Shown here: in pieces, positions 1 through 31,334 of the stretch | Position numbering within the stretch: the first letter of the stretch is position 1 | How the letters are laid out: every line of letters starts with the position of its first letter | From: an uncultured Candidatus Peribacteria bacterium | Lineage (GTDB): Bacteria; Patescibacteriota; Gracilibacteria; Peribacterales; Peribacteraceae | Assembly: GCA_964418005.1 (NCBI GenBank) | Contig: CAYQJY010000001.1 | Location: 1 to 31,334, forward strand | Length of the DNA stretch: 31,334 nt | Reading direction: 5' to 3' | The notes under the pieces: generated by a model | Told to the model about the DNA's origin: nothing | Databases searched by the model: none | The model's input: only the letters and a program-made list of their open reading frames with translations | Position numbers and translations under genes: made by a program

Positions 1-339
1 GCGGTCATCGACGGCGACGAGCGTCTTTTTGATACGGTGGACCTTCTGGTCGGTCACAACGACCACATAGAGGAAGTAGGTGTAGAACCGAGCGAGCAAG
101 ACGAGGTTGAGAAGAATAAATCCGGATGAAACGCCGACGAGGAGTGTTTGGCGTGTTCCGTCGTCTGGCATCCCAGCAAGAAGCCAGAGGAGACCCGCGT
201 AGACCAAGCTGCCAACGATGAGAAGTCGCATTGGACGAACGAGGCGCATCCAATGTTGTCGGAAGTAGAACTCGAACGATTCGCCAGCGCCCTGCCCCGG
301 GAAGGTGATGGCCGGCGATTGCTTCGAATTTTTCACCAT
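1..339 (-). CDS. Membrane protein, probable bacterial PH-domain (bPH_2/DUF304-like) family; runs off the left window edge
   Basis: Hand translation from ATG at 339: MVKNSKQSPAITFPGQGAGESFEFYFRQHWMRLVRP, two hydrophobic helices, then FYTYFLYVVVVTDQKVHRIKKTLVAVDDR. The FPGQ..E....R.HW / TM-TM / VVTD.+V..I layout matches CPR PH-domain membrane proteins as I recall them. Start overlaps the stop of the upstream gene (ATGGTGA). Not in the ORF track because no stop lies in the window. Confidence 0.65.
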   Translation of the reverse strand, partial: MVKNSKQSPAITFPGQGAGESFEFYFRQHWMRLVRPMRLLIVGSLVYAGLLWLLAGMPDDGTRQTLLVGVSSGFILLNLVLLARFYTYFLYVVVVTDQKVHRIKKTLVAVDDR

Positions 340-560
340 AGCCAGGTGAGGGAGAATGCGATCCAGGCGGAGAGAATAATCGCGTGTAGTGCGGCGACGA
401 TGCGCATGCGGCCTATGCGAAAGAAGCCCACCTGCGACCGATCGCGTTCGTGGGGGAACGTGACAGGGTCAATGCGCCGACGGAAGAGCCGCCATAAGAT
501 TGTCTCTCCCACCACAATGATGACGATGAGAGAGACGATGGCGGTTAGGAAGGCCGTCAT
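333..560 (-). CDS. Small two-TM hypothetical membrane protein (75 aa)
   Basis: Within ORF 333..599; more likely start MTAFLTAIVSLIVIIVVGE at 560. Two hydrophobic segments. Co-oriented directly downstream of dnaE and coupled to the next gene. Confidence 0.55.
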   Translation of the reverse strand: MTAFLTAIVSLIVIIVVGETILWRLFRRRIDPVTFPHERDRSQVGFFRIGRMRIVAALHAIILSAWIAFSLTWLW

Positions 561-600
561 GGTAACTGAACATTCTCCCGATTTCCTGGCCCGCGTCAAC

Positions 601-3600
601 TTATGAGACGGCGGCGTAGCGCTCCAATATCTCGTCGACCCGCTGCTGGAGCAGCGGAGACATGGTTACGGTAATGGGTAATGCGACGAGCTGATCGCCG
701 ATTTTCAGCTGCACTTTCTCGCGTCCGGGGTAGAGCTGGAACACGCCTTTGAGGTCGAGGAGGAGTTGCTTCGGGGCGCGAGGGGGGAGGGTGACCGTGT
801 GAATGGAAATTGATGCAGCTTCAGCAGACGTCTCCTTCGAGACGGCCGACACGTCATCGCCCCCGCTCTCGAGGCCAAGTGTTTTCATCGGTTCGTCGAG
901 TGGCATGCCGCGCAGAATCCACGCGCTCACGGGGCCATGGAATTCATTCGAGACGTCCACAGCTTTTATTACTGCCTTTGCTCCGGCGACGACGTCCCCT
1001 TCCTCATCCACGTGGTCGATGTCGCCTTCTTCTTCCTTGCGGACACGGACGATGCCGCGTTTTGCCTCTTCCTCGTCGAAGAGCCCATCGTCTTTCGCTC
1101 GTTGAATCATTGTCGAGAGGGACGCGCGCTTTACCGCATCGACCTTCATTTGCAGTGCACCTCCTCGCTGGTCGATGATGCCGCCGACGACCAAGACGGT
1201 GTCGGGCTGTTCGAGCACTGCTGCCGATTCAGCATAGGTCTTTGGAAAGAGCGTAATTTCCATCTTTCCGGTCGGGTCTTCGAGCATGACAATGGCCATT
1301 GTGTCGCCCTTCTTTGTACGCAGCTTTTTCACGCTCTCGACGATGCCGGCGAGCGTTGCCTTTTTCCCGATATTCTTTGTCGTGAGCTCCTCGATGAGCT
1401 GCGCTTTACGGGCAATGTACTTCTTCAGGCCCGCGAGCGGGTGGCTGGAGACATACAGTCCGAGTGTTTCTTTCTCCCATTCCAACTTTTGCTGCGCAGT
1501 GGCGGGTGGTGTCGATGGGAATTCGATCACCGAGCGTTCGACAGCCGTCTCGAGCGCGTCGAGCAGTGAACCCTGCCCCGTGCCAGCGCCCTCCGCTCCC
1601 TTGCCATAGTCTACGATGGCGCTGTAGTGCTCCACGATCGTGCGACGCTCGGCGAACGAATCGAGTGCGCCCGACTTCCCGAGCGATTCAAGGAGCTTCT
1701 TATTCAAAATCTTCATTGGGAGGCGGCTCGCGAAATCCTCGATGCTCGCAAACCGACCGCCGCGCTTCCGCTCGGCAATGAGCTCGTTGACTGAGCCTTC
1801 GCCGACGCCCTTCACGGCCGCTAATCCGAATCGGATGGCCCAAGAGTCAGACTTTTCTTTCGGCGGTATGACGGTGAACGCACTGAACGACTCATTCACA
1901 TCCGGCGGTAACACCTGGAGGCCCATCGAACGCGCTTCCTCGATCTCAATCATCACGCGTTCCGTATCGTCGGCATCGGACGAGAGGAGAGCGGCCATGA
2001 ATTCCGCCGTGTAGTTCGCCTTGAGGTAGGCGGTTTCGTACGCAATACGCGCGTACGCTGCGCCGTGGCTCTTATTGAAGCCGTACCCGGCGAACGGCGT
2101 GATGACATCGTCGAAGATCTGGATCGCAAGTTTCTCTTCATACCCCTTTTCCACCGCGCCGGTAATGAATTTCTCGCGTTGGGCGTCGAGCTCCTTCTTG
2201 ATTTTCTTGCCGATAGCGCGGCGCAGTAAGTCAGCCTCACCGAGCGAGAACCCGGCGAACACACGTGCCATTTGGAGGATCTGCTCTTGGTAAATGCCGA
2301 TGCCAAAGGTGGGTTCTAAGACCGGGCGGAGGTCCTCATGAAGGTATTTCACTTCCTCTTTGCCGTGCTTACGCTTGATGAAGCTGTCGATCCATTCCAT
2401 CGGTCCCGGGCGATAGAGCGAGACCATGGCCGTGATGTCCTCGAATTGCGTCGGCTTGAGTTGCTTCAAGTAGCGGCGCATACCCGCGGATTCCAATTGG
2501 AACACCCCCGTCGTGTCGCCGCGTTGCAGGAGCGCGAAGGTCGCTTTGTCGTTCATAGGGATCTTCGCGATCTCGATCGTCTCGCCACGCGTGTGCTCGA
2601 TGACCTCGAGCGCCGTCTGGATGACGGTGAGGTTCATGAGACCGAGGAAGTCCATTTTCAGGAGTCCGAGCGACTCCAGCGGTTTCGCCGAGTATTGGGT
2701 GATGATCGTATGCTCGTCCTTCGGAGCCTTTTGGAGAGCTGTGTACTTCGTCGTCGGCTCCGGAGCGATGATGACGCCGCAAGCGTGGACAGAGACGTGG
2801 CGCGCCTTACCTTCGAGCTTCAGCGCCGCATCGATGACTTTTCGATAGAGTTCGTTACTCTCGTACGCGGACTTCAGCTCAGCTGTCTCGAGCGCGTCCT
2901 TCAGCTTCGTGCCCGGCTTCTCAGGGATGAGTTTCGCGAGACTGTTCATCTCGAGGAAGGGGATGCCGTACGCACGGCCGACGTCCTTCACCGCGGCCCG
3001 GGCGGCCAACGTTCCGAATGTACAGATTTGTGCCACGCGATCCTCGCCGTATTTCTGACGGACGTAGTCGAGTACTTCGTCACGGCGATTATCCGCAAAG
3101 TCTAAATCGATATCAGGCATCTGCACGCGCTCCGGATTGAGGAAGCGCTCGAAGAGGAGCCCGTGTTCCATCGGATCGATGCCCGTAATGCCGAGTGCAT
3201 ACGAGACCATCGACCCTGCGGCCGACCCGCGTCCGGGGCCCACGGTAATACCGCGTTTGCGCGCTTCGGCCATGAAGTCTTGGACGATGAGGAAGTACCC
3301 CGAGAAGCCGACTTGGATGATGACGGAGAGCTCGTACTCCAACCTCTCGCGGTATTCCTGCGATCCATTCGGATACACACGTTTGAAGCCCTCATCTGCC
3401 AACTCGCGCAGGTACGATTCTTCTGTCTTCCCCTTGGGGATGGGGAACACGGGGATGCGGTTCTTGCCGAACTCGAACGTGACATTGCACCGGTCGGCGA
3501 TGACACGCGTATTTTCAAGCGCTTCAGGAACGTGTGAGAATGCCTTCTCTACTTCCTCGAATGGTCGCATCGAGAAGTCGCTACCCTGCATCGAGAAGCG

Positions 3601-4311
3601 TCCCGGGTCGGCGATATTCGCGCCCTTTTGGATGCAGAGAAGAATATCGTGTGCTTCGGCGTCGTCTGCGCGGCAGTAGTGACTGTTGCATGTGGCTACG
3701 ACAGGGACGCCGAGCTCTTTCCCATGCCGAATGAGCTGTTGGTTCGCTTCCGCTTGGCCGTTCACGCCAGGGAGATCCATCAGCTCGTAGTAGACATTCT
3801 CTTTCCCGAACCATTTCCAGTAGTGCTTCGTGAGCGCCGTGATCCGCTCCGCGTCTTCTTGGAGCGCTGCTTGCCCGATGGCACTGGTAATGGGGCCAGT
3901 GAGACAGAGAAGGCCTGCTCCATACTTTGTGAGAAGCTCATCATCCACACGCGGCTTGTAGTACATGCCGTCCATCGCACTGATCGTCGCGAGCTGGAGG
4001 AGGTTTTGGTATCCCTCGTTCGACAGGGCGAGCAGCGTGAGCGGGAAACTCTTCGTATCCGTGCCGCTCTCGCGATCGTGGCGCGTGCGCGCGGCGACGT
4101 ACGCTTCAAGTCCGAGGATCGGCTTGAGCCCGTGCTTGCTCGCATACTGAAAAAATTCGACGAGGCCGTACGTGTAGCCCTTGTCCGCCAAACCGACTGC
4201 CGTCTGGCCTAATTCCTTCGCGCGCAGGACGATCTCCTCCGGGCTAGGGAGGGCTTCTAACAGCGAATACGTGCTGTGGGAGTGCAGGTGGACGAAGTCC
4301 TCAGGTTTCAC
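601..4311 (-). CDS. dnaE: DNA polymerase III alpha subunit
   Basis: 1236 aa. N-terminal PHP (FVHLHSHSTYSLL), GRGSAAGS, FERFLNPER, catalytic PDIDLDF and LLKMDFLGL, YGFNKSH, OB fold (AGIVESVKKLRTKKGDTMAIVMLEDPTG). GTG start. Confidence 0.98.
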   Translation of the reverse strand: MKPEDFVHLHSHSTYSLLEALPSPEEIVLRAKELGQTAVGLADKGYTYGLVEFFQYASKHGLKPILGLEAYVAARTRHDRESGTDTKSFPLTLLALSNEGYQNLLQLATISAMDGMYYKPRVDDELLTKYGAGLLCLTGPITSAIGQAALQEDAERITALTKHYWKWFGKENVYYELMDLPGVNGQAEANQQLIRHGKELGVPVVATCNSHYCRADDAEAHDILLCIQKGANIADPGRFSMQGSDFSMRPFEEVEKAFSHVPEALENTRVIADRCNVTFEFGKNRIPVFPIPKGKTEESYLRELADEGFKRVYPNGSQEYRERLEYELSVIIQVGFSGYFLIVQDFMAEARKRGITVGPGRGSAAGSMVSYALGITGIDPMEHGLLFERFLNPERVQMPDIDLDFADNRRDEVLDYVRQKYGEDRVAQICTFGTLAARAAVKDVGRAYGIPFLEMNSLAKLIPEKPGTKLKDALETAELKSAYESNELYRKVIDAALKLEGKARHVSVHACGVIIAPEPTTKYTALQKAPKDEHTIITQYSAKPLESLGLLKMDFLGLMNLTVIQTALEVIEHTRGETIEIAKIPMNDKATFALLQRGDTTGVFQLESAGMRRYLKQLKPTQFEDITAMVSLYRPGPMEWIDSFIKRKHGKEEVKYLHEDLRPVLEPTFGIGIYQEQILQMARVFAGFSLGEADLLRRAIGKKIKKELDAQREKFITGAVEKGYEEKLAIQIFDDVITPFAGYGFNKSHGAAYARIAYETAYLKANYTAEFMAALLSSDADDTERVMIEIEEARSMGLQVLPPDVNESFSAFTVIPPKEKSDSWAIRFGLAAVKGVGEGSVNELIAERKRGGRFASIEDFASRLPMKILNKKLLESLGKSGALDSFAERRTIVEHYSAIVDYGKGAEGAGTGQGSLLDALETAVERSVIEFPSTPPATAQQKLEWEKETLGLYVSSHPLAGLKKYIARKAQLIEELTTKNIGKKATLAGIVESVKKLRTKKGDTMAIVMLEDPTGKMEITLFPKTYAESAAVLEQPDTVLVVGGIIDQRGGALQMKVDAVKRASLSTMIQRAKDDGLFDEEEAKRGIVRVRKEEEGDIDHVDEEGDVVAGAKAVIKAVDVSNEFHGPVSAWILRGMPLDEPMKTLGLESGGDDVSAVSKETSAEAASISIHTVTLPPRAPKQLLLDLKGVFQLYPGREKVQLKIGDQLVALPITVTMSPLLQQRVDEILERYAAVS

Positions 4312-4317
4312 TCCTGC

Positions 4318-4323
4318 AGTATA
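4318..4323 (-). promoter_or_regulatory. -10 box TATACT 6 nt before the dnaE GTG (leaderless-type promoter)
   Basis: Minus strand reads TATACT-gcagga-GTG. Confidence 0.55.
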
Positions 4324-4359
4324 CCCGACTTCGCCCCTGCGGGGACTTCGTCGGGCAGG
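4324..4359. repeat. REP-like hairpin CCCGAC-TTCG-(CCCC tgc GGGG)-ACTTC-GTCGGG-CAGG
   Basis: Outer stem 4324-4329/4350-4355, inner stem 4334-4337/4341-4344. Ends in GGGCAGG like the element at 27458-27480. Confidence 0.6.
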
Positions 4360-4374
4360 TCCTGCATCGCCTAG

Positions 4375-5910
4375 CTAGGGTAGGATTTCGAAGCAACTTC
4401 CGTTGAGACTGGCGCCATCCACCTGAATGCACGCCGCCTCGGCGCACTTCTTCCAACGGGGGCTATCCTCAGTGTCGCTGAGGAAGGAGCCGTTGGTGTA
4501 GGGGAAGCATTCGTCCTGCAGTCCAATGCGCACGACTTGCTCAAGGATCTTTCCGCACGCACGGAATGCGCAAGTACGACGCAGGAAATACGCGAGTTCG
4601 AGGACGAATGTTCGCACTCCCTGCTTCAAGCTTGCGAGGCGCGAGAGTTCCCCGATCGAGGCGCGCATGTCGCTGAGAGCATCCGCGATTTCGAGTTGGC
4701 TGTCCGCCGCTTCGGGGAAGATGGCCCCCTCTTTGCGTCCTTGGATACCGCTGATGGAGCGGAACGTGAGACGGAATGATGAGCGTGTTGTTCCGAGGAG
4801 TATTTCGTCGTGCTCGCGCTGCTTCAGCTCGTCGCTGTCGGGTGGAAGATCTTCGTAGCGTGCCCACTCGGCAGGGAAGGTGCGGGAAAAGCCGTCTTCG
4901 ATGCGCTTCTCGAGGAAGTCCGAAAGGAGGCGAAGATGATCGGTGGTGTAGGAGAATGTTCCGCGGATGGAACGCTTCGGGATCGTGGGAGTTGTGGTAT
5001 TACGGATGCACTGTCCCTTTCCCTTTGATGCACAGAATTCGTTCGAACCGCACTTCAAGCCGTCATCCTCGCTGCAAAGGCCTTCCTCTTCTTGGCAGCC
5101 GATGATTGTGTGGTGTTCCCGATCGGAGACTGAGTCGTTATCAAACTCCTGTGAGCCGTCGAAGCCCGTGTGTTCCGGGAATTGACCTACGGTGGCCTCG
5201 CCGAGGAGTGGAATGATCTCGCGGAACGCGTCGATCTCCTTTTCTATTTTCGCCAATCCGTCACGTTCTGCCTGTGCAAAATCCAGGCCGTTGCCGTTGA
5301 TGGTATCGAGAATCGAGATGTCACACCCGTATCCTGTCATGCGTGGTGGAGTGTAGTTTGAGTGGAACGGGCAGAGGGGTTCAGTGAGTTCTTCGACTGG
5401 CTCTTCGTCGAAGAGGTAGAAATCGTCCCACGTCTCGTCTGCGTAGCTGCCGTCGAGGCTTCCTTGCGAAAGGTGATACAGGCGGGCCTGCAAGAAATTC
5501 ATCGTCGATTGCAGTCGCATGATGGCGATAAACGAACCGCGCTCGAGTTCTTGATCCAACGCACGGCGCACGGCGTCCATTTTGCATTCGATGAGGATTT
5601 GATCGAAGCGGAGGCAGGCCGTCGTGCTTGGTAGATCGGCGGAGCGAAGCGTGAGGCGCTGCTTCGAGTCGATGAGGCGTGCAAACGTTGCCGCTACTTG
5701 TCTTGTCCAATCGCCGAAGTAGAGCGGGAAGAAGTCGGTATTTGTTTTCGCTTCCGCTGCGTAGCGAATGCCAGCATCCGCGCGTTCAAGCACGTTCTTC
5801 ACGTAGTGCTGGGAGATTGGCTCGACATGTTTCAGCTGCTCGCAATCGACTGCCGCATGTGCGCCAAGCGGCAGAAGAAGGAGGCCTGTGAGAAGAAGAA
5901 GTTTTCGCAT
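4375..5910 (-). CDS. Exported Cys-rich hypothetical protein (511 aa), gene 5 of secreted operon
   Basis: Start MRKLLLLTGLLLLPLGAHA|AVDC is a Sec signal peptide. ATG overlaps the upstream TAA (TAATG). 16 Cys by my count, including a compact C-x6-C-x7-C-x5-C-x7-C module. Confidence 0.85.
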   Translation of the reverse strand: MRKLLLLTGLLLLPLGAHAAVDCEQLKHVEPISQHYVKNVLERADAGIRYAAEAKTNTDFFPLYFGDWTRQVAATFARLIDSKQRLTLRSADLPSTTACLRFDQILIECKMDAVRRALDQELERGSFIAIMRLQSTMNFLQARLYHLSQGSLDGSYADETWDDFYLFDEEPVEELTEPLCPFHSNYTPPRMTGYGCDISILDTINGNGLDFAQAERDGLAKIEKEIDAFREIIPLLGEATVGQFPEHTGFDGSQEFDNDSVSDREHHTIIGCQEEEGLCSEDDGLKCGSNEFCASKGKGQCIRNTTTPTIPKRSIRGTFSYTTDHLRLLSDFLEKRIEDGFSRTFPAEWARYEDLPPDSDELKQREHDEILLGTTRSSFRLTFRSISGIQGRKEGAIFPEAADSQLEIADALSDMRASIGELSRLASLKQGVRTFVLELAYFLRRTCAFRACGKILEQVVRIGLQDECFPYTNGSFLSDTEDSPRWKKCAEAACIQVDGASLNGSCFEILP

Positions 5911-8453
5911 TAGTTCACGAGGTTGAGCGGGCACATATTCGTCGGAAACTTCACGGTGATCGCTTCATGGAGGAGCATGTTTGCGAGTCCAACGACCTCC
6001 GAGAGCGTTCTAGTACCGATGCGCAGGTATTGCCCCTGCATGTCCGTGCCGATGCGTGAGCCGAGCCCCGCTGCGAGCTCTTCCGTGAGAAGCGTCGCGT
6101 CGCGCTGCTCCTGAGCGCTGTCGATGAGACTCAGACCTGTCGTTGCCGCGTCTTCCAAGGGAGTAGCAAGACGGCGCGTTGGAGCGAAAGCACACAGATG
6201 AGGCGGGGTCGCCGCAGGCAATCCTTGGAGTTGGCAGAGTGCATCCTCCAATGTGCGGAGGACCATGAGCGGTCGATATGACGGCAGAGGAGGATGCGTT
6301 GCGGGCACCGAGCGCACGATCTTCGCAAGTGCTTCGCCTGTGGCAGGATTGTCATAGGGGAATGCACTGTCGCCAACCGTCGCTGGTGACCGTCCGCCCG
6401 TGAGCCTGTGGAGCTCAAGGGAGTCCTCGACGCACTGGCCGATGTAGCACGCGTTATTCCCGATCGTGTTCTTGTATTCGGTCAGTGTGCCGGGCATGCA
6501 GAGCGGAGTGTGACGCTCGATCGTCCGTAATCGTGCGGCGAGGCGCGGGTCCATTTTCTTTTCGTCTGTAGCCTCTGCGCAGGAGGCGGGCACGCCCGCA
6601 GGATTCACATCGGTGACAGAGACGAGTTTTGCGAAGAAGCCTGCCGGATACGAACGCGAAACGGGGCATCCGGGGAAGTTCTTGCCGTCGAATTGTACCG
6701 CCCTGCAGCCGAAATCGGCGCCGAATTCGCCGCAAACCTGCGAATCGATCGTGATACCGTCGATCACAACAGGTTCCTTCACTCCATCGCCGTCTGTGTC
6801 GCGCTGAAAGACGCCGTCATCTTCCATTGCCTTGCATGCCGCACGGTAGGCTTCGCCTTCAAACCGACAACATTGAGCAGCGGCTTGGTCGAACGTAAGT
6901 CCGGCATAGACAGAATCTTTTGCGGGTAATCCGCAGTTTTGATAGGCGTGCACCAGTTCGTGGAGCACCAGGTAGTTCGTGATACCGATACCGGCACCGT
7001 TACTGATACAGATATCGATCGAACCATTCGGTCGTTTGGGGCTTGTATTGGCTATTTCCCCGCCGCCGAGGCCACAGTCATCGGCACAACGGATATTCAC
7101 ATCACACCGAGTGATAGGAGCGTTCGGGTTTTCGTTCTTCCAGTCGATCTCACGACAGACGTCCGCCCCCGCGATGGTGAATGTCGGGGCATCGTCGAGT
7201 GTGCACGAAACCAGCGTGATCACATTCTCCCCGTTATTCGCGGATGCCGGCTCGGGGCACTGCTCTTCGCTCGTCGCGTGGAACGCACGGCAGAGGTACC
7301 CGCGCTGCGCGAGTGCCATAGAGCAGAGGCCGCGTCCATCAATCAATCGCTTGGTACCGGAAGGCAGGGGATTCCCCTCCTCGTCGGAGGAATCGTCCGT
7401 CGCCGGTTCCGGCGGATAGCGTCCACCGAGAATCGGCTTGTCGGTTTCATCCGTTTTCACGCTGAGGAGGGCTGGAAGGAGCGGTTCCATTGGGTAGCGC
7501 CACGCCAAACCAACATCTCCGAGAGGATGCTGGTCGGGGCTGCTTCCACTGTCGGGCGCTTTATCGATGCGCGCCCAGAGGAGGACGTTTTCCGGAAGAA
7601 TGTCTTGTAGTTCGTCTGGGAAAAGAACGTACGCTACCTCGTTGTTGCTCAAGGGGGGATCGAAGTCGTTGCGGTCCTTCGGGAGTACATTCCAGATGTC
7701 CTTTAGTGCTCCGCCGTGCGGGAATGTGTACTGCTCATAGAAGAGGTACTGCCGCTCCGTCCCTGGTTCGCTGTGACCATCTTCGAACGGTGGGGGATAC
7801 GTAGGGTTTCTATCGCCAGCACGTAAGCGTGCGCCGTACTGGAAGTACCAGACGAATCCCGTACGCCATTCTTCGTTCCCATCCTCAAGGGCTATGGCGA
7901 GTTCTTCGAACTTCGGACGGAGCGAATCTGCTTCGTCGTCCGAGAGTGCCTTCGTTCGAATGAGGATGGCGCCCGTGGCGGCCTGTTGGATGCTTCCCGT
8001 TCCGGCACGCCAAATATTAATGATGCCCGAGAGGTCTGTGGCCAAGTGAAATGGGCGTCCTGGTATTTCCGAAATAGGCAGCTCTTGGGCTGTTGCAATA
8101 CGCTGGAGGTTTCGGCCGAAGGTTCTCAGTGCTTGTTCTTCCTTCGCCAGTGCTCCGATGTTTTCCAGTGCTTCCGAACAACCGCCGAGCGTTCGTTCTT
8201 GCGAGTCACTCTCACCCGTGCCACACGCACCTGATGCATCGTTGAGGACGGCGGCTTTCATTTGTTCGTCATTGAGATCCCAGCGCTCCCTGTACACGCC
8301 CTGCAAGTACTTTAGAACCGTTTTATCCATGTTGGGTGTACTGAATTCTTCCTGCACTTGTGTGCGAAAGAGGTTGTACAAGTTTTTCTCCGCTGCGAGG
8401 GTCGAGAGCGGGAAGAGAAGGAGAAGGCCTGCGATCGTGAGCACGCGTTTCAT
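5910..8453 (-). CDS. Exported Cys-rich 847-aa protein with putative zinc metallopeptidase (HExxH) domain, gene 4 of secreted operon
   Basis: Signal peptide MKRVLTIAGLLLLFPLSTLA|AE. 25 Cys by my count. YLVLHELVHAYQNC (H498-H502) followed by CCRFEGEAY (E532). TGATG overlap with the upstream gene. Confidence 0.85.
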   Translation of the reverse strand: MKRVLTIAGLLLLFPLSTLAAEKNLYNLFRTQVQEEFSTPNMDKTVLKYLQGVYRERWDLNDEQMKAAVLNDASGACGTGESDSQERTLGGCSEALENIGALAKEEQALRTFGRNLQRIATAQELPISEIPGRPFHLATDLSGIINIWRAGTGSIQQAATGAILIRTKALSDDEADSLRPKFEELAIALEDGNEEWRTGFVWYFQYGARLRAGDRNPTYPPPFEDGHSEPGTERQYLFYEQYTFPHGGALKDIWNVLPKDRNDFDPPLSNNEVAYVLFPDELQDILPENVLLWARIDKAPDSGSSPDQHPLGDVGLAWRYPMEPLLPALLSVKTDETDKPILGGRYPPEPATDDSSDEEGNPLPSGTKRLIDGRGLCSMALAQRGYLCRAFHATSEEQCPEPASANNGENVITLVSCTLDDAPTFTIAGADVCREIDWKNENPNAPITRCDVNIRCADDCGLGGGEIANTSPKRPNGSIDICISNGAGIGITNYLVLHELVHAYQNCGLPAKDSVYAGLTFDQAAAQCCRFEGEAYRAACKAMEDDGVFQRDTDGDGVKEPVVIDGITIDSQVCGEFGADFGCRAVQFDGKNFPGCPVSRSYPAGFFAKLVSVTDVNPAGVPASCAEATDEKKMDPRLAARLRTIERHTPLCMPGTLTEYKNTIGNNACYIGQCVEDSLELHRLTGGRSPATVGDSAFPYDNPATGEALAKIVRSVPATHPPLPSYRPLMVLRTLEDALCQLQGLPAATPPHLCAFAPTRRLATPLEDAATTGLSLIDSAQEQRDATLLTEELAAGLGSRIGTDMQGQYLRIGTRTLSEVVGLANMLLHEAITVKFPTNMCPLNLVN

Positions 8454-9202
8454 CAGTCAGAGAGGTCACGAAGCGATCCACGGGAGTCCCAAATTTTCGG
8501 CATGCAGGAAGCGGCTTCGGAGATGAGGCCGGTGGCATTTCGCAGATCGAGTGAGGCACGCTTCAGGCACTCAAGTTCAGCGGCGAGGGGCCGGAGGCGA
8601 TCGATACCACCGATGAATGCGAGGGTGCGCTCGAGGGTGGGCCGTGCGGTCGCAAGTTCCGACTGGATGATTCCGCGCTGGCGCGAAGCCTCTTGCGTCT
8701 GAGCTCCCGCATTCATACTCACCATTTTGGTTCCCGTCGGTGTTTCCCATGGGGTGCCCATTTCTTTGACGATCGTCGGCTCGAGAAACTTACGGCGCTG
8801 GAACAGGGAGCATTCGTAGACGCGGAGGTATTCAAGCAGGACCGATGAAAGGTCGGCTTCCGAAAGCTCGGCTCCACGCGATGGGCCCCACTCCGGCAGT
8901 TGATCCGCAAGTTGTTGCAGCTCGCTACTTGGTTGCAGCAGACCGCGGTAGTCGTTTGCTGTGCACTGCAGCGGACGAGTGTGGATCGAGGAAATTTGTT
9001 CGAAGTGTGCATCGACGACGCGTGCGATCGTTGAATGGTAGACGTTCGACGCGGATTCAATGGCGAGCGACGCGAAGACGGTGTCCTCTCCGGTGCAGGG
9101 AGGAAGTTTGAGGATGCTGTTGCTCGGGTCTGGTTCAGCGAGTCCGCATCCTGTGAGGAGCATCGCGTATGCAGCGCCCATGGCGACGGTTTTCCTATTC
9201 AT
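8453..9202 (-). CDS. Predicted lipoprotein, helical hypothetical (249 aa), gene 3 of secreted operon
   Basis: MNRKTVAMGAAYAMLLTG|C has a positive N-terminus, hydrophobic core and LTGC lipobox. Five further Cys. 8-nt overlap with the upstream gene. Confidence 0.8.
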   Translation of the reverse strand: MNRKTVAMGAAYAMLLTGCGLAEPDPSNSILKLPPCTGEDTVFASLAIESASNVYHSTIARVVDAHFEQISSIHTRPLQCTANDYRGLLQPSSELQQLADQLPEWGPSRGAELSEADLSSVLLEYLRVYECSLFQRRKFLEPTIVKEMGTPWETPTGTKMVSMNAGAQTQEASRQRGIIQSELATARPTLERTLAFIGGIDRLRPLAAELECLKRASLDLRNATGLISEAASCMPKIWDSRGSLRDLSD

Positions 9203-10040
9203 TGCATTCGGCTTGGAAGCAGGGGATGTTCTTCAGTCCGCCGAGCATGCGCACCGCCTGCCAGATCGGCTCGATGAGCGGGAAACGGAACTGAACGAGG
9301 AATTCTTGGAACATGCCCGCGAACTGCGCGAGCGAGCGGTACGACGCGTCGTACGAGATTGTCAGTGTCAGGAGTTGCATCTCGCGTTGGACGAGGGCTC
9401 GTCTGGCTGCTTGGCAGTTGCCGGGGAGCGTGTTCGTGATGTCTGGGGTCACGTTCCGGCAGCCGTCCATGACAGGGAAGGTCATCGGCAGGCATCCGTC
9501 GATTTCGATGGTAATTGTTTCACCGGATGCCTTCTTCGGCGATCTCGCTGCAAGCTCGCACACCGCACGAAGCCTGCACTGCAATGCTCGAAGCGTTTGC
9601 ACCGTGGGTTGGATGAGATCGCTCGTCGGCGTTTTCCGCACTTCGAAGATGCCGCTGCGGGGGAGTTTCACACACGACTCCTGGATCTCCGGCGTGTTGT
9701 TTTGGCAGAGGAGATCGCTTTCGCTCTGTGAATCCATATCGTCATTCGTCCACGTCTCACCGTCGAATTCATCCGATGGTGATGTCCATTCATCGTCACC
9801 GGTTTTGACCCACGGGTCGCTGTTATCGTCATAGAACACGCTCGTAACGGGTGCGTCCTCGGCGCGGGGGCGACCGAAGAGAACCGCACGTTCCAGGCGT
9901 TGTTCCCGGCCGAATGCATCATAAAGATCGCTGAGGCATTCGGCATTCGTCGGTGCATCCACAGCATTCTGCGCCCATGCGCAGATCGGCAGGAGGAGTG
10001 AGCAGAGAAGTGGGCCTGCGATGAGACGGCGGGCGATCAC
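9195..10040 (-). CDS. Exported Cys-rich hypothetical protein (281 aa), gene 2 of secreted operon
   Basis: Signal peptide ending AWA|Q. 10 Cys in the mature part. GTGA overlap with the upstream stop. Confidence 0.82.
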   Translation of the reverse strand: MIARRLIAGPLLCSLLLPICAWAQNAVDAPTNAECLSDLYDAFGREQRLERAVLFGRPRAEDAPVTSVFYDDNSDPWVKTGDDEWTSPSDEFDGETWTNDDMDSQSESDLLCQNNTPEIQESCVKLPRSGIFEVRKTPTSDLIQPTVQTLRALQCRLRAVCELAARSPKKASGETITIEIDGCLPMTFPVMDGCRNVTPDITNTLPGNCQAARRALVQREMQLLTLTISYDASYRSLAQFAGMFQEFLVQFRFPLIEPIWQAVRMLGGLKNIPCFQAECNE

Positions 10041-13000
10041 GGGAGAAGGCGAATGGTTGGGAATGACTGGAGAGGTGAAGGGTCATCGTCGTGCGGCTTG
10101 AGAATCAGCGGATCGACGCTGCCGAGCGGCGGTGGTTGTGTGACGCGGAGGATGCGTACTTTCAAATCGTCGATCGGTGCATCGTTCGATCGTGAGCCAA
10201 CAACCTCCCATCGGAATCCGGGATCCGTGCGTTCGGCATTGAGGATGTGGCACGCTTCGTCTTCCGGGAGGCAGACAGTGGGCTCGCCACGACGTGTTCC
10301 GACCGACTCGAAATCTTCCGCCAACTGAATGAGCGGGCGAGAGCCGATGCGTTGTGCGCGCTCGAGAAGGTCCATCTCTACCTGTTTGCATGGCAATCTA
10401 TTGAAGTCGTAGCATTTCATCCCTTCTTTGAATTCATACTGGCGTTCGAATTGTTCTTCTCCAGGCTTGAGCGGCCCGATGCTCTTCCAAAAATCTGCAT
10501 ATTGCTCATTCATTTCGGAGACGATTCTTCCAGCAAAGAAGAGAGAGTCTCGAGCACTATTCAGCGTTTCGTTACTCAAAGGCTCCGGTGGTTCCATGCT
10601 CGGCGGCTCTTGAAGTTCATTGCGAACTTCCGGTAATTGTCCGAGGACATCTTCCATCGCGGCGCGGATATCTCCGACAGGAGGAAGCTCTGCCAGTTTC
10701 TCCGTCTTCGGCGGCACTGGAATGTCGATGCGGATCTGGATGGGTTTGAGTACCGGCATTTTTAACGTGCCCGACATCGCTGCTATCGCGGAAAAATCAA
10801 TGATCACGTCCTCTGGGCGTTGTACGAGAGGGAGCCGTGGAAGATTCAGCTCGCTCGTTTCAACCTCATTTGGTTTGGCTTGTCTATATCGTGATTGCAA
10901 CCACGGATCGAGCAGCGAATAGATCGGTGACGTGAAGCGCTGGTTCATGCACCAGGGCAGGTTGGAGCGGTCGGTCATTGTTGCGATCTCGCCCTGGATC
11001 TCGCGCCAGAGTGGCACCAATTCCTGCTCCACGCGTTGCCGGCCTTGGACGATTTGGCGGAGCTGTTCTTCGTGATCTTTGAACCACTGTGCAATCGGTT
11101 CAAGCAGTCGATGTTGTAGGTCGAGGATGGCTCCCGCAGTTTCCGAGGTCTCGGCACGCAGTTCTCTGTAGTCGTCGATGCGCTCGGCATACTCCTCGAG
11201 GCGCTCCATAATTTTTTTAATGTCTTCCGGGACGTCGTCGCAGGTTTTGACGATATTTTTGTTCTTGTACCAGGTGCACCAGTCTGCTGCGCGGGCGCGG
11301 AATTCGGCGGGCGAGCCCATGGGGACGATGACAGGAATCGGCTCTTCTTCCACGTGCAGAAGGATCGATCGTTCGATGTACGCCAATGCCGTTCCGAGCA
11401 CATCTTCGTCCGCTTCCACCTGTAGTTCGATCCTATCGCTGCGGTCAGGGCGTTCTGTTGGATCTTCCGTACCGCTGACGGACGTGAGGAACGGATCGTT
11501 CGGATCGAGACCCATGAACCACGCACTGGGGAGCACGATGCGCAGGACTGGTGCACGCATGAGAGCGGCCATACGCGTCTGTTGTTCCTGCCACCACCGG
11601 GTGTACGCACGCGGATGGCCCGTGTCGTCGAATGCGCGCATGAGGTTACTTTCGGCGAACAAATGCTGTTCGTTGATCTGTGGTGTTGCAGTGAGCGTTC
11701 CATCGTCCAGTTCGTCGAAGGCGAGGAACACATTCCCAAGGTCGCTGTCGTACTGCCCCTTGAAGAGTTTTTCGTTGATGAATGAGAACGCTCCCCCGAG
11801 TTTTTTGTACCAAGTATCTTCTTCGACGTCGAATGCTCCGTTCTCGTCGTTGAGGCCCCCAGGCCGTTGATTCCCCGTATTCGTCGGATCCTTGTCGTCG
11901 ACGTCCGTCTCTTTGTACTCGCCTTTGCCTTGCTGCGTTTCTCGCATGTTCTCAACGTCGATGTTTATGACACAGCGTCGGTCGTTCACTCCGGTCTGAC
12001 GCTTCTTCGGATCGAACTCGTCGTACAGTCCGAAGCAGGTCGTTTGAAAATTCTCCGCGGCACGATCGCCATTCGGGACCTTGTCCCCCGGCATTGCTGC
12101 GCGCGTGAACGACGCATCCGTATAGAGCCTGTAATACGAGCGATATTGTCCGCCTCCCGGTGGATGGAGGCACGCATCCGGGTCGCCATTCTCCGGGTTG
12201 TTTGGGCAGCGACACCGTTGTCCTTCACACTTGCGTGCGTTCGCCCATTCCTCGAGTGGGGGGTCGGCGACCTGGCATGCTGCGTGAAAATTCTCCTCAT
12301 TTATTTCTTCGTCCGTGCATATGTAGAACAGCGCCTCGCGATTGCAGACGAAGATATCTTCGTCCCGCGTTGCTTCGAACCAGTTGCCGTCTGCATCCTG
12401 TTCCCAGTGATCAAACACCGTGATTCTGCGCGGCTGTAGATCTGCACAGTTCTGGTAGAGGAAGGCGTTGGCATATTGGCAGAACTCAAAACACGAGTCG
12501 GCGTTCTCGGTTTCCACGGAGTCTTTGTCCCACGGAAGGAGTGCGGCGTCGGGCACGAGCGGTGTTGGGGGCCATGCTCCGCCCTCCATACGCCAGCGGC
12601 ACGTCGGATCTCCGACGTAGGGGTACGCGAATGTGTGCCAGTTCGCCTGATATTCGATGAATTCTGTGCCGTTGATATCTACCCGTGGTGGGAAAACAGG
12701 AGACCAGATCATGCGCTGCGTTTGATCGATACCCTCCTCGCACGCTGTCGAATACCCTTGGGTTTCGTTCGGAAAGAAAAAATCGTTGTCCTTGTTGTCA
12801 TCACCATCGACGTCCGTGCGCACACCCATGCCAGAGGGAATGTCTTCCCACCAGTTGTGCACGCGGCCAGGCAATCCCTCAACGACAGCGATGTATGGAG
12901 CAACACTGAGATCTTTATCCCATCCGCCGCACTGTGCTTCTTCGAGGTACGGGGGAATGGAATTCTTTGGATCGTTTCCGCGAAGCAATTCTTTCATCTG

Positions 13001-13111
13001 CTCCGCAGAGCTCGGGACGCCACTGGGAATGCTGAGCACTGGTCGCGCGGAGGTCGAAGCGCCGACCGTTAACAGTGCCACCAGAAGCCCCATGCTTGCG
13101 ATTGCACGCAT
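10037..13111 (-). CDS. Large exported Cys-rich/coiled-coil hypothetical protein (1024 aa), gene 1 of secreted operon
   Basis: Preferred start ATG 13111 (MRAIASMGLLVALLTVGAST, signal-like) with TACAAT 7 nt upstream; the ORF track extends it to GTG 13171. 22 Cys, long amphipathic helical segment, Pro-rich C-terminus. Confidence 0.85.
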   Translation of the reverse strand: MRAIASMGLLVALLTVGASTSARPVLSIPSGVPSSAEQMKELLRGNDPKNSIPPYLEEAQCGGWDKDLSVAPYIAVVEGLPGRVHNWWEDIPSGMGVRTDVDGDDNKDNDFFFPNETQGYSTACEEGIDQTQRMIWSPVFPPRVDINGTEFIEYQANWHTFAYPYVGDPTCRWRMEGGAWPPTPLVPDAALLPWDKDSVETENADSCFEFCQYANAFLYQNCADLQPRRITVFDHWEQDADGNWFEATRDEDIFVCNREALFYICTDEEINEENFHAACQVADPPLEEWANARKCEGQRCRCPNNPENGDPDACLHPPGGGQYRSYYRLYTDASFTRAAMPGDKVPNGDRAAENFQTTCFGLYDEFDPKKRQTGVNDRRCVINIDVENMRETQQGKGEYKETDVDDKDPTNTGNQRPGGLNDENGAFDVEEDTWYKKLGGAFSFINEKLFKGQYDSDLGNVFLAFDELDDGTLTATPQINEQHLFAESNLMRAFDDTGHPRAYTRWWQEQQTRMAALMRAPVLRIVLPSAWFMGLDPNDPFLTSVSGTEDPTERPDRSDRIELQVEADEDVLGTALAYIERSILLHVEEEPIPVIVPMGSPAEFRARAADWCTWYKNKNIVKTCDDVPEDIKKIMERLEEYAERIDDYRELRAETSETAGAILDLQHRLLEPIAQWFKDHEEQLRQIVQGRQRVEQELVPLWREIQGEIATMTDRSNLPWCMNQRFTSPIYSLLDPWLQSRYRQAKPNEVETSELNLPRLPLVQRPEDVIIDFSAIAAMSGTLKMPVLKPIQIRIDIPVPPKTEKLAELPPVGDIRAAMEDVLGQLPEVRNELQEPPSMEPPEPLSNETLNSARDSLFFAGRIVSEMNEQYADFWKSIGPLKPGEEQFERQYEFKEGMKCYDFNRLPCKQVEMDLLERAQRIGSRPLIQLAEDFESVGTRRGEPTVCLPEDEACHILNAERTDPGFRWEVVGSRSNDAPIDDLKVRILRVTQPPPLGSVDPLILKPHDDDPSPLQSFPTIRLLP

Positions 13112-13118
13112 GGAGTCG

Positions 13119-13124
13119 ATTGTA
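13119..13124 (-). promoter_or_regulatory. -10 box TACAAT 7 nt before ATG 13111 (leaderless-type promoter of the secreted operon)
   Basis: Minus strand reads TACAAT-cgactcc-ATG. Confidence 0.55.
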
Positions 13125-13199
13125 GCGCAGCAGGATGCCATTTCTTCGCGAGAGACTGCGGTTTTCACCACAGACGTTTCGTTTGTCCAATGTTTCTGT

Positions 13200-13249
13200 T
13201 GTCATGGTTCGTGGCTCGCGGCAGCGGCCGCTCGCACCTCACCATGACA
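13200..13249 (+). repeat. REP-like hairpin TGTCATGG-TTCG-(inner hairpin)-CTCA-CCATGACA
   Basis: Perfect 8-bp stem 13200-13207/13242-13249. Same GTCATGG/CCATGAC stem and TTCG...CTCA loop ends as the copy at 25878-25905. Inner GCGGC/GCCGC stem at 13218-13231. Confidence 0.7.
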
Positions 13250-13296
13250 TTCGTTGGTCTCGGGAGTACTCTCAACATCCAATTTCCTTCGCCACT

Positions 13297-14157
13297 ATGT
13301 TCTCCCTCAATCGCGTCACACTCATCGGCTACCAGACCCAACCCGTCCAGGTTCGCCAAACCCCGTCGGGGACGAGCGTGACGGATCTGAACCTCGTCGT
13401 GCCGGCGCGCATCAAGACGGAGAACGGTGAGACGATCCAGAGCAAGAGTTTTCACACGGTGACGCTGTGGGGACCGGTGGCGGAAGTCGCCGGGCAGTTC
13501 ATTCGCCCAGGGACGCACCTGATGATTGGCGGGCGACTCCAGACGGACAGTTGGGAGGATGAGAAGACGGGGGAGAAGCGGTCGAAGACGAAGGTTGTTG
13601 GCAATGAAATGATTATTTTGGACCCAAAAGCTGGCCAGACGCCCGCTCCGGCGAGCGAGTCGCTCGCTGGCGGTGTGAATCGCGCGGAGGTCATCGGGAA
13701 CGTGACAAAGGATCCCGACATGCGCACGACGACGAGTGGGCAGAAGGTGCTCACAATCGGCGTAGCGACGAATGACCGCTGGAAAGACCGCCAAACGGGC
13801 GAAATGAAGGAAAAATCGGAGTTCCACAATGTCGTGATTTGGGGCTCACTTGCTGAAGATGTCGCACGAAACGTGAAGAAAGGGTCGCGCGTGTATGCCG
13901 TCGGCCGCGTGCAGAGTCGCAGCTGGGAAACGCCGACAGGACAGAAGCGCATTTCCACGGAAATCGTTGCCGACATGGTCTCGATGCTCGGTGTGAAGAA
14001 TAAGGTGGCCGACGAATCGCTCCGTGTCGATGGTGATGCATCGTTCCGTCAATCGTCGCCGAAAGAAGACTTTGCGCAGGAGCCTGCAGCCTCCGTGCCG
14101 AGCATCCCCTCGATCGAGTATAAGAGCGAGGTGAGTGTAGAGGATTTGCCTTTCTAA
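13297..14157 (+). CDS. ssb: Single-stranded DNA-binding protein with two tandem OB folds and acidic DLPF tail (286 aa)
   Basis: OB1: MFSLNRVTLIG...FHTVTLWG...GRLQTDSWED. OB2: GVNRAEVIGNVTKDPDMR...EFHNVVIWG...GRVQSRSWE. Ends SVEDLPF. Start ATG 13297 (the ORF track extends to 13135). Confidence 0.93.
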   Translation: MFSLNRVTLIGYQTQPVQVRQTPSGTSVTDLNLVVPARIKTENGETIQSKSFHTVTLWGPVAEVAGQFIRPGTHLMIGGRLQTDSWEDEKTGEKRSKTKVVGNEMIILDPKAGQTPAPASESLAGGVNRAEVIGNVTKDPDMRTTTSGQKVLTIGVATNDRWKDRQTGEMKEKSEFHNVVIWGSLAEDVARNVKKGSRVYAVGRVQSRSWETPTGQKRISTEIVADMVSMLGVKNKVADESLRVDGDASFRQSSPKEDFAQEPAASVPSIPSIEYKSEVSVEDLPF

Positions 14158-14160
14158 TAA

Positions 14161-14370
14161 TTATTTCTTCTCGGGCTGCACCTGCACCGGTTGCTCGTTG
14201 TTCGCCGCGGCCATCAGAATACGTACGCCACCCAGCGTCACGGCGATTGCGGCGACGATGATGAAGAGTGCTCGCAGGGAATATTGATCCGGCTGCGATA
14301 CGGCTTGTATCTGCTCTGTGAAGCGCGAATCTTGGTAAAAGCCGTCGGGGACATGGACGAAGATCGACAT
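14161..14370 (-). CDS. Small single-TM hypothetical protein (69 aa)
   Basis: One hydrophobic helix (ALFIIVAAIAVTLGGVRILM). TACTAT lies 9 nt upstream of the ATG. Fills the gap between ssb and murB. Confidence 0.55.
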   Translation of the reverse strand: MSIFVHVPDGFYQDSRFTEQIQAVSQPDQYSLRALFIIVAAIAVTLGGVRILMAAANNEQPVQVQPEKK

Positions 14371-14396
14371 GGGTTGCCGATAGTAATCCTCGCGGC

Positions 14397-15287
14397 TTAG
14401 AACGCCAAGCTCCCGTCTGGCTCGATGAAGCGCATCTCAACGTCGAGCGGTTCCGCGATCGTCGATCGTACTTTTTCCACAATCGCCTTCGCGTCGGCGT
14501 AGGTTGCGTCGCCTTTATTGAGCAGGAAGTTTGCGTGTTTTTCCGCGATCTGCACGCCGCCGATCTGCGTGCCGCGTAGTCCTGCGGCATCAATCAACTT
14601 CCATGCGGGTGTGCTGCCCACCGCCTTGAAGCACGAGCCGGCTGTCTTCAGATGCGGCTGTGTGTCGATGCGCACTTGGAGGAGCCGCTGCACCTCGGCC
14701 TGGATTGTTGCAGGGTCGCCGCTCGGAACGTTCAACACAACTTCCCAGATGATCGGCATAATGAACCATTTGTTCGTGTCCTTGGTCCAGCGTTTAAAGG
14801 CACTTTCACGGTAGCCAAAACCACATTCCTCTTTGGTGAATGTTTTCCACGCGTCACCCATGTAGACGATCGCGTTGACGAAGTACGAATCCATCCACGT
14901 GCCCTTTGGCCCCTGTCCTGCGTTGCCGAACACCGCGCCACCGATCGTGCCGGGGATGCCAGTGAGAGGGGAGAGATCGAGTCCTTGTTTTGCGAGCTCA
15001 TTCACGAGCATTGCGAGGTTTGCACCACCACCAACAGTCACAGTGTTGCCGTCGACCCTCACCGCCTGATTACCGATACGCGCGATGAATGCTTCGACAA
15101 TGCCATCACAAAATACGGTGTTGCTTCCACTGCCCAGAAGGATGAGTGGTAGGTGACGCTTGGTTGCAATGCGCACGGATGCTTCAACGTCCTCTTTCGT
15201 CGACATAACGGTGAAAAGGCGCGCCTGTCCACCGATGCGCATGGTGGTTTTACCGCCGACGTTTGCCAACTCTTGGAGTTCCATCAC
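14397..15287 (-). CDS. murB: UDP-N-acetylenolpyruvoylglucosamine reductase
   Basis: TTMRIGG, LGSGSN, GIPGTIGGAVFGNAG, FGYRESAFK, QP..TAGSCFK, EKHANF motifs. Confidence 0.95.
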   Translation of the reverse strand: MMELQELANVGGKTTMRIGGQARLFTVMSTKEDVEASVRIATKRHLPLILLGSGSNTVFCDGIVEAFIARIGNQAVRVDGNTVTVGGGANLAMLVNELAKQGLDLSPLTGIPGTIGGAVFGNAGQGPKGTWMDSYFVNAIVYMGDAWKTFTKEECGFGYRESAFKRWTKDTNKWFIMPIIWEVVLNVPSGDPATIQAEVQRLLQVRIDTQPHLKTAGSCFKAVGSTPAWKLIDAAGLRGTQIGGVQIAEKHANFLLNKGDATYADAKAIVEKVRSTIAEPLDVEMRFIEPDGSLAF

Positions 15288-15748
15288 TTCCCGAGGAATC
15301 GCGCCACGTTCTCCACCGTGTCGGTCAACTTATCGCTCTTCGGCATCTTCTGGATGTACATGAGGAGCGCGCCGAGGAGCGCGACGCCGAGGATGCATCC
15401 GACGATGATCGCGTGTTCCTTCCACGTGAGCGGGAAGCTGCTGAGGAGGAGCACGAGCTGTACGGCGCTGAAGACTGCGACGCCGCCGACCGCGCCAAGC
15501 CCAAGCGACACGAGCACCAAGTGACTCGTGTTCTCGCGACTGTCCTGTGGAGCGGATGCGAGACGTGTCAGGAGATCGCTACTGACGACGATGGAGTTCT
15601 TCCCATGATCCTTGAAGAGCGTCTGCACCTTGCGCTGCAGGATGAGTGTGACGAATGACTGAAACGGCACTGCCGTTCTGCCCTCGATAACAGCCTTCCC
15701 CGGCTCGGGCTTAAAGCTTACTTCCAGTTCGTCTTGGTGGTCGCTCAT
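15284..15748 (-). CDS. Two-TM hypothetical membrane protein (154 aa) coupled to murB
   Basis: Two hydrophobic helices. Stop overlaps the murB start (GTGA). Extended -10 TGG-TACACT lies 7 nt upstream of the ATG. Confidence 0.8.
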   Translation of the reverse strand: MSDHQDELEVSFKPEPGKAVIEGRTAVPFQSFVTLILQRKVQTLFKDHGKNSIVVSSDLLTRLASAPQDSRENTSHLVLVSLGLGAVGGVAVFSAVQLVLLLSSFPLTWKEHAIIVGCILGVALLGALLMYIQKMPKSDKLTDTVENVARFLGK

Positions 15749-15768
15749 GGACAGGAGTGTACCACGGT

Positions 15769-16638
15769 TTAAATGGTGCCGCTCTTCCGTGCGATTTTGC
15801 CCTGAGCGTCTGCCATGCGCATGCAGAGGGAGCGTTTTTCATCTGCATCAAGGTGTGTATCCCGATCCAAGATTTGATTGGCCACACTGATCACATCCAG
15901 CACGTCGGCGAAATGCGCTTTGCGGGCATCTTCGCCCGACGGAGGTCTTGTCACCCATGGCGTTAATTGATCACTAAATGCGTCGAGTGCTGCTTCACGA
16001 ATTATTGGGACTTTTGATTGCATTCGGGCGGCGATTTGCTTTGGTCCGAGCCTCGCACGCCCTTCAGTTTCCTGCTTACCGTGTCTTGTCGCGACATCGC
16101 CGAATTCGTAGTGCAGCCCAGCAAGGAACTGCATCGTTTCGGGTTTCAATTCCGATTCGGTTGGCGGTTTCGAGTAGCCAACGAATCTGCCTGCCCACAG
16201 GAGCCCGAGTGTCCGGAGGGTGGCGTCGGGGTCGTGCCCTCGTTTCTGGCAGTACTCAGCGACGAACTGACGGTAGTCCGCCGGAACATCGCCGTTGCCC
16301 ACCTTTCCGCGTTCGACGATGTCTCGCAACGCTCCCGCTGCGACCGATGTCTTTAAGGTCCAATCTTCATCTGTAAATCCCTCGGCTTTCATCAGATCTT
16401 CTATTCGCGCACGGATGACTCTTTGCAGCGGTTCCGCCCACCCCGGTTTCTCCTGCTTCGGTTTTTTGCTTAATCTCTTCGCATCTTCTATGCGGAATCT
16501 ACGCTCGGCCGCCTGCCGCGCGGCGGTGTTTTTGATGAGCAACCGAAGTTCTTGTTCTACTTCGACACTCACCGAAAGTACGGCATCCGCGGATTGCAGT
16601 GCTACTTCTGCTTTCGACGGGAGCTTGTCGCTTTCCAT
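15769..16638 (-). CDS. Hypothetical helical protein (~289 aa)
   Basis: Long ORF (track 15769..16656) with normal charged composition; first ATG at 16638. No family motif recognised. Confidence 0.7.
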   Translation of the reverse strand: MESDKLPSKAEVALQSADAVLSVSVEVEQELRLLIKNTAARQAAERRFRIEDAKRLSKKPKQEKPGWAEPLQRVIRARIEDLMKAEGFTDEDWTLKTSVAAGALRDIVERGKVGNGDVPADYRQFVAEYCQKRGHDPDATLRTLGLLWAGRFVGYSKPPTESELKPETMQFLAGLHYEFGDVATRHGKQETEGRARLGPKQIAARMQSKVPIIREAALDAFSDQLTPWVTRPPSGEDARKAHFADVLDVISVANQILDRDTHLDADEKRSLCMRMADAQGKIARKSGTI

Positions 16639-16682
16639 CGAGTCGGTATTCTCCACTTCCCGCGTACGGAGTCAATGACCGT

Positions 16683-17456
16683 TTAGCATGTTGGAGACGA
16701 CGCCTTCCAGAGGACTTCGAACCAGGCCCGGAAGGCGTCGGCGATGGGACCGCTCTGAATGCGAATGATGGTGTTCTGGTCGTCGTATGAGAAGAGTGCG
16801 ATCGTGTCGCCGAAGATGATCGTATCGGTCTGGAACGAGGTGCTCTCGGGCAGGAAACGGATCGTATAGTCGTCGTTTTGGGCTACCTCCGCGACGTATG
16901 TTTCCGATGCCGCTCCGCGAACCAGGAGATCGCGTCCGCGCAGCTGCGCGTTCTTCCCAAAGAGCATCGTCACAATGTTCCCGCCGAATGCATCGAACAT
17001 CGCCTGAGGATTAAAAAGTCCGCAGATCTCGCTCTTGAGCGCATCCAAGTATAACTGTCGCATGCCGGCATTGCCCGTGAGTGTGGTGACACGAGGGGCG
17101 CCGGACAACGGCTTTGTAAGTCCTGCCAGGAGAGGAAGTACACCCTCAACGAGCGGTACGAGCGATCGCAGGTCGCGTTCGCGCTCTTCGATCATCGTAA
17201 GGAGCCGCTCCGGAGGCTCGGCGATGAAGTGCGTGATCTTCCCGCGTTCAACTTCGGACACGAGTCCTTTCTCCTTCAAGCTTCGCAACACGAGGTAGGT
17301 GTGACTGCGTGATTGCTTCGCAGCTCTCGCGATGTCCGTGGCACGTCCGACTTTGAGTGGTAGAAGTGCGAGGTAGACCTCGATTTCTTTTTCCTCTAAT
17401 CCTAGGCGGAAGAGGAGAGGTCGAACGGCTGAAAATCCTGTCGTTGAGGTGCTCAT
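16683..17456 (-). CDS. TrmB-family transcriptional regulator (winged HTH plus C-terminal effector domain)
   Basis: LGLEEKEIEVYLALL...ATDIARAAKQSRSHTYLVLRSLKEKGLV...AEPPERL, then a coiled linker and C-terminal domain ending FRAWFEVLW. Confidence 0.9.
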   Translation of the reverse strand: MSTSTTGFSAVRPLLFRLGLEEKEIEVYLALLPLKVGRATDIARAAKQSRSHTYLVLRSLKEKGLVSEVERGKITHFIAEPPERLLTMIEERERDLRSLVPLVEGVLPLLAGLTKPLSGAPRVTTLTGNAGMRQLYLDALKSEICGLFNPQAMFDAFGGNIVTMLFGKNAQLRGRDLLVRGAASETYVAEVAQNDDYTIRFLPESTSFQTDTIIFGDTIALFSYDDQNTIIRIQSGPIADAFRAWFEVLWKASSPTC

Positions 17457-17459
17457 ATG

Positions 17460-17479
17460 TTGTCTATAAGTATAGACAA
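17460..17479. promoter_or_regulatory. Perfect palindrome TTGTCTATA-AG-TATAGACAA, probable operator overlapping the TrmB-gene promoter
   Basis: 9-bp arms at 17460-17468 and 17471-17479 are exact reverse complements, 3 nt from the TrmB ATG. Contains a minus-strand TATACT (17469-17474). Confidence 0.7.
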
Positions 17480-17637
17480 TTTGATATTAAAAGTACACAT
17501 ATGGCTTATAAGTAATAGTAATTAATACACCTGTAAACATGGACAAAATGTATATCCATGAAATAATAAGTTCATCCAGTCAACGTTGATTGGATGATCT
17601 TTCACATCGTTCGATTCCCTTTAGAAGGAGTATTTCG

Positions 17638-18312
17638 ATGGCACTGTCTCAGCAAGAGATTCTTGAAGGGATGGATAGATTGTTCGGTGATCAGTTTGAA
17701 GCTCGTTGGCGTGTGTTGCTGCATGCTCATAAGGGTCAACTGCGCCACGTTGTGGATGCGTGGCCTTTCGAAGGGCAGGCATTTGATATTGGCACTGTTC
17801 TCGGAATCGGCTTGCCGGATAATGGTGTGTTCCCAACCCCCAACCCATGCGAGTACGTGTTGAAAACAACCATTCCCATTTCCCCCCGCGACCTTCGCGA
17901 GCATGACTGCACCGCGAAATTCCTTCACGTGAAGGATAGGGACTACGACAACTTCTTGTCGAACCAATCGATTGTGTACCCAGGAACATACGTAGTGCGC
18001 TTTCCCGTGCCGTCTTCGGAAGGTTGCTCGTTCTGTCGGCAATTGGATTTAGTTAGAGAACAACATGATGAGTACGACATTTCTCCTTTAGTCCTCATCG
18101 AGTTGGTTTTGTTTTGTTGCGAAGTATTGAAACTGCCTGATCCTTCTAGGGGAATGGCCGTCCGTTGTCGCGAACAGGCGCACCGCGCAGATCATCATTT
18201 GACAGTTATGTGGCGTCGAGGTCGTGATGGTCGCATGCTGAGCATCGCGAATTATGCGGATGGACCGTGCGATGCCACAGTGTCGAGCTTTGCCGAATGG
18301 CGTGGTGCATGA
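17638..18312 (+). CDS. Orphan hypothetical protein (224 aa); C-terminus resembles CPR CLec-fold-like proteins
   Basis: SD AAGGAG 7 nt before ATG 17638. Locally AT-richer (26/60 GC at 17641-17700 vs 37/60 at 18541-18600). Followed by a terminator. Confidence 0.75.
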   Translation: MALSQQEILEGMDRLFGDQFEARWRVLLHAHKGQLRHVVDAWPFEGQAFDIGTVLGIGLPDNGVFPTPNPCEYVLKTTIPISPRDLREHDCTAKFLHVKDRDYDNFLSNQSIVYPGTYVVRFPVPSSEGCSFCRQLDLVREQHDEYDISPLVLIELVLFCCEVLKLPDPSRGMAVRCREQAHRADHHLTVMWRRGRDGRMLSIANYADGPCDATVSSFAEWRGA

Positions 18313-18326
18313 GCGTAAAAAATTCG

Positions 18327-18355
18327 AGCTCCAGCCGCAAGGTTGGAGCTTTTTT
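18327..18355 (+). terminator. Intrinsic terminator
   Basis: 10-bp stem AGCTCCAGCC/GGTTGGAGCT (one G-U), GCAA loop, followed by TTTTT. Lies between convergent genes. Confidence 0.8.
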
Positions 18356-19847
18356 AGGAAGTCGCCTTCATCGCCGCCCGCACTCGTTCCATTGTTTCCT
18401 TCTTTCCAAGAACGCCTGCAACCTCAACAGCTCCTGGGGAGTACGCCCGCCCCGTGAGCGCCGCGCGCAGGGGCCAGAGGAGTTGGCCGAGCTTGAGGCC
18501 GTCCTTCTCGACCGTCGCTTTCACATCCGCGAGGATGCGCTGGTCGGTCCAGTGGTCCTCGGGGATGAGGTCGAGGATCGATTCGAGGATGCCGAGGTAG
18601 CGGGGGAGGTCTTGGGGAGTGACCTTTTGCTTCGGGTTGGCGAGCAGTTCCAGGTCCTGCTTGGGGGCGTCGTAGAAGAAGCCGAGCATGTCCGGTGCTT
18701 CGGTGAAGAACGTGATGCGCTCGCGGATGAGGAGGGCTTTCTTAAGAAAATCTTTGTCCTTGAGGGCGGCAGGAACCTTGTCGCTACAGGCATCGAGCGC
18801 GCGCTTCGAAAATTCGGTCTCAGGGAGGAGTCGCATCCATTGGCCTTGAAGCCAGTCGAGCTTCTGGAGGTCGAACACTGCCCCTGCTTTCTGCACACGA
18901 TCGAGCGAGAAGGCGTCGATGAATTCTGTGAGCGAGAAAATTTCCTGCGTCGTGCCCGGGTTCCACCCGAGGAAGGCGACGAAGTTATTCAGTGCTTCAG
19001 GGAGATAGCCTTTTGAGCTGTATTCGTCGACCGAGACGTCGCCCTGGCGCTTGCTGAGCTTGCTGCGGTCGCTATTGAGCATGAGAGGCACGTGGGCGTA
19101 CTGCGGAATGTCCCAACCGAGCGCACGGAAGAGGATGAGATGCTTCGGGGTTGAGCTGAGCCACTCCTCGCCACGCAGAACAAGGTCAATGCGCATGTGA
19201 TGGTCGTCGACAACGTGTGCCAAGTGGTACGTGGGGTAGCCGTCGCTCTTGAGCAGCACCTGGTCGTCGACATCGCGGCTATGGAATGACACTTGTCCGC
19301 GGATTGCGTCGTCCCACTCAAGAACTGCCGCTTCTGGAATTTTAAGACGGATGACGTAGGGCGCACCGTCCTTCAGCAGTTTCTCCGTTTCCTCTTTCGG
19401 GAGCGTCAGGGAATTGCGCATGCGCGTGCGTACCGTTGCGTCGTACTTTGGAGAAGGGTTCCCAGCTGCTTGCTCACGAGCACGCATCGCGTCCAGTTCC
19501 TCCTTCGTATCGAACGCGTAGTACGCAGCACCTTTCGCGAGGAGTGTGTCGGCTGCTTCCTTATAGAGATGGAGTCGCTCCGACTGGATGTACGGACCAT
19601 GGCTTCCTTTCTGTGAAACAACACCCTTCTCGAAGATGACCCCCTCATCCGGTTCGATACCGGCCCATGCGAGTGCCTTGAGCATCTGCTCGATGGCGCC
19701 CGGGACTTCGCGCTCTTTGTCCGTGTCTTCCACGCGCACGAGGAACTGCCCCTTCGTCTGCCTGGCGAGCGCCCACGCATAGAGCGCGGTGCGCAGGCCT
19801 CCGACATGGAGGTGGCCGGTGGGGGACGGGGCGAAGCGGGTTCGCAT
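18354..19847 (-). CDS. gltX: Glutamate--tRNA ligase
   Basis: RTRFAPSPTGHLHVGG (HIGH), RVEDTD, YIQSER, DGYPTYH..VVDDH, RGEEW, KLSKR (KMSKS). Confidence 0.97.
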   Translation of the reverse strand: MRTRFAPSPTGHLHVGGLRTALYAWALARQTKGQFLVRVEDTDKEREVPGAIEQMLKALAWAGIEPDEGVIFEKGVVSQKGSHGPYIQSERLHLYKEAADTLLAKGAAYYAFDTKEELDAMRAREQAAGNPSPKYDATVRTRMRNSLTLPKEETEKLLKDGAPYVIRLKIPEAAVLEWDDAIRGQVSFHSRDVDDQVLLKSDGYPTYHLAHVVDDHHMRIDLVLRGEEWLSSTPKHLILFRALGWDIPQYAHVPLMLNSDRSKLSKRQGDVSVDEYSSKGYLPEALNNFVAFLGWNPGTTQEIFSLTEFIDAFSLDRVQKAGAVFDLQKLDWLQGQWMRLLPETEFSKRALDACSDKVPAALKDKDFLKKALLIRERITFFTEAPDMLGFFYDAPKQDLELLANPKQKVTPQDLPRYLGILESILDLIPEDHWTDQRILADVKATVEKDGLKLGQLLWPLRAALTGRAYSPGAVEVAGVLGKKETMERVRAAMKATS

Positions 19848-19850
19848 ATG

Positions 19851-19928
19851 GGAATACTAGAGTACTGGAGTAATAGAATAATAGGGACCGCGTTCGCAGG
19901 CCCTAATATTCCATTATTCTACTATTCT
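19851..19928. repeat. Inverted array of degenerate octamers (RGARTAMT) forming a long imperfect hairpin
   Basis: Left arm ggaatact-agagtact-ggagtaat-agaataat-aggg; right arm ccct-aatattcc-attattct-actattct (reverse-complement units). Confidence 0.65.
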
Positions 19929-19932
19929 ACAA

Positions 19933-20520
19933 TCACTTCACCTCGATCGTGTACGTCACCGGCTTCATCGGCTTATCGTTGGCATCGCGCTTCACTGCAG
20001 CAATCTTGTCGATCACGTCATCACCTCCCGTTACGTACCCAAACACCGTGTGGCGGCCGTCGAGCCATGGGGTGGCGTCGGCCTGGACGATGAAGAACTG
20101 GCTGCCGTTCGTATTTGGGCCGCGGTTTGCCATGGCGATCGCGCCGCGCGTGAGCTTGTGGTCGTTGATCTCATCCTCGAACGATGCGCCGAAGACCGAC
20201 GCCCCGCCCGTACCGTCACCCGAAGGGTCACCACCCTGGATCATGAAGCGGGGGATGACGCGGTGGAATGTAAGACCGTTGTAGTACCCGGATTTTGCGA
20301 GCGTCACGAAGTTCGTGACTGTCTTCGGGGCGGCGTCAGCATCGAGCTCCAACGTCATGTTGCCGTAGTTCGTCTTGAGAACGACCGTGTGTGTACCGGA
20401 GAGGAGAACGCCGTCGAAGCCGGCCGGGACTGCGCCCGTCGATGGAGTGGTCATGGTGGGAGAAGAAGTGCAACCGATGAGAAGCGCCAGCGCGAAAAGC
20501 GGAATGAGGAATTTGTACAT
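19933..20520 (-). CDS. Cyclophilin-type peptidyl-prolyl cis-trans isomerase, predicted lipoprotein
   Basis: FHRVIPRFMIQGGDP, MANRGPNTNGSQFFI, WLDGRHTVFG. N-terminal MYKFLIPLFALALLIG|C lipobox. Confidence 0.95.
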   Translation of the reverse strand: MYKFLIPLFALALLIGCTSSPTMTTPSTGAVPAGFDGVLLSGTHTVVLKTNYGNMTLELDADAAPKTVTNFVTLAKSGYYNGLTFHRVIPRFMIQGGDPSGDGTGGASVFGASFEDEINDHKLTRGAIAMANRGPNTNGSQFFIVQADATPWLDGRHTVFGYVTGGDDVIDKIAAVKRDANDKPMKPVTYTIEVK

Positions 20521-20532
20521 AGCTGCAACAGG

Positions 20533-21525
20533 CTACGCACCGGTCCTTTTTCTCGCAACCGATGACAACACCGTTTGGGCGATGAGTCGAGCGGCTTCTG
20601 GCTTGGCCGCGTAACGACAACGCTCCCGCATCGTTTGAGTTCTGACCGGATCGCTAAGGAGCGAGGAGACGTGCATTGGGAGATCATCAAGACGCTCCTG
20701 CGGAAGCACTATGACAGCCCCTGTCCTCTCGGCTTCCTCTGCATTGCGCACTTGGTGGTCACCCGCGAGACCTTTGATGGGAACAAGGATGGCCGGAATA
20801 TTGCACGCTGCGAGTTCTGCGATGCTGCCGGCACCCGCGCGACTCACGGCGAGGTCACTTGCGGCGTAGAGATGGGGCAGCACGTCCGACCCGAACTCCG
20901 ACGCGTAGTAGCCGGTTCTCTTTTCTGCAATTCCTTTCCCAGCACCCGTGAGATGAATGATGTCACACGTTTTTAGAAGTGCATCGAGATGACGGCCGAT
21001 CGCTTGGTTGATGGAGAGCGCGCCCTGACTGCCGCCCGTCACGATCAGGACGGGTTTGTGCCCGTTGAAGCCTGTTATACGTAGACCCTCTTCCTTGCTT
21101 CCTTTCGTGATACGTGCACGAATGGGGTTGCCGATGTCCATACCGAGCAGCGTCTTCGTCGCAAACATGCTTACGACTTTGTTCGCTCTGCCCATTGTCG
21201 CATCCGATTCATGAATGATGATGGGAATATTGTTGAGGAGAGCGGCGAGACACAACGGCACGCTGACGGCACTCCCTTTACTGAAAACGACGTCAGGTTT
21301 TTCCTTCTTCAGAATGCACAGAGCCTTTGGCAATCCGCGCAACAGTGATGGTGGAAGCGTGTCATATGGTCGCTTCTCCATCGTGAGGAACACAGCGTCG
21401 GAAGGCTTATCGGAACAAACGAACGATATGTACGTTGGCTCGAGTTGTTCCAATGCTTCGGCTACGGCAATCAGAGGGGCGAGGTGCCCCGCACTTCCTC
21501 CGCCGACCATGAGAATCCTGCTCAT
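20533..21525 (-). CDS. murG: Undecaprenyl-PP-MurNAc-pentapeptide GlcNAc transferase
   Basis: GGGSAGH, IHESDA..G.AN, GNPIR, GGSQGA, VSRAGAGSIAE. Directly after ftsW with ATGA overlap. Confidence 0.93.
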   Translation of the reverse strand: MSRILMVGGGSAGHLAPLIAVAEALEQLEPTYISFVCSDKPSDAVFLTMEKRPYDTLPPSLLRGLPKALCILKKEKPDVVFSKGSAVSVPLCLAALLNNIPIIIHESDATMGRANKVVSMFATKTLLGMDIGNPIRARITKGSKEEGLRITGFNGHKPVLIVTGGSQGALSINQAIGRHLDALLKTCDIIHLTGAGKGIAEKRTGYYASEFGSDVLPHLYAASDLAVSRAGAGSIAELAACNIPAILVPIKGLAGDHQVRNAEEAERTGAVIVLPQERLDDLPMHVSSLLSDPVRTQTMRERCRYAAKPEAARLIAQTVLSSVARKRTGA

Positions 21526-22706
21526 GAGATGCCGAAGGCGGAGAGCTTACGGCGCGGGCGCCTCTCGGCGAGCACGCCTTCGGTTGAGTGCATGGAGATG
21601 TTCAAGAGGATGCCAACACCCGCAAGGAGGGTGATGAGCGATGACCCTCCGTAGCTAATGAAGGGCAGAGTCAGTCCGGTGAGTGGGAAGAGGGCAAGGT
21701 TGATGGCGATATTCAGCGCGCTCTGAAATCCGATCCACGTCGTGATGCCCGTGGCGACGAGGAACCCGAAGCGATCAGGTGCTTCGCGCGCGACTTTGAA
21801 GCCGCGTACCACGAGGAGGCCGTACATCGTGAGAACGATGAGAAGGCGGAAGAACCCAAGCTCCTCTGCCATCGCGGCGAAGATCATGTCGGCCTGCACT
21901 TCCGGCAGATAGCCGAACTTCTGGATCGATTTTCCGTATCCAACACCGAACGGTCCGCCGCTGCCGACGGCGATGAGTGCCTGCTTGATCTGAAAGCCGA
22001 TCGTTTCCGAGATGCGTTCGTCGTCCGGTGAGAGGAATGCGCGGAAGCGATTACGAACATACTGCTTACTGAGGATAATCGGCAGACCGACGACGCCTGC
22101 AAGCGTTCCGCCAAGGAGCATGTGGAAGACGTTTCCTCCGGCAATGAAGAACATCACGATGGCGATGGCAGAGAGAACGAGGAACGATCCGAGATCCGGC
22201 TGGATGGCGACGAGGAAGGTGGAGAGAAGGAGGAGGACGCAGAACGGGACAAATCCCTCTTTGAAGGTAGCAATCAGCTGCTCCCGTTTTTGCAGCCACA
22301 CCGCGAGATAGAACACGAGGGTGATCTTCAGAAATTCCGACGGTTGCACGGAGAACCCACCAATCAGCAGCCAGCTCTGCGCGGTTCCGTACTCGTTGCT
22401 GAACCCCGGGAGGAACACCGCGATGAGGAGGATGATCGTCAGGAGGAAGAGCGGGCGTGCAAAACGTTCCCACACGCGGTAGGGGATCGAGGCCGTCACG
22501 AACATCGCGATGAATCCGATGAACACGTGCGCAGCGGAGCGCCAGAGGAAGAGTGCATTGCTCGATACATCGCGCGTGCCGGCTTCCACCAATCGCTGCG
22601 TGAGCTGATAGCTCTTGAACACCGATACGCTTGCGATCATGGCGAGGCCGAAGAGCGTGAGCACCACCACGACGCCGAGGAGCAGAAGATCCATCCGTCT
22701 GAACAT
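21522..22706 (-). CDS. ftsW: SEDS-family peptidoglycan polymerase FtsW
   Basis: Multi-TM; QPSEFLK, QPDLGS, LPEVQADMIFA..AEELG, LPFISYGGSS. ftsW-murG adjacency. Confidence 0.92.
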   Translation of the reverse strand: MFRRMDLLLLGVVVVLTLFGLAMIASVSVFKSYQLTQRLVEAGTRDVSSNALFLWRSAAHVFIGFIAMFVTASIPYRVWERFARPLFLLTIILLIAVFLPGFSNEYGTAQSWLLIGGFSVQPSEFLKITLVFYLAVWLQKREQLIATFKEGFVPFCVLLLLSTFLVAIQPDLGSFLVLSAIAIVMFFIAGGNVFHMLLGGTLAGVVGLPIILSKQYVRNRFRAFLSPDDERISETIGFQIKQALIAVGSGGPFGVGYGKSIQKFGYLPEVQADMIFAAMAEELGFFRLLIVLTMYGLLVVRGFKVAREAPDRFGFLVATGITTWIGFQSALNIAINLALFPLTGLTLPFISYGGSSLITLLAGVGILLNISMHSTEGVLAERRPRRKLSAFGIS

Positions 22707-22733
22707 GGGACATGAGTATACTGCATGGGCATG
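22704..22733. promoter_or_regulatory. Bidirectional -10 palindrome AGTATACT between divergent ftsW and lspA
   Basis: AGTATACT at 22715-22722 gives TATACT on both strands, each exactly 8 nt from an ATG (22706 minus, 22731 plus). Confidence 0.7.
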
Positions 22734-23168
22734 CTACTGCTGTCTGTTTCCCTTGGCGCATTCCTCGCGGGCCTTTTAGCGGCGTGGCTGGTGAAATTGT
22801 TTCTCTTCACACCGATTGCCGTTCTTGGTCAGGAGATCGTTCTCCGGCATGCTGAAAATCCCGGAATAGCGTTTGGGCTGCGCATTCCGTCGCCATGGCA
22901 AGAAATTCTCATCCTCCTAGCGCTTCTCCTCGTGTTTCGTATCGCCATTCGCAGTACCACAGTCCTCTCGCGCATTGCGTATGGTCTCATTATCGGTGGG
23001 GCACTCGCAAATATCGCCGACCGCATCGTCGATGGCTTCGTGACCGACTACATTGCCGTTGGGAGCTTTCCTATCTTCAACATTCCCGATTCGTGCATCA
23101 CCATCGGCGTTTTCCTCCTCCTTGTTGAAAGCACAGGAATAGTTTCTTATATACGAAGAAAGTCCTAA
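22731..23168 (+). CDS. lspA: Lipoprotein signal peptidase II
   Basis: ENPGIAFG, GGALANIADR, VTDYI and FNIPDSCITIG (two catalytic Asp positions). Alternative ATG at 22725. Confidence 0.93.
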   Translation: MLLLSVSLGAFLAGLLAAWLVKLFLFTPIAVLGQEIVLRHAENPGIAFGLRIPSPWQEILILLALLLVFRIAIRSTTVLSRIAYGLIIGGALANIADRIVDGFVTDYIAVGSFPIFNIPDSCITIGVFLLLVESTGIVSYIRRKS

Positions 23169-23253
23169 GCGCGCTTGCGCACCCTCACTCGACGAGTACC
23201 ATTTCTTGCCTGTGCGGGGTCTTTCGCTTAGAGTCCCGCGCCCGTTTCACCCA

Positions 23254-24051
23254 ATGGTACACGTTTTCGTCCTCATCGGCTCCCTCATCGGGCTGTGCGT
23301 GCTGCTCGGCATGCGTCTCCTGATGAAGCAGCGCACAATTCGCCGATTCGTCCGCAGTGTGCAGCAGCGGTTCGACGAGGCCGAAGAACGCGGCGCAGTG
23401 TTGGTCGAAGAGACTGTGGTGGAGAAACCGCGCAAGAGTCCGCGCACCTCCGCGATCGAGATGCAGCAAGTACGCTCCCTTTTGAGAAATGCGGAGAAGG
23501 CGATTGCTCAGCAGAAGAACGAAGAAGCTGAACGCACTCTCATCCAAGCGCTGACGATCCAGCCGCACGCGCACGATGTCCGCGCGCAGCTCGCGAAGCT
23601 CTACCTCACCACGCAGCGCGAATCGAAGGCGGAGGCGATGTATAAAGAACTCCTTCTCCATTGCGACGACGTGTCGTTCCACGCGAACCTCGGGCTCGCG
23701 TACTACCGCCAGGAGAAATACGTGGATGCGTGTTATGCCTATCAAGAAGCCTTGAACCGAGAACCGAAGAACGCCGATCGTAGCGCGGCATTGGGCCGCG
23801 CCTGCATTGCTGCACACCGTTTCGAAGAGGCTGCGCCGCTGCTCGAGAAGGCATCACTCTTCCTTTCGAAGGACACACAACTCCTGCACCTCTTGGCAGA
23901 GTGTTACCTCCAACTGGGGAACAAAGAGAAGGCGGAAGAGGCCTACCGCCGCATCAACCGATTGGAGCCCTACAACGAAGATGTGAAGAGCAAGTTGAAG
24001 GCGGTCGCGGCTGTCGACGAAGCTCCTGCGATGGAGGTGGTGCATGCGTAG
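23254..24051 (+). CDS. Membrane-anchored TPR-repeat protein (265 aa)
   Basis: N-terminal TM (VFVLIGSLIGLCVLLG) followed by TPR-like helical repeats (LIQALTIQP, LGLAYYRQEKYVDA..AYQEALNREP, LAECYLQLGNKEKAEEAYRR). Confidence 0.88.
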   Translation: MVHVFVLIGSLIGLCVLLGMRLLMKQRTIRRFVRSVQQRFDEAEERGAVLVEETVVEKPRKSPRTSAIEMQQVRSLLRNAEKAIAQQKNEEAERTLIQALTIQPHAHDVRAQLAKLYLTTQRESKAEAMYKELLLHCDDVSFHANLGLAYYRQEKYVDACYAYQEALNREPKNADRSAALGRACIAAHRFEEAAPLLEKASLFLSKDTQLLHLLAECYLQLGNKEKAEEAYRRINRLEPYNEDVKSKLKAVAAVDEAPAMEVVHA

Positions 24052-24090
24052 GCCTCGGTACAATTTTGCTGCGGCAAAATTACTCGGCCT
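24050..24090. terminator. Hairpin between convergent TPR and ferredoxin genes
   Basis: Perfect inner stem AATTTTGC/GCAAAATT (24062-24069/24074-24081) plus outer AGGCC/GGCCT. No clear U-tract. Confidence 0.45.
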
Positions 24091-24097
24091 GACAATT

Positions 24098-24385
24098 TCA
24101 GTATTCGATCACTTCCACCGCGACGTCCCCACGGACTTCGCTTTGGCAACTCAGTCGCTCGGGGTCTTCGGTGATCCCCATGTTCTCCTCGCGGTCGTTT
24201 CTGGGGCTTAGGTTCTGCATGCCCTCCTTCACGCGGCACATGCACGTGGTGCAGAAGCCGTTGCCGCCGCACGCATGCTCCATGGGAATCCCCGCGTCGA
24301 GCGCGATCGAGAGGATCGACTTCCCCTCTGGGGCGTCGACCTCGGTTATAGTTCCGTTTGCCTGTATGAAGCGGACTTTGGGCAC
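24098..24385 (-). CDS. fdx: [2Fe-2S] ferredoxin, ISC/adrenodoxin type
   Basis: HACGGNGFCTTCMC (C-x5-C-x2-C) plus RLSCQ. TATACT lies 8 nt upstream of the GTG start. Confidence 0.9.
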   Translation of the reverse strand: MPKVRFIQANGTITEVDAPEGKSILSIALDAGIPMEHACGGNGFCTTCMCRVKEGMQNLSPRNDREENMGITEDPERLSCQSEVRGDVAVEVIEY

Positions 24386-24412
24386 GGGACGAGAGTATAG
24401 GAGATATGGCGC

Positions 24413-24448
24413 AAAAAAACTCCCCCACGCGTCGTGCGGGGGGGGGGA
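24413..24448 (-). terminator. Probable intrinsic terminator after the Clp-N gene
   Basis: Minus strand: CCCCC-CGC/GCG-T-GGGGG GC-rich stem followed by AG and T7. Confidence 0.6.
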
Positions 24449-24467
24449 ATTGGGTCTGCCACTTCCT

Positions 24468-24920
24468 CTAAACCCTCTTACGAAGATTGCATACGAGCTC
24501 GCGTGTGCGATTGTATGTCATCCCCCTCTCTCTGAGCACTTGGCACGCAATGGTTTGCCCTGCGACCGCGTGGCCGTCGAATTCTCCTCGCAACAGCGCG
24601 AGCAACAGTTCTGGATCTCCTACAGACTCGTGATGCAGAGTCCGCGCTTCCTCGGCGGCAAACGTGAGGACCCTGCGCCCGACAGGAGTGAAAGGCTGCC
24701 TCACTGCTGGATCAAGAGATTCGGTGACCCGTATATGCCATTGTTTAATGGCGCTGGCAACGGTTGCTGGTTCGACACCCTGTGCTCGGAAAAGTTCCAG
24801 AGTTCTTTCATCAGCTACTTCGAGCAGCCCGTCAAGCATGTGCTCTGGGTTGATATATGCATTGCCCAGATCCGCCGCCAACCTATTGGCGGCAGCAAGG
24901 ATCTCCGGAATGGTCGCCAT
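24468..24920 (-). CDS. Stand-alone Clp amino-terminal (double Clp-N repeat) domain protein (150 aa)
   Basis: Two repeats: A..LAADLGNAYINPEHMLDGLL and FTPVGRRVL..AAEEARTLHHESVGDPELLLALL. No AAA+ domain. SD AGGAGG 7 nt before ATG 24920. Confidence 0.8.
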   Translation of the reverse strand: MATIPEILAAANRLAADLGNAYINPEHMLDGLLEVADERTLELFRAQGVEPATVASAIKQWHIRVTESLDPAVRQPFTPVGRRVLTFAAEEARTLHHESVGDPELLLALLRGEFDGHAVAGQTIACQVLRERGMTYNRTRELVCNLRKRV

Positions 24921-24973
24921 AGAAGTTCCTCCTAAGAAAGAGTGTGTGTGAAAGGTCAGCAGACTTAATATGT

Positions 24974-25001
24974 AAAATAGCAATTTTTCTTTTCGTGTCA
25001 A
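24974..25001 (-). promoter_or_regulatory. Possible sigma70 promoter TTGACA-N16-TATTTT for the Clp-N gene
   Basis: TTGACA at 25001-24996 and a TAnnnT hexamer at 24979-24974 in an AT-rich gap. Confidence 0.4.
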
Positions 25002-25022
25002 TTTCGGATACACTGCTCACTC

Positions 25023-25796
25023 ATGGCCGCGACGCTTTCCATCAAGGATCTGCGGGTATCAATCGAAGACAAAGAAGTCGTGAAAGTCCTGTCACTCGAT
25101 GTCCCTGCGGGAGAAGTGCACGCGATCATGGGGCCGAATGGATCGGGGAAGTCGAGTTTGGTGAATACACTCATGGGCCACCCGAAGTACGTGGTGACTA
25201 GTGGCGCCGTCACATACGACGGAAAAAATCTTCTCGAGATGGCGCCGCACGAGCGCGCGGCGGCGGGACTCTTTCTCGCATTTCAGTATCCGCGGGAGAT
25301 TGCGGGAGTGACGCTCAGAAGTTTCCTCTATGCCGCGCACCAGGCGCAGGCGAAGGCGCGCAGCGAGAAAGCGATGACTGTGCTGCAATTCAAAGATGCA
25401 CTCATCGAGAGAATGAAGGCACTCCACATGGATCCTGCATTTGCCGAGCGCTCGCTCAACCAAGGGTTTTCCGGTGGCGAGAAGAAGAAGGCGGAAGTGC
25501 TGCAAATGGATCTTCTCCGTCCGCGCATGGCGCTCTTGGATGAAACCGATAGTGGTCTTGATGTCGATGCGCTAAAGATTGTTGCCGAAGGAGTGAAGGC
25601 GCTGCGTAGCCCGACATTCGCTGCACTTGTTGTGACGCACTACGCGCGCATCCTCCAGCACCTCAAACCCGACCGTGTGCACGTGATGATTCACGGGAAG
25701 ATCGTCGAGAGTGGTGGGGCGGAACTTGCCGAGAAGCTCGAAAAAGAAGGGTACAAGCCGTACCTGCCGACGACGTCGATTAGCCTCGACGCATAA
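25023..25796 (+). CDS. sufC: Fe-S cluster assembly ATPase SufC
   Basis: Walker A GPNGSGKSS, FLAFQYP.EI.GV, FSGGEKKK, LLDETDSGLD, VVTHY. Confidence 0.97.
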   Translation: MAATLSIKDLRVSIEDKEVVKVLSLDVPAGEVHAIMGPNGSGKSSLVNTLMGHPKYVVTSGAVTYDGKNLLEMAPHERAAAGLFLAFQYPREIAGVTLRSFLYAAHQAQAKARSEKAMTVLQFKDALIERMKALHMDPAFAERSLNQGFSGGEKKKAEVLQMDLLRPRMALLDETDSGLDVDALKIVAEGVKALRSPTFAALVVTHYARILQHLKPDRVHVMIHGKIVESGGAELAEKLEKEGYKPYLPTTSISLDA

Positions 25797-25828
25797 CTGT
25801 CAGCCTTCGGCTCCGCTCAGGCTGACAG
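25797..25828 (+). repeat. REP-like hairpin CTGTCAGCC-TTCGGCTCCGCTCA-GGCTGACAG
   Basis: Perfect 9-bp stem with a 14-nt loop identical to that of the inverted copy at 25878-25905. Confidence 0.8.
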
Positions 25829-25877
25829 CGAGCCTTTTGTATTAAGAGAAATGTACTTCTTGCCATTAGCGACAGCT

Positions 25878-25905
25878 GTCATGGTGAGCGGAGCCGAACC
25901 ATGAC
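25878..25905 (-). repeat. REP-like hairpin GTCATGG-TTCGGCTCCGCTCA-CCATGAC (inverted partner)
   Basis: Perfect 7-bp stem; loop is the reverse complement of 25806-25819. Confidence 0.8.
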
Positions 25906-25969
25906 GCGATGTTACATTTAATTGTTTCCACCGTAGAGTAGAGTGTTTCTACCTCTTCCCTTTCTCTCT

Positions 25970-26719
25970 ATGGATGGATCTCGATTCAGTACAGCTCATG
26001 GGCTCATCGTCGCGGTTGCCGTCGGCGGTGCGTTCTTCCTTGCCGGTAAGCACATCGACCGGCAGCCGGTGCCTATTGCGCCCGGCACGATCACCGTGAC
26101 CGGTGAAGGCAAAGTCTCCGTCGCGCCCGACATTGCCGAAATGAGTTTCGGTGTCACGACCGGCGTGAAAGCGACGTCGAAGGAAGCAAGCGCGTCGATC
26201 ACGAAGAGCATGAACGAAGTTCTCGCTGCAGTGAAAGCCCTCGGCATCGAGGATAAAGACATTCGAACGGAGTCCTTTTACCTGAACCCGAGTTACGACT
26301 GGAATGACGGGCGTCAGCGCTTGCGTGGCTACGAAGCGACGCAGAGTCTGCGCGTGAAGGTCCGCGATCTCGCGAAGGTCGGCGATGTGCTCACAGCAGC
26401 GACCGAGGCGGGTGCAAATCAAGCGGGTGGCGTTGAGTTCACGCTCGAGGATCCGGATGCGAAGCAGACCGAAGCGCGCACCGAAGCAATTGCTGATGCG
26501 AAGGGTAAGGCAGAGGCGCTGGCCGCACAGCTTGGTGAGAAATTGGGTGACGTCCAGAGCTTCAACGAGAATGGTGGCGGATGGTACCCACGTCCGATGA
26601 TGATGGCGAAAGCGGAGTATAGCATGGGTGGTGCGCCGATGGACGACGAGGCAATGGCGATGCCGGCAGGGGAGGAAGACATCACCATCAGCGTCTCGAT
26701 CACCTACGAGCTTCGATAA
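25970..26719 (+). CDS. SIMPL-domain (DUF541) protein with N-terminal membrane anchor
   Basis: ITVTGEGKVSVAPDIAEMSFGV, DIRTESFYLNPSY, GANQAGGVEFTL, ARTEAIADAKGKAEALA, ISVSITYEL. Confidence 0.92.
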   Translation: MDGSRFSTAHGLIVAVAVGGAFFLAGKHIDRQPVPIAPGTITVTGEGKVSVAPDIAEMSFGVTTGVKATSKEASASITKSMNEVLAAVKALGIEDKDIRTESFYLNPSYDWNDGRQRLRGYEATQSLRVKVRDLAKVGDVLTAATEAGANQAGGVEFTLEDPDAKQTEARTEAIADAKGKAEALAAQLGEKLGDVQSFNENGGGWYPRPMMMAKAEYSMGGAPMDDEAMAMPAGEEDITISVSITYELR

Positions 26720-26730
26720 TTCGTAAACTC

Positions 26731-26756
26731 CCGGAGGGCGTAAAACCGCCCTCCGG
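26731..26756. terminator. GC-rich hairpin after the SIMPL gene
   Basis: Perfect 10-bp stem CCGGAGGGCG/CGCCCTCCGG with TAAAAC loop. No U-tract, so terminator function is uncertain. Confidence 0.45.
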
Positions 26757-26907
26757 AGCCATAAATCCGGGTCTTAGAGCCTTGTTTTTGTTGCCATTTC
26801 CTGTTAAAAGCATCGCAATCGCTCGCGGTCACCGCGAACGGCTTTTCTTGGTGTTCAGGCGCGCGCCTGAACGTTCACATCACCGCCGTACAAGCAAGGA
26901 ATGGCGA

Positions 26908-27336
26908 ATGAAGATTCTGTTTTGGATCGTGGTTTCCTCATCCGGGGCCACAGTCGAACTGATGCAGTGCGCCGGAAAGCGCACGCTGGAGCAGGGGGAA
27001 TCGCAGATACCCGTCGAGTGTATGCATCTTTTTCGCGCCGAAGTGATCCCGATTGGGGTTGACCGGCCGTCGATCGATGCGTTGGTCAAACGGCTGATTG
27101 CCATCGGTCACGCCGAGGCAGCGGCCCGTGTAAACCCCGAAGATCCCTACCCGCCGCTCATGCAACTCGTGATGAGCGAGAGCGAGGTGCGCACGCTGGA
27201 ATGTCTGCTGAATGTCCGCGCAGGATTGGAACTGGATAGGGTGCCCATTACGCGTGACAAGATGTTGCGCACTCTGGAGCGCCTGCGTAAATGCGGGCGT
27301 ACCCTGTATGACCTGAACACTGCGAAGGCAGCGTAA
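26908..27336 (+). CDS. Orphan hypothetical protein (142 aa)
   Basis: SD AAGGA 7 nt before ATG 26908 (track ORF from 26782). No motif recognised. Confidence 0.6.
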   Translation: MKILFWIVVSSSGATVELMQCAGKRTLEQGESQIPVECMHLFRAEVIPIGVDRPSIDALVKRLIAIGHAEAAARVNPEDPYPPLMQLVMSESEVRTLECLLNVRAGLELDRVPITRDKMLRTLERLRKCGRTLYDLNTAKAA

Positions 27337-27362
27337 GGAAAACAGAGAGGAACGAGTACGGC

Positions 27363-27401
27363 GGTGCAAGCACTCTCTTGGATTCAGGAGGGTGCTTCAC
27401 C
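27363..27401. other. Long hairpin downstream of the orphan gene
   Basis: GGTG-C-AAGCACTCTCTTG/CAGGAGGGTGCTT-CACC pairs about 17 bp with two G-U pairs and one bulge. Confidence 0.5.
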
Positions 27402-27448
27402 ATGCAAAATCTTCCACAACACTTCCGGAAGTTTTCCACATTCGATCC

Positions 27449-27493
27449 ACACTTCGACCCTTCGGCAAGCTCAGGGCAGGCTAGGCTCAGTGT
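27449..27493 (+). repeat. Nested pair of REP-like elements (CCC-TTCGGCAAGCTCA-GGGCAGG inside ACAC-TTCGAC|TAGGCTCA-GTGT)
   Basis: Removing 27459-27481 restores an outer TTCGACTAGGCTCA loop with an ACAC/GTGT stem. Confidence 0.65.
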
Positions 27494-27621
27494 AAACAGT
27501 GCCCTTGGCAGGGGTGTGAGCTCATACACCTATAGGCGCGGTTTACCATGAGCGAATTTCCTGCGAATGCAGGAAATAAGTCGAATGGTGGACGATCTTC
27601 CTCGCTATACTGGGCGGACTC

Positions 27622-29073
27622 ATGACCCGAACGCGTTCCACCGTTGCAGATGTGCAGCAGCATGCCGAACAGAGCGAAGAGCGGATCTTTGCGGGGCTGA
27701 CGCGCGCAACACTCGATACGGCGAACCAATCTGCCTATGCAGACGGTGCCGAACGAGGTGTGAGCGATGCGCTCGTGCGGCGTATTTCGTCTGATAAGAA
27801 CGAGCCAGCCTGGATGCTCGAGCACCGCCTGAAATCGTTGCAGGTGTTTCGTGAGAAGGCGATGCCGTCGTTCGGGCCCGACCTCTCCGCGCTCGATCTC
27901 GAGAACATCATCTACTACGCGCGAGCAGGTATTGAGAATACGACCGACTGGAAGGAAATCCCCGAGGACGTTCGTAACGTGTACGACCGTATCGGGATCC
28001 CAGAAGCAGAGCGACGCGTGCTCGCGGGTGTCGGTGCGCAGTACGAGAGCGAAGTGATCTACCACTCACTAAAGAAGGAGTGGGAAGCGAAGGGTGTGAT
28101 CTTCCTCGACATGGACGATGCCGTGGAGCGGCACCCGGACTTGGTGCGTGAATACTTCATGAAGTGCGTCCCGATGACCGACCATAAGTTTACGGCGTTG
28201 CATGGCGCTGTCTGGAGTGGGGGAACGTTCCTCTATGTTCCTGCAGGAGTAGAGGTCAAAGAGCCTCTCCAGGCCTATTTCCGCATGAATGCGAAGAACA
28301 TGGGTCAGTTCGAGCACACACTGATCGTGGTCGAAGAGGGTGCCAAGGTGCATTACATCGAAGGCTGCAGCGCCCCGAAATATGGTAGTCACGCATTGCA
28401 CGCAGGACTTGTGGAAGTGTTCGTGAAACCCGGTGCGACAGCGCGCTACTCGAGTGTCGAGAACTGGAGCCGTGATACCTACAACCTGAATACGAAGCGT
28501 GCGATCGTGGAACGCGACGCGACGATGGAGTGGATTGGGGGAAACATGGGCAGCGGCGTCACGATGCTCTACCCGTGTTCGATGCTCGTCGGCGAACACG
28601 CACGCTGCGATCACCTTGCGGTCGCATTCGCGAATAAGGGCCAATGGCAGGACACAGGCGCGAAAGTAATGCACTTAGCATCGCATACAACCTCGCGTGT
28701 CACGAGCAAATCGATCTCCAAAGCCGGAGGCGTGGCTGTGTATCGGGGCAAACTCGTGATTGCACCAAATGCTTGCGATTGCACAGCTCAGGTAGAGTGC
28801 GATGCGCTCTTGCTCGATGATATCAGTCGCACCGATACGATCCCGGACATCAACGTCCGCAATGACGATGTCACGATCGCACACGAAGCAACCGTCGGAA
28901 AACTCTCCGAAGAAGATGTGTTCTACATCATGAGCCGTGGGCTTAACGAAGAAGAAGCGCAGGCCATGATTGTGAATGGATTCCTCGAGCCGATTGTCCG
29001 CGAGCTGCCGCTCGAATACGCCGTTGAATTAAACCGCCTCATCGAATTAGAAATGGAGGGGAGTGTGGGGTAA
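27622..29073 (+). CDS. sufB: Fe-S cluster assembly scaffold SufB
   Basis: GVGAQYESEV, NSAVWSG-like HGAVWSGGTF, GQFEHTLI, YIEGCSAP, YNLNTKR, DTGAK, CDALLL, HEATVGK, FYIMSRG, ELPLEYAVELNRLI. Confidence 0.97.
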   Translation: MTRTRSTVADVQQHAEQSEERIFAGLTRATLDTANQSAYADGAERGVSDALVRRISSDKNEPAWMLEHRLKSLQVFREKAMPSFGPDLSALDLENIIYYARAGIENTTDWKEIPEDVRNVYDRIGIPEAERRVLAGVGAQYESEVIYHSLKKEWEAKGVIFLDMDDAVERHPDLVREYFMKCVPMTDHKFTALHGAVWSGGTFLYVPAGVEVKEPLQAYFRMNAKNMGQFEHTLIVVEEGAKVHYIEGCSAPKYGSHALHAGLVEVFVKPGATARYSSVENWSRDTYNLNTKRAIVERDATMEWIGGNMGSGVTMLYPCSMLVGEHARCDHLAVAFANKGQWQDTGAKVMHLASHTTSRVTSKSISKAGGVAVYRGKLVIAPNACDCTAQVECDALLLDDISRTDTIPDINVRNDDVTIAHEATVGKLSEEDVFYIMSRGLNEEEAQAMIVNGFLEPIVRELPLEYAVELNRLIELEMEGSVG

Positions 29074-29096
29074 TTCCCCATTCGTCGAACATATCG

Positions 29097-29124
29097 AAAA
29101 AGCCACCGGTGTAACCCAGTGGCT
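29097..29124 (-). terminator. Intrinsic terminator of the minus-strand orphan gene
   Basis: Minus strand AGCCACTGG-GTTACA-CCGGTGGCT-TTTT, 9-bp stem with one G-U. Confidence 0.7.
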
Positions 29125-29133
29125 CTGTGGCTG

Positions 29134-29706
29134 CTAGACGGAAGGCAGCACTTCATGCGACGGCTTGCCCTGGGCAAGCCATTGGCTCATGATCGCATCG
29201 ATATCCATATCATCTCGAAACTGGATGCCTGACTGACCTTCGTAGCCAGTCAGACCGTCAGTCATGCTGAGGATGAGCGATCGCGCCATCCACGTATCGA
29301 CGAGCGCCGTGAGCGCGTCCGTAATATTCGGTCCGCGGTATGAAAACCAGCCCTCGCCGTCGGTGTTGGTGGTCCAGAGGACAGGGAACTCCCGGTCCTC
29401 CTCCCTCTGCAGGTGTGTGCGGGGCTTCTCCCAGCGCCCGCTGTTTGTGGTGTGGTACCACGCCGTTCCCGCGAGGAAGGCACGCCTCGACGTCCCCATT
29501 TGGGACGTCACAGTAGAAAAGATCGCGGGGACTCCGATGTCGAAATCGTTGTACCCCACCCCGGCGGTGGAAACCTTCCGGTACCGCGTTCCCAGCGAAC
29601 ACAAAACGTCTGCTCTACAAGACAGGGCACCCAACGCAGCGGCAACCCGCCTCTGCTCGCCGATTGCCTTGCCGTCCTCGTACATTTCGACAAACATGGT
29701 GGCCAT
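29134..29706 (-). CDS. Orphan hypothetical protein (190 aa)
   Basis: SD AAGGAGG 5 nt before ATG 29706. Has its own consensus promoter and terminator. No motif recognised. Confidence 0.75.
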   Translation of the reverse strand: MATMFVEMYEDGKAIGEQRRVAAALGALSCRADVLCSLGTRYRKVSTAGVGYNDFDIGVPAIFSTVTSQMGTSRRAFLAGTAWYHTTNSGRWEKPRTHLQREEDREFPVLWTTNTDGEGWFSYRGPNITDALTALVDTWMARSLILSMTDGLTGYEGQSGIQFRDDMDIDAIMSQWLAQGKPSHEVLPSV

Positions 29707-29781
29707 TTTAGCCTCCTTCATTTTGTGCTTCACAACACTCACCAAGTCGACATGACCGATGCAGTGCAATGAGCTTAATAC

Positions 29782-29810
29782 ATTTTAATATAATTTATTA
29801 TTTATGTCAA
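29782..29810 (-). promoter_or_regulatory. Consensus sigma70 promoter TTGACA-N17-TAAAAT
   Basis: TTGACA at 29810-29805, 17-nt spacer, TAAAAT at 29787-29782 in a very AT-rich stretch. Confidence 0.8.
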
Positions 29811-29936
29811 ATATATTTTCCAATGCTTCTATAGCGAATAAAGGCATTTTTAGCTGGCGCATTCATTGAACGTCCAACCATCGCCATGGTCCATGAAACG
29901 TCGGGGCTCGCGGGGGATCAACTGAAGTACTCCTAA

Positions 29937-30566
29937 TTACTTCGGCTTCCGCGGCGCTGTTCTTTCCCACTCAGGATCGCTTTCGACATGGTCCTTGAGC
30001 CGTTCGTAGGAACGATCGAATTGCGGGAGAAATATTTTGAAAGGTTCGAACGACCAGCGCGCGCTATTACAAGCCGAAAGGATCGGCCATAGCCGCGTGG
30101 CGAACGCGAGCGGGTCCGTCTCAATTTGTCCGATGTCGTGCACGAGTCCCCACGCCTTGTTCTGTAGCGTCCGGTCTTTCAATGCTTTCGGTAAATCATG
30201 TTGGTTCGCGATTTGACGAAGGAAAATATCGATCCATTTTTTCTCGCTGCGCAGGAGTAGGTCGATTCCTTTCGTTCCAGGCGCGTCCGGCTCTTCGAAG
30301 TACATCGGCGCTGAATGCATTCACGTTGCACATGCGTTTTTCGTCGATCATCATCCGCGCATGCTTCAGCACCCACTCGTGGTGTGGCGTCGGCGGAGTT
30401 TCTGGTTGCTCCATCACCGCGACGGCGTCGGTCCGCGCGTCGAACTGCGCAGCATCGATGTCGGGAAGCGGCGCGACATGCGTACCTGTTTCCATGTTCG
30501 ACAACGAGCTGTTGTCCTCGAACGTGAATTCTTTCTGGCCGGGCGAGATGCGTGAGCGTTTGCCAT
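29937..30566 (-). pseudogene. Probable frameshifted hypothetical gene, or two overlapping small genes
   Basis: TGG-TATACT lies 8 nt before ATG 30566, but that frame closes after 50 codons. Protein-like text continues in the 30196..30504 frame and then the 29937..30320 frame, which overlap by 125 nt. Confidence 0.4.
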
Positions 30567-30652
30567 ATCTTCATAGTATACCATATTGGCCAATAGATTC
30601 AATATTTAAGAGAAGATGACGAAATTGAAGGAATCCGTCACACTGTCCGCTC

Positions 30653-31334
30653 ATGACGATCGTCCTGCCCGCCGTCGGCACCGCATGGGAGCGTCACGAC
30701 GTTCCCCGCGGAGTGTGTTTCGCCGCGTCCGCGCGGCCCGGTACGACATTGAAGATGTTCTTGGTGTTGCCCGACGACGGCGACACTTGCATCGATGCGT
30801 CGGTGGGCGAGGGCGCGACGCTAGAAATCATCACGCTCCAAGAGGGTGCGACGGGCACGGTGAACGCGCACGGACGCATCGCCTCCGGTGGAGTCCTCCG
30901 CTGGAGGCCCGTCACGATCGGCGGTGCAGTAGCGCATACGATCCACTCGGAGTGCATCGGGGACGGCGCCACGAGTGCGGCATCGTGGATCACAGTCGCG
31001 CGTAGTGGTGAGTACCCTCAGGCGATTATTCGCAATGCCTTTGAAGCAAGAAATGGAGCAGGGGAGGTGGCGATGCGTGCGGTTGCGCTCGCGAAAGGGC
31101 AAGCACTCCTCGACGGCCGCATCGAAATCGGCTTGGGTGGCGGTGGCACGCAGACGTATCTTACCCAGGAGGCCCTCATGCTCGATTCGTCGGCGAAAAT
31201 CGATGCTATTCCGGGATTGGAGATCAAGACGAACGATGTGAAGGCCAGTCACTCTGCGACAGTTTCGCGTGTGAACCCGGAGGATCTCTTCTATGCGGGT
31301 TCCCGCGGCATTACGCCGGATGCCGCTCGACGAT
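30653..31334 (+). CDS. sufD: Fe-S cluster assembly protein SufD (N-terminally short); runs off the right window edge
   Basis: Hand translation from ATG 30653: ...GRIEIG.GGGGTQTYLTQEALMLDSSAKIDAIPGLEIKTNDVKASHSATVSRVNPEDLFYAGSRGI... In-frame TGA at 30626 limits upstream extension. Not in the ORF track. Confidence 0.88.
   Translation, partial: MTIVLPAVGTAWERHDVPRGVCFAASARPGTTLKMFLVLPDDGDTCIDASVGEGATLEIITLQEGATGTVNAHGRIASGGVLRWRPVTIGGAVAHTIHSECIGDGATSAASWITVARSGEYPQAIIRNAFEARNGAGEVAMRAVALAKGQALLDGRIEIGLGGGGTQTYLTQEALMLDSSAKIDAIPGLEIKTNDVKASHSATVSRVNPEDLFYAGSRGITPDAARR

Follow-up and report, generated by a model that had tools for sequence, protein, structure and literature searches.

The window analysed here, a stretch of 31,334 nucleotides, contains five consecutive minus-strand genes (A to E) that span 8.7 kb between positions 4375 and 13111 and that ORF calling showed to overlap at every junction (Table 1). 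From A/B to D/E the junction sequences are GTGA, ATGAATAG (8 nt), TGATG and TAATG, and the overlap was kept at each A–E junction in 32–42 of 47–49 Peribacteraceae loci. The set lies between dnaE and ssb, and the wall genes murB, murG and ftsW are found near it in the same window. A search for RNA runs containing the locus turned up none; the runs obtained were all of DNA, sampled from activated sludge, wastewater and groundwater.

Table 1. Positions of the A–E genes and of other features in the window.
Feature	Positions	Strand	Remarks
Gene A	10037-13111	-	1024 aa; ATG at 13111; longest ORF extends to 13171
Gene B	9195-10040	-	281 aa
Gene C	8453-9202	-	249 aa
Gene D	5910-8453	-	847 aa
Gene E	4375-5910	-	511 aa; ATG at 5910
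Zincin-like domain of D	6549-7178	-	residues ~426-635
HELVH of D	6948-6962	-	residues 498-502, in predicted helix 492-507
TACAAT, -10-like box	13119-13124	-	7 nt upstream of A ATG; read from sequence
Imperfect hairpin	4324-4355	-	followed by TATACT; read from sequence
TATACT	4318-4323	-	6 nt before dnaE GTG; read from sequence
dnaE	601-4311	-	flank beyond E
ssb	within ORF 13135-14157	+	flank beyond A
lspA (signal peptidase II)	22725-23168		same window

The proximity of the TACAAT box to the ATG of gene A favours the 1024-aa start together with a transcript that may be leaderless or nearly so. At the opposite end, the hairpin and TATACT box at 4318–4355 likely correspond to the end of the operon and to the dnaE promoter, respectively; the hairpin has no T-tract and is not a canonical terminator. 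A consensus scan of the A–E operon identified no minus-strand promoter or terminator within it.

Base composition was uniform across the window and no integrase or conjugation genes were located near A–E, as the flanks consist of dnaE, ssb, murB and other core genes. This uniform composition, the fixed position of the set and the lack of integrase or conjugation genes rule out a mobile-element origin. The same observations bear on whether A–E could be related or analogous to the F-type conjugation proteins TraN, TraU, TraH and TraW, an idea that follows from a loose TraN/TraU resemblance drawn in the original prediction for this locus. The likeness to TraN/TraU/TraH of F-type type IV secretion is one of general style only, in that both comprise consecutive exported proteins with many conserved cysteines. 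Searches of Pfam and NCBIfam detected neither Tra nor any other conjugation family with E <= 1, neither sequence nor fold similarity was found, and the set occupies a fixed chromosomal position between core genes in 49 loci instead of a mobile element. The operon had been described as free of any ATPase or pilin, and this proved to extend to its surroundings, where no ATPase, coupling protein, relaxase or pilin was found. Every membership test run for TraN, TraU, TraH and TraW, on profiles and on neighbouring genes, was negative, and a conjugative affiliation of A–E is extremely improbable.

All five proteins begin with a positively charged n-region and then a hydrophobic core, and their export signals, judged from hydropathy and from conservation across orthologues, were conserved for every protein across the family. 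Protein A carries the Sec-type signal MRAIASMGLLVALLTVGASTSA, while the signal peptides of B, D and E end in AWA (before Q), LAA (before E) and AHA (before A), respectively. No later membrane segment was observed in A–E, as 19-residue windows past residue 35 had a Kyte-Doolittle mean of at most 1.37; hydropathy and orthologue N-termini thus agree with the original view that each protein is exported and has no other transmembrane segment. Cysteine counts were 22 for A, 12 for B (10 after the signal peptide), 6 for C, 25 for D and 16 for E, which reproduces the earlier tallies (22, 10, 5+1, 25 and 16) once the signal peptide of B is removed. Cysteine content ranged from 2.2 to 4.3% in A–E in comparison to 0–1.8% in eleven flanking housekeeping genes. 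Invariant cysteines were present in all five alignments: fully invariant positions numbered 7 in A, 8 in B, 5 in C, 11 in D and 8 in E, with a further 9 near-invariant positions in A and 10 in D. Towards the chain end, B keeps a cysteine at position -3 in the family, and C, D and E have an invariant one 6–23 residues from the end. Five DsbA-like ORFs were identified in the source genome.

Protein C differs from the others in this genome by its lipobox, LLTG-C at residues 15–19 (L-T-G-C at 16–19), which follows n- and h-regions and conforms to the pattern [LVI][ASTVI][GAS]C in a genome that encodes lspA. Five further invariant cysteines, an odd number, are found in C besides the lipobox cysteine. 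A lipobox after the h-region was seen in only ~18 of 49 C orthologues, the remainder having a plain signal or anchor, and C homologues outside the family are Sec-cleaved by appearance. A lipoprotein tether, as first proposed for the complex, therefore does not hold as a general feature. The C lipobox is the only wall- or membrane-binding element in A–E of this genome, and as many C orthologues lack it, surface retention is only putative and release of the proteins is possible.

Across Peribacteraceae, a family of tiny and probably host-dependent bacteria, the loci examined (49 of 49) all have the five genes in the order A-B-C-D-E with ssb and dnaE on either side. N-termini of the same type recur in these loci as well, which is much more than chance would give. 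The co-occurrence and fixed gene order that were expected of a real operon of five overlapping exported genes are borne out by this result. The set is single copy and nearly family-wide, with D present in 180 of the 200 genomes searched and in 140 of the 151 of high quality. Four family genomes that are 95–100% complete possess neither A–E nor the B family, and dnaE adjoins ssb in these genomes with no remnants in between, indicating that the five genes were gained or lost as a unit and that the set is dispensable. The earlier claim of strong selection in a reduced genome is upheld by the conservation of the set and by a source genome of 1.09 Mb, but is weakened by these four genomes. Identity of A–E across genera was 22–38% in comparison to 62–69% for DnaE; fast divergence is frequent in surface proteins.

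The five proteins are unrelated to each other by sequence, as hhalign ruled them out as paralogues of one another. On this view the five could be separate exported proteins whose genes stay linked although they share neither a complex nor a function. Strict gene order at both family and class divergence, retention of the start/stop overlaps and the loss of all five genes together argue against such independence, which we consider quite unlikely.

The original prediction recognised no family for A–E, and our searches of Pfam and NCBIfam (nothing at E <= 1 beyond noise) and of PDB (no match) are in accordance with it. No PDB sequence was matched by the profiles of B, C or E. The B profile had only 345 matches among 1.84 billion representative proteins, while D had 54 homologues in 5.8 billion proteins, for which the sole name given was Candidatus Peribacteraceae. 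In the protein-language Atlas search E gave no lead and D gave the weak leads DUF6647 and eCIS_core (score 0.81).

Relatives of the whole set were nevertheless identified in sister families, where homologues of B, C, D and E lie downstream of a first gene encoding a protein of 3,870–4,433 aa with SLH domains. The same gene order was found in all 7 out-of-family loci for which the full context was available. The giant first proteins have SLH matches at E values of 1e-21 to 1e-27 in addition to FG-GAP domains, and the core of A matches their residues ~2050–2810 with profile E values of 4e-13 to 6e-16. Comparison by hhalign of the remaining partners with their out-of-family homologues gave 98% probability for B (E 2e-13), 94% for C, 94% for E over 65 columns and 81% for D, resting on 102 columns, in comparison to <40% for cross-pairs between non-counterpart partners. 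B is the best conserved member, its eight cysteines being invariant in 36 of 36 aligned sequences from the family and outside it.

The giant cassette, found in Peregrinibacteria/Gracilibacteria-type CPR bacteria, thus shares with A–E its gene order, the A core, export signals, tight packing and the eight cysteines of B. The two forms differ in that A in the window has 1,024 aa and lacks both SLH and FG-GAP domains, and in that A–E is fixed between ssb and dnaE, whereas the giant cassette is not beside ssb, dnaE or wall genes. A zincin-like insert in D, a 70-residue insert in B and the part-family lipobox in C further separate A–E from the giant form, and its end-of-chain cysteine caps are less terminal than those of the out-of-family partners, whose tails mostly end in cysteine. 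This sequence evidence identifies A–E as the compact counterpart of a more widespread giant-protein cassette and not as an isolated invention, and the length of A and its lack of SLH set it apart as a reduced variant in comparison to a typical member. The cassette is confined to Peregrinibacteria-type CPR bacteria within one GTDB class. No description of the giant cassette was found in the literature searched.

The closest published parallel within the same bacterial family is Ca. Peribacter riflensis (PMC4736985, Anantharaman et al. 2016), for which large Cys-rich extracellular proteins were described and attachment was proposed. These comprise approximately twenty proteins averaging 1,655 aa and 7.2% cysteine, including a 14-gene cluster. 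They resemble A–E in being exported and Cys-rich, but their cysteine content exceeds the 2.2–4.3% of A–E, and the main text makes no mention of A–E as an operon.

Protein A comprises an N-terminal Cys-rich beta-hairpin domain (residues ~60–400) and a conserved core (residues ~470–870) with a long helical hairpin (AF2 model with pLDDT 79.9 and pTM 0.70). The N-terminal domain is well conserved across the family, unlike typical adhesin tips, which are hypervariable. Protein D consists of an N-terminal helical part, a beta-rich middle, the zincin-like insert and a C-terminal helical hairpin (AF2 pLDDT 74.5). Structure searches of the A and D models covered Foldseek on PDB, VIA-align wide, AFDB clusters, ESM Atlas and BFVD. 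For the two models together, the hits were limited to orthologues, generic long-helix matches and, for D residues 426–635, weak zincin-like ones; A had no fold match beyond its orthologues. This lack of fold relatives for two confident AlphaFold models makes new folds in A and D likely.

The modelled zincin-like unit of D has a strand-strand-strand-helix-helix arrangement whose weak fold matches are IrrE/ImmA (M78), SprT, DUF2268 and M61, with Foldseek E values of at least 0.6 against AFDB clusters and >1 against PDB; TM scores were 0.36–0.52 by hit for Atlas matches and 0.3–0.5 overall. It is similar to these minimal zincins (ImmA/IrrE Peptidase_M78, SprT-like, DUF2268 and the M61 catalytic domain) in having an HExxH helix after a small beta-sheet and a conserved Glu on the next helix. 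In D this residue is E532, conserved in 39 of 43 sequences and, by its position, a candidate third zinc ligand. The D unit differs from minimal zincins in being extracytoplasmic and laced with conserved cysteines, in often having lost its catalytic residues and in matching no sequence family, as neither Pfam nor NCBIfam assigned D to a peptidase family. HExxH was intact in 32 of 48 D orthologues and degenerate in 10 of 42 carriers, while 6 of 48 orthologues and 7 of 7 out-of-family D homologues lack the domain itself. This frequent degeneracy or absence indicates that the domain is not core, and its distribution marks it as a lineage-specific insertion acquired within the family. The zinc-protease motif noted originally is thus present in D as HELVH, but the accompanying suggestion of a proteolytically matured surface layer does not describe a core property.

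If A–E were secreted as a system for attack or feeding, the D protease would be its active part, directed at surface proteins of prey or host, and the role of A, B, C and E would be its delivery, inhibition or activation. A predatory epibiont is known among relatives of the lineage (PMC8080830), all five proteins are exported, and in the window HELVH and E532 are intact on a zincin-type unit. The other parts of the cassette persist where the domain is missing or its HExxH is degenerate, however, and with the poor fold E values and the lack of a Pfam peptidase family this makes an attack system very unlikely.

Alternatively, A–E may not be a contact device at all but a machine that builds or maintains the envelope, for example by assembling or remodelling the wall, the S-layer or secondary wall polymers. 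Its place near murB, murG and ftsW would then reflect a shared process. The single-copy, nearly family-wide cassette, the conserved N-terminal domain of A and the wall genes of the window are consistent with this function, as are the SLH domains of the homologous giants. SLH domains are used widely in the source genome, which has 23 SLH (PF00395) matches, all on other contigs; monoderm and deep-branching bacteria likewise have SLH-anchored surface proteins and S-layer proteins. A–E itself has no SLH (none in A at E <= 1 in Pfam) and no S-layer family match. Furthermore, the four near-complete genomes that lack the set show that it is not essential, the sister-family cassette is found away from wall genes, ssb and dnaE, and no enzyme family is recognisable other than the optional and often inactivated zincin-like domain. 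An envelope machine is accordingly judged unlikely.

The reading that we prefer, and to which we give an even chance, is that A–E forms a disulfide-stabilised surface complex for cell contact. Its surface role gains weight from the SLH wall-anchor domains carried by the sister-family homologues of the first gene. Once exported by Sec and oxidatively folded, A–E would bind one another, in near-equal amounts, to build a single surface complex that lipoprotein C may tether to the membrane in this genome. Its task would be contact with other cells or with surfaces and not essential housekeeping, with the zincin-like domain of D as an optional add-on that could, for example, trim a partner or target protein. 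In terms of its origin, the first protein, a giant and wall-anchored one in sister families, would have shrunk to ~1,000 aa with loss of SLH in Peribacteraceae, where the cassette is seated between ssb and dnaE, C has partly turned into a lipoprotein and D has gained its zincin-like domain.

To our knowledge, little has been learnt of how CPR/Patescibacteria attach to partner cells and exchange material with them, Saccharibacteria aside. Here a cassette with no known family accounts for 8.7 kb in a genome of 1.09 Mb and occurs in approximately nine of ten Peribacteraceae genomes searched. The compact A–E proteins (249–1,024 aa) are amenable to co-expression, multimer modelling and cryo-EM, in contrast to the 4,000-aa forms, and species of the same family that naturally lack the cassette provide a ready comparison. 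More tentatively, and with the odds against it, the cassette may be a lineage-specific, modular contact machine of the cell surface for host or partner attachment, in which four disulfide-bonded partners form a conserved base and the large subunit is exchangeable, from ~1,000 to ~4,400 residues. Such a machine could be bolted together by inter-chain disulfides, with C and D, each with an odd number of conserved cysteines, as one possible pair, and Peribacteraceae may possess its minimal working form.

The five genes A–E of the window (57% G+C) are consecutive minus-strand ORFs with dnaE on one side and ssb on the other, and every gene pair overlaps, as the junctions read GTGA (A/B), ATGAATAG (B/C), TGATG (C/D) and TAATG (D/E). 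No promoter- or terminator-like sites were found on the minus strand inside A–E, and an imperfect hairpin and a TATACT box lie between the stop codon of E and the dnaE start codon. The spacing of this box and of the TACAAT box before A would fit the geometry of leaderless transcripts, judging from sequence. A–E form one operon, and the overlapping five-gene arrangement in the original prediction was correct in every ORF and junction checked. The neighbouring ssb ORF encodes a two-OB SSB, as two separate stretches of one polypeptide match Pfam SSB (E 5e-58); this type is known from Deinococcus-Thermus. The alignment of SSB orthologues from all family loci starts at about residue 50. DNA runs containing the locus came from activated sludge, wastewater and groundwater.

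Coordinates of the A–E cassette, its flanks and the loci lacking it
Feature	Position	Strand	Remarks
dnaE	601-4311		one flank of cassette; start codon GTG
TATACT box	4318-4323		6-7 nt before dnaE GTG
gene E	4375-5910	minus	511 aa; start chosen to give signal peptide
gene D	5910-8453	minus	847 aa; start chosen to give signal peptide
gene C	8453-9202	minus	249 aa; start chosen to give signal peptide
gene B	9195-10040	minus	281 aa; start chosen to give signal peptide
gene A	10037-13111	minus	1024 aa; start chosen to give signal peptide
TACAAT box	13119-13124		7 nt before ATG 13111 of A
ssb	13135-14157	plus	ORF
cassette-less Peribacteraceae loci	L091-L094		genomes G495, G402, G401, G457; dnaE and ssb back to back

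All five products are predicted to be exported and disulfide-dependent. Each N-terminus has a charged n-region followed by a hydrophobic core, residues 16–19 of C read L-T-G-C, and no later 19-residue window is membrane-like (highest Kyte-Doolittle mean 1.37), in agreement with the predicted export signals without further transmembrane segments. The described richness in cysteine was likewise borne out, at 2.2–4.3% in A–E versus 0–1.8% in eleven neighbouring housekeeping proteins. Signal peptides of A, B, D and E are kept among family orthologues, and the suggested check on cysteine conservation revealed invariant residues in all five alignments: 8 each in B and E, 5 in C, 11 in D (with 10 near-invariant) and 7 in A (with 9 near-invariant). 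As the conserved totals of C (5) and D (21) are both odd, a C–D inter-chain disulfide might be guessed. The window's genome holds five DsbA-like (Thioredoxin_4) ORFs (contigs C132, C98, C33, C87 and C40), and neither DsbB nor VKOR was found in its 90%-complete assembly. Many orthologues of A, D and sometimes B (loci L013–L060) end in runs of 4–9 serines (e.g. ...SSSSSSSS), often after Pro-rich stretches, which could be linkers or glycosylation sites; the window's own proteins have no such runs.

Relatives of D numbered 54 among 5.8 billion proteins, the sole name given being Candidatus Peribacteraceae, and in a phylum-wide sample D occurred in 11/11 genomes of the window's GTDB family but was not found in any of the ~390 remaining genomes. 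Within the family, D turned up in 180 of 200 genomes (140 of 151 when limited to those of high quality), spanning 78 of 84 genera; the window's genome carries one copy of B. Synteny was surveyed in 48 fetched loci from about 40 genera, 49 with the window, and the proposed co-occurrence held, the order A-B-C-D-E being identical in 49/49. Overlapping junctions prevailed (37/47, 34/49, 42/48 and 32/48), and ssb and/or dnaE bounded the cassette in 11/11 first-batch wide-flank loci where the contig reached. Cross-genus identity to the window was 22–38% for A–E versus 62–69% for DnaE and 55–63% for SSB. Four family genomes (95–100% complete) without B or D matches had dnaE adjoining ssb, with 26 to ~980 nt between and no remnants of A–E; the cassette was missing in both species of genus g321 (0.8–0.9 Mb genomes), and genus g364 was split, with four genomes carrying it and six lacking it by the D query. 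The bare dnaE–ssb junctions indicate that A–E are present or absent together and dispensable, which favours a single shared function and speaks against essential housekeeping. That they are unrelated exported proteins travelling together is improbable, and a machine for building the envelope is an unlikely, though more credible, alternative.

As the original prediction had recognised no family, so searches of Pfam and NCBIfam gave no credible match for any of A–E, and profiles of B, C and E found nothing among PDB sequences. Paralogy among A–E was ruled out by hhalign. AlphaFold2 models from family alignments were judged usable for D (pLDDT 74.5) and A (pLDDT 79.9, pTM 0.70); Foldseek and VIA-align searches with them (PDB, AFDB clusters, ESM Atlas, BFVD) yielded nothing beyond uncharacterised orthologues and generic matches to long helices, except for D ~426–635. 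The cassette matched no described family or system and in that sense is new, its function being a guess; a conjugation module akin to TraN/TraU is highly improbable.

A profile of B gave weak matches in further families belonging to the same GTDB class, and ten such loci were fetched. These showed the same order: the first ORF is very large (4,433 and 3,870 aa in complete examples), a B homologue of 196–270 aa with the same eight cysteines comes next and, in the seven loci with contig beyond B, a C homologue and then proteins of 513–676 and 390–464 aa follow; all partner proteins carry signal peptides. Profile–profile comparison in and out of the family gave probabilities of 98% for B, 94% for C, 94% for E and 81% for D, with low cross-pairs, and the A profile matched the giants in its core alone (window A ~470–870, giant residues ~2050–2810). 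The giants bear SLH domains (E 1e-21, 1e-27) and one an FG-GAP repeat, and these cassettes are not adjacent to ssb or dnaE. A–E share homology with a cassette in which the large member is wall-anchored, and co-occurrence and order are strict at two depths of divergence. A–E themselves lack SLH; the 23 SLH matches in at least 13 ORFs of the window's genome (C3, C7, C9, C23, C27, C57, C108 and others) indicate that such anchoring is common in the organism. With out-of-family sequences added, the B profile had 345 matches in 1.84 billion representative proteins and was found in 114/401 class genomes (61/64 from the window's family and 27/31 from a second one, with the remainder scattered). Five in-frame TGA codons in one B-family match (G619:C15:25328-25744, minus strand, E 1.5e-10) suggest that the cassette also occurs in a recoded lineage reading TGA as an amino acid. 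DUF4215, the Myxococcus cysteine-rich repeat, occurs in out-of-family D homologues (L079 11186-13159, plus strand, E 2e-6; L078 6966-8984, minus strand, E 2e-4) and is also mentioned for Peribacter Cys-rich proteins.

The reported zinc-protease motif is present as HELVH at D residues 498–502. In the model, D ~426–635 comprises three strands, the HExxH-bearing helix and a helix bearing E532, the candidate third zinc ligand, and is weakly but repeatedly similar to minimal zincins (IrrE/ImmA M78, SprT, DUF2268, M61; E 0.6 or worse, TM by hit 0.3–0.5). The domain occurs in 42/48 D orthologues, with HExxH intact in 32 and degenerate in 10 (e.g. KLLVH, GRLAQ), and is missing entirely from 6; surrounding cysteines are conserved, and no out-of-family D homologue has HExxH. 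An attack system centred on the zincin is quite improbable. Among C orthologues, ~18/49 have a true lipobox after the h-region, the others having an uncleaved-looking anchor or ordinary signal. The proposed proteolytic maturation and lipoprotein tether would thus not be core features, and putative protease activity and lipid tethering, read from these motifs, are lineage-specific additions found in the window's own genus. A 70-residue insert of B (57–128) occurs in 46/49 orthologues, and the three without it belong to cassettes also without the zincin domain, a nesting that may just follow descent. In one genus an A orthologue ORF of >1,430 aa (L038 7821-12122, minus strand; G448:C20) additionally carries, as a second copy, the region that matches D 401–646 (32% identity), indicating that the zincin-like module moved between subunits.

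The cassette was not found described in the literature searched on Peregrinibacteria surface proteins, where Cys-rich and huge surface proteins are covered in general terms only (PMC4736985; PMC11573180). New from the window are a compact, SLH-less form fixed at a single chromosomal site, its lineage-specific additions and clean natural deletions. We give an even chance to the reading that the A–E products would come together as a single extracytoplasmic complex on the cell surface, which in the window's genome lipoprotein C would hold there, and whose role would be contact with other cells or with surfaces. Such a contact role agrees with the host dependence that has been proposed for Peribacteria (PMC4736985) and with the giant surface proteins of Vampirococcus, a relative (PMC8080830).
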